A DNA stretch of 64,000 bases, from the NCBI GenBank assembly GCA_000708835.1, contig DF237295.1:1-64000 (forward strand), given 5' to 3'. Positions 1 to 64,000 of the stretch are shown here, piece by piece (position 1 is the stretch's first letter; the number at the start of each line of letters is the position of its first letter). This DNA comes from Klebsormidium nitens. Its lineage: Eukaryota; Plantae; Klebsormidiophyceae. The notes beneath the pieces are model-generated. The model searched no databases. It was not told the DNA's origin and was given only the letters and a program-made list of their open reading frames with translations. The position numbers and the translations under genes were made by a program.

Positions 1-361
1 AGTGTCAGAATGTTTTGAAACAGTGCAAGGTCTGGGACTCAGGGCAGGTACAGTAGGAATTGAAACAATCATAGGTACAAATACAGTAACGATGTTGTAC
101 GGCGTGGTCGGTAGAAAGCATCTAGGTACAGAGAGTCTAGAAAGTACCTATCCTGAGCAGAGGTTCCTGCCTAGCTTGCATGTGCTTTGTCTGCTCAAGA
201 GGAGTCTGCTGGTGAAAACGAAGCCGCCATGCATGATCTGTCAATATCATGTGGGACTACAGCACAGGAGAACTCCTGTTAATTGTATTGGAACCAGGGG
301 CGACTTCAGATTGAGGTAGGTAGATCCAGCAACTTGGGGCGGCGGCCTCTGAAAGAAAGCC

Positions 362-3300
362 ATGGCGGCCGGAGACGCAGACTCATTGGATGAGCCTCTG
401 ATATCCACTCCCAAAAACGAGCACAGCAGCCATGGACACAATGCCGAATCAAAACGAGCCACCTGGCAGCACGAGGCGAAGCAGCAGCTCACGCTGGCGC
501 TGCCCATCATCGGGATGAATGCGGTGCAGCTGCTCCTGGTGCTGACGTCAGCGGCGTTTGTGGGCCACCTGGGGGCGCTCCAGCTGGCGAGCGCGCAGCT
601 CGCCACATCGCTCGCAAATGCGCTGGGGCATTATGTGCTGGTGAGTATCGAGCGCTGCGCCGGCATGACTCAATCCGTTTGGCGCACATCGCAAGGTAAA
701 GGCATTTATGATCGTTAGCGTACATGATATCCACGGCTGCCAACCTCCTAAGCCTGAAGAAGGGAATGTGCCAGGTTTGAGTGCCACCATTGTCTTGAGA
801 TGAGCGGGTCACCTCGATGCAACAACCCAGCTCAATTCAATGGTCTTGCAAGCCAATGTCGGGTCACTAAGAATCGCGGAAAGGGGTTTGAGCGTACCCA
901 ATTTGCACTGGGTTAGGTGCCATTATCATCAATCAGGTGCAAAATCCTTAGCCCATCAGAAAGCCAGCAGATTGGTGCTGGGAAGATTGTCATAAGAACG
1001 ACAATACGGTGTCGTTCCGTATCGTCTGAGCCCCATTTTCCGTCAGGTTCCGAAGCGCACGGAACTTCAATGCAAGGCAGAATTGAATTGCACCTGATTA
1101 CATTGTGCTCCCTTTCTCCGCTGGCCCCCCTGATTACGAAGCAGGAACAGCCCCGCCTTTTTGACCCGCATAACCAATCTCTGCAGGCCTGTCAAATCGT
1201 TCCCCACAAAATGCACCTGGACTTCAGAGTTACATACCAAAACCCTAAAGGCATGAGACCTTCAAATCCTTGATACCCTCAAACCCAATAGGTTTCCATC
1301 AGGTTTCCCTCAACCCTGATGGAAACCTCGGATCAAAACCCCTTACCCCCCCTTGACCTTTCCACAAAACTCAATTGAAACCCTTTAACCCCCCCAGGTG
1401 GGCATGGCGCTCGGGCTCGAGACGCTGGGCGGGCAAGTCGTTGGCGCCGGACAGCTGGACGAGCTTGGACACGTCACCCACCTCGGACTCATCGTCCTAA
1501 CTCTTCTCGCCTGCACCATCAGCATCGCCTGGGCTTTCGCGGAGCCACTGCTGCTAGCTTTAGGGCAGGACCCGACACTGGCGAAGGAAGCGGCAAAGTA
1601 TCTCCATTTGTTGATCCCCAGCTTGTTTGCAAACGCGTGGACCCAGCCGTTGGTGAAGTTCCTGCAGTCGCTCGGCGCGACCGCGCCGCTCGCGTGGGCG
1701 TCGACGGTGACGTTGTTGCTGCACCTGCCGAGTAACTGGTGAGCTATTCTGAGAGGGGGTTTGAGCTCCTAAGCTTTCAAAGCGGCAACATCCCTTTACA
1801 CATAAGATCCAGAATTAGGGTTTTGGAAAGCTACGGAGAGGGCAAAGTGAGGCTTCGCAGGACAGTTATGGCATGAGGAGGATTAGGTTTGTAAGTGGCC
1901 CCTGAGGACAAATGCCTTTCCATATATGCTCTCGAATCTTAATTTCAGAGACCAGATTGGCCGCGCTTGGTGCAAAATGGAAGAGCAATGAGGGCGAACA
2001 CCAATTGATCAGCGCTTCGTTTGAGAGCACACATTTCGGGAGGTCAGGAGGTTTCGTTTGCGGGCTTCCATTCCGTCTTGCAGCAGTCCGAAAGATTCAT
2101 AGGCGTAAGGTCCACCACCTTCGACTATAGAGAGAAGGATACGGTCGGCTCGTCTGGCTCAAAAGCCAAGCTTTAGCCGTTCGTTTTGAACGGCATAATG
2201 ATCGAACCATTTTAGATTGTGGACCCTTACGAGCGAAAAAGCTGCAAGCTCTCTCGTTGGAATTGCCTGCATTCATCGATCCACTGGTGACTCGTTTGAC
2301 TGCAGGAGGTCCCGTCGGGCAGGTCAAATCGGAGCCCGCGTTTAACTTCTTCGCCCCCCCGCGAATGATGAAGCTGCGTTTCATGGTTGATTTGGAAAGT
2401 TGCGTCAGACCTCCAATCCAGAAGACGACTGTTGAACAGTACCTGATTTAGGAATCTGGCTCAACAGTGACTGAACCTTTCCTTGGAAAGACAGATACCC
2501 GTTTCGAGCGGTTCTGACTGCCCACGTATTCCCCTCTGTCCGCAGGTTCTTCATCTTTTACCTGGGGTGGGGTATGACCGGCGCTCCGATCGCAACAAGC
2601 CTTGCCTACTGCCTTATCTTCACGTTTCTGTTGGGGCACATTCTCACCAGCGGGGCGTATTCCCACTCCACTCCCAAGCTGAACCTCAGCCGGTCGTTCC
2701 GGAAGGCGCCGCTCTTTCTGAAGCTGGGCTTCTTCTCTGCCAGCATGATGTGGTGAGGTCATTGCTGACCTCCCGGGCCGAGGCAGACGGACTCCGAACG
2801 TCTCTGCTTGCTTGCTCTCGATGTCACGAGGTGCTTATTGTATAGGAAATATATAGGCTATGGCTCAAAGCGGAATGAGGCTATGCATATACTCAGTGCA
2901 GTTAGATGGCTTGCGATAGGGTAAACGGGAGGTGCGCTCTTTCATTACCTTTGTAATTTCCGACTCGGGCGGTGGTTAATCAAATCGAAGCGAGCACCAT
3001 TATCAATCGACATTGCACCCTCCAGGGAATGAAGCAACTACGGAAAAAGGGAGTCCGCTCGCACGTGCTGTTCCTCATTCTGGTCGACTCTGGCTGTTTG
3101 TCACTTCCTGCTATTATCATACCCCGCAGGTTTTATCGGGGGAGCAGCTTTCACTCGACGACCTCTTGCCGAGACCATTTTCGAACCATCCCGAACGCAG
3201 CGTCTGAAGAGCCTCAAAATACTGACGTCGATTCTCTTGCCTGCAGTTTGGAGTACGTGGCGTTCGACATCATCTATCTCATGGCGGGTCTCCTTCCCGA

Positions 3301-6300
3301 CCCGTATCGACTGGTATCGGCCCTGTCTGTCGCGTAAGCTCTCCAACCGCATCCCAAATGCAATTATCAAACGGAACACCTCGAGCAATACGGCCGACTG
3401 ACCCAATTCAGGTCTTTTGCGCCGCAGACTTCAGTCACTTGGAAATGGCCGCCTGGTGCTTATTGGGTCTCCGCCGAGTGCGGATTCGTGGGCCGTTTGA
3501 TTGCCGCAGGCTACTTATCGGACGGCCCGAGCTTTGTGATCAACCCCATACCGAATACGGGTCAAGCGAAAAGATTAGACGGGGACAACACGGTCATAGA
3601 ATACCCACTCAATGTCATCACAAACGTTCTCGACTTACACGAACTAAGCTCGGTTTACGGGTACCCCAACCTGCAGTTTCTCCTTGGGTGCTGACCCTTT
3701 GTAGATGAGAGAATCCCCGCAGAGACACAGTGGTAAAGACGACTGACTGCAAATTCGAGAGAACCAAGAGTCAGACGGACACCCAATAGGAAGGCGCGCC
3801 AAAAGTGACGCCAACGACAAGAATCAGGCGATGTGCTGGTTCGCTTTGTCTGCTTTCCCGGTGTGAACCAGACTTTCTTTAATTGGGCAGTCGAAAGTTT
3901 CTCATCCGTTGGATCTCCTCGCCAACGCTGCCGGTCGACCATCTGGCAGGCTTCAAACGCCATGCTGTCTTCTTCTTACCAGATGCAGTTCTTGCTTACC
4001 CGCTAAAGTGGGGCTAATACCAAAATGGGGCTAATAAATAGATTGGTGTCTTCCGGCGGAACCGTGCACCGTTGCTCGTCTTCACCGGAAAGGGGCCTCA
4101 TCAGGATGTCACGAAATCTCGACGTTGCTCCAGTAGAACGCTTACCAGTCCCCTGTGCTCTTGCTGTGCTTCGGTAACGGAACACAACCCTGCTGTCTGC
4201 AGGATGAACACCACGTGGCTATGCGCCACTACTTACGTGGGTCTTGGCAACGCTGTCAGGTGAGCAGGAAAGCCCAAAAGAGAGATTTTAGATGACCAAA
4301 CCTGGTTGATGGTTGGTTTAGGAGCTTTCCGAGGTTTAGGAGCTTTCCGAGGAACGTCACACTTGTAGTCGGGGTTGGCGCTTCCGAATCTTACGGGTCT
4401 GAAATGTCGGAATCTTCGCCGACGAAGTTCTTATAAGATTCTCCAATCAATCAGCCTAGTCAAGGGCCCCTTTGCAGCTTCTGTCAGTGGCAAATCAATC
4501 ATGTACCTGACCAGTTCAGCAGCTCGGCAAGCTTCAGGAAACGCTTGAGTAGCGCGTCGTGACGTTCCAACGAGCCGCTTCTCGTGATCTGGACGCGTCT
4601 CATTGTCCTTTCATTATGGCAGCCAAAACCTGTTCATGACCATGGAAAAGCTTACCAAACCGTGCGCTCACTGCAGCACACGTGTCGCCACGGAACTGGG
4701 CCGGGGGTCCGTCCTGGGCGCGCAAAGAGCCGCGCGGGTGGGGCTCGGGTGGTCCGTTGTGGTCGGGGTAGTGGCGACCGCTCTGATGCTCGCGCTGCAC
4801 AGGCAGTGGCCTCTGCTCTTTATCGACGGCGCAGACCGCCAGCTGTTGGACCTGTGTACGGGTCTCATGCTCTTCGCGAGCTTGAACCTATTCGGGGACT
4901 CGATCCAAGTCACGGCGGGAGGTGCGCAATCTCAATCTAGTCCTTTCTTCTGCGGGTGGAAGCGTTTTCCCGGTGTAACCTGGGCGTTCTCGTCGTTGGA
5001 AATTAAGCGGAGATGCTGACAGAGCAGCGATGGCACACGGTCTCTCAGCATACTGAAAAGCGTGTCCACAAAACTCTGAAAATTGAGGTGAATCGCATTT
5101 TTGCTTCGTCTCTGAGCGACTCGCGGTCTATCTCGCCTCTGATTTCGGAGGCGACTTCGCATAGGACATTGAGATGTCCTTCTCTTGAAGCCGCGCTTCT
5201 TCTAGTAGTTTAGGGGCGCTCCTTTTCTTAGCAGGGGCGCTCGTCCTTGGGGATAAAGGCTCGGTTCTTGTTGGGAGAGAGGCACTTTTTCCAGATGATG
5301 GGCGCTCTGCTAGAAGCGCCACTAACCCTGGTTTAGTAGCGCTTTCTTCTTTTCTTGGGTCAAGAAATACTTCCTCCTGAGTGAAATACTCCTCCGCTTC
5401 TTCTTTCACCTGAAGGGCGAATATCTTGATGTAGGGTAGGCTCTTCCTTCACGTGAGAGGCTCGTCAACTGTTCAGAAAGGGGCGCTTCTTCCCTGGATC
5501 AAGGGCGCTCTAGCTTCTGTGCTAGAAGCGCCACTAACGCTGGTTCAGCGGGCTTTTTTCTTAGCGGGCCACAAAATGCTTCTTTTCATTCCGCTCGGAG
5601 TTGGGTTCACCACGAGGAGAAGTCCACCTTCGAAGTACATGTACTGCGGTCCGTATCTTTTTTAGGGAGAGCAACTGCGCATGATGTTTTGAGTAGAAAA
5701 ACCCTCGCTATGCACATAACTACCGCAACTGGCGACAGCTCACCCCCTGACTTGTTTCGTCATACGCGCAGGCGTTCTCCGGGGGTGCGGTCGGCAGGAC
5801 CTCGGCGCGGTTCTCGCGTTGGCAAGCTACTACGCGATCGCGGTGCCGGCCGCGGCCGTCGGGGGCTTCGTTTTGAAATGGAGCGTTTGGGTGAGGAGAT
5901 TCAAGACACGGCTGGTTACAGTTTGGATTCCTGACACTTTGGTTGAGGCTTCGATTTGAATTGAAGCGTCGGGGTGAGGCTCAAGACACGGCTAGTTACG
6001 CGTTTCTACCCGTTCGTGAACCAGCTCAAGAGGTTGCTTGGCTTAGTTTGGAGCGTGTGGGTGAGGAAATTCGAGACACGGCTAGTTACGGGTTTAAGTG
6101 ACCCATTCATTGACCGAATCAACACATTCCTTGGGGCTTCGTTTTGAATTGAAGGTCAGGTTCAAGTCGCGGCTGGTTTCGAACTTCCACCCGTTCGTTG
6201 TCCAAACCAACACATTGCTGGGGCTTCGTCTCGAATTGACGCGTTTGGGTGAGATTCAAGTTGCGGCTGGGTTTTATTTTGCCCGTCCATTGACCGAACC

Positions 6301-7987
6301 AGTAAGTTGCTTGGGGGTTGGTTATGATTTGGAGCGTTTGGGTGAGGTTCGAGTTGCGGCTGGGTTCGAGTTTCTACTTGTTGATTGACCACATCAACCC
6401 GTTTGCTTGGGGCTTGATTTTGGAATGGAGCGTTTGGGTGAGGCTCAAACGGCTGCTTTTGAGTCTCTACCCGTCGTCAGACAAGTCCAGTAGATAAATA
6501 AGGGCTTGGTCTGCAAACGGGGCGTCCAGTGATGATGCTCATGAAGCGATGGTTTCGTGTCTGTACCCGTTCATCAACCATTCTAAGCAAGTGCTTGAGG
6601 CTGCGTTTTGACGCTGACCGTCTGGGTGAGGCTCAAGACGTGGCTGGTTGCGGGGATCTGCCCGTTCATCAGACCAATCATTCAAGTGCTCGGAGATTGG
6701 GATGTAGAAAAGGCGTCCAAGAAATGATGCTCGAGAAAGCGGCTGGTTACGAGTCTCTACCTTTTATTGGTTAACTCATTAATCTGCTTAAGGCTTCGTC
6801 TGCAAACGGGGCGTCTAGTGATGCTCGAGAAAGCGGCTGATTGCCCATTTTACCTACCTACATTCAATAGAAGCTGAAGGCAGCTGTTGTGATCGTTCAG
6901 AGATTGACGTGATGGCTGGAAGGACGAGACGAACTCCCGCACCTCCGAGCCCCCTTCGCTGCGACTTAGCGCATTGACGGTCAACTCCGACAGAAAGACC
7001 ATTTCTTGACCGTCGATTCGAAGGTATACAACGCGGCCCAGGGGCACTCGAAACTGAGTGGCCGGAAGTCCGCGTTGCCCGGTTTTCCTTCCATCCATTT
7101 TGTCAGGAGCTAACCCCGGACCGTTGCTCGTGCAGGGAATCTTTGGGGGCATGTTCATCGGCGTCATCAGCCAGCTCATGCTCCAGCTCACAGCGATAGC
7201 CTGGACGAACTGGGAGCGTCAGGTGAGCCCCCAAAACCACAGCGCAAGAAGGTTTCGCGCCTAACCAAAATTTATAACAGCAGTCTGGTCTGGTGGATAG
7301 ACATCCTACATATGCCTAACCAGGCTTGGTGGAGCGTGGATTTACTTGTGTCAAGCTTCGCTCTGTTTGAACCTTGCACCTTCTTCTTTTTGTTTGGCGG
7401 TACGGCCCGGTGATTGCCTTCGTTTGGGCTATGCTGCAACTTCAGTGGCGTGTGAAGACCCGCAGCCTCTTTCCGTTCCGATCAGGGTCTTGCGAATAGT
7501 GAGCGTTGTACGAGGTTTTCGAGTCCCTGGCCGTGACATGAGGTTTGACGCAGAACATGCATCTGCACTCATGGAGTCTGGAGGATGAATTGTGGTTGCG
7601 CTTCGTTCTCGTCAATACCGTTCAACCCGTCACATTCCACATGCCTACCACTGGCATGTAAGATTGATGCGTCAATTCAGTGGTGTCCGCTTCCATGGAC
7701 AAAGAACCCCTTCCCTCAAGCGTTTGCTTTTCTCGCCTCGAAGTGATTTGCATCCGCAATACTGCTGAAATACATGCGAAATTCTCGGTCGCTCGCCCCC
7801 TGATTGCCACGAAGAAACATATTGACAGAGGGACCCGGAGGAGAAGCGTGTATACTGGCGGAGTTTATTCTTCTAATTCTTGCCTCAATATGCGTACAAA
7901 TAAAAACTGCAACTTTGCTCTTGTCAGGCGAAGCTCGCGCGAGATGAAGCTGTCGACGAAAGAATGGGAGCGGGTCTAGACGCCTAA
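362..7987 (+). CDS. DTX: MATE (multidrug and toxic compound extrusion / DTX) family transporter, 9 exons, ~493 aa
   Basis: Exons 362-640, 1398-1738, 2546-2752, 3247-3333, 4203-4259, 4677-4921, 5772-5890, 7136-7222, 7928-7987; all GT-AG, phases consistent, 1482 nt. Plant MATE motifs: GMALGLETLGGQVVGAGQ, CLEYVAFDIIYLMAGLLPDP, STRVATELGRG, GVLRGCGRQDLGA, WTNWERQ. The N-terminal acidic-dileucine-like DEPLI is typical of tonoplast MATEs. Confidence 0.95.
1290..1328. repeat. Perfect 14-bp inverted repeat (hairpin) in MATE intron 1
   Basis: AGGTTTCCATCAGG (1290-1303), 11-nt loop, CCTGATGGAAACCT (1315-1328): exact reverse complement. Confidence 0.85.
5190..5570. repeat. Degenerate short repeats in MATE intron 6
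   Basis: Recurring GGGGCGCT(C/T) and two copies of GCTAGAAGCGCCACTAAC(C/G)CTGGTT (about 5309 and 5521). Confidence 0.6.
5860..6840 (+). repeat. Degenerate ~93-bp tandem array derived from MATE exon 7 end plus its 5' splice site
   Basis: About 11 units starting near 5862, 5946, 6040, 6134, 6221, 6314, 6408, 6501, 6598, 6697, 6791, with consensus GGGGCTTCGTTTTGAA-TGGAGCGTTTGG|GTGAGG-TCAAGAC-CGGCTGGTT. The first unit is the real exon/intron junction (5890/5891). Confidence 0.85.
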
Positions 7988-9429
7988 CGAGCCAATTCTG
8001 GAGATAAAAACCGCTTGCAATAGGTATCAAGCATTAACCGTGTTGACAAGTGCTTCAAATTGGAAGCCATGAGAGTTGAGGTTGCTGGTGTACTTTTCTG
8101 ATTACTGATTAAAGTCAGGTTAAGGTTAACTTGTCTCACTCAGAACGATGCAGCGTTCTGCTTTGCGGAAGTTTTGGGCATACTACATAAGTAGGTGAGA
8201 ATCTTACTGGTACAAGCTGGTCACACATCTAGGACGAAATGACTGAGTTGCGTGTAGTGATAACAAAAGTAGGCTTTTGTTCTAGGGCTGCAAGCGAGCA
8301 GCTTGCTTAAAACATTTGAAGATGAGTCAACAGTCGAAGACACTAACGAGGTATGTAGGGCATGCAGTGTTGAAGACGTGTGACTGCACAACACTTTTTT
8401 GTACGGAACTCAAAGTCAAAGTGAAATAGTAAAAAACACTCGAGTCGGGCGTTCAATGAAAGAGCTAGCTAGCCCTCAAAAGGCTATGTTGCAGCCAACT
8501 CTAAGAAACAGTTATGGTGCTTTGCTGTAAGGATAAGTGTCCAAAGATCGACCGAACAAATTGATGTTGTTGATTTGTACTAACATATAGACTTTTCCTT
8601 GGAGCTGAGCGTGAGCCGGCCGCGGCCGAACTTTAAGATTGAAACTTCAAACGACATATCATGACCGGACTTGAAAGTTGAAGATACAAGCTGCACCTGA
8701 TACTCCAATGAGCCCCGTGCCTATATCTCGAGTCCACTCGACCCCAGACCGAACACGTGCAGAGGTGTCTCCAATCATGCAATTACTAGCTCATGGAGCT
8801 CGTGCCATTCAATGGATAGTTTATTGGAATTTGAATGTCGCTATAGCGCTCAGGTCGGCCGGATCCGCGATCCTTAGTTAGTCTTTGACTTGGCCACGGA
8901 CACGCCGCGCTTGCAATTCATGAAGACATAAGTGACATATATTATTTACATCATTGAGTCGGACTCGACATGTGTGCAACCTCTACGTGAACATTGGCTG
9001 GTAAAGCTAAATGTGCCCCAGACGGTCCATGCCCGGCGGCCATGTGCTCTTGTATATGTTAGAATTGGATCTCAAACGTGCTTAAGGGGGCCGGCATGCC
9101 CACGTACTCAATATGTATCATGCATAGGCGGCCGGCTGCATGCCGCGGCCGCCACGATGTCATGACATGCACGTTGCCAAGTTGCACACTTATACACAGC
9201 ACGCGACAATGCGTTCAATTGCGCTTGCTCCATGCACATGATCGGCGATCCTTACTATAACTTATCGAATGATGCATGCATGATTCTTCGAGAACGCTTA
9301 TAACGTACTTGTATGTTGTATGTTGCTTACTCATTACGAATTTCTACTCTTCAAGCTTTTGCTCTTTCAAGCATGCATGATTCATAGTTGACCAACCTAA
9401 CTAGACAACGTCTTTGTTTCATCGTAATG

Positions 9430-12400
9430 CTAGCTAGACCCAGTAAATCTCATTACGTCCTTGGTTAGCATCATTGCAGGCCGCTCTAGCAAGGAGGAAT
9501 ACTCCGAGAGCAAATAGTGAACATACTTCAACCAGTTCCCGTTCCCTATCAGCTTAGCATACTTCTCCAACACCCGCTGGTGTACCAACCGCATCTCTTC
9601 GTCGTGCGCCACTGCGTAGCGAAGCTTTTCTGGCAAGTCGGACGCGTCCTCTGCTATTGGTATATAGTCCTTGTACGGGGTCAGGAAGTCGTAGAAGTAC
9701 TCCGTGTATGGCGAGTTGGCCTTGAAAAACACAGCTCCGCAGGCCAAGACATGCGCATACCGGCTGCTCCATGCATTTCCGTCGATATCTATCAGGTATT
9801 TGTAAGACGTGAACTCCCCAAAAGAGAACTGCTTTGTATCGGTGGGCAGCCCAGCCTCCTTCATGGCCTGGAAGGTCTGTTCTGAGCATTGCCCTGGCGC
9901 GCAGGGTAGAAACTTCGCGTCCAAAATATCCGAGTTCGCCCGAGTGTGGTTCACGAGATGAGTGCGTGGGTACCGCCAGAAGTTCTCCTTGGTGTACTCA
10001 CCACCTGAAGCGAGGGCGAATTGAAGATTCATATAACCAGTTTACGAAAGAAGACCTGTCCCTGCAGTTTCGTTGCTTTACATGCGTAAGCGTGCTGGCT
10101 CAGACAAGAACGAAAGATTTGACACCCGTTCCTGATCCAACTTAGCAAAAATTGCCTCCCAAACTTCGTCACGAGTCTACCTTCAACTTCAAATATTGTA
10201 TTCGTTTGTATTCCAACAACCGAAGTTTACGACCACCCCCAGTACGATCTGCTGAAATCCAAAGCAAGGATTGCAATACTGCAAGGATACCGGAAACTAA
10301 AAATACCTTTTACAACGCTGCACCCAAAATTCAAAGGCCATTACACAGCACCGTCTCAAGCAATGAGATTACAACTCAACAAGAGCATCTCCGGATCTCC
10401 ACCTTGGGCAGATCCTGGCTTATACGGATTGAAACACGATATCGAACACAAATTGTCTCCATGACGACTGCAAATCCTTTGGTACCTAGCACGGGTGTCC
10501 ATCAGGCCCATGCAGTGAATAGAGTTCCTAAGCCTGTGGGTGTGAGATGCGAGCCAGCTCCATCGATCGAGAGGTCAGGCCTTGCAAACCAACAGCACGT
10601 AAACTGGCATACGTTGGTTGTTACTGCCTCGCCGGTGTTCACGGTCTCAGTGCCACTGCCAAAGCCCCTTGAGCAAAGCCGTCCTTTGGCGGTACAGATA
10701 CAGAACCCAGGACTCAGAACCCCATCGGTAACTAGGACAGAAACAAAGAATCGAAGTGTTGCCGACACACCTGTTGGAGAGCCCCTCCAGATCGCCTTAG
10801 CGGTGCGCCCGTCCCACCTCTGCGCATCCTCTAGTTCCGACGGCAGCAGCTGCTTGATCTTGCCATAGTACTCGGTCGTCGGGAGTGGGATCTCAGCAAA
10901 GTCGGATGTGGTGGTGTAAACAAATAGCGGTGCCTTGTCCATGTGAAAGGGCGCCCGAAAAAGCTTGGGGCGATCCTGGATGCTTATGACCATGTCGAGA
11001 TAGTCCGGGAGCCCATGCGCTGCCTCGAGGGCCTCAAACAGGTTGTGCCAGTGGTGGACACGTGGCATGTAGTAAATGTTGGCCTGCAACGCCGCTTGCA
11101 TCAGCGTCGGGGGCCAGATGAGGGAGCCGTTGATGACGCGGACTCGGAAGGAGGAGTGGGAGTGGCCGCGGTCCAGCTGTTGACACCGGGCGCGAGAGTC
11201 AGGCTTGGAAAAGTGCGGTAAAATCATGGCGGTGTTCAGTGGGCTGTCGCTCACCTTATGGCTTTCTAGAATGGCATCAATCATCTTGATGTGACCTACC
11301 TGTTTCCAAGAGAAGCAGAGTTGCCCCAAAGACCTAACTTCTCAAAAAAAGTGCCTCTCATGAGAGCAGTCATGTGAGCAGTCAGGAGAAGTGGATGTGA
11401 TGGTCGTCAAAGGGCGTTCAGCTGATTTTAAAACCCAGGAATCCACAGTGGCAGTTGGTGTCAGGAACAGAAGAATCAACGTTCACAATAGAGAAAGCTT
11501 TGAATTGCTGCCAGCTATGGTGAAGCTTCTAATCGAGCGGCTGAGGGAATTACGGTAGCAAGAAACCTCCTGACTTGGCAATACTTATGCAGCTTTATTC
11601 AAACGGATATTGAATGCCCATTCGTGGCACTAGCGTGCCCCACTTTGGTGGGCCTGCTTTGCAAAAGCGTGCAATAGGACTCAGCCAATTCATCGGCGAG
11701 AATCCAGAATCTTGCAGGAGCGAAGTGCAGTTGCCGGTTCGTTGTTGGACAGAGAGTTCAGCCGACCTTGGCATATGCTGAAAGGACATGCCATTGATGC
11801 ACAGTCTGTGCTCTCTTAGCGTTCAAGAGCACGTCTCAAAGCCACACGGACTTTACGGTTGATGCCGGGAAGGAAAGAATTCAAACAGCATGTATTTGCA
11901 AAATCCGCACAATCTTTACGCCCGCTTCAACAGAATCTGCTTTCGAAAGAATGCACAACTTCTCCAAGACCTCCCTCATTGCTACGGATGTCGGCAGTAG
12001 AATCTTGCAACAGATGAATTCCTGCGAGACTGGTGTCTTCGTTGAAGCAGATTGCCGCAGAAAGAATGGCGAAAACCTCTGGGAGGCATTTTCATCCATA
12101 GCTGAGAACCAATCTTTCAAAGTTTGAGACTTGATTGACAATCCTTGCGGGCCATTTTGAAAGAGAGGCCAGTCCACGTCGGCTCACCATGTAATCCCAA
12201 AGGTTATCAACCATCTTGGTGCTTATCGACGCGCTTTCAAAATCGTACTTGTCCCATGGAGTCAGCCAGCGCGTTGCCGTGCTCTTCAATAGGTCTTCGT
12301 ACTTGCTCGGCAAGGCCGGTATCAGCGCCTTGAGCCCCTCAGGAATGTCACATGGCGGACAAACCTCGCTCCCAGAGCTTGTGTACAAAGTTGCAATGCT

Positions 12401-12565
12401 TATGTGCGCTTTGCTCGTTCTGCCATGCAGTAGCCCGACCACGTAAAAGCTTACAGCAATGCAGGCAACCAGCAGCGAGCTGAGCGGCCGGCTCTGCAGC
12501 CAACGGACAAGATTTGACACTTTTGCCGCTGTCCTCCGGTCGGACAGGCTCCACAGGCGGTTCAT
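9430..12565 (-). CDS. Glycosyltransferase family 90 (CAP10 / POGLUT-KDELC-like), type II membrane protein, 3 exons, ~493 aa
   Basis: Exons 12565-12188, 11299-10771, 10004-9430 (1482 nt, phases 0 and 1). N-terminal TM (LLVACIAVSFYVVGLL). GT90 motifs AIWRGSPTGG, PRTHLV, YKYLIDIDGNAWSSRY, EYFYDFLTPYKDYIPI, DLPEKLRYA. Confidence 0.9.
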
Positions 12566-13259
12566 TTTGAGGTTTGTGTGCGCCGTTAAACAATGGCGGT
12601 CCAAAACACAACCTGGTCGCAGCAAGAATGTGAGGCCTCGGGAAAAGACATCAATGCAGGCGTGTTCGAGCTAGAGGGACTGTGTCTATTTGGAAAGGCA
12701 AGCTTTCACGACCCCAGCATTGCCAGCAATTGCAGCAATTACCAGCTCCCCCATGAAAGTTTAGGGTCCTATCACAATGCTGTGACTTGCTGACTCGTGA
12801 GTTCTGATCCAACCAGATTCAGGACGTGCTTCGCAGATTCCGCACATGTGCAAGCCTTATAAAAATAGAGTTGTGCACGTATAAGGCACTGTTCCTTATT
12901 AAAGGCACTGTCGTATCAGAGGACTGTGCACTTTGTGGTGGGCGGAAGCTTACCCCGGGGTGCCATCGGCAATTGCCCCGGGCTGTTCCTGTAAAAATTC
13001 AGATCAATATTCGGTCACATTCCCCCATAGGTTTTTGATGGCCCCCGGGGCTTTGTACATGGACAACATTCCTCTACGGTTGGATGCCTCCTTACAAGGA
13101 GCAATTCCTCATACGTATGTACAAAACTCGATCCTTATCGACCCTTTGCACATGCCGGTTGATTTCTGCCCCAGATCAACCCGGATAGAGTGCGAACCGT
13201 AAGGTATGGCAATGATTACGACGCCCCAGGCAAACAGATCTTGCACACTGTGCAGTCAC

Positions 13260-13567
13260 CAGTGTGAACTGGGCCGGCGCAGAGTAGACGGCGCCGACCG
13301 GCTGGAGCGAGGGTCCAAGGGTAGGTTCGATATCGGCCGGGCAAGGGGTGATCCACCGGGTAGTAAGTACCGACTCAATATGGCTGAGTTCAGAGTGAGT
13401 GAGTGTCCTAAAACCCGGTGGACCGTGAAGGGAGTCCAGATACTGACCGGTAAAACTCACGCTCAGCCGGCAGAAATGAAGGCTGACCGGTAGATCTCCG
13501 GCCCGACCGAAGTTCGTGCATGGCAATATCATTCATGATCACCGGGCCGGAGTTTACACGGGGCAGC
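13260..13567. mobile_element. Candidate non-autonomous DNA transposon relic (MITE-like)
   Basis: Flanked by a 10-bp direct repeat GTGCAGTCAC (13250-13259 and 13568-13577). Imperfect terminal inverted repeats CAGTGTGAACT / AGTTTACACGG (the right one ends 6 nt before the direct repeat). Many internal GGGCCGG/CCGGCC motifs. Confidence 0.35.
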
Positions 13568-14024
13568 GTGCAGTCACAACTTAGGTATTGTCAGACTCGG
13601 GAGTCGGACAGCCGGGCCTTCCGGCTTGCTTGAGATTGTCAGAATGGCGCCCGCGGCCCTACTTTGTCTCATGAGTCATGAGCCACCCATGGCTCATACG
13701 GGACTTTAAAATAAATTGATTGAAAATAGCTATGCAGCCTGCCCACACAAGAAAACGGCGACTGCTATATTCGCCTATCCTGTACGGTCAGGAACGAAAA
13801 TCCGCATAGCAGCTGCAGCAATGAGCGCACAGATTGCAATGAGGCAAGATGAGCACTGTGGGACTATGTCCTTCCGTCCATGCGGTCGGACTCTGATTAC
13901 AATCTACACCAATAGCTGACACATCGAAGGGACAAGAGATCAGATTCTTGAGGAAACATCTAGTTTTCGAAGCATTCTGCATTGTATGTCACGGTTTCAA
14001 CACCAGAACATCGATCTTTCAATT

Positions 14025-17000
14025 TCAATTCATGAACTTTCTGCAGTTAGCCGCTCCACAATGACAGGGCACCCTGTCTTTGTCCTCCTCTTGTGCAAAC
14101 CTGTAATCATACCTGCAGGCGCAGCAACAGACAACGATCATCAAACGTCCGCAGTCGACGTCGGTCACGCAGGGGAATGATGAGAACAGATCGCAAAAAA
14201 CGCCTCGTCTCTACTCAAGACAAAGTACAAGCTCAATGCACAAATTCTAGACCAAGTTGGTCCACACCCTCGTAAGCAACCAAAAGCGGATCACAAGAGA
14301 AAGCAAACTGCTCAAGAAGATGGAAAGTCGCCATACGCCATATTCGAGCTGATGCCACGTGTCAGAAGCAAGGGAGCCACTCACGTCAGCTCTTCGCCCG
14401 CTTGGACGTCTCTCTTTGCCCGCAGGATGATCCGCGTGATCCCGTCGACGCGCGTAATTTGAGAGTAACAGTTGGGGCCGCACTGTAAAAGCCGAACGAG
14501 AAGCGAATCAGATGCGAGGCGCGTTCACAGCGAGCAACAGAGAACTGTCTGCTGCCATCACGAACCTAAGAAGTCCTCTTGAAACAATTACCGGTGGTCG
14601 GTCGACAGCTTAGAGAACGGAAAAACGACGGTGTCCTTGCAGCCTCAGCTTAGCAAAGACGACGAAAGACTTGCAGACGACGGCAGAGTCGAAAGACTGG
14701 AAACTGTATTGTATCTTACAGGCGTCCATTACGACCAGACGCGCAAAACTCTATCACTGCTGAGGGGCCTTGGATTGAGGTTTGCTCGCACTAAGCAGGG
14801 AATCGCGGTCACCTTAGAGGGTTTGTGTTAACCCCATACTTACCGAGTGGTTAATGAGCCGGCCAAGGTTGCCCGTCTCGGTGGCGTCCACCACGTGCTG
14901 GTCGTCGACCTTGAAGAGCTGCAAAACAAATGCAAAATCAGAAACTGATGAGATCTTCGCTCTCCCGTTTCCGCTGTGTCAACTTTCGTTGCTTAAGAAA
15001 GGGGACACTGCTTTGAAGAGCTGCGAGCAACGAAAAAAACTGCCGATACTGTCTCTGCTCCAACTATCGTTGCTTGCTTTGTAAGCGGTTCAGAATTGGA
15101 AGGATCAGCGGTTTGGACCAGGGCTTGAGCCCGTGCCTGCACGAGACAAGGAATACAACGCACCAATCTGCAAACACGAGAGTAATATGATAGCCCAAGA
15201 GCGCCGTCGAAAGCATCGCATATCCTTTGCAGAATTAGTCGGAGTGGCCGGCGATTGTATCTTCGTTTGTTCGACTCATGCTCGACCGACAGCCTGCGAC
15301 CGATGCAACGCGTCGCTGAACAGAACGGCTTCTTCTGCTTCCGCATGATGACAAAGTCCCGCCAGTCTGTGCATTCAGCAACGCAGAACCTTGTCAACAA
15401 ACTATCAATCTCGTAATACGACGCTGCTAATCAAAGCACTTGTTATATACAATCAAAGCTAAGAACACCGGGTCGTAGAGCAGCAAACTCACGTAGCAGT
15501 CCTTGCCGATTCGGCGGTAGTACTTCTCCCGCAGGTTGGCCACGCTGGGCCGCACCAGCGTGCCCCGGTAATCGACCACGTAATCGCCCTCCAGAATCGT
15601 CTTCCGCGCGATGAGGCCCCATCCGTGGATGCCCGACTTGCCGAACGACAGCCGCGACTTCTCGGTCGCCTGCGGACGGATTCATCACATGAGCGTCCGA
15701 AACTGTCCACAAAGCGTCGGGAAATGGTGAAAGAGGGCGGGACTATCTCGGGAGCAATAACAAGAATTCTGAAAGTTTGTCGAGCACACTGAAGTTCCTC
15801 ATCGGGCGAATCGATGGGGGTCGATTTCCTCAATGTGAATCTGCAACAGTGCCGCAGCTTACTTTGACGCTCGGTTTGGGCAAACAAGTCAGAGCCCTCA
15901 AAAAGGACCGTATCCATTCACAAGCTTTGTTTTTGTTAGGTTCGCTGGCATGAACTGACGTCATAATGTGAAAGTCGCCTTACCTGCATGTGCTCAATCA
16001 TTCCAGAGACCGACAGGCCCTCTGGCGCGGCTGACTGCCTCCTTGCGACCTGCAGGAACGGACGTGATCTTGAGAATTTTAGAAAGAATGAAGAAGGGAA
16101 TTTGGCGCAGGCACATTGAAAGGATCGATGAGGCACTCAGTGTGGCGACAGTATACAAGGGTGCTAGACTCCGAAAAAGCACAAACTCGCACGTACAACC
16201 AGAGAAGGATGCCTGTTTTGACCCAAAAATTTACACCTGACCGAAAGTGGGCACCTTGTCGGTCCAATCTAGCGCAGGCTGGTCTCTAACGTTAAGCAAG
16301 AGGCTAGCGCGTTGGTGGGCTCGGTAAAGTCCAACCAAAGCGTGAACTCCTGAGCATGAGCAGGTGACCGGATGGACCCAACAAGGACCCCCCATTTCTA
16401 TCTGATTACCGATTGAGAAGTAGTAGCTGACGTTGATTTTTCAGAGAAGATCTCTGACAAGCTTGAGCGGCTGGGTTAAGAAGCCGGGATTAAGGGGCAG
16501 GTCGAGCCTTACCCAGTCGTCGCCGGCGCGCGTGTGCACGGCGCACTGCTGCTGCAGAAACTCTAACTGCGGCCGCGCATGGCGCACCACGCCCTCATAC
16601 AGCTGGGGGATCGGCCGCCGCCGCACGAACTGCAGAAAGGGTTTGGAGGGTTTGCGTTGTCAGCTTTGCAAAAATCGAGTCTTCAAAGTCCACAAGTTCA
16701 AGGGTTTGAGTTTGCAAGCGCTTCTTACGGAAGCTTTCGAAGGGACGCGTTTGGAAGGTCGGGCGCATGTAGACGAGTTGCAGCACAGTGGGTTCGCTAC
16801 AGACTAATTCCAAGTGTAAACATCGAGATCGTTTTGTTTCGCGAACTTGGGAAGACAATGGCGCAGAGCTGTAACCCTGCGTTAAATCGTGGAAGTCAGG
16901 TGAGCAGGCGGAGGAACGACCTTATACCAGTGAGCTCAAGTCGAGGCAGGCCGGATCGGCAGACTTCTGACGCGGGTACATTTGTGAACTCAAACCTCAC

Positions 17001-20000
17001 CAAGGGCTCGATATGAAATCTTGAAGACTATAGCCCTTTTGAGAATCTTTTTAAATAACGCTCCATTGAAAAGGATCCTCGATCTGCTCGATCTTTGTTG
17101 TTGCATGCAGTTTCATGTAAGTCTTGTACTGGATTTCACTGACACGCGACAATCAGTGACGAGAGCACAAAACACAGAATGGAACGACCTGAACGAAACG
17201 GGACGAGACAGAAGTATAGGATAAATGGGCAAGTCGTCTTCCGCGTTCTTCCTCACCACCTGCGGTCGCTCGCTTTTCGGCACGTATGGCCGACACCGGG
17301 CCGCAGACCCTCCCCCCGACGGAGTCACCTCTTTTCTAGTCTCTCCCACAACTGGCGTTCGCTTAGCAGCCCTTGGCTTCGCTCGCGACGGCACGACCCC
17401 CCGCTTGAGGAGTTCGGCGTCTAGCGAGGAGGAGACGCACGCGTTCTCCGCCTTTACGGCTCTGCAAAAAGCGGAACAGCCAACATGAGGATGTCGGAAG
17501 GATATCTGCCTTTGCGTCTCTGCAGAGAAGCGGGACAGCCACGTGAGGAAGTAAACGAGATTGCAGAAGATGACTTTGACCGAGAGGGAGGGGGTTGCGA
17601 CATGCAGAGCGCTGCCTAAAGTCGGCAGGTTTCGAGAACCGGGCTTGACTTCCAAACCCAGATTCGAACGAGTTTAGGGATGCCAAATCAAACAACAGCT
17701 TCAACAAGAATCACGGATGAGTCGCGCAATGAACTTGGTGACTGCTTCAGTTGAAGTATACCGATCCAGACCGACGAATCCACGCCAATCGTGCTTCGCT
17801 GTAAAGCTTCCTCAACCGCACCACCTCATATCAACCATCGACTTGCCTTTCCACAGCAACTCGTGCCTCGTACCCAGATACTGACGTATGTAACGAGCAA
17901 AACAATGACAAACAGACCATGTGCGGGCAATCTTGGCGGTCGCCGCTCACTTGTGCACTCGGCAGTAGCTGCGCGTCTCCATGCCGTCCTTGCGGGCGAC
18001 CATCTCCATGAAGAGGCCGTCGAGGCGCGCGCACATCACGTGGTACGCGCGCACACAGCGCGCCTGCTGGCACTGGATCGGCGCGCCGCACTGCTGCTTG
18101 CAGATTTTGCACACCTGGGGGAAAGCAAAAAAATGGCACTTTCATAAGTGGCACGTCTGGGAGATAGCCGGAACGCTCGGTTGAAAGCGTGCATAAGTGT
18201 TATTAGGGTATTTGGAATCGGAATCTGTCCCTACGAAAGAGGCACGGTAAACGGTGTGCCGCACTGCTGCTTGCAGATGTTGCACACCTGGGGGGGAGCG
18301 CAAGTGGCGATTGGTACAGGTCAATATCTGCTAGGATCACCTCGTGAGGATTGTCGAGAATCTTTGCCGTAAGGCTGGTCAAGAGCCCGTCACAGTTCTT
18401 GACTGCCTAAGGATTCTGATTAAGCAACGGTAAAGTTACCTTATGTTTCTTCATCCATCCTTTTGCGCCCTTGCCGCACAGTGACACTTGAAAAAATCAC
18501 GACGTGGTGCCTGTTGAAGTGTTCAAAGAAGCTGCGAATATCATTGAGACCTCTTCGGTAAGGCGCCCCTCAGTTCCCTCTCTTCCCCAAAGCCCGTTCC
18601 TTCCAAGGTCGGTCAGTCAAGATTCAAAACAGCATTTTAATAGCCCCTGGAGCAGTTGAGTTTCCAAACGATCCACGCAGAGTGGTCCTGACGGCCCCAC
18701 TCTACTGGACTCCGGGTAAAACCTCTCCGTGTGGCTCGAAACCAATCCAAGCCAACCGAACGTCCGCCCGACCTCTGGAACATTCGCCCACGTCAGGCAT
18801 GTTTTGACGAGGCGGGCAGGTTTGACCAACCTCGGTCAGCTTTAATCGGAAGTTGGTTAGATTAATCGAATCACATAACCCTGGCGGTCCTCTTACCAGG
18901 TCCCAGCGCGCCTTGGGGATCCGTTCGATGCCCTCTACTGGTTCCATCGCCCCCGCAGGATCTGCCAGCTGTGTCTCCGTCACCCACTGAGCGCATGCCA
19001 CGTGGGCCCACCGCCCCTCGATGGAAGTGGGCTTCAACGCGCCCCCTGCGCAGAGAACAGCAAAGGGTCAGGGAACAAAACGAGGAAAACACCAGGGAAT
19101 CCATGTGATCCGCAACTCTCGAGGAAGCGGAAAAGTAAGCACGAAATGATGAGATGGCGGATCAACCACGAACAACACAAGAGTAACTGTTTCGAAGGTC
19201 AGGATTCCAAGAAAAGAAGAAGGATAGATAATTCGACAGCGCCGCTTTAGAGAGACTGCTGGTGAGGGGGATAAGCTGTATCGAGGGATAAGGCTTGCAG
19301 GAAACGTCAAAGCAAAACAGTGGGATACGAGCGTAGCCTACCCAGGCGGCGTCATAAGGCGATAGCCGACTTCCCTACGAATCAGATTCAGCGCATTGTT
19401 CACACCTGTAAACACAACTGGTAAGTTCATTGCGAAACGACCGGCCTTGAGACCCGCGACTTCATTTGAAGTTCCCCCCAAAATTCAGAATTGTTGAGAA
19501 GCATAAGTAAAAGCGACCCGACAACATTCCCTCACCTCTGACGGGGCACAGGCAGCAGTGCGGCTTTAGAAGCGGGTCCTCGCACGCCCTGCACACCCAC
19601 ACCTTGGGCCGCTTCCCCGGGCTACCGATTCTACTGTCGGGGTGAGCGTTTCCCGGGGACTGCGTGCCGGTTCCGTGCTGCCCCGAGTGCTTCTCCGCGG
19701 CAGCAGATCGCCGGACGCCGTAGCACAGTTCGTGAACGGTCACGTGACACCTGGACGATACGGAACGGAAACTTCAACTCTAGAAGAGCCTTTGAAGGGA
19801 AGGGATGAGGGGAAGGGTTAAAAAGGTAAGTGAGACAAATGATTTCAAGCCTTGTTGAAGATGACACACTTAGTTGAGGTAAAATTGCAGAGAGCGAAAT
19901 GAGACACGAGTAATCAACCGGGTGAAAAAGACAAAAGAAACACTCCAAGAATAGCGGAGAAAGACGTGCTTACTGAGCAGATAGGCGTCGATAACCGGCA

Positions 20001-23000
20001 GGCACCCAAAATTGACGTGACCAAAAGCATCAGATAGCCTGATTGGTCGAGCAGACCAGAGAAGACGTGACCCAATCAAGTATCCTGTAGATTCCTCGAA
20101 CGGCTGAAGACTCATAAGAATCTTCTCAGTCAGGAAGCAGACGGTCCGGTGCAACCTGGCAACAAATGGAGGCGACTCTCTTGCTCTGGGGTGGACAGGT
20201 TTGATACTAACAACGAGACCGTGGTGACGCCTAGAGGTACGACCGACGTCACGATGACGTCAGCGGGTTTGACGCACCTGTCGCAGGTGATGAGTTCGTC
20301 GTCCTCGAAGTCTTCTTCCGAGTGACAAACCCCGCAGCGCTCCCCCGACCACTTTACGTGGATCGGAGTGTACGGAACTGCAACAGGAAAGTGACACGTG
20401 TCAGTAATGAAACGTTTCGGCAACGTCGAAAAACATGCGGCTGCTGCGGGGACATTCTTCGTTGCAGGGGAAAAGAACCAACCGCGGATGATTCTCGATC
20501 CGAGGCACGAAAGCACCTCTTCAAAAAGCTGGATAAATCAGTTGCTTCCGACCAAAGCGTAAGCGAGACTTTACCTTTTCATTGACGTCGCAATACGGTT
20601 TTATAAGCTGTCCAGTGCCCGTGACGGGCATCCCGACCAGACAATGGTACCTTTTCTGAAAGGGGCTTCCGTTTCTGATGGTCTAGATGAGCCTACTTCT
20701 TTCTCGGCCAATGTTCAATGCACTGGACAGCACAGGAGCCTTGTCAAGAGACTCCCTCAGAAAAAGTCATCCGAAAAGCGCTCACTCAAAACCTTCCGCT
20801 ACCGGAGTCTCCGTGTCAAAAGATCAGAGTACCCACTAAGACTCCACATCGAACCATCCAAGAAGCCTTGTTCAACGTTAAGACTCTTTAGAAAGATTCC
20901 ACAGCACAACCAGTAGCGCAGACTTGCAATCACGTCTTTCTGAAGCGCAATTGAGAAGCAGTAGTCGGCACAGACATGCCAAGTCAGCCTCCTCACCGTC
21001 CAGACGCTTCTGGACGCTTGCCAGCGCGTCGTGTGCCTTTGCCGCCTGCGTCCGCTTTGCGGTGTACGCCAGACCCTCCGCCTTGAAGCCCTCCATCATG
21101 TCCAGCTGCAAAGCAGAGGCGCACGAAGAGCGTCCGTCAGTCAACTTATCCTGACGCAAAGCTGACGTCAGCAGACTACAGTGCCCATCGCTATTGGAAG
21201 CATTCTCTCTTTGCTTCACCCTTTCACCTGCTTTGAACAGAAAGAAGCGGGATTGCCGTCACTCTCGTGTTGATGGGCCGCCAAAAAACCTACTTTTTGT
21301 CATAGCATGTGGTCGTAGTCACAAGAATCTATGGTCAAAATCAAAAAGATAAAAAGGAGATGCTGAGCACTTCTTGGATCGGATGGCTCACCCATCCGCT
21401 GAGGCTGGTTTTGATCCTTGACACCCGTATGCTCTCTCTCCAGTTGGCCTCTTGACACTTGGAGTGCCGCTCAAAGGCGGACGGATCCACCTTTTTCCGG
21501 CCGAGACACACTTCGCAGCGGCACCGGATCCTAAGAAAGATGGGTATAGATTGTCTGAATGATGTGGAAGAAACGCCTTACGGGCGTCGATGTTACTTTT
21601 TTGAGCCGGATGTGAGAGATTCCCGGGGAACCCCAAAAAGTCTTTCTGAAGTTCTATCTTAAAACATGTAGTGTATTCGGGTGGACGAATGTCAACCTGT
21701 TGGACACTGTGCCCTAGCCGAACAAATGGTGGGTCTCCAAGTGACTTCTCAAAGTGGGCCCTCACTCATGTGCACCGCCTCGATTCGGAACGCGCCATAG
21801 CTAAGTCTGCAAAAGCACATACAGTCTGTCGCATACGAAAGTTCACGCAAGCTTGATTAGGACAAGCATGCTCTTCGATCGTGAAGCTGCCACAACGCCC
21901 TACGATTGTTTGCGGTTTGTAAATGCAAGATGAGACCCCTCATATCGTCTGGTGAAACTACCTTGACAAACGAAATTCGGTGAGGATTCCAACTGTGACC
22001 GTCGAGTGGTCTTACTACTCCAACTAGATCCATTAAGAAACGTACGATACGTGAGACTTTATGCAGCTTCTTTCGAGCAACCTGCCAGTTTTTAGTGTCA
22101 TCTAACTTAACTAATTTCGTTCAGCAACTAACCGACTAAGTTACACTAATGTTTTCACTAAACTAGCAGGTTGCTCGGGAGAAGCTGTACCACATTTTCA
22201 TAAAGAAATGCGTAGGTTGAATGAATGTAACGTTTGGAAACGTTGTGATCACGTTTGTATGATGCTTACATGTGCTCCGCAGGAAGATAGTCGCCCTCGT
22301 TCCCGTCGCACTCCACCGCCAGCGCTGCTGGCAAGCTCACTTTCGCGGTCCTGAGAAAACAGGTTAAACAAACGCGGTTAGGGTTACCGAACGCCGGCTG
22401 TGTGCTGCATGAAACGTCGAGGCATGAGTGACGAAGAACAGCAGCCGAACGGACAAGAAAAGGACGAACGCGAAACGAGTTGCCATGAAACCTGGCTTTG
22501 CCGGGTGTCAAGGCCGGAATTCTGCTGCTGGAGCTGTGTCGACTGTGGAAGAAATGCAGTGCACTGAAGCCGTTTGACCCCAATTGAAAGACTGATCTGA
22601 GTCCACCGTGCAATGGGATCAATCTGCAGGTTACGCAAGTAGAGGTGTTGCCTCAAGAAGAGCAGCACTTTGATACAGCTCAACTCCAACACGGAGAAAA
22701 ACCAAAAAAACAAAAAAAACAAAACAAAACAAACAAAACAAACGGAGGCTCACTCCTGGTTGGCTCGGCAGCGCGGACAGCTGTACTCCGCATCCTCTGC
22801 CTCCATCGCCTGCACGATCGCAAGTGGATTCGCCTCAGTTGCGCTGGTTTTAAGATACAGCGCCAGTCACTGCGTGTTTCAAGGAAGAACAAGGGCCCGG
22901 TCGGCCCCCTGGATCGGATTCTCTTGCCGAAACGCGCCGATTGCCGATATGCTGACTGCCAACGACCATTTCATGTTCGCCTTGCAGAAATGGTGGGCGC

Positions 23001-26000
23001 ATGCAGAGAAACCGTCTTGGCTCGTGGGCCTCCAAAATCCCTGCAACCGCTTGCTGTCATTACGGGCTGGCTTCTGGGCAAATATGATTGCAAAACTGTT
23101 GTAAGGGCCGCAGCAGATGAAGGGGTTTGCTGGAAAAACTCCTTGATCCACTACGAAAGCAACGATAGGCTACAAGCCTTTGCACTGTAATTTTCCGTCC
23201 TAACACCGTCCGGTCCTACCACCCACCTTAAGTCGATCTGAGCTGATGCCATCGCAGTCCGCGTGAATCCAGAAGCCGCACTCGCTGTTGTCACATCCCA
23301 CCTGCACCGCACGCACAGCCTTAACGACGCAGAGCGTTGAACGAGCGGGTTCAACATCTGCAAGAACGACGACTCCTGAACAGCAAAGCAACATCAGGCA
23401 CCTTTACAAGCCCTGAGTTTCGAGGTTCCAAGAGCGCTTAGACAAGAAGGCTCGAAAAAATTTTTGATCAGAAAGGGGTGACAATTGGCCAGCTTTTAGT
23501 TTCCCGGGTTGAACATATCCGCCCGCGGATGTGTGTGACCTCAGTACTCAAATCAGACTCTCAAGGCATCTGGGAAGAGTGGCAACCCTTCATCCCTTGA
23601 GGAAAAAACCCTCCCCACCTTGAATAACCAGATGACCAAGACCGAGGAAGTTTAGAAGGTTACGAACGCTTTCCGCTTACCCAGCCGTCCGTCTGGTTCG
23701 GCAGCCATATCTGCTTGCATACCCAGCAGTACTGCTTGTTCTCGAAGAGCTGCACACAAGAAAGAGACGGCTCAGCCCGGATTCTCAAATTCCGAACTTT
23801 CCACCAGGGAGCATCTACAAATGTACTGGCCATTATGTCATCGCTCTCAATTTGATTGCCAGTGCCGTCGCATGACCATGTAAAAGCCCCTTTTTTGACT
23901 ACGACTGTGATGCAATGAAATATAAAGGACCAAAAAGATGCGGGTGAACACGTCCGGAGGGCAGTTACTCTAACGAGCAAACGGCTCAACTCATTAGCTG
24001 CTGCTCGATGTTCCTGGTACAGAAGCCATCCGCAACATTACAAGTTTCAAATATCCCGCCAGCCCAGCTCAGCCCTGATCACACAATATGTGACCTCTCC
24101 AAAGCAACGACAAGAAAAAGCGCATGTGTTCCTTACCTTGTAGCACGCCTCACAGACTTTCTCCAGGTCAACCGCATGCCCTTCGTCGAGGCCCTCTTTT
24201 CGCTTCCCCTTTCTCTTCACCAGACCTCCACAACTGATGCACTCCTTACTGCCCCCTGCCGCCGATGTCTCAGCACTAGTAGCACCAATCGCTAGGGCTG
24301 TGAGTTGGGCGGAGTTTGGTTCTGTGGTTGAGGAGGAACTAGAGCGAAGTTCAGGAGGCACCGGGTCGAGGTGGCCGTCGAGGCGCGAGGTGGAAAGCAT
24401 CGCCGCCGTAACGGCGGCGCGGAAGTCTTTGGCGCGCTTCTTCAGATCCTGCCCGCAGAACCTGCGAGGAGAGACATACGAGTGGTATTTTAGCAGACGG
24501 CTAAGGGAAGAGAAGGGAAAGTTACAGTAGGAGGTAAGGGAGTCCAAGGGGGGGGCCAACAGAAGCGTTCTTCCTTCCGTTGCAACGATCCAAGCAACCA
24601 TCACGGCAATGAACCTTCTGAAAGTCCTTGCAAAAGTCTCCTAGAGTCTGCTTCTTCTCAAGTCGGCCATAGATTTCATGACCGGAATTGAGGACGAGAC
24701 TCACCATGTTGCAAAGTCGAGGAAGGGAAATATGTTGCCTCGTTTTACCCACGAGTAATCCTGCAAACGACAGCCGCAAAGCCAGACTCGTGAGGTTGCG
24801 GCCTGGAAGCCCCCAGATCTATCGAGCAACAAATTCTCCAGAGTCCAGTCCTCTGTCTGAAGTCAGCAGCGAAGGTTTTGTCCGGCAAACAAGCACCCAG
24901 GACAGTGCAATTATCGACCCCAGCAAAGGGGCACCGACGCTGGAGCAATCAACCGGGGTTCCAATTTGGCTATCGGCAAGAGAATGTCTTTCTTAGCAAG
25001 GAGCAGATGGGTCAGCATGCCCCTCGCTAAGAAAGACACCCTCTTGCTGATAGCAAAAACTCTCACATGCTTTACCCCAGCACGTATAACCGCACTCCTT
25101 CACCTGGGGCCTAGCATTTGAGAATAACCCTTCTAGTTCTTCATGGTATGGCTTTAAGCTTCAACCACTCGCAATTTCAAGTCTGGGCCTTCTTCGAAAG
25201 CATGATGGGCACACCTCTCTTGAACCCTGGCTCATTAGCACGACCCACATCCTCCATTCGTAAGAAATGGACTCTCCAAACGTGACCTTCGAGTATTGGT
25301 AATCTTTAGAACTCAGGTAGATTAAAGCAAAGTAAAGTGAAAGTGTTTGACCTAAGTGGGGCACGCTAGAGCCACGAATGGAGTAGCTACCCGAAAGGGA
25401 GTGGAGCATAAGAATAATAATAATACACGAAAAGCACGCTACCGAGTGGGTGAGACGAAGGTCGTAAGCCCTTTGGTCGAGAAGAGACAATGACAAGACT
25501 CAAAAAAGAAGCCCCGTATAACGAAGTATTATATTGCTTACCTTATCCCACTTTTTGGACGACGACGGCCCAAAGTACTCCACACACAGCGCGTCAGGTA
25601 CAAACGAGCGCCGCACGGCCTCGGGCACATCCGCCATCTCCACCACCTTGGCCGGCCAAAACGGGTCATACCGCGTGCCCGTACGCGCCCATACTAGTTC
25701 CTCTGCCTGGAACTTTTCCAGGGGGAACGCGGCGCCCTCAGGCATGTGCCTCCGGCTCACAGCATTGCTTGGCGGGGCGACACCTGGCGCTTCCGGAAGC
25801 TTCCCCCCCACAGCATTGCTTTCTAGGGGCGGTTTTGATGCTGCACTTTTCCTTCTGGGCGTTTCTGTGATTGGTGCCATGTGAGGCGCGTCTACAAATG
25901 GTGCCAAAGAAGGGGAGCTTGGCGAGGGGCTGCGGTCTCCGACACTTCCTGGATCCGGGGTGGTGATCCTCTCTGCTGAGGGGACCCCTACCCCTACCCC

Positions 26001-27033
26001 TAACCCTGCTCCTAACCCCAGGTTAGGGTTTGGCAACTCAGCGCCTCTCAAACTGTCCTGCTGCAGGGGGCAGCTCGACAGTTCAAACGAGTCGCGGAGA
26101 AAGGATGACAAGTGGCCGCTTGGCCCCAGGGGTGCATCGCTGAGGTCAGCGCTAGTGGCAGCGGGAAGGAGAACAGGCTGCTCTTTGCAGTCCTCAGCGG
26201 AACACTCCAGCCCGCACTCTGAAGCAGATCTGAGGACGTCGGGGCAAATTCCACCTGATCGGGCATACGAATTGGTGGAAATATTGGTGACAACTCTCAA
26301 ATTCTCGGTGCACTTCATAAGTTGCCCTTGCAAGGAAGTGACGACTGCGTCTCAATAAAGCAACCCACCAAGGAAGTTAAGAAGGCATGACAGCTGCAAT
26401 CATTTCATTGACAAGTTTACCACTCATTTTCAAGTCGTACAAAGCAGTTTACCATCATGGAGAACCGACACAGCGCCTGAAACAGCCGTCAAGAGTGTAT
26501 CAAAATTTACCTGCCCCCCTCAAAGCTCGTTTCACTGGGCTTGTCGCCCCATCTACCTCCATCTTCTCCAGGCCGCCCGCTCCACTTGATGCAAAGGACG
26601 AGTTTGCCGGCAGCTGAAACTGCTGACATTGCGCCGTCCCCAGTCCCTGGGCGTCACAACCGGCCGAAGCAGGCGCAAGCAAGCAAGCAGCATCCGTTTT
26701 GCCCTTCTGCTTCTCTGGGTTAACACAGCCCGCCTCTTTCTTTAAAACCACTCTAGCTTTGGGCTTCTGGCCTTGTTTGGACATATCCACTGCTTTCCGC
26801 TTTCTGGCGCGCTCCTCTCGAGTTTCTCCATCCTGAGGATCTCTTTTACCCAAGACTCTCTTGGCCATCTTCGTTGGCAGAAGAGGAATGTCGTTCTCCC
26901 TTGCTTGGGGTCGTCTCTTTGCACCGTCACCTATTTTGATGGGCTGCACCCTCTTGGCTAGGAGAACTAGTGGCACATCTTCGTCAACCTCACAGCCCGC
27001 CAGCTGACGCTTTCGTCCCTTTCTCTGGATCAT
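14025..27033 (-). CDS. ATX3: Trithorax-group histone H3K4 methyltransferase, ATX3/ATX4/ATX5 (SDG14/16/29) clade: PWWP, PHD, SAND-like, PHD, ePHD, SET, post-SET; 21 exons, ~1229 aa
   Basis: Exons 27033-26511, 26344-25542, 24760-24705, 24461-24137, 23749-23681, 23301-23227, 22809-22754, 22350-22270, 21530-21392, 21105-20997, 20377-20278, 19750-19536, 19045-18897, 18114-17951, 17461-17257, 16629-16513, 16049-15984, 15669-15493, 14918-14844, 14482-14385, 14112-14025 (3690 nt, in frame). Motifs: [18 protein letters not shown] and [13 protein letters not shown] (PWWP), CWVCKQ..WIHADCD (PHD), [86 protein letters not shown]. The exon 2 acceptor could alternatively be ~18 nt further in, in the same frame. 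Confidence 0.95.
22697..22743. repeat. (AAAAC)n-type microsatellite in ATX intron 7
   Basis: AAAAACCAAAAAAACAAAAAAACAAAACAAAACAAACAAAACAAAC; reads as U-rich (GTTTT)n on the transcribed strand just after the donor. Confidence 0.85.
24969..25054 (-). other. 37-bp stem-loop in ATX intron 2 (pre-miRNA-like or foldback element)
   Basis: Arms 24969-25005 and 25018-25054, 12-nt loop; 32 Watson-Crick pairs. On the minus (pre-mRNA) strand four of the five non-WC positions become G:U pairs. Confidence 0.75.
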
Positions 27034-27606
27034 GGCTCGCCGTTTGTAAACGCAAGTGCGATCACTAGCGACTACCCATCGTTGTGCAGACAAGTTGTCC
27101 GCTCATCTACCTTTCTCATTCATGCAGGCCGGAAGCGTCCAGCCCAAACTCAGAGGTCGAGGAATGATGGTAACCAAGGGCGCATGTCCTCCTTTCTTCT
27201 TGTGCTCTGGTTCGGAGCTTTGCTACGGTACTCTAGGCTTTAGAGTCTGGGCTCCACTGGCACCAGGTGGGCATTGCATCAACTTCCTGGCAGTGACGTT
27301 CGTACGTGGACTTTTTGAAGTCTGCCGCGAAGAGTTTGAATCTCAAGATCCGACGGCTGGAGATGCACCGTTTGAAGGGTTGCGTATCCACGGACCGTCT
27401 CGATGTGCCCATTTGAAATTCAGGGGGGCCGAGGACAAGGCTGAACGTCCAGTCGGAGCAACCGAGAACTCTGCAGTCTGCTGCTTCTGTCATTGGCGCT
27501 TTTCTCCCCTTAGGCCAGGGAGGGAATATTCACCGGATGATGCACTTTGTGAGCCGTTCTGCATCTGGGAAGTAGCTTTGAGGTTGAGCCTTCGTATGAT
27601 TGCCCA

Positions 27607-30600
27607 ATGAAGCCCTTTTTCCTCTTGCGCAACGCTGCCCGCACACTTTCTACGAGCACTGCCTCCGCATGCGGAATCCGCAGAGTCCCGCAACCAGATC
27701 TGGAAACGTTTACCAAGAGCTTCTTTCAGGTAAACCTTCACTGACAAGGTTGCCCCAATGACAGCATTGCTTGGAATCATCAGACTCTTACCGGTAAATG
27801 GTTGATCAGTCTCAGCATTGGATAGAACTGTATGAGAACCTACATAACGTGCATATCTGAGAGTGCTCTTCCAAGTAAAGGTGTAAAACATGCAATTCCT
27901 TCTTTTCTACAAGGGCAAAGATGAGTAAATAAAACAACACTCAAGCTAAGTGTTTTCATGAGGTTTTTAAGATTGTTTTTGCTGCTTTATGATGATGCCC
28001 CTTCCTTAGGGGTTTCTTGTCACTTCAACGCACGTAATGGAGTCCAAGTTTCAGTACCAACTTTCTGTGTCATTGACCTCATCAGTTGGGGCTTGGTTGT
28101 AAACCAACATCAACCGGGGGCTTTATTGTGCCCACAGATTTTGCATGGCAGACCCAAGTCAAATCATTCCGCTATCCTGGACTCTTTTCGTGAAGCAAGC
28201 TTGCAGTGTGAAAGAAAGGGCTCGCATCAACATTTGCACAGGTGGAATCTCCAGTCATCATCACTGACGCAATCAGCAAATGGCCTGCCGCCACCTGGAC
28301 TCCAACAACATTGGCGAGTCGCTTTCCAGATATCACCGTCCCAGTGGAAATTTCACGTTGGAGTGAGAAGCTGAAACGCTGGGGTGATTATAGAGATCTG
28401 TATGCCGAGCCTGCTGATGGTTGGGCCACTGGAGGGGAGGAGGTTTTTGCACCACACCAAGAGAGTGAGCAAGGGGTTTAAAATTGCTTCTTGTGAAGGC
28501 TGCTCTCGAGCAATTGGCTCCAAGTCTGTTGTTTAGGGGGTCTGTTTTTGACACTGTAGAATCAGGCGCCAACGAACTGCTCTCTCTCGTCATGCTTCTT
28601 GTTGGCCACAAAGTACCGCTTTTGGATATTCAACCTTCTCTCTACTTCTTTGAGACCTTCAGCTTCGAGTTGCCTGACGCCTCTTTGACGAGTTCGGCGG
28701 TTAGACTCGCTTCCCTGATGAGCTAGGCCTTTTCGTAGAAGCACAACAAGGAGAGAACTTCATGAACAAGGTGTTCTCGTGCAGACAAGGCCACTAAAGG
28801 TCGACCATTTTGTGACTTTCAAGGGGCAGTGAACTCATGTTGTTTCTCAAGTGTGGGTGATGCGTCCTTGAACTTTTCTCCAATAGCTGCAGGCTAATCA
28901 TAGAACATTATTGAAACACACCAACTCCTTATATGAAGGCGACTGACATGTTACTAGATTGACAGGGTCCTAGTATCCTCACAGGAATTGGACTCCCAGC
29001 TCTTACCCAGAGTCAAAGCATGCTCCTTCTTCAACTGAAAGATTGTCAATCTCTTTTCCCCAGTGCCGCTGAGCTTCTTCGTCGACACCTTCGTGCTCAA
29101 CAAAGACGCACACCCCGATGTTAACACAAAGTGGCGCGGCTACCTCGCCCAGCACAGCCTCCTTGACGAGAACCCTGAGATGACGTCAGCAGTGATGTAA
29201 GAGGCATCGCCGATGACATCAGCCTTCGACATTTTTCAAAGGAAAGGGAATCGTCTCTCAGGCTACTATGATAAAAGGCCCTGCGAAAGGTTTTGCTCGA
29301 TTCCTGGTTGATGGACCCTGATTTTGTCTGTCAAGCTGGCAATCTGCTAAGTCATTGAATGAAGTTTGTCCTGCAAAGACCGAAAACGTTTTTTCGCGAG
29401 TTGCCAGTTTCGACTTGACCTGACTTCTACGAGTACAGAAGTCGAACGACTCAAGTCCCACTCAAGTCCTCGTTGGTAGTCGGCTTGGCCTTCATCCAAG
29501 CATCCGATATTATCCGTGTTGGAGTAAGAGTCCGTTTGCTATCGTTGCAGAGAGCCTGATTACATCAAGGCCGGAAAGGGCCTCCACCAAAAGAACGTCT
29601 GGCTTGGACCTGCCGGAATGAGCACGCCCCTGCACCAGGACCCTTATCACAACCTCTTCGCCCAGGCAAGTGATACTTAGGTTGGGGGATATTACTCCCA
29701 GGATTTTCGAAGTACGTTCCAGCTCTGCGAAGGCAGTCCGGATTGGCGAGTTGCGCTTCGAGGCCAAGATTGTTGGCATGTAGATCGGCGCCTGTCACTT
29801 TTTAATGACACGGATTCGCCCTGGCTTCTCGGCTGGCCTAGATTGATGATAAGGTCGTCCGATGCAAATGGTCTTTACCCCTTCGAGCAATCTGTCCAAA
29901 CATGCCATCTAATGTGCCTTCATTCGCATGTGCCAGCGCCAAGGAGTTAGAGATTCTTCTGGCGGTCTACTGCCAGCCTTTACCAATGCGTAACTTCTCT
30001 CTTTGGACGTGCAGATCCATGGGCGTAAGTACGTCCGATTATACCATCCTCGAGACACCGCAGCCATGCACCCGTTCCAGCACTCCCCTCTCCTGCGTAA
30101 CACGTCCAAGGTCAGTGACAGCAAATGCAAAAGCGTACCCCATTTATTACTTGCAAGCCACTATGAGTATTCTGGCGCTATGACTCCTCCGATGACGGAT
30201 GTTGCCGTCTAAGTAAACTGCTAAGCGGCTAATGAGTGAGCAACGAGTGCAAACAATAGCATTCGCTGAAAGATGTACGAAGCCAGCCGCAGCCGCACCT
30301 GCGCATAGCTGCCGTTTCCAGCGACCACTAGACTGACTCGAATGATTCTGACCACTTTCAGCACTCGTATCTCCTGATCGATCTTGTACAACCCCACGCG
30401 GTCGCTACTAGTGATCTTGGATCGATGCATACATTAGGCAGTCCGACTATTTATACTTAAGCTTCATGCCCACCTTCATCTTCTTCTTCACCCGACCGTT
30501 TCTGTCCATGTAAATTAGGTCGACGTGGAGGCGTCCGAAACTTCGGACACGTGGCCGAACTTTGTTCGGACGCCGTTCTGGGAGTGCGAGCTGCAACCGG

Positions 30601-31602
30601 GGGAGATGCTCTACGTGCCGCGCAAGTGGTGAGCCGCTGCGGCTCGCGCCTCTAGTTCTTTGACATTGTAAGTTTCATCGTGGGTTGATTTTTGGCCAGG
30701 GGTTCCGCTGGATTGCAACCGGAAAATTGTGGAGGCGGATCACACGTCACCGCTCCGCTACTATTTGTCAAGGCGATCAAATGGGGTGAGGTGGTCCGGT
30801 CTTCCGGTTCCGTTGTTCCGTTCAGTTGCGCACGAGAAGCAGGACCGCACTTTCCTCGCACATCTCGTTCCATTGACCTGTTAACTCCTTTGAGATGGAC
30901 CGGTCTTCCGGTCAGGTCGGTCCGCTCAGATGCTAACGGGAAGCAAAAGGACAGTCGCATTCGTCCGTTTTGGCCCTTCGCTCCGTGCATTGTAAGTACT
31001 CAGTCAAATCGTTACAGAAAGCAGCGAAGAAATGGCCCGCCTGCCAGTTCGCTGTCATGTCAAAGCGGGTGGAAACGACCGTTGTTTTGCCGGGCCGTTC
31101 CGCTGAGTTGCCGACCGGAACGAATTCGCCTTGTCGTCAGGGGGTCCCGGAACCGTCCGGTCATAGGCCCGTTCCGAATGAATAGCCCGTTTCTTTCCGA
31201 CCAGAAAGCAGTCAAAGAACCAGTCAGCAGATTCAGATGCAAGATTTCAGCTCTTCTTATAATGCCTCGAGCCAATTTTTGTATTTTCGACTACTGAAAT
31301 AATCGCTGGACAGACGTGCAGAGCCGGGCCGACGAAACGTTGCAAGCTTTTGGTCTCGCCATCCAGAATGTACTTCAGTGCGTTCCAGTGCCCCTCGCGT
31401 GCTGTGTCATTCATTCAAAACGTCTGGTTCACTTCGTAGAAATCCCAAAAGCAGCAAGCACTGCACTGTAATGATCCTCCAAAGTGTTGTCTTCTTCCCG
31501 ACTCTGTGACGTCACCGGCTTATCTCAGCTTCTCGCACCGCCAGGTGGCACTACGTCCGAGCGGTTGATACGAGCCTGTCCATAAGCTTCTGGTGGACCT
31601 GA
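27607..31602 (+). CDS. JMJD5: JmjC-domain 2-oxoglutarate/Fe(II) oxygenase, JMJD5/KDM8/JMJ30-like, JmjC-only form, 7 exons, ~285 aa
   Basis: Exons 27607-27729, 28242-28464, 29064-29196, 29551-29665 (GC donor), 30015-30110, 30519-30628, 31545-31602 (858 nt). Motifs [93 protein letters not shown]. The Fe triad H-x-D...H is intact. Confidence 0.92.
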
Positions 31603-33193
31603 GGCACGTGCCACCGCTACGTCATTCTACCGCTGCTCTCGTCAGCAGTAAAGCACGTTCGCAAGCGTTCGGCACGTTTCAGTGGCTCCCTGTGGTAAGT
31701 TATGTTATCAACGGCCGATGCCAAGCGGATCCCAGCTTCTGCGTATGCACGGGGTTCTGCGCTTATCAAGGTTTGTTTCTTGAGCAGATTGAACGACTTA
31801 AGAGTGCCCAGAAGCATTCGCTGCTCGTTTTGATCTGTCTGCCTATGATCAAAGAACACCAGAACTGGTTTGCCCTAGTTTGTTGTCCACTGTCTACAAA
31901 TGCACGTCCATGCAAAGGAACTCATATTCTCTCGTTGCTGGACCTCAGGTCGAGACACGTGGCTTCTTCTATCCGTACTGGGATCTACGTCCAAGTACTG
32001 AAGGGTCGCCGACCGTGGAACATTGCTATGGCTATCTACAGCGAGTGTTTTCGAGGGTGGGGCTTTTATTGGGAAGAGAAACACCGGAGCATGGAGAAAA
32101 AGACGGGTCTGTCACTGCATAAAATCGGATTGTCTTTTCCATGCATAACAACGCTTCAAAGAGCTTAGGGGCATCGGGAGTGCCTAGCTGATCTTGTAAA
32201 ATACCGATGCGCACAAGCCTCAACTGTCCATTGGCTGCGGTATGGTAAGTCCACCAATGTAAGCCGCTGATATCGTGGCAGTATTTACTTAATACAATCA
32301 GAGAGAGATAATCGGACGGATAGTTCCAGTTTGAGACATAATGATATTGTTCGGATCATGTCAAGTCGAGCCAGGATCGATTAGTGACTATGTATGTCAG
32401 TGTTTATACATGACGCCATGAGAGCTTCTTCTAAGGATGGATTGTCGACAGCCACAAATCAAAACACAGGTTTGTCTGGTGGTTGGCACGTGAACTGATA
32501 CGCGAATGCAGGCGAGCTATGCTGCCATGTGCATGACACTGAGTGATGGACTCCACGTGTCAGGCCAGCTAGAGCTGCATGTGGCTCAACCGACTGTCAA
32601 CCATGTATACGCGCCGGCGTGCGGCCAAACGATCGCCTTTATGATTTGCACATTGACCACAATGATGATCCCACGTGCTACCGTCATGATCGGATCATTG
32701 TTTAAGCTCGTTTGATAAGTATACGAACCGGTTTGCGATCATGCATTCTTAATGATTGACTTTTTATAGTGTAAGCTTATCATTGAAAGCCGGACGCAAG
32801 TCGGTGTGCAAACATGAGTCGCGATCAGACACAAGGATACTGAGGCTTTAATGGCAGCACATGAGCTCGGCATGCATCATGTGGCTGAAACATAGAAGGC
32901 ATCTCTGCAATCAATTATGTACATGTCCGTTCTTAATTTCGCTCACCTGGTTAAAATGCTGCTGAATCTTGATATACCTACTCTACAGGCCTTTAGTTTC
33001 AAATGACTGACACTTAAATCTTCGTTAACTTTGTAGCGTCCCTCTACGTATTCGCTGGAGCTAAAGCATTTCGATTCATACTCTGCAATGACTCCGTTGT
33101 GTTCATCTCAGCATACTCGTTCGTTTGGTCGCCGAACGTGAAAGCCCGCAAAAGGCGAGCGCAGTTCGATTGCCTACTAACATAGAACTTGAC

Positions 33194-36100
33194 CTACATT
33201 CTAGGAGCTGCATAAGAAAGAATGCATGACTTGTCAGATCAGCCGTTTCTTTGGGTGATCTACAAAGGCAGATAACAGGTACAAACTATAGACAGACGTT
33301 CAATGAGTCAATCTGCTGACGCGCTCCAAGATTTACATGTTCGAAATACATTAACGAAAGCCAACCAACCTGGTCAACATGATATTTAAGCAAGACGAGA
33401 GGAAGAGCGGAAACGTACCTCCGCCAATGGTTGCTTCTGGCAACCTTTCAATGCTGTATTTATGTTGTGTAATGTACATGATTGGAACGCCAGGAATCTG
33501 CACAGGCACCTTGGGCAGTGTAAGACGATACCCGTAACCGTTCGCTCAAAACCGATCGGGGACGCTACGTGACGCTCTTTCGCTGAACCGCTCTTTCAAC
33601 TTCGTATTTGTGCCAAAACGCCGACAAACAATCAATGATGCTTGCCGGTCAAGGAGCCATCAATGAGCCCTCGCTCAGTTCTCCGAGCATTCTGAGAAGG
33701 GCGACCACTAATATGCTCCAGACGGATGTATGTCACTAGAAATCATTGACCTCTCAAAACAAACAAATTGCACGCCGTTACGTGTCTACCACATCAAAGC
33801 TGCTGTTTGCTTCTGCTCTGAAAGAGCTGCTCCTGAAGAGTGCGGCGCTGCTCGAAAGTGTTTGTATCAACCTTACAGAATCAGCGCCTTCAACGCTCAA
33901 AAACCATCTCAGATGACGACACTTCGATTGACACGGCGACCAATCTGCACTTCCTGCGGCTTTCTGGTCGCCAAGAAAGCGTCAGCTAGGTGTAATCAAT
34001 GAGCGAAGGGCAAGCAGGCGAAGGCCTGCCTACGGAAATCTCACCTTGCGTATTCGCCGCTTCAGGTCTCTATCGCAGGTGGCTACGATGTAGCACTTGT
34101 GCTGCAGCACAGAATATAGAGTCGTCAGAATCTTCGACTTGGGTTCTTGAGCCCTGGTGCCAAGCAACCAAACGACCTCTTTTCAAGAAATCTCATAGTG
34201 AAGGTATCCATTGCAACTGAGAGTAGTCTGCCCTGATTCTGTTCCAGACAGCCACAGCAATCGCCTTGGTTGCTTGGTTGAGTACCTCCAATGAAAGTGG
34301 TCACGGAAAGTTTGAATGGAGCTTACAGCTTGCTACTGCAGTCCAGTTCAACCATCGGTGAGCCCTCCATTGAAATAAACTGCAAATTTCTACAGAGAAG
34401 ACTATTCCTGTTTGAACTCTGTGCCAACACAGAACTTGTTAACACTTCTTGCCAACACTTCTTGAGTTAGCGATGTATCATGCAGTCTCAGAACAGCTCT
34501 TACCTGCCGAACCCTGTCCACTAAGCAGTCATCCGCATATGTCCCAGAGTGAGTGCAGGGGAGGCGCTCGAATCGGGGATCCTTTGCAATGCTGCAGAAT
34601 ATACTTGGTATAAGATACATCTAAACCATTCTTCTGTGACTAGCATATATGTAAAGACTTGAAAACCCTCTTCAACATAAGCACCAGACGCATTGCAAAG
34701 CTATCTCGTCCCTTGGGGCCGGCGAGACCCAGACGAGCAAGAACTTCTCGAGACACAGTCTGGGGAAAGACTGCAATAGCAGCTGGAGAACAGGTGCCAA
34801 AACTACGGCAACGCGGAACCTGGTGTTTGCTCCTTACCGCAGAGCGACCCTGTATCGCTGGCCCAGCTTCTCGAGCTCCGCCATCACGCAGTCCGTTATG
34901 CAGGGCGTGCCTGCAAGCAGTAGGAAACGTTTCTCAGATATACCGCAGACCAGACCACTCAACGAACTGAGACAAGCTCTGTTTCCATTACAGACCACAC
35001 GCTTGCTAGAAATCGAGGATTATCTGCAAACAGTAGAAAGCGTTTGAGGATCTCCAGACAAACCTGCTGTTTAGGACCCCCGAGACGAGCCCCGCTTCGA
35101 TTTCAAACCACACATTCGCATGTGTATGTCGCATGTAAACATCACCAGTTGGACAGAAAGCGCCTGACCTAAGAGGACCTATCGAAGGTTGCTCGCGAGC
35201 ATACATGGATAAGCTTTGGCAAGCAAGGGGAACCACTTACATTTCGCATAGAGACAGTCCATCATGCTCTTTACTAGATCCAGCTGCAGCAAGAGCGGAA
35301 CAGGTCAGCCAAGCACGGAGAGTCACGAGGAACCAGACAAGAAAGGAAAGGCAGCAGAAAAACTGACACCAGCCGCATGCAGTCTTCTACTGGCGTGCAA
35401 TTACACCAAGCGCGAGGATCTCATCGAAGGCCGTCGAAAAGGGCCACTGTAAACCACCGCCGAGGCTCCTGGTGCACAGATGTCCAAAATCCGCCCTTGT
35501 AATACGTTGATCATCAAAGTGCTTCCGGATCCCAAATACACTTTACAGCCAACCCTTTACGAGTTCGTTTAGGGCATGGCAAAACGATAGGAAAGCGTCA
35601 AAGGAGCAGACGACGGAGCAAACGTTTGCAGCTTCTGGCGTGGGACTCTCCGTTACATGACTTTGGACCTTGTCCAAGCTGACACTTGCAAGATGGCTCA
35701 CCTTGTTTTGAATTGAGAAGTTGATGAAGTTGGTATCCACAAGCACTTGATACGGCGGTCCCAGCGCAGTGTTGTACTTGAAGAAGAGGGCGGACGAAAC
35801 TTGTTGGCTGCGGAGAATGATGTGAAAGTCAGAAACAAATAGTGGTCGGAACACCTTGAAAGGTTCTGCGTGATGAGACAGCTTCCTCACTGTTATATCT
35901 GAATCTCAAGCGGTGACACTTGCTAAACCCGCCCCCCCTCCCAAGAAGAAGTGACGAGCATCTTCTTGGCCATGCCAAAAGCCCCTTTCGAGCGCAAATC
36001 AAGAGTTACCCCCCAAAGATATCTAAGTTTCGGATTCTAAGGGAGTTTGATCACAAGAATCATCATCTTTTTTGAATGTTACCTGCTGCACTATGTGAGA

Positions 36101-37003
36101 GTTGTCAGTATAAGTGCGGCAGTGGTTGTCAACTATGCACAGCAACTTACCGTGCCATTGCATACTTTTGAAAGGCTGCCCGGATGTTGACCGGACACCT
36201 CCAGTCTTAACCAGAACATTGACACACCCCTAAGACCCCCCTCCACTTTGTCTTGTACCACCACCCCCTCTACACCCTCTTCAAGTAACTAGCTGTCTGA
36301 AACAAATAGAGGGGGTGGATGCTGTCAACTGGTTTCAATCGAAGCAATTGATTAAAAAAGTCAATCGAATCATCCGCAATTGACTTAACATTGTGGCTGA
36401 CAACTTACACATTTCGAGGAAGCTTGTCATCCTTTTTGCCGGCAGCGAGGGCCTTCTCTTTTTGACTGCAAAAACAAGGACGGACTTTCGATAAATGCAA
36501 ACTCCTATCATAAAATCATTCATGGCACACCGGCTGCACACACGATGACTCTGTATCCAGAAATATGTTCCTCAGAATCTTGTCTTTGTACAGTGCGTCA
36601 AAGCTCTACTTCCATAAACCGCAGCTTTGCACAGGACGTCCTACCACCTCCAGTGGGGCTACTTTTGGCACATATACCAAGGCTGATTTGGGCATTGAAG
36701 AGAACTCTCTGCATCGCCACCATTACCGAGCAATCCAGTATGATGAGCCAATAGATGATCAATCTTGCAGCTGCCAAGAGATGTGGCCAGCGAAACCCTA
36801 ATGTGAAGCCTTTTACATTCGTTTATGAATCTACTATCACAAGAAATACCACTTCTGGCCCTGCAAAAACAACCTCTCACTCCCCAATCCAAGCGGGGTG
36901 TCCTTGTCGACTCAGAAAGCATCTCTACTCACTCTTTCACATCCTTCAGATTGAGGATGCGCTTGACTTGCGCATACTTCCGCTGTTGCTTTGCCCGCCC
37001 CAT
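33194..37003 (-). CDS. FCF1: rRNA-processing PIN-domain endonuclease FCF1/UTP24, 9 exons, ~195 aa
   Basis: Exons 37003-36933, 36465-36409, 35807-35702, 35283-35241, 34910-34838, 34591-34504, 34101-34045, 33497-33419, 33207-33194 (588 nt). Motifs [110 protein letters not shown]. Confidence 0.97.
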
Positions 37004-38008
37004 CGTCCGGGCAAAATCTCTACAGCGAAACAAAGCAGCTTAAAGGCAGCCCTGACGGCAGACACGTTGCAGGAGGGCAAAACTTTGAACTGTTCTAACA
37101 ATCTCAGCCGCTGAGCAGATTAGGCTCCACAAAGCAGTTGGGCGCCGTCTCAGAAGAATTAAACTCATGCAAGCTTACTACCTTCTGAAGAACTTGAAGT
37201 TGAATGAAGGCGGACCGGGACAGCCTGCCAGTGCTTGTGCTCGTCTTGCTGGCGAGGTTGAGGTTGCTGCTTGGTTCCCGATCCAAGTTTAACTATTCTA
37301 AAATCTTGTCTCTGGTTTCAGGCCTACATACCTATACGGGCGGGTACAGGTCTATGAATCTAATACCAGCAGATTTAATGTATTTATCTTATTTTCTTCA
37401 TATTCATATGGGCGTCAAAACCGGCATATCAGATGTCAGAGACGGCAGAGATACAACATTCTTTGAACCAAGCGCTTGATGAAACGGCACATTCGCGGTA
37501 TTATGGGGTGTGCACCTCATGTCAGCATATTTTGGGCTCAAAATCTCCTGGATATGCTTGAAAAGTACCTATGAGATTTTACTACGTGTACTTTTTTGTG
37601 TTGATTTGTTGTTGGAATTAGAACCTGTTCATGAAGCTGCTCAAGCTGGGCAATATCCTTCAACAGAACAGATCAGTGACAGAAGTCGCATTGTGACCAG
37701 TTGCATCGCAGAAAGCCTAGGCAGCAGTTCTTTATTCTGCCACAAAGCCGTTAGCTGTTCCTTTCAAGGCGGAACAAAACCTCGCCGGTCAGTTCTGCGA
37801 TTGATCCCCATACAATTCCTCAGTTCATTTCTTTTTATCACCAGATCCAAAACTTTTTGCCCTCAACAACGATAGTCTGGAAAAGCAGGCTCTTGGCCGT
37901 AGTTGTCAAGTGAAGATCAAAGCCTCTTGCTACCTATCGCTCTAGAAAGCAAGCACAAGGTGCCGTCAGCTCGTAAAGCTGGCGAGGCCTCTTGCACGGG
38001 TGAAGTCG

Positions 38009-41000
38009 ATGAAGGAGGTGCGCCGCTACCTGCGGACTTTGAGGGGCCATAGGGGGCCCCTACTGCGTACCCTATGTTTGATGGCTGGCATTCTGGGGCT
38101 GCTCCTCTATCTGACGCGACACCATCACGAGTTGCACAGCACAAAGCCTTTGTACTTTGTCAGCATTGGTGAGCGAGTGCCAGGAAGTGGTGTCAGCTGA
38201 GCTCTGATCAACTTCAATTCAGGACAATACAATCAGACTCTGACAGGATCTTGTCTAATTGACCTGTCTTTGGTGAGCTGGATGATGCTGATCTGCTTTT
38301 GCCTCAACATCAGGGCCCTCATTGGACGTGCTTGGCAGCTGAGCTCTCCTTATCAAAGGGCTCAGACGATCTGGGTCAGTAGTATGAATGTGTGCATCGA
38401 AAGGAAGGCTGCTTTCTATTGTTTAAGATCTGCTGTGGTCAAAACAAACAATGGCATTTCCTAAAGTAGCTACTTTTTCCCAAATATCCTCAATGTGCGC
38501 GCAAAAGATAGCGTAAGCAACCATGAGCTTGTGCTCAATGATGCATGCATTGAGACCGTGTCTCTGAGAGAACCAACCGCAAAATGTCTATTTAAAGGTT
38601 CAGTGTTGTCCTTTTGAACATCTGCAGGGGATTATGGAGCTGGCAACGCGACACAGCAAGCTGTTGCAGACCAGGTATGAGCAGACTCTCTGATAAACGA
38701 CAATCTTTTCAATTCCGGGCAGCTAGCATGCAATTATTTCAATCTCATCATGTGCAGATTCCATTGCAACTAGCCTAGTCACTGCAATCAGTCCCCAATG
38801 TTATCTTGCTGCCTCTTAATGAGTATCCCTGACCCACTGATCTGTACATGTATAGCTGGCAAAGACAGTGGGGGAGTACGGGGTACAGTTCATACTGACG
38901 CTAGGAGACAACTTCTACTCCAGAGGTACAATTTTGCAAACTCTTGCTCTACAATCTCTGATTGGAAGTCTGCGGACACAGAGTTCCACTGCACGTTTGC
39001 TCTCTGCCTAGACCATACCAAAGTCCCGAGCAAACCAACTTGCAAGTCTGATATTCGAGGCAAAAGAACGGGGACATTCCGGTGTGCAAAATGATGTTCT
39101 AACATGGGAGACGACCAGCTTAACATAGACCCTCAATCGCCAAGCGGTTAGAAAGGGGATTGTCATATCCGACCAAAGGAGCTGCTGGCACGTCTTACAC
39201 AGCAACGTGGACTTTGTCTCTTCTCTGGCTGAGCCAAAGGATTACATAACACTTGTTGTCCGTGAAGGCTGCCCACAAAAAGCGCATGACTAATCAGCGC
39301 GTTCGTTTTTCCAGGTGTAACGAGCTTGGAGGATCCAATCTGGCAAAAGCGCTTTGAGGTAAGTGTGCGCTCGCATCCGTGTGCAAATCCAAGCTCTGTC
39401 GAACTTCTTAACACCAGCTCAATCGCCATACCATCTTTGCGTGTCCTGTGCCCCCAACGACCTGATCTGCCTGCTTGGAGCATGTTGAACATTTCGCATC
39501 AGCCTAGTGCTTCCAAGTCGCAGGACCCACGTCTGGCAAGATCAGAAACTGTCGACAATTTCCCCAGAATCTAATAGAGTCTAAACAAGAATCTTCCCCA
39601 GAACTATGAAGGTTGCCAATCGGCGTGCATCTAAATTGCACTTGTCTGGATCTTGAACCAGAGCCTTCGATTCAAGGGGTTATTAGCAGGTTCAATTTGC
39701 GAGAGGGTTGTTGAAAAGAGCGCATGTTGGTTTTGGAACGGTCTTGTTGATCGACTCTTCTAGGTTCTTTCATAAAGCTTGCTTCTAAGAGATAGTCAGG
39801 TATATGCTTATAAGGTTAGAAACTGAATCCTGCTCCTCTTCCCCTCTCCTAACAGGCGGTCTACCACCACCCAAGTCTGCAAGTACCCTGGTAAGTCCCC
39901 CTGCTCGGGCCCCGCGTTTTGGACACGAAGTAGCGCTTGGTTGCAATTCTCCTTTTCCAAAATATCATCTCTGCTCTTGTGGATCGGGAAAGAGGGCTCT
40001 CTTTACATTGCTTGGAAGTCCCTGAATTGTAAACGGTCCGATCAGTGGTCCGAAACAAAGGACCTCAACGCAGGGGAGAAAAGCGAAAGAGCACCCTGAA
40101 GTTCGCTAGAAGTCCTGATTTCAGCACGGCGTGCTGATGTGACGATGAATTTCCTAAGTCCGTCTTGGGTGCTCAAAAGATTCGACTTACAGAAGCGCCC
40201 AGCAGACTGGATACTCATGATTCCGGCTTGATTCGCGTCGCCTTTTCACCATATACTTGCAATCAGAAGGGAAACGGGGCATGTAAGCAGTGTCCGCAAG
40301 ACAAGGGCACTCCCTGCGACCTTCGTTCGGATCCGGTCAACAGCTGTATCTTGAACATCCGATCTGCGGATTTGACGACATGCAAGGGAGGATGCCTACG
40401 ACGAGATTTTGTCACCTTAACAATGTCCTTGATTTGTCGATGCGCTTGAATTCAACAGGTCGTGAAGTTTGAAGCTTCGTGGAAGCATCTCGGCGGTCAT
40501 TTCCAGTCTCCAAGCACCAACTTTGTCCTAAACCGAACTCGATTGACTTGGTTAACCGAGCCTCAACCATTAACCAGGTACATAACCTTGGGCGACAACG
40601 ACGACCGGGACGACAGTGTCGGCGCACCAAGTCCAACTTCATACCGCAACGGCCTCCTAGGTGATAAACCCAGAGTCACTGCCGCCTGGTTGACGAAGTT
40701 TTCCCCATTCACAGGCACTTTATCATGGGCGAGTACGACCACCGGGGCAACGTGTCGCCGCAGCTCAGAGCAAAAGATCCTCAACCCGCGACTTATTACC
40801 ACTCTCTTCCTTGACCTTAATTGGGCAGTGGTCCCACCCGTTCACCGAGCCTTCCACACTAATCAGGAACATAACCCTGGGCGACCACGACGTGTTGGCG
40901 CAGCTCAATTCCGAAACTTCTAAATCCTGGTTCTTTTTCATTCTTTTGATTTCTTGTCTTCAGCCCCAGTGTTCTCCTCACCTAGCTAACAAAACTTTCC

Positions 41001-44000
41001 TCACTGACCAGGTACATAACCCTGGGCGATCACGACCACCGGGGCAACGTATCAGCGCAGCTGCTCTACACGGAGCGGTCGGAGCGGTGGCACCTCCCCA
41101 GCCCCTACTACTTGCAACAGGTGGCGCTCAGCGAAGAGCGCCACCTGGACATCGTCGTCACCGACAGCATCGCCCTTGAGGTTAGCATGACGTCACCCTT
41201 GCTCAAAAGCGTTCAAGGATTTGCTGCAACGACGCACGTTCTTAGCCCATTGGGTTGCGACCAATTGACGCTCTTAACATCGATGTCGTCGTGGCATTGC
41301 GCTCTCAGTCAGCGTGACATCATCTGCATTGCCTAGATGAAGATAAAGCCTTATGTATGTGTCGAGCGACGGCACCTCCTATCCTCGATTTCTTTGGCAT
41401 TCTGAGTAACAAAGCAGTCAGTTTGTTCGATCTAGGTTTCCAATATAAGCATCGAAGCCTTGACAGCGCGTTTTGAAACGGCAAAAAGAAAAGCGGATTC
41501 GCAGAGGCGAAGCTTCTCGACGGACGATGCAATGTCCGACCACTTGTACGTACAACCTTTCAGGTTCGATGGCGTCCTACTCCTTGCCCGATCGACAGGG
41601 TGGTAGCATCACTTAGGCATTGCTTCGAGCAGAGGAAATACTAAAAGCCCACGTTATCCTCTGGAAGTCATAGACTTTAGTTTTCTTGTGCAGGGTGCTT
41701 TGGCGGTGGGGCCCAAGGAGCGACGCTTCTTCAACGACTACACGCAGCAGTGGGTGGACGCACAGGTCAGCAGCCGTTCTAGTCCTCGCTTCTCCTTTAG
41801 TCCCTCGTTTGTGAGTTTTCACTTGCTTTCTACCCTCTTCCTTCGGCTTTTTTTCAGTTCGTAGCTGGTCATTCTCCGCTCTCCCAGAACTACGTTCCTG
41901 CTTGTGGGCCCCCGCTTCTAGTTCCTTGCTCGTTCGATTGTGCTCCTGATCATGAAGCGAGACTTGGCCCTTTGTTCGGGGCCAACGTCCCTCTCATCTC
42001 TCCCAGCTGTAATCTGCCTTCAAAGCTGTTGTTGAAAGGTGATTGCTGTTTCGACTGTTCACGGCATGCTTCCCTATGAAACACTGCCGGGTACCCTGTG
42101 ACTATGATACAGCGAAGTTGTTCTGGAGGGTGTTTTTGCGTAGCAGGGATTTGAAGAGGATGTGAACGGTCGATTCCCACCACTCTTTCCCGTTGATAAA
42201 AGTTCGGCGGCAGGCAACACAAGTCCAGTCCACTGCAGCCCTTCGCTGACCCCTCATCAGAAGACCAGTGCGTGATTTGTCGCCTTCTCCGTCATATTGG
42301 CAACTGTCGTGCGACCTAACATTTTAGTTCTACCCGGGCACATAAACTAGAAAATATAACCGAGATGAACACTTAGTTTAACCACGCGCTCCGCACCCCA
42401 ACCCACCCTAAGCAGCTTACGCAACCCCCGCGTCTCTTGAGCGCCTGTCTTAAGTCACACGTCTCTAAATTCACCCGAGAGTTGTCAGAGTCCTTCCGTC
42501 ATCCATTATATTTTCGATTCACGCGAAAGGTAACACATAGATTATCATTGCCTTGCCGAACGCGGCTCCTTGTGCCCTATACTCTTTCGGACTATCTTAT
42601 GAACAATGAGCGGCAGGTATAATAAGCTCGTCAGCCTGGGACGGGTGGGGTTAGTTTGGGGATTAGGGTGGGTACGGGTGCGGAGCAGGTAGATTGTTGG
42701 GTTAGGGTTTCAGTGTTAGATGGAGCTTTATATACCCTGGCTTTTATTATCCCTAGCTTAGTCCGTCATCTATCCTCGTGCAGGCTGGCAAGGCACACCT
42801 AGACTGGCTGGAGGCGACCCTCGCAAACAGCACCGCAGACTGGTAGGTCGCCCCCAGCGCCATCCTCGTAGAGACCCTGGGAATAAGTACAGTAGTACTC
42901 TCGATTGTATGTTGACTTACGGCTATGTTGAGTTAGGTCATTCCCTGGGGACGGGTGGGGTTGGTGTGGGGATTTAGGGTGGGTACGGGTGCGGAGCCTG
43001 TTAGTTTGTGTTTAGGTTTTTAGTTTGTTTGAGCCCGGGGACTTGACCTAACATAACATACACCTAACTCAACATGAAATTGAGACCTATGGAGTAAGGC
43101 TCCAAATCCTCACCCTTCGGAGGATCTCTATCCTGCGAGTTGAAGTAGCACAGGCACGAACATACGATATTTTCTGTCAGAGCTTCTGATTGATGTGGGT
43201 ATGGGAATCTTCGTAAGGACCCATAAAGCGTCTAGCAGACTCGGAACTCAGGTAGATGCAGAGAGTCTGATTTTCTGAGGGTGCCCCCAAGTGGGCGCCT
43301 ATGATGTGAGCTTCGAGAAGTCTGACCACAGAATCACCGGAACGAATCTCTTAAATTGATCTCATATTGGATCGTTGCAATCTTTACTACGGCTCCGACT
43401 AAGCTTTGCCAATCCGATATGCTTTCTTACGATATGAGACTGGCCTGACGTCATCGCACGCTCCGTCGATCGCCCAGGTGCATAGTTGCGGGCCACCGCC
43501 CCGCCAAAACGGCCGCGGACCGCGACCGTTTCCGGGGAGACTTCGCCCTCATGGAAGTGCTGCCGCCTCTTCTCTCGCGCCACAGCGTGGTGAGGGAGAA
43601 GAACTGAGCCCTTAACCATGCTTGGTTAGGAGGGGTTAATCAGGCTGGAACCATTTCCGCTTGATAGTGGTGAGCTAAAGGAGACGTCTATTTGGGCAGT
43701 TCTCCGGACTCTCACCAAAGTTACATCTAGGATTGCGCAACAAGCTACCAAGCTGGTCGGAGCAGCTTCCTCTACGATCGAGACAATCCGTTTTCTTCAT
43801 GGAATCGAATCTTAGTCAAGCCAACCTTTCGTAACCCCGATTCGCAGGACGCGTACCTGAGCGGGCACGACCACGTGGGCCAGCATTTTGAGGAGGGGCA
43901 CGTGCAGTTTCTGGGCAACGGGTTGGGCGGCTACAAGACGCACGTCGTGTCAGCGGACGCGAGCGCGTTGTGGGTCGAGTAAGAATATCAGACATGTTGC

Positions 44001-45146
44001 AAGAGTCTGTTGTCTGATTCGAGCGCGTTGTGAATCGTGATATGACTGGGCCGACCAGTCGTCCAAAGGTTTTTGTCTTCCTGATTCCTTGTGGGTGGAG
44101 TTATGGCCTTCCCGGAGATTCTTCGCTTTTCATCCGAGCGCGTTGTGGATAAAGTAAAAGCAATCAGAAATTCCTACTTTGCCTGAGCCGAGCCCGTTGA
44201 GGGTCGAGAAAGCCAGCCAGTCGGTTTCAAGAGTCTCTTTTCTGATCCGATCTCTCGGGGTGGCCGTTTGGAGTCGATCGTGATTGCCCACGGTAAGAGC
44301 GGTTAGCGACTTGTCGTCACAGGATTCGCTTGCAGTCTGTCTTTCTGCCTGTTCAAGGCATCGCCTTCATTCATCAACTCGCCGAAACGTCATCCGCAAG
44401 CTGTGCTACGCAATCGCTTAGTACTGCCGCATAACATCTTGATTGACTGCTGAGGAGGTTTGCGACGGGCTCGCCTTTACGTCGGTAAAATCCGATGAAC
44501 CCTACAATCCATGCTCACAGCCTGCCACTAAAGGCCCCGGCCAATCTGGTGCCATCGCCAGTTGCAGCTCTTGGCTCGGCGCAGCCAGTGAAGTTCCAAA
44601 TTACTACTTTGGCGCGGATCACGGGTTGCTGATCTTTCCCCTTCCTTCTCGCAGGACCGGCTTCAACGGGTTCCTCCTTCACAAGGTGACAAATAAAGAG
44701 TTGGTGAGTGTTCGACCACCAACCGTCTCTTGCTTGCGTGATAATTACGTCTCTGCATCTTCGTTATACTCGACTGTTTGGAAGAAGAGAAAACAAGCGA
44801 CGCCGATGAAAGGCTACTTCAAAGTGCACGACTGTATGTCATATGAAAGTTTCGAGCAGCACAGAGCTTTCGGCCGCTTGGATGTTGTTTGGAGGCCTTA
44901 TTTGCCATTTCAGTGTTTGCTTCAACGCGTCACAACGTTTGGCCAAACCCCTTCATGTTATATCCTAGCGATTGGGCCAGATTGGATTTTGATTTCGCGT
45001 CGACCACCCTTGCTGTCTTACCCGGCAGTGCGTTTTGAGTGCAGACTTCTTCCTTCATCGACTCAGAAGGGCGAACCAGGTACACGACCAAGATATTGTC
45101 ACAAAGTAAAAGGAGAGCTAAGCAAGCCGGACTTAGATTTATCTAA
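38009..45146 (+). CDS. Purple acid phosphatase / metallophosphoesterase (PAP17/ACP5 type) with N-terminal signal anchor, 12 exons, ~349 aa
   Basis: Exons 38009-38168, 38628-38674, 38856-38925, 39315-39358, 39856-39890, 41012-41180, 41694-41765, 42784-42842, 43478-43589, 43848-43978, 44655-44703, 45045-45146 (1050 nt). The five PAP blocks are in order: GDYG, GDNFY, GDHD (canonical GNHD), IVAGH, GHDH; ACP5-like HRGNVSAQ..RWHLPSPYY. Confidence 0.93.
40578..40925 (+). repeat. Three degenerate copies of the start of phosphatase exon 6 (pseudo-exons) in intron 5
   Basis: CAG|GTACATAACCTTGGGCGACAACGAC (40578), ATCATGGGCGAGTACGACCACCGGGGCAACGTGTCG (~40723) and CAG|GAACATAACCCTGGGCGACCACGAC (40867), compared with the real exon CAG|GTACATAACCCTGGGCGATCACGACCACCGGGGCAACGT (41012). 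Confidence 0.85.
42636..42997 (+). repeat. Pair of ~52-bp G-rich direct repeats flanking phosphatase exon 8
   Basis: CTGGGACGGGTGGGGTTAGTTTGGGGATTAGGGTGGGTACGGGTGCGGAGC (42636-42686) and CTGGGGACGGGTGGGGTTGGTGTGGGGATTTAGGGTGGGTACGGGTGCGGAGC (42945-42997). Confidence 0.9.
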
Positions 45147-45932
45147 CATGCACATCTACGAGCGGATATATTTGTCGCTCAAATTGATCCCTTTGAATGT
45201 TTACTGACGCATTACCTATATAGTTACTAAATCGACTTTCTTATATCAAGATATATTCGATGTGCAATTCATCGTCAGCAGGCAAATGTAGGCCTCGCAA
45301 AGAGCTTGCATGGTGCCCGTAATGAATATCGACATCCGAGCTATAGTGTTTGAACTTAGCTGTTTGGACTAGAGACAAAATCGTACCTGGGTACTCTGCA
45401 TCGCATCCGACACTCGAAAGGTTCCCATGGACACAGGTTCTAGCCCGCGCCCAATTAAATTAGCCATGGCATGCGCACCGGCAATGCTACGTACTAAATT
45501 CTGCGAGTTGGCTGCCCCCATGTATATTTCTGATTGAACTGCACCGGCCTGACGTACCATTTATTGCATGCGGGCCAACTGGCCTATCGAGTCTGCTGCG
45601 GTACTATTGGTGCAGGGCAAATCTTTAATCGTACAAGCAGCACGTCGCAATGCATGCACCCTGCAGAATATCCCTAATCTCAAGATCGCAGATTTCAAGC
45701 TAGGCAACAATCTTGCTCTATGTAATCCGTGTCAACAGAAGAAGATGTGCTCAAGTTGTTGCAACTAAGCGGTCTGACCGACATGAGTCATAAATATGTG
45801 CCCCAATGTGTCTTTGCCCTACTTACAGCCCAAACTCTCTATCTACATGCCAACCACTGACTGTCCAAGCAAAGCATGCGGCAAGCTAGCTGGCCAAAGA
45901 AACCTCCTAACCAAACAAAACCAACCGGTCAT

Positions 45933-48900
45933 CTACAGACCTGCCGGAATGTCTACACTGTCCCCACGCGATAGTGCCAACCGCTTCTGCTCTGTCGCCG
46001 TGATTTGCTCCGGCGGACCCCTCTTTGATATCGACCGTGCCACCGAAGAGCCCTTCTTCAACCATGACGAGATCGTGAAGGCGGGGCTCGGGGCGTCCGC
46101 CTCAAAGAACACATACCAGATGAGGAAGATATAGCTTATGTAGCCAGGGATGGAGCCAATCAGCGTGAAGATGATTGCCACCAGGTTCTTCTCCCGCAGC
46201 GTGACCTCGTCATAGCTTATGCTGGCCGCCAGGACAACAGCGCCGAAATTGGCAGTCGCGGCCTGCGCGGCCGGGATGTTGTGGAGTGACGCAATGCCGG
46301 CGGTCACGTTGGGAAGAGGGGTCGTGGTAAGAGCGCCAAAGATGGGGTACTTCACAATCTGTGAAGAGAGCAAGCGTCAAGGCGGTGAATTATCCGGAAT
46401 CCTCGGTATTTGCTGCGGCATCAACTATTCTTGACAGGGTAATTGTTAAGGATAAAGAAATCTATGTTACTTTCGTGACCAATGAGCCGCAAACTTGAAA
46501 ACCCGAAGCAGAAATCCTGCATAATGGTGTCCTGTCTACACATTCTTGAGAGTTCCCAGCTTCGATCTTCTCAAGGCTCCAAGTGGATCCAATTGCGCAG
46601 TGACATCAAAGTCCCGAAACCTTGTTTCAGAAAGCTTCGCCTGGCAGATGCTATTCAATCCCTAGCGCAAGTTCCGAGGAAACAACTGACTGCATCTTGA
46701 GCCCTCATTCCGATAAGCCCTAACGAAAAGGATGAGACCTCAAAGTTTAGAAAGTCTGCTGGTACAAGTGAATCTCACTTGGAATTACAGAAGCACTGCG
46801 GCACAACCCTGATCGTCAATGAAAGTATTCCGCAGGGTCGCAATTCTGAGTTGCGGAGACATCAACGCCCCGTAGATATTGCCAGGTGACAGAGGCTAAG
46901 ACCCTCCCCATCTTTCGCTGGATTTTCCGGTTTCCAGGATCCCCACAGCTGAAGCCGTAAAAGTCTCTGCCAACAAAGTTCATTCGCAGATGTCGCACGA
47001 ACACGAGTTGGCAATACATCAAGTTGGAAGGAAGAACCGGCTTACACTGTGGCCATCTGCAAAGATCCGGTTGGTCTTCTGCATCTGGATCGTGGTGCGT
47101 GCAAACGGCTGGAGGAACGTCGCGCCCTCCTCAAACTTCTCCACGCTGTCGGCCTCCTCGAAGATCTCCTTGAAGTCGCGCAGAAAGCCGTTGTTCGCAA
47201 TCAGCTTGGGACCGCCGAAGTCGGTGAAGTACACGTTCATCCCCACTGCATATACGTGCAAAGCACAGCTATTCACAGACTACGGTATACACGTTCTTCT
47301 CAGCTGCTTTCGAGATTCTTAAACCTTGTGCAAGGAGCGTTGCTCAAATTGTCCTAACATTCAGCGTTTCTGACGGGAAGGACGACGCAAACAAACGGCA
47401 TCCGAGTAGCTACTAGACAACGAAACATGGATGATTTGTTTGAATGGTAGAGTCCAGCACAGACTTTAGGCTGACAAGGAAACCACAGCCGTTGTGTGCT
47501 CTATCCCCGAACAAACAGCAGTAGCCACTAGCCTTACAACACAGTACAAGCGGGAGGGGTTTCGAAACTTCTGAATGCCAGCCGGTAAAGCAAAGCCTGC
47601 GAAAAGGAAGGCTGCAGGCCATCCTGCTAAACCGCAAGCGTGTTTAGGCATGAGAGGCAAGTGCGTGAGGGGCAAATCGACGCCGGCTTTACAGCTGGAT
47701 ATCGGGCCTAACCATGTGCGCTGGGAAGAGGACAAATGAAAGAGGAAAGAGGAAAGGCGCCAGTCGCTCAAAGCGATGAACCTCTGCTGCAGCGCACGGA
47801 GGCTGTCCTCGGGTACCTGACGGGAACGAGGCCGAAAGTGGCACCAGTCTGTCGCCGGAAAGAAACCTTATCAAGAGCGCTGGGAAATAGAGAAGCCGGA
47901 CCACCGAAGAAAGAGCTCGAATCGCTCACGGCCAATGAAGCTCTGCTGTAGCGCACTGAGGCCGCTCTGGTAAGTCGACCTTGGGTACATGACATAAACC
48001 TGCCCCTCCCAGGGAATGTCGGTGGGGCCCTGCGGGTTCAGCTTGAAGGACACGCACTGCGTCGCCCGCGGCCCTTTGAGCTGCCGGTTCATAATCTGGG
48101 AAGGGAAGCGGGAATCAGGCTTAAATTGTAGATACAAGCAACAATTCAGGTTCTTTTGATATTTGAACACCCGGTGCTTTCAGCGCTTTCCACAGTGCGC
48201 AAACAGTCCCAGACACAGAATGACAAACAGACTGAGTACATTAAGATAGCAAGCGAAGGAATCGGTGTCAGGTTTGTTACTGATAGTAAGGTCGAGGCCT
48301 TGTCCGGATGCGCTTGGTAGAGCTTTATAAGAAGTAATCAGGCAGAATCATGACAAAAATACACGGGCTGCTTGCTCACGGTCACTTTTTGTTCTGTCAA
48401 ACCTGCAAGTAGTAGGCCCCTCAGTAAGGGGCACTCACCTGTATACTCAACAGTTTCGATTGTTTATCATTTCAACTCCTCAAAGAATACACAACGCCAA
48501 TGGGACCGGCGCTGCCTGATGAAGAAGGCTTCTGGAATACACATCGTAAAGGATACGACCACGAAAGGGCTTAATGCAGAAGTCCACTGCCCAACCCTGC
48601 TTCTCACCCCTGAAATAACTTACCTGCACCGTGACAACCTCAGGCACACAGAATGTATCAGTGCGCGCACTCGCCCCCGCATTGTTGCTCTGCAGCACGA
48701 GCTCCGGGCTCCCAACATCGTCCCCACAGCCTACGTAGATGTTGCCGGTCAGATTGTACGTATCGGGGTTACTGCTGCATATGTAGATGTATGGCAAGAA
48801 CGGCAGTTTCGACTGGATGGTCTCCTCCACTATGTGATTCTTCACGAGGTTCACGACCTGCGAAGGAGAAAGAGCCAGGACAGGTTGGTGATTCCTGCTG

Positions 48901-50372
48901 TGGTGTTGGCGTGGCAAATCAGAAGTTTCAATGTGGAAACCCCTACATGGGAGGATGGTCATTCGGACGGCGCCCGTGCTGTGATCGACTTGACAAGACC
49001 TCTGCCCTCCAGCAGTCTTATGAGTCAATGAGCATAATCTGATCGACATATTCCTGCGGAGAAGTCAAACCGAGCAGAGGCCACTTAGTCTTGATTGAGT
49101 GAGGGCAGGAAATCTGATCGGTGTCCACACTTCATGACTCAAACTCTTGAGTTACTTAGTGGGATGATTTGCTGACAGCATTTCCCTCTGTTTGTGCACC
49201 CTTCAACCTGCACAACACTGATGCAATTCTTGAAACAACATTGCCGGCGCTTGTACGATCTGGTGCAGTGGCAACTGCTTCTGAAAAACCTGAAAAGGGA
49301 GGGTTTAAGCACTCCATCTGGATGACATCATCTGTGCACATAACCCTCATTTGGGAAAACCACCTGTTGCTCATCAAGCTGTTCTTGGATAAGGTAGAGT
49401 AAAAACTTTTTTTGGGACGATTAGGCCTATCAATACCACACCAGCCGCACCGTCAACCCCTTTTTGTCTACCTTTGTCTTGGTGAACTGGTTTGAACATC
49501 CTTCTCTGCCAACTCTCCGCCAACTCTTACAGGTTTCATTGATGTACGGCTCACAATGAAGCCCTCACAACAATCCTCTGACCTAATATGCCATGACTTC
49601 ATCAACATGTTCTTCAATTTGTAGAACCATCACCTGGCATGGGACGCACAAAAGTGTACATGACAACTGGGTGGGAACGGCAGACTGATGCTGGCTTAAG
49701 GGTGGTAGTGACAAACTCTACGGTTTGAAAGAAAGCAAGTTGACTGCTCCACCATGGCTGGTGCTTCAAAGTTTCTGAACATGATCTTGCAGCATTCAAA
49801 TATGAGAACTCTATACTAGAATGTTGCCTCCTGTCACTCTCAAGGAAGTGCTTGCAGAAAGTCCATGATGCTTGTTTCTGAAGCTGGCGTGCAAACAAGC
49901 TGGATAAGAGATCCGGATAGATTCGGTTTGCATTGGAAAATTTTGTTCGCAATGAGGACTTGAACCGGAAGGAAACAACCATCTCATCATCCAAAGAATT
50001 AGGGACAGGCTAACGGCATTGCGGAAGATGTCTGAAAAAGAAGTTCAATGACAGCGTAAAGATGACAAAGATAACCATTGATGCTAACACGGGGTTTGGA
50101 ACCGATGCACGTTGAAATGTCATAGCAATCCTGGCCCTTAATGAAATTCATGAAAGTTTACTCAAAGCCAGAAAGGCAAGTATGTAGAACACAGATATCA
50201 GAACTGCTGAAAGAAACTTAGGCAAAGCGAAAGAAGTTTGACTCACCGAAATGACAGAGAGGACCGTCACAATAAGAGCACCAACAACCAGGGTACCGAA
50301 GAGGCAAAACCCAAACTTCCTGTAAGTTTTTTGAACCTTAAATGGGTTTGGAAACTCGCCAGCTGAAGACAT
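45933..50372 (-). CDS. Uncharacterised two-transmembrane protein with a ~250-aa ectodomain, putative DEG/ENaC-superfamily-like channel subunit, 5 exons, ~383 aa
   Basis: Exons 50372-50247, 48857-48624, 48095-47930, 47245-47046, 46358-45933 (1152 nt; phases 0,0,1,0; all GT-AG). TM1 FGFCLFGTLVVGALIVTVLSVISVVNLV; TM2 LVAIIFTLIGSIPGYISYIFLIWYVFF; four ectodomain Cys; N-glycosylation sequons NLT and NVT. The gene model is well supported; the family assignment is inference. Confidence 0.7.
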
Positions 50373-50711
50373 CTTTTCCCCGTTTTGTTGTATATGTGAC
50401 AGAGGTACCAACAGAGCTGATGTAAATACCCTAATGGAACCCAGGCAACTGAACGCTTCCAAGCCCTGCCAACGAGCCCCGCAGAACTTTGTCGGGCTGG
50501 GAGAATCCTGGCACTACCAAATGCCTTTACATTCCCCAATTACGTTACGAAGTTCCTTCGAACAGCTTGCACCAAGTCCTGAAGTCGTGTGCAAGCGAGC
50601 ACCTTTGCAGTTGACTTCAAACAACGCTTACAATAGGTAGCTAGAAGTTGATAACAAAATAAAGGGCAGCAGAGGCAAGGCATCAGGTAAGATTAAATGC
50701 AGACTGAGAAA

Positions 50712-51366
50712 NNNNNNNNNNNNNNNNNNNNNNNNNNNNNNNNNNNNNNNNNNNNNNNNNNNNNNNNNNNNNNNNNNNNNNNNNNNNNNNNNNNNNNNNN
50801 NNNNNNNNNNNNNNNNNNNNNNNNNNNNNNNNNNNNNNNNNNNNNNNNNNNNNNNNNNNNNNNNNNNNNNNNNNNNNNNNNNNNNNNNNNNNNNNNNNNN
50901 NNNNNNNNNNNNNNNNNNNNNNNNNNNNNNNNNNNNNNNNNNNNNNNNNNNNNNNNNNNNNNNNNNNNNNNNNNNNNNNNNNNNNNNNNNNNNNNNNNNN
51001 NNNNNNNNNNNNNNNNNNNNNNNNNNNNNNNNNNNNNNNNNNNNNNNNNNNNNNNNNNNNNNNNNNNNNNNNNNNNNNNNNNNNNNNNNNNNNNNNNNNN
51101 NNNNNNNNNNNNNNNNNNNNNNNNNNNNNNNNNNNNNNNNNNNNNNNNNNNNNNNNNNNNNNNNNNNNNNNNNNNNNNNNNNNNNNNNNNNNNNNNNNNN
51201 NNNNNNNNNNNNNNNNNNNNNNNNNNNNNNNNNNNNNNNNNNNNNNNNNNNNNNNNNNNNNNNNNNNNNNNNNNNNNNNNNNNNNNNNNNNNNNNNNNNN
51301 NNNNNNNNNNNNNNNNNNNNNNNNNNNNNNNNNNNNNNNNNNNNNNNNNNNNNNNNNNNNNNNNNN
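50712..51366. other. Assembly gap (655 N)
   Basis: Run of N characters. Confidence 1.
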
Positions 51367-51801
51367 TGCAGAAGCAGTGCAGAAGCTGCACAGCTCGCTG
51401 AAATGTCAACAGTGTTGACATCAACAGTACAGCTGATTGACTTTCGCAGGAACTGCGTTCGATGCCATCGACGGCTGAGCTATCGAAACAGCGTAATGGA
51501 ATGGACGGCAGCAGCTCTCGCATTGCCATCCATATACATGTGCATCTCGCCCTTCCTAGTTGTCCAATATCACAACAATCAATGCGAGAGCACGTCATCA
51601 TTTGCAATGCCAATGGTGGCATTGTGTACATTACATTTCTCGGGAACTCCCTCGCATGGTGGCATGCCTCTCTATAATCTCCGCCTCCAAATTCTGACTT
51701 TCTTCTGGCTTCGCAAGAAACATCAAAGAGAAGAAGACCTCGCTGCGGAATGCCTCCGCTGTAATCATCAGGTTGTGGTGGTGGAAGAAGTTGAATAGCC
51801 A

Positions 51802-54800
51802 ATGGGGCTCTCGCGTCTGCGGACGACAGGGTGGCTTATGCACTTTGGTGAGAACAAAAATGGAAAAAGATACTGCAACCCGAGGTGAGCATGTGTTCTG
51901 TTGAGCTCCTCATAACGTAAGAAGCTTCTTGCTTGAGTGACGCAACAAATCCTTGGGAAGGATCGGATGCAACAATTCAGCACCTCGGATCAAGACAAAG
52001 TGTGCGTCGCAGCTGCTTTGGTTAAGAAGATTTCTTTTGCTGTGTTACAAGTAACTTCAAATGATACTACCAGTAATCAGCGCCACCATCATCGGATAAG
52101 TTTGATTGTTCAAGATTGAAGGGTGTTCACCAAGCTTGCCAAGGTTTTCTGTTCTTGTTACTGAACTTATGGCCTAATCATAAGAACCAAGCATCTGGAC
52201 ATTGGGAGTCAATACCTTGTATAAGTTCTTACTGCAATGACAGGGATGTGAGTGATTCCTGAGGTGCAAGCAGTTCGTTTCTCAGGACAAACATCGAACT
52301 CTCAAAAAGAAACGCGAACAAGTGACTATCTGCCGGTGGTTTGGAAACAACGTCAAGGTATTCAAAGCCTGTGATGGCGGCGGAAGCGCAAAGTCCATTG
52401 TACCACAGTTTCAGGAAGTTTGAAAAGAGCAAGTGCCTTTCTTGAAAGTGGCTTTCCGCATAAACACATCCTTCCTTGTCCAGGTTTGTAGTTCTGGAAG
52501 GGAGGTCACTTTCAATCTACAATGAAGACCCCGAGCAGGCACATGATGAGGTGCACAAACCTCTTTTCTCAAATTCTTCTTTACCTTATAAAGATCTGCG
52601 ATGCTTCTCATAATCGTTCTTACTGATATCAATAACAGGCACCAGATTTTCTTTCGCTTTTATGTGCAAGGATGTGTAGTCCTTCTACGCAGTTTCTCAG
52701 GTCTGAGTTAAGCCTGGGCAACAGGACCTTCAGTCCCGTGCTTAAAGCACCTTCAGGAACATCTTCATGTTTGAAGCCTTCTGAAACCTCTGACATGTTT
52801 CCAACTGGTTTCCAGAACAGCTATTTTCACTTGAGAACCCGCGTTGACATTGTGCAAAAGAGTCTTACTTGGCAGACAAGAAGCCTGTTCTTTCACTGTG
52901 CAGAAGCCGCTCTTCCATGGCAACATGGGCCCATACACCCGCTGGGAAGAGCTTGGCAGGCAGGTGGTGGACGGCCACTGCCTGTATGGCTTGCGGCTCT
53001 ACAGTGCTGTCAACCATGCCATCAACGGACAGGTACTTTTCATGATTCAATGTGATCACCATCAGTCGGCGCCTGAGAGGCTGCGCAGTAGAAGGACAAG
53101 CCTGATTACCTACATGTTTTTGCCTGCTTTGTGACTGCAAACTGAGACGTCAGATCAAAGCAGACTGCCTAGCTGCAACCTAACAGAGATTGCCGATTGC
53201 CTGCATCATCCATCTCGGTGCTCCAATCCACTGCACCTGAACACCACTACCAATCAAGAAGCACCCAATCACGAACCTTGAAGTGGCACCACACTATATG
53301 ATTAAAAACCGGCCAGTGCTAGACGAAGAAGTTGTGCTCCTTGTTGCAGCTTGGGGCTGGCTCCGTGGAAGAAGTCTCGAAATGGCTGAATGCTCTGGAG
53401 CATGCGCGAGACATTGTAAGCGTTTCTTCATGCTTCTCCATCCGCCTTCCCCTCTTGCCAAGGAACCGAACCGCAATTTGTATCCAGGATTAACCTGTGC
53501 GCCCGCTCACAGTTACATAACAATGTTCTCAGTGAGGGGGTTTCCTTTCCTACTCTGGAGAGAGAAGAGGGTTTTGACAAGCCTTGTGGTGGAGGGAACT
53601 CTCTACGCTGCCCCTCTCTGGAAACACGATGTTATGAAGTCGTTGGTTCTCTTCCGAAGTCCCAGAAAAGAAAGTTTGACCCAGTCTGAAGTTCCAGAGA
53701 AGAGTTTCTATTCAGTCAAGTACATCACTTGCTGAAAGGAGTTTCTATTTGTGATCGATTCCTATTCCAATCATCGTCTAGCAACGAACAAGAATGTGTC
53801 GTACCGGATATTGAGGCACTTGGAACGTCCCTGTCCTTGCAGGCTATACAGTCGGCTAAAGATGCGGAGGCTCGTGAAGAGCAGTAAGACACCCTTCACA
53901 CTGCCCATTCAATAGTCTGCTTTCTGTCTCCTTGGCAACACGGATATCTCATTGTAGTTGTAGTCCTATTATATCTCACGACTATCACTTTGGTTCGTTC
54001 TTCAGTTTCAGAACAACTGACTCTTGGCCTGACCCGAATGAACGTTCAAAATTTCCATTCCCGATCGGGGTTGAAGAAAAGTAGTGTGACCTTTCTCTGG
54101 TCACAGGTTCTGAACGTGTTAGCGAGAATCAGCGTCGAAATTTTGATGGAAATCAGAGCCCTCTGATCAAAGTTTCATCTGAGGTAGCCATTCAATTCTG
54201 GATGAAAGTCGTGAAAGCTTCGCAGTAATCGACGGGCGGAACGGGCATAATCGTTCTATCCAAAACTTAACCGCTGTTATGGCCTCCGTGCAGGCTGGTC
54301 AGAGAAGACGGAATTGCAGACGACTTCGAAGACGGACCGAGAAAGAGCTTGTCGAGGCTAGCCAGCATCGGACTAGGTCAGTAGCACAAACTGAACATGC
54401 TGACGGCAAAGTATCACGTCATTTGCAGGCGTCTTTGACTCCTTCACTCAGCTTTTCCGTCGCCGTTTTACTTGCGGCTCTCTTTAATACCCTTCGTCCA
54501 GGCTCCGATTTGAAATTTGCAGTAATTAGCTTGATAAAAGCTACAATACGCACGTTAGGTGCTTCTTTTCAAGACGGACATGTTGATGGCACTTCCAACG
54601 AGGATGCCTGAAAAACAATCAAGAATCTGAACGTGGCAAGTCATGTTGTATTATCGAAAACGCACTATTCTGCCAAGTACTTCGTTCGTCGACTCATTTT
54701 ACATTACCTCTTCGTGCTTTCATTCTTTTGGATTCTTTTCAAAGTCACGAACGTTTGACGAGATAAGTGCATATCTTGAAGAGGTTGCACTTCGTATAGG

Positions 54801-57800
54801 CGTGCCAGCAGTTTTCAAGAACCAAGCGATTATCGAGGGCCTCCAAGAGGCGGGCTTCGACATCGGTGACGCCTTTTCTGGCGGGGACTGGCGCCTCCTC
54901 AAACTCGAAAACGGTGAGGAGTCGATCGACGCCATCTCTAGTAAAGGAACTACGGAGTCGCTTAAAACGTGTCGGAAAGGCCATAGAAGGTCGCTTGTCG
55001 ATTGGCATTGTTCTTTCATTGCCAGGTCCTCGATCGGCTGTCTTTGAATGATCCTTTTAGGTTGCTCTTTTCGGAAACCTACTCGGTCAATCCAATGACG
55101 TGATCCAAACTCTCCGGCAGGTTTGCGAATCTACCAGGATGACTCGGATTTGAAGGTGGGGAGCTCCCTCTTGCAGCCTTTTGCTTCTTTGCCTCCCTCA
55201 TCGTACATCCTATTCAGAGCAAGTGTTCGGCTCTCAGATGCGCAATACATGAGGCGCAACAGGGCGGTAAATTACTCCTGTTCTGAATTCAGAGCAAGCG
55301 TCACAAACACTGGTGGACATGAAGTCTTGTCGAGCCCCTTGCATCATTGCTGGTTCGCCAAATCGTGCGACTGTCTATCTTCAATTTGTACAGATAGCGA
55401 TATTGCCATCAAGTCCACGAAGAAAGGATCAACCTGCAGATATGCGTTCCCTTCTTCTTCTCTGCAGTCGACGCATCCGGTGCTGAAGGCCGTAGGTGTG
55501 ATCGAAGCGCCCGCTGAGAACATTTTTCAGTTGGCGATGAGCTTGGGTAAGAGGACGCACAAGTGAGTAAGCACTCCAGTCGGCAGCAATTGCCCTTGTC
55601 ACACACATTGCTGAAAACTAGAGGCTGATCGCTTTCCGAGCAGCCGCTGCTGTTTCGAACAAATTTTTGACCTGTGCCATGCTCGATCTCGAGGCCTTCA
55701 TGAATGCATACAAGCAGCGACACCTCTCGTACTAAAACCTGCTGGTTTCAGCGCCTTGCCTGAGTTGCGTCCTGCTCTTTTTGAGTAGAGAGCCTGGACT
55801 TGTGGTATCAGTAAAGTGCCAAGTCTCTTAGATGCGCATCCAAAAGGTGACTCGGCTTGCTCATGGTTGCTAATTACGTGCACCTGTCAGTTTGTAAGCC
55901 TATCTTCAGGGCCAACATAGACGACAATCCCGAGTTCGTCTTGCGTCAAAACGAAATCGTCGATGATGCATCAAATCGCTTTTCAGAGTCCACTCCTACC
56001 ACTTATGAGCCATTTGTAAGATTCTGTTGGGATCTAAGTTCTGGCGCTCTTCGTACGCTCAAACCCGTTGACGGTCACATCCTAAAATTGCTTTTCTCAA
56101 TCTCTGTCTCATTTCTGAAAACTTTAGAGGATTTTGAAGATTTTTTTCCTTTCCAGCTTTGACCCAGTCTTGAGGGACTGGAGCTCTGTCGAGATCATCG
56201 ACGGGCACACGGACGTTGTGCACGCCGTCATGGAGCCCAAAATCTTCCCGCCCCTCCTTCAACACGTGACTTCTGCCTCGCGCGGTATTGGCGAAGAGAC
56301 CCTGACGGGGCGTACGGTAAGGAAGCGGAGTCTGATCTAATTTTTGGGGCTCAGCCCTTCCTGACTGGAGCTTGGAGCAGTACGTATGTGCGTCCTTAGG
56401 TTTATACCGCGTCGGATGTTCTGCCTTGAGGTTTGATTTCAGCGGTGGAGTGGTGGTCTCAAGTTTAAAATATTGCATGGCTCAAGGCAACGTCTTTAAA
56501 AAATGGAGAACAGCTCTCCTGAGAGTCGAAGTCCCGGTTAGTCAACTGTAGACTTCTTTGGCTATAACCCAGGTAAGTGAAAAGCGCAGTCGAATCCGGG
56601 ATGTCAGATTCTAAATCGATGGAAGGTGACTACCTGCGGCTTGTTTACAACTCGGCTCTCGGAGCACTTGTCCGATGGATTCGAAGCTGCTAATACTGAC
56701 CGGATGCTTTGCTTCTTGTGCAGCAATCCTGTACCATTCCGTAGAAAACGACAAATGCAAGCCGGGAAAGGACTTCGTCCGCTGCAAAGAAGTCTCCAGT
56801 AAGTCTCGACTTCCTTTTGCGTCCTCCATCCATGCCTGTCAAAAGTTTTGGCGAGATTTGTGGTTTCTGGAGACCCAGCTTAAGCTCCTGGGTCTGACTC
56901 ACATCAATCGAGCAGGATTGACGAGCGGAAGCAATGATAGAAACGAAAAATCTGGTCTAGATACTTTTCCCTGGCAGCTTCGAGCTTCTCTGCCGATCAC
57001 GAAAGTGATAACGAGTCCTCCCGCGACTCCCTGCTTGGGGCCTTATTCAGGAAAGGAACCGTTTTTTCGAAATTCCGAGCGGAAGCAACGATAGGAACGG
57101 AAAATCTGGTAGATACTTTTCCCTGTCAGCTTCGAGCTTCTCTGCCAATCACAAGAGTGAAAACGATTCCTCCCGCGACTCCCTGCTTGGGGCGTCAACC
57201 ATAAAAGGAACCGATTTTTTAAACTCCGCTTGTTCCTCCCCTCTGTGCAGTCCTCAGTTGGGAGATCACTCCGCTCCCCCCCCACCCTGTTACAAACGAG
57301 CCCCGGTCGCTGTGCGAGCATCTGGTGGGCATCGACCTTCTGGGCTGGAAGGCGAGGTTCTACAAGAAGTTCGGAGCGGAGGCGCAAATGCGCCTACTGA
57401 CCAGAGTGGCCGGTGAGAATCCGCTCTCGATTTTGGCCTGTTTTCATACTGGTTTTCTGGAGGGGAGACGGAAGTCCGAGAATTTATAGGGGCAGAATTG
57501 AAAGCGGGGTCCAGGTTTTGAAGGTAGGAAGCTTCCTGGAGCAACCCGCCCAATCGCAGACTGTTTGCCGGACATGTTTCTACTCACGAGAACCTTCCAA
57601 TCAGCTGGAAGGTTAGGGAAACCCATCCTTCAGCCAAGCAGACGGCAAGCCAGGTCCACCGAAGTCTTCTAACGGAGTGAATGGTACACAACACTGCCCC
57701 CGTTGGCGAGGCGTCGTATCAAGATGGCAAAACACGTTTACGAATCTGTGACCCCTTCTCAAACTTTAAAACGACAAAGACGAAGCTGCTGTTTATGACA

Positions 57801-60800
57801 TCCGGTCATCTTTTGGGTTCCGTCTTCGTTTTTTTCGAACACGCTGAAAACTTCAAGGGAGTCTAATGGTTGTCGGAACGGATTCAACATCTCAGGCTCA
57901 TACGCTTGCACCGCTCATGTATCCATCATAGCTCACAACGGAAGCGCCGATAATCTGAAAGTGCTCATTCCAACTTTTACAACTATTCAATATGACACCT
58001 GCGGTGTGCACCTGCGTGCGGAAGCACTTTGTCACACTTTCGTGGGGGCTTTGAAGCCTTCTCTAAATTGTTGGGATATCTTGTGCAAAGTACTGATTGC
58101 TCGAAGTACTGAGCTTGTACAAGCAGTCAAAGGACTCGTTTTCTCCCGGCTACAGGCATGCACAATCGCTACTGTGCAAGATCTGAGGCCCTCAGGTACC
58201 AAGATCTGCTTCATCCTGTGTCGTACGTGCTGGATAGATCAACCGAGTTCTTTGTTTCCCCGCAGGGATGCGCGAGCATTTTCTGGCGAACCCCCAGGAG
58301 GCGTTCGAGCCGACCGCGGGCGCCACCGTCCAGTCGACCGTCCGCCGCTCGTCCGACCACGTGTCCGCACCGACGACGCCGGACAGCAGCAAAAAGGACC
58401 CCTTCTTCCAGATGGAGGAAGTCTACTACGATGCGGAGGAGCCGCAGGACTCAATTGCGGGACACGTCATCAAGGTGAGGGCGCAACTGAGTGGAAGCTG
58501 GGAATGTTCTGCATTCGGAAACAAGAGAGTGAGGCATAAAGGTTGTCCCTTTCAATCGGCGGCCTCAAATCTGGCTCGGATTTTGATGGATGCATTAGAA
58601 CCGCACTCTTGGTGTCAGGATTGAGGGATAGTTTGATCTCAGATTGAGTTCACTCACTTAATCGTTTTTTGTTTTCTCGGAGCTTGAGCTAATGGAGACC
58701 GATCTTGAGAGACAACAGCAGCAATGTCGGAGTTAGTGAACCTACTTACCACTCCTCTGTTTTTTCGACTCCTTGCCAGTAGAGATTGATCTTAGAGACA
58801 CAACAGCAGCGGAACCAATCACATGCATGCGACATCAGCAGGCTCTATCAACAAAACGCTCCTCAGTCGAAAGTGTCTCCGGATTCCCATCTCGAGCTCT
58901 CAGTTCTCGTAACTTCTGTTTTTCTGATTCAAAGCACTCTTTTTGCAGAGGCCCGCAAGCTTCAAATACGCTGCCTTTGCCGCGATCGCCCTGCACCGCA
59001 CCCAATCCAGCCTGCCGAAAGACGGCCTGCCCCAACTGCGTGGGCCACCCGTCCCGTACGCGCCGTCTCATTTCACGGGAAGCGTGCCCCGCTTATCGGG
59101 CGCGCGAACCAAGGACTGTTTCAGCGTGCCCTCGGGGGGGCAGTTCAAGGTCCGGGGGAAGACGTATCGCAAGGATGGCGTCAAGGTGAGGCGTCAAGTC
59201 GACCTGGTGATTGGGGCCGCTTTGTGGTGCTCATTTTTTTCAGCTGGAAGTTGTTTACCGGCAGATAGAAGTGCACTCAGTGGTGCACGATTTATGACAA
59301 AGACTGTGTCAAGGGGCGGCATCTTGACACTCTTTCTTGTATTTGTTTTATTCGTTAAATGGTCTTGGGGTCTCTTCCTTCCTTCTAGTGCCTCTCAACC
59401 TGAAATTACACGCACCGCCCAAGTCCGCCGGACTTTCTAACTGTGTAATGAGTCTCGGAGACTCTTGTTGTGCCATGCGCCCTCGTTAAAGGGGCCTTCT
59501 GTCTTTTTCAGCACTACGGCTTCCTGGTCTAGCACCACGTAAGGAAAAGTCACCGCGAGGAAACCGTTGCAAGGTCTTCTTCAAAGCGTTTTGCCTTCCC
59601 CCGCAGGTTAAGGGCGGTGAGCCCTTGCTTCAGCTGCTCGCAGTCGACTGGTTCGAGAGCAGCCGCCGCATGGATAATGTCGCGCAGAGCCCGTCTAGCT
59701 GCATGCAGGTGCGGTAATCGTGCTTGTATTTCGACCAGACTTTCGTGTTCTGTGTTTTCGTCGGTTGCTACATGTTTCCGGCAAAGCAGGGAGCTCGAGA
59801 GAAGAGGCTTAGAGGTGGTCACATGGAGGAACCTTGTTCGTTCAGCGGAATGCTCTTGGTTGAACAAAAAAGGTGCAGAGTAGGTTCCATCTTGAGACGT
59901 CTTCACCAAGTGCAATTTTAGAGCAGTAAGTCTCTTATGTGGTGCCACGGCTGATATTAACGCTCCTTCACGCCCCTGGTGTAGAAATGTGTACATTGCG
60001 CTCAGCTTGTCGTTGATCCGTCCTTCATGAATACCGTTCTTGCTATCTGAATCAGTTGCAATCTTCTTGTGTCGAAAGGGCTGGGATCTGGCTGTCCATG
60101 ATCTGCCCGGGGTTCACCTCCTACCAACAACTGAACGGGTTCATTGGCAACCAGATGTACTACGTCAGGCACTGTCGCTCATCTCACGTTGTGCTTTGCT
60201 GTGCTGTGCAGGGTGCCGAGGCGAAGAAGATGCCTTTCGTGTTTGTGATCAATCTCCAGGTTAGTGACGCATCTACGTCTCATCCCCCTGTTTAAGCGTT
60301 TGCCAAATCACTCCCTTGACGCCAGCTCCGGATGCTCGTTTGCGGGCAGTATTGGGGGGAACACATTCCCGAACTGAGGCGTTTGTCATTCTCTCCGCAA
60401 TCACTGCGACTGAGGTGTTCGAGACCACTCTCCTCCATGTTGTCTACGTCACTTGGCTAGAGTCTCCGCCATTTTTTGATATTAGGCTGGTCAACAGTAG
60501 CGGAGTCTGGTGATATGTGCCGTTGCAACCTACTATCAAGCGGTTCGGCGTTACGACATGATTTTTTCCATAAAAGAAAGTGACTCTCGTGCACTACAGT
60601 CGAGACAATGCGTTGTCTGGTGCACAAAATTTGGACTCTCATTGCATAGCATCGCGGTTGCTTTGATGGCACTCTTCGAATGGTTTCCACTGTTTTCATC
60701 TTAAAGACATCTGCTTTTTCGAGTCACCCCTCACGGCCGGAGCTTTCAACCGACAGGTTCCCGGCAGCCCTTGCCGCAGCCTGGCCATGTACTTCGTTTC

Positions 60801-62675
60801 CGACCGGCACATTGCCTCGGGGTCGCTTCTGGACAAGTTTGCCAACGGAGACGACAACTTCCGGAACCGCCGCTTCAAATTGATACCCAGCATAGAAACG
60901 GTGAGCTTCGATAGGAGCTCCAGGATTAGAGCGGCTTGGAAGCACGAAGTGGTAGCTTCGCATTCTGCGAACGCTTCCTTGAAACGACTTTTCTGCTGAG
61001 CCCACGCATGAGCTTGCCGGCTTAGCATTTTATGCGGCGTAAGGAATGGAAACGATGGCCATCAGCTAGGCGCTACAATCAACTTCCGACTGCTCGAGAC
61101 CCGACCAGCCCGCGCACATTCGCTTTCGATACCCCGTGGATAACAGTCACTCGAGCGCACAGTTGATCAGGACAGCTTGACGTTCTATAGATGCATGGCA
61201 TGGAGTTGTACGATCGAAGTCCTAGTACTCCTCTCCGCTTGATTCTGCCTTTTTTAAAATTGGAAGGCCAGCATAATTCCAACTTTCAAACCCCTTTGAT
61301 CTTGAACCTCTCTCTGTCATTTTCTCAGGGCCCCTTTTTGATAAAGCGCGCGGTGGGCAGCAAGGCGTGCCTACTGGGGCAGGCCCTGACTTGCACGTGG
61401 CATCGTCAGGACAACTATCTCGAAGTAAGCGCCGGTTCGTGCTAGAGTTTGATCCTGGCTCTTAACATCTTTCCGGCTGACTGCTAACACTGCTGTGTCC
61501 GTGTTTCCTCCGCCGTGACTGTTGGTCTGCCTGAGGCGAGTTTTCGGTCGTAGGGAGCCTGGAATCTAGAATAATCATCCCTTGTCCTGGACTCATTGCC
61601 AACGACTGCGGGGAACGATTGAAGCCGGTGTGACTGACGCTTAGAGTGTTGTGTAAGCTTCTTGTGCGAGCCCTTGCGTGCTCTTGAGGTGCTCTGCATC
61701 CGCCGCCGCCCATCTGGATTTCACTCGCCAGACCAGTAGTAAATCAACGTCCTCAACAGATTTATTTTTGCTCCTTCCATAGAAGCTTTTGCCAATCAAT
61801 CTGGACTTATACCTCCTGAAAAGCGCGGATATACAAAATCTGACACTACATTCCTCGGTTCTGTAGAGAGCCCCGTAAGTCGCGTGCCGCTATCTCTGAC
61901 GAAGCTCTTCCATGCGTCACCTCGCTGCAGATGGATGTCGACATTGGGTCCTCCTCGGTGGCAAGAAACATCGTCGGGCTCGTGATTGGATACGTCACAG
62001 GACTCGTAGTCGATCTCGCGGTACTGATACAGGTGAGCAGCGGGGGATCAAAGCCGGCCTGTCTACAACTACAAGACAAACAGCTCCAGGATGTCCTTTG
62101 CACGCAGACACGAAATGAAATGCAAACCCGCCGCGCGGGTTGATTCATTGATCCAAGAGAAGCTTTCGTTGTCTTCTTGTGAACGAATCTGGGATGTTTT
62201 TCATGGTTGAGACCATTGGTATGCGAAATTGCTTATCGGTCTTTCAGAACCAAAGCGGACGAGGACACTCATTGACCACAAATCCTGACGAGCAACGTCT
62301 GCTCCGACTCGCTTGTCTGTGGATGCTGCCTCGATACCCGCCTATCTCAGTCTTGGGTGTGAGAAGACGCCTTTGAGGTCGGATCTGGGTACCAGCCGTG
62401 CGTTGTTTGCGGATTTACTCTGCGCCTCCACTCAAATCTGTCAGTCTGTTATTCTTCGTCTCTTGTCGCATGAGGACTGAACTTGTATTTGCTTCCACAT
62501 GCTTTACTTGCTGTTTCGGACGAGAGCAGATCTTGAGACAAGAAGATGCCGTAACGCTACAAGCTTTCCGCAGGGTGAGGACGAGGAGACAGAGCTGCCC
62601 GAGTATATACTCGGCGCCATTCGCATTCAGTACCTCAAAGTGTCGTCAGCCGTACCTTTCAAGCACCTAAATTAG
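51802..62675 (+). CDS. EDR2: EDR2-like lipid-binding protein (PH + START + DUF1336/EDR2_C), 20 exons, ~716 aa if one missing base in exon 10 is restored
   Basis: Exons 51802-51884, 52484-52550, 52904-53032, 53350-53415, 53843-53883, 54294-54376, 54800-54913, 55121-55155, 55468-55562, 56157-56316 (frameshift near 56250-56265), 56724-56798, 57251-57412, 58266-58474, 58949-59185, 59607-59708, 60212-60259, 60757-60900, 61329-61424, 61931-62032, 62574-62675. PH: GWLMHFG..RFVVLEGR..KWLNALE; START: WRLLKLENGLRIY, LKAVGVIEAP, IDGHTD, RDFCLARYWRRDPDG; EDR2_C: FKVRGKTY, VDWF, FVINLQVPG, FRNRRFKLIP, NYLEMDVDIGSSSVA, ELPEYILGAIR. The start could extend upstream toward the gap. Confidence 0.92.
56923..57228. 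repeat. Two-unit ~154-bp tandem duplication in EDR2 intron 11
   Basis: The unit GAGCGGAAGCAA(T/C)GATAG...AGATACTTTTCCCTG(G/T)CAGCTTCGAGCTTCTCTGCC...TCCTCCCGCGACTCCCTGCTTGGGGC...AAAGGAACCG starts at 56923 and again at 57077. Confidence 0.9.
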
Positions 62676-64000
62676 CTCGATCCGCAACGAAGAGCGGGTA
62701 TGTATGATCTTGTGCACCTAGCTGGATGTTGCACGTGCGAGTTACCGCAGGTTGTCAAAGAGTTGCAATTGTCTCAATCGTGAGGGCTTCGCGATGTTGT
62801 CTTACTACAGATGAGTAGCTTGACCATAGGTGTATATTAAGGAAAGGGAAAGCGTCCGGTTCGAAAGCTTTTAGAAACGAGCGCTCGACGGACGCAGTCA
62901 TGTTCTACAGAGTAGGAGGGCTTCCGTTTGCACCGAACCATGTTTAGATTCCTCAGCCGTTAGAAGGACTGTCATACTGGAGCTTGGTCAAGATCGCTGG
63001 GCGCAGGCCTAGGCCTGTCCTAAACACACGCAGCCAAGTGGGCTGCCAATTGCATTGCTAACAACACGAATGATCCAACAATTCACGGCCTTCCTTCCGA
63101 CAATAAGTTCCCTGTATGATGAAACACTATATTACTCTCTGGAATTGCATCTCTGACACAAAACTCACTGAACGTCATGGCAATCAATTGATCGACGTGT
63201 TGTCAATTTTGCACGGATCGATCGTCCTAGGATGCCTAGGCTTAAGACGGCCGCCTCAGGCTGTGGTGACGTGTGATATATCACTGATACGGCATTATTC
63301 TGTGCCCTTCATTCATATTCTCGTTGCGGTTTGAACACGCTCGACTGCAAAGTCACACCCATATAGGCACTCTGTAAATTGGCCATCTTTTCCCAAAAGG
63401 GCGGAAATGAAGCGCGGCGGTTTACAAAACCAAAAAAGAGACTGCATGCAAGCTGTACGCGGAGCCGGCCTGGGCTTGAAAGAAGCACACTAGCTAGCTA
63501 GGCAGATGATCAGTGCAACCTTAGAAGTGACATGAGCCACAACACATGCGCCTGTTAGAAGCAACATTGGCAACGCACTGGATCATGATCAAACGGAGGA
63601 CCTTGGCGGACTCCTGCACTGCATTTAATGCTCATGCTGAGGCTTGAATGCTTGTGACAGGTCAATGGTACGGACGATGGGTCAGAGTCCAAGAAAGCAG
63701 GAATCAAACACCGCGCTGCTAAACTCTCTGCATGAAACGCGCTTCAGTTCTTGCAAGCTGCAGAGGGGCTGGCAAGCCCAGCAAGACTCGACCGCTCTTC
63801 CAGGCCGTCAATAAGTGTGCCGCTTTTTCCGCTTTGGCCGCACATCCTAAGGAAACAATCCGCTGAAGATAGCCAGATGGCTCTCTCAAAATCCTTGGTA
63901 ACAGTCTATGGGAACACTCAAACGAGCTAAGAGAGTTGGGCTCAACCATGCGCTGCAGAGCCTGCTATATCAGGGCCTGGCCATCATCGCTGCTCACAAA

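Follow-up and report, generated by a model that had tools for sequence, protein, structure and literature searches.

A Spliced and Expressed Orphan Gene of Klebsormidium nitens Encodes a Predicted Two-Pass Membrane Protein with a Tentative Likeness to PAC/TMEM206

KFL_003460070 of the streptophyte alga Klebsormidium nitens is a real, spliced, and expressed gene under purifying selection. It lies on the minus strand of the window, that is, the whole stretch of 64,000 nucleotides that was analysed (contig DF237295.1, positions 1 to 64,000), and its product is, as judged by sequence, an orphan with no detectable kinship to any named family. A previous sequence-only reading of the same DNA had regarded this product as a minimal DEG/ENaC (ASIC-like) ion channel. 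Literal membership in that family is largely refuted by the searches described below, while one part of the proposal, namely a small protein with two transmembrane (TM) helices and a beta-rich outer domain, is partly supported. We tentatively suggest that the protein may form a homo-oligomer built around its second TM helix (TM2), possibly with a pore of the PAC/TMEM206 kind (ASIC class). The presence of a PAC/ASIC core in a streptophyte alga, if real, would bear on the question of convergence versus deep common ancestry of these channels.

Gene Structure, Transcripts, and Selection

The coding sequence runs from 50372 to 45933 in five exons, with all introns being of the GT-AG type and lying in phases 0, 0, 1, and 0. 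The spliced product of 383 aa agrees letter for letter with GAQ87337.1 (A0A1Y1IF46), a hypothetical protein annotated as KFL_003460070 in K. nitens. The sequence-only reading had described a clean five-exon gene for a protein of exactly this length and had called for its splicing to be confirmed by RNA-seq, and all four predicted exon joints are indeed found exactly in transcript contigs of runs X19 and X20. Word depth in these contigs amounts to 50–108 on exons as compared to 0–12 in introns. A search limited to ‘RNA-Seq’ libraries returned only two metatranscriptomes, each with a small share.

The coding part of exon 1 (50247–50372; this and all following features are on the minus strand) starts with the ATG at 50372, encodes the cytosolic N-tail and most of the first TM helix (TM1; aa 1–42), and ends in a GTGAGT donor after 50247, which the X19/X20 contigs join to 48857. 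Exon 2 (48624–48857; aa 43–120) opens after a CAG acceptor, contributes the end of TM1, and is followed by a GTAAGT donor; exon 3 (47930–48095) adds aa 121–175 plus one base. The middle of the outer domain, which is probably helical, is encoded by exon 4 (47046–47245; aa 176–242), and the coding part of exon 5 (45933–46358, stop included) completes the protein with aa 243–383. The joints of exons 2 to 5 are likewise present in the transcript contigs.

Transcript mapping spanned 45700 to 50600, and the lengths of both untranslated regions are lower bounds: at least 228 nt for the 5′ UTR (50373–50600), with contigs covering 50245–50600 at a depth of 50–68, and at least 233 nt for the 3′ UTR (45700–45932), with X19 and X20 contigs unbroken over 45700–46358 at a depth of 63–108. 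Upstream, an in-frame stop codon lies at 50514–50516; no other in-frame ATG intervenes between it and the ATG at 50372, and because of this stop a longer N-terminus could be ruled out. A single out-of-frame uATG occurs at 50532 in the 5′ UTR.

Compared with two orthologues, the overall Ka/Ks is approximately 0.12. For two soil metatranscriptome contigs, 18 differences are listed, and 13 of these affect third codon positions.

Family Members and Sequence Relatives

The family is very small, and its members were found in Klebsormidium species and, in the form of two divergent types with 34 % identity (type A, L001, and type B, L009), on metagenome contigs. The intron plan is common to all of them, the phase-1 intron being present also in the distant relative L001. 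Furthermore, a spliced transcript of an orthologue was detected in a metagenome (L006), and a scan of JGI metagenome contigs yielded one further locus. The sequence searches covered 1.8 billion representatives and 5.8 billion clustered proteins. Using exon 5 as query for phmmer against the 1.8 billion representatives, one orthologue and two divergent fragments were recovered, together with a sequence (P0004) that was rejected as a relative and proved to be a repeat artefact. Word-indexed searches (P0001, P0005, and profile A8) gave nothing beyond Klebsormidium-type sequences and fragments. Relevant literature mentioning the gene identifiers was not found.

Protein Layout and Conserved Residues

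Hydropathy places TM1 at approximately aa 20–46 and TM2 at approximately aa 300–327, and the charge distribution, with four K/R residues before TM1 and a K/R-rich sequence after TM2, predicts that both termini are cytosolic and that the approximately 250 aa between the helices form an extracytosolic domain. The order of a short N-tail, TM1, a large ectodomain, TM2, and a cytosolic tail, which had been read from the letters beforehand, is thus borne out by hydropathy and charge. TM1 was also considered as a cleavable signal peptide, which can be ruled out because its hydrophobic stretch extends over 27 residues and is preceded by four basic ones.

Besides Cys23, which lies inside TM1, the protein contains four cysteines in the outer domain, all of which are invariant in the family alignment and probably form two disulfides. 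Three of them are encoded by exon 2, namely Cys69 (48777–48779), Cys86 within G-C-G-D-D (48717–48731), and Cys112 (48648–48650), and the fourth, Cys134 (48054–48056), lies within T-Q-C-V-S-F in exon 3. Their order is the one that had been claimed, with Cys134 being the cysteine of ATQCVSF. The two sequons noted before are also in place, NLT at 77 (48747–48755, exon 2) and NVT at 259, and most family members have an N-glycosylation sequon in the outer domain. Exon 4 contributes the conserved stretch E-K-F-E-E-G-A-T-F-L (47112–47141).

An alignment of six full-length or rebuilt proteins (type B being approximate at the exon 4 boundary) revealed further invariant positions. In the short basic N-tail these are N9, P10, V13, and K15, the first three being part of the motif N-P-[FLM]-x-V (aa 9–13; 50334–50348). 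At the other end of the protein, in exon 5, a predicted beta strand (46188–46226) leads straight into TM2 (46104–46187), which is followed by a cytosolic tail of 56 aa (45936–46103). Invariant residues are the S-I-x-Y-D ahead of TM2 as well as I305, G310, P313, Y315, W323, and F327 of the helix. TM2 displays a stripe of small or polar residues (T307, G310/S311, G314, S317/Y318), together with the invariant Gly and Pro. In Klebsormidium no charge lies inside this helix, and the acidic residues E328 and D330 are located at the inner mouth.

TM2 is also the most constrained segment of the protein: orthologues with an overall identity of 89 % and 73 % retain 100 % and 97 % identity in this helix, and its Ka/Ks values (0 and 0.017) compare with 0.06–0.29 for TM1 in the same two orthologues. 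A constraint of this strength would ask for more than a plain anchor role. It should be kept in mind, however, that a nearly frozen TM2 suits any tight packing of helices, pores included.

Relationship to DEG/ENaC and P2X Channels

The two-TM topology is identical to that of DEG/ENaC subunits, and the likeness to ASIC/ENaC extends to a large outer domain and a strand that runs into TM2. Based on such features and on motif matches, the sequence-only reading had proposed a reduced channel of this family, to be compared with the Pfam profiles for ASC and P2X, with the lack of a match counting against it. Membership was not borne out by this comparison: when the five exons, the complete protein, and nine rows of the family were scanned with hmmscan against Pfam-A, no match to ASC (PF00858), P2X, TMEM206, or ERV appeared at E up to 10, and sub-threshold noise on the TM helices consisted of DUF4064, FtsX, DUF2545, and DUF3185. 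Searches of the PDB by sequence and by profile returned chance matches only, with E above 1 (a nanobody, a NaV channel), and no ASIC/ENaC chain. Likewise, no ASC cluster is among the matches listed of the 40 nearest ESM Atlas neighbours, be it by features or by structure.

All strings on which the motif matches were based (LPFLPYIYICSSNP, ATQCVSF, ASISYDEVTLREK, and LIGSIPGY) do occur in the protein, but the resemblance to the ASIC patterns is mostly at chance level, that is, in two of the three cases tested. The TM2 string agrees with its pattern in 3 of 8 letters (chance 0.33–0.61) and the CxxF string in 2 of 7 (chance 0.93). The post-TM1 string (48765–48806, exon 2) reaches 4 of the 8 specified letters, for which the chance is 0.016 in a 40-aa window before correction for multiple patterns; only two of these four letters (P61 and C69) are kept in divergent relatives, and N72 is not conserved.

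DEG/ENaC channels have an N-terminal His-Gly gating motif. There is no His within aa 1–19 of the K. nitens protein, nor does a (G/S)-x-S selectivity triplet occur in its TM2 (G-S-I-P-G-Y-I-S-Y) or in that of types A or B. A Cys-rich thumb is equally missing, as just four outer cysteines face approximately 14 in ASIC/ENaC, and the outer domain is shorter by approximately 100–150 aa. The sequence-only reading had itself noted the lack of an HG motif, a GAS filter, and a Cys-rich thumb/finger, and in this it was correct. P2X channels (PF00864) differ in a similar manner, with ten conserved outer cysteines as compared to four, and gave no Pfam match. Moreover, an HMM survey with PF00858 reported no DEG/ENaC proteins from land plants (PMC12806904). 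Even if the shared topology, the post-TM1 match, and a PAC-like structural hint that points indirectly to the ASIC core (see below) are given their due, true homology to ASICs as a reduced ASC member is thus highly improbable.

Predicted Structure and Its Neighbours

AlphaFold2 arrived at a pLDDT of 40.2 from the single sequence and of 39.5 with a 9-row alignment (A8), and these models are unusable. The sole evidence on the fold is therefore the ESM Atlas model of the same sequence (pLDDT 0.61, pTM 0.55). The first-listed named structural neighbour of this model is TMEM206, with TM-scores of 0.45/0.47 for the whole protein (248 residues aligned) and 0.55/0.40 for the ectodomain (0.55 by query, 194 residues aligned), both sides being predicted models in either comparison. 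TMEM206 is also among the feature neighbours in the Atlas (similarity 0.85, 171 shared features). Four different clusters with PF07970 or PF13850, that is, of the Erv41/Erv46 type, likewise belong to the nearest structural neighbours (TM 0.42–0.52 for the whole protein, 0.49–0.51 for the ectodomain), as do unnamed fungal clusters (0.51–0.58).

The highest feature similarity (0.96, 216/256 features) was obtained with a eukaryotic ‘transmembrane protein’ cluster, mostly from Mucoromycota. Among shuffled proteins, about 1 in 100 attains this value, which suggests that the family is not isolated. Clusters with Pfam PF27811 (Y80K_N) follow at 0.89. These unnamed Mucoromycota-rich and Y80K_N clusters also resemble the K. 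nitens protein in length (277–483 aa) and in predicted structure (TM 0.51–0.58), whereas no link to them emerged from phmmer or profile searches.

A Possible PAC/TMEM206-Like Pore

In the proton-activated chloride channel PAC (TMEM206/PACC1, PF15122), two TM helices flank a core of 12 beta strands; this core and the trimeric assembly are reported to be common to PAC and ASIC/ENaC although their sequences show no homology, and the common core was called structural convergence (PMC7904269). In DEG/ENaC channels the core consists of a palm and a beta-ball. The pore of PAC is lined by TM2, the inner helix, copies of which cross at a conserved Gly, and substitutions in TM1 are tolerated (PMC7904269). 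In its predicted build the K. nitens protein is comparable. Both proteins are approximately 350–383 aa long, keep their termini in the cytosol, and place between the two TM helices an outer domain of 200–250 aa that is rich in beta strands and probably has a helical insertion; in PAC it is made up of inner and outer beta domains with a helix-turn-helix. The stronger constraint on TM2 than on TM1 mirrors PAC with its pore-lining TM2 (PMC7904269), and in both proteins TM2 carries a conserved Gly, the positions of which cannot be equated without an alignment.

In the tentative model that we favour, TM2 would form the core of a homo-oligomer, as indicated by its near-frozen sequence, its small/polar stripe, and its invariant Gly and Pro. 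TM1 would serve as a tolerant outer helix, and the beta-rich outer domain with its helical insertion would sit on top. The assembly might then enclose a PAC/TMEM206-like pore gated from the outer domain, which would therefore be architecturally ASIC-like while not being a DEG/ENaC member by sequence.

Several observations stand against such a pore. Sequence and profile methods link the protein to no family, with PAC (no match to TMEM206 PF15122 at E up to 10), ASIC, and P2X included. The TM-scores are borderline at around 0.5 in a comparison of two predicted models, Erv41/46-type and unnamed fungal clusters score alike, and AlphaFold2 stays at a pLDDT of about 40, both alone and with the 9-row alignment. 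TM1 seems to extend as a helix approximately 10 residues beyond the membrane ahead of the first strand, and this linker would be longer than in PAC, where the connection between TM1 and beta1 is short (PMC7904269). Finally, the anion filter of PAC is a conserved Lys close to where TM2 ends on the cytosolic side (PMC7904269). K. nitens and close orthologues have Leu321 and no counterpart to this Lys; in types A and B a Lys does occur at the inner end of TM2, where it precedes the invariant Trp by two residues.

Outside vertebrates and a hemichordate, no homologues of PAC itself have been reported (PMC6663466). It is conceivable, if rather unlikely, that a pan-eukaryotic superfamily of trimeric two-TM proteins with a beta core exists, in which the Klebsormidium protein and the two divergent types from algae would be minimal, channel-forming members. 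PAC/TMEM206 and ASIC/ENaC would belong to it as well, along with uncharacterised clusters from fungi, ciliates, and haptophytes, and perhaps also Erv41/46. In that case the PAC/ASIC architecture would predate the split of plants and animals and would be neither an animal invention nor a product of convergence. Plant biology would furthermore gain a new class of channel, in an alga that lives on land and withstands desiccation as well as swings in pH.

Cargo Receptors or a Fold of Its Own

Erv41 and Erv46 (ERGIC2/3), two-pass proteins with a lumenal twisted beta-sandwich, are cargo receptors that shuttle from the ER to the Golgi and back. Their binding of cargo depends on pH, and they probably act as a three-subunit complex. 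The K. nitens protein might be a very divergent relative or a structural analogue of them, which we consider improbable. It shares the two TM helices with cytosolic ends, and its structural scores against the four ERV clusters are about equal to those against PAC. Likewise, the short N-tail, the lumenal beta domain, and the structural disulfides described for Erv41/46 (PMC7001479) may have their likeness here. As the ERV family is universal in eukaryotes, a lineage-specific offshoot is also plausible a priori. However, no ERGIC_N or COPIIcoated_ERV match was obtained at E up to 10, whether the query was the protein, an exon, or a relative, no ERV cluster is among the matches listed of the 40 nearest by features, and the CXXC region of the Erv46 type is absent. 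The cytosolic tails of Erv41/46 are short, and the C-terminus holds a signal for either COPII (hydrophobic) or COPI (dilysine) (PMC7001479), whereas the C-tail of the K. nitens protein is 56 aa long and ends in P-A-G-L (K-R-N and S-K-V in types A and B), so that neither a dilysine nor a common hydrophobic terminal signal is present. Nor is it obvious why a cargo receptor should keep TM2 under such extreme constraint. The spacing F-x4-K-[VT]-x3-Y-[KR]-K in the N-tail may resemble the start of the ERGIC_N domain. Literature joining TMEM206 with Erv41, with Foldseek, or with AlphaFold and structural homologues was not found.

It is also possible, though doubtful, that the protein is specific to this lineage, has a fold of its own, and serves in the membrane as something other than a channel, in which case the likeness to both PAC and ERV would reflect a generic beta-sandwich between two helices. 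This would fit the narrow range of the family, which in searches of 1.8 billion representatives as well as 5.8 billion clustered proteins could be detected in no more than Klebsormidium species and a few contigs from metagenomes. The structural scores, moreover, are all borderline and scattered over unrelated annotations, and AlphaFold2 found no fold. The conserved cytosolic N-P-[FLM] and the long C-tail suggest contacts in trafficking or signalling. On the other hand, the feature similarity of 0.96 to the Mucoromycota-rich cluster suggests that the family may not stand alone, and the constraint on TM2 exceeds the needs of an anchor. Both for an Erv41/46-like protein and for a fold of its own, the product would be an ordinary lineage-specific membrane protein, and the value of the present work would lie in a verified gene model and a list of relatives. 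Examples of non-channel roles are a receptor at the surface or in endomembranes, a wall or adhesion sensor, or a scaffold that is taken up via the N-P-F-like tail motif.

Gene Model, Transcripts, and Surroundings

The gene KFL_003460070 (45933-50372, minus strand) comprises five exons (exon 1, 50372-50247; exon 2, 48857-48624; exon 3, 48095-47930; exon 4, 47245-47046; exon 5, 46358-45933), a structure supported by splice-site and transcript evidence. All four introns are of the GT-AG type with good acceptor tracts and phases 0, 0, 1, and 0, and the spliced product of 383 aa is identical to "hypothetical protein KFL_003460070" of Klebsormidium nitens (GAQ87337.1/A0A1Y1IF46; P0005 in our searches), which identifies the window as K. 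nitens DNA and confirms the five-exon gene proposed in the sequence-only reading. The gene is thus already annotated without a family name, and no paper mentioning it was found in the literature, where it is known solely as an unnamed hypothetical protein. The transcript check of splicing recommended at the time also bears out the model: contigs of the public sequencing runs X19 and X20 (compared over 45700-50600, 4,901 letters) exactly reproduce the four predicted joints, with word depths of 50-108 in exons as compared to 0-12 in introns. Since these contigs are spliced, both runs, recorded just as "RNA?" or "?", contain transcripts; the contigs extend at least 228 nt into the 5' UTR and at least 233 nt into the 3' UTR. 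Downstream of an in-frame stop (50514-50516), the first ATG in this frame serves as the start codon. At a distance of 340 nt upstream of this ATG, the assembly is interrupted by a gap (655 N, 50712-51366), and the promoter is therefore not fully covered.

Two unrelated neighbouring genes are represented in the window by exons with Pfam matches: one for a GT90 glycosyltransferase (9433-11329, minus strand; Glyco_transf_90, E 3.5e-25 and 4.7e-07), the other for a protein with a PWWP domain (25503-26333, minus strand; PWWP, E 9e-07). There was no sign of a functional cluster around KFL_003460070 among these window neighbours.

Family Extent

Coding sequences of relatives were rebuilt from a Logan contig (L007, from DNA; 89 % identical to the window protein), from JGI metagenome contigs (L004/L005; 73 %), and for two divergent types, A (L001) and B (L009, exon 4 unsettled), which are each 34 % identical to the window protein and 43 % identical to each other. 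The five-exon plan is common to all of them, and the type A introns agree with those of the window gene in alignment column and phase. In addition, a K. subtile transcript protein (P0011) is 89 % identical, and L006 represents a spliced transcript contig of the L004 type. When 1.8 billion representative proteins were searched by phmmer with exon 5, four matches were obtained, namely the K. subtile orthologue and two fragments with 34-36 % identity (P0002, which is exon 5 of L001, and P0003 of the L002/L009 type), along with a repeat artefact that was set aside. Searching 5.8 billion clustered proteins with P0001, P0005, and the profile of a nine-row family alignment (A8) added Klebsormidium-type pieces and nothing else, and scanning the JGI metagenome contigs with a sequence pattern gave one further transcript contig. 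Because these protein and metagenome searches yielded nothing beyond them, the detectable family consists of Klebsormidium species plus types A and B.

JGI sample 3300060285 carries three members, all with five exons: types A and B on long contigs (L001:5762-10375 and L009:4995-10468) and a Klebsormidium-type copy (L005:974-4074), which may represent either paralogues within a single alga or copies from three algae. Near the 3' end of the transcript contig L006 (1126-1130) the frame changes, probably through an assembly error, as the genomic copy L004 is open. In L009 (8591-8620), a G-L-N-A-Y frame and an F-S-V-Y-G-P-G-G frame lie one base apart, reflecting either use of a later acceptor (ttttcag) or a contig indel.

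Protein Layout and the DEG/ENaC Assignment

The protein, with TM1 at approximately aa 20-46, TM2 at approximately aa 300-327, sequons at N77 and N259, and cysteines at positions 23, 69, 86, 112, and 134, shows the predicted layout of a hairpin with cytosolic N and C ends and a disulfide-bearing, β-rich outer domain, the middle of which (aa 160-220) is probably helical. Just R-E-K separates the pre-TM2 strand S-I-S-Y-D-E-V-T-L from TM2. Across six family sequences, 59 positions are invariant, including N9, P10, V13, and K15 in the N-tail, P61, L63, P64, Y67, and C69 after TM1, G85, C86, D88, C112, and C134 in the outer domain, S288, I289, Y291, D292, and E298 before TM2, and I305, G310, P313, Y315, W323, and F327 in TM2. 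All six share the motif N-P-[FLM]-x-V-x-K in the cytosolic N-tail (window 50334-50348), and in three of them it reads N-P-F; the EH domains of endocytic proteins bind N-P-F as their consensus.

This protein had been read as a minimal DEG/ENaC (ASIC-like) channel. Every string quoted for that reading is present, and the features it described as absent are indeed missing: an HG motif, a (G/S)-x-S belt (GAS filter), and a Cys-rich thumb were looked for in the window protein and not found. The post-TM1 pattern agrees at 4 of 8 letters, for which the chance within a 40-aa window is 0.016 before any correction for the several patterns tried; of these four, types A and B retain just P61 and C69 and have R or K in place of N72. 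The TM2 and CxxF patterns do not hold up, with 3 of 8 (chance 0.33-0.61) and 2 of 7 letters (chance 0.93), respectively. Exons, whole protein, and nine family rows gave no match to ASC (PF00858), P2X, TMEM206, ERGIC_N, or COPIIcoated_ERV in Pfam-A at E up to 10, a search less deep than this value implies, as HMMER filters discard most matches above E ~0.1. PDB chains gave no match by sequence and chance matches alone by profile. The lack of an ASC or P2X profile match is an outcome that the earlier reading itself had named as refuting it; by that measure DEG/ENaC membership is refuted, and we regard a true member of that family as highly improbable. That such channels are not known in land plants agrees with a published PF00858 survey, which reported none there (PMC12806904).

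Fold Comparisons

AlphaFold2 reached pLDDT values of 40.2 on the single sequence and 39.5 on A8, and at this level (~40) the models are not worth a fold search. The ESM Atlas model of the exact window sequence has a pLDDT of 0.61 and a pTM of 0.55. Its structure list (ectodomain taken as aa 48-298) is headed by TMEM206, the proton-activated chloride channel PAC (whole protein TM 0.45/0.47, 248 aligned; ectodomain 0.55/0.40, 194 aligned), and includes COPII-coated ERV (Erv41/46) clusters (0.42-0.52; ectodomain 0.49-0.51 by query), unnamed Mucoromycota clusters (0.51; ectodomain 0.50-0.58, both by query), and the PF27811 Y80K_N cluster (0.43; ectodomain 0.49). By feature similarity, unnamed Mucoromycota transmembrane clusters are the best among the rows listed (0.96, 216 of 256 features, a score that shuffled proteins attain about once in 100), followed by Y80K_N (0.89) and TMEM206 (0.85, 171 features); no ASC cluster occurs among these rows. 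All these neighbours, given without alignment or E-value, serve as leads only.

PAC is reported to have a 12-stranded β core between two TM helices in common with ASIC/ENaC, although their sequences are not homologous (PMC7904269), and it has no known homologues beyond vertebrates and a hemichordate (PMC6663466). Erv41/46 (the ERGIC2/3 cargo receptors) cross the membrane twice and carry a lumenal domain folded as a twisted β-sandwich, probably in a three-subunit complex (PMC7001479). A receptor of this kind would fit the structural scores; among the feature-neighbour rows listed, however, no ERV cluster occurs, and we consider it unlikely.

Selection, TM2 Constraint, and a Putative Pore

KFL_003460070 is functional, with Ka/Ks of 0.118 versus L007 and 0.119 versus L004. 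Soil metatranscriptome contigs from runs X25 and X26 (one recorded as soil metagenome) contain exon-5 transcripts that are 92-96 % alike (window 45990-46245), with 13 of 18 listed differences from the window at third codon positions (phase counted from the exon 5 start, 46358); Klebsormidium-type relatives thus express the gene in environmental samples.

The two orthologues with overall identities of 89 % and 73 % reach 100 % and 97 % identity in TM2 (Ka/Ks 0 and 0.017), as compared to 89 % and 74 % in TM1 (Ka/Ks 0.06 and 0.29). This strong TM2 constraint is a real signal. Together with a stripe of small or polar residues (T307, G310/S311, G314, S317/Y318) and the invariance of one Gly and one Pro, it forms the pattern expected of an inner helix packing on its own copies. 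In the PAC channel, the pore is lined by TM2, which crosses at a conserved Gly, and substitutions are tolerated in TM1. Given the constraint and this parallel, we tentatively favour an oligomer built on TM2: the helix would pack against copies of itself, and the resulting oligomer might, most specifically, form a PAC-like pore gated from the outer domain. That the TM2 constraint reflects an oligomer, and that this oligomer is a pore, are both inferences. Against a pore, the K. nitens TM2 is without a charged filter residue, having Leu321 (window 46122-46124) at the position taken by Lys in types A and B, and TM1 appears to run on as a helix past the membrane. By all tests run, the product lies outside every described family. 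A non-channel protein restricted to this lineage and having a fold of its own is judged nearly as likely as the PAC-like pore. While the gene itself is solid, the favoured channel reading leans on borderline comparisons between predicted models, and the product is best filed provisionally as a variant among two-TM membrane proteins with a β-ectodomain.

At the cytosolic end of TM2, the Lys of types A and B stands two residues ahead of the invariant Trp, and in Klebsormidium Leu321 is followed by acidic residues directly beyond the helix (E328-D330, window 46095-46103). If TM2 lines a pore, the charge at its inner mouth would be opposite between Klebsormidium and types A and B.
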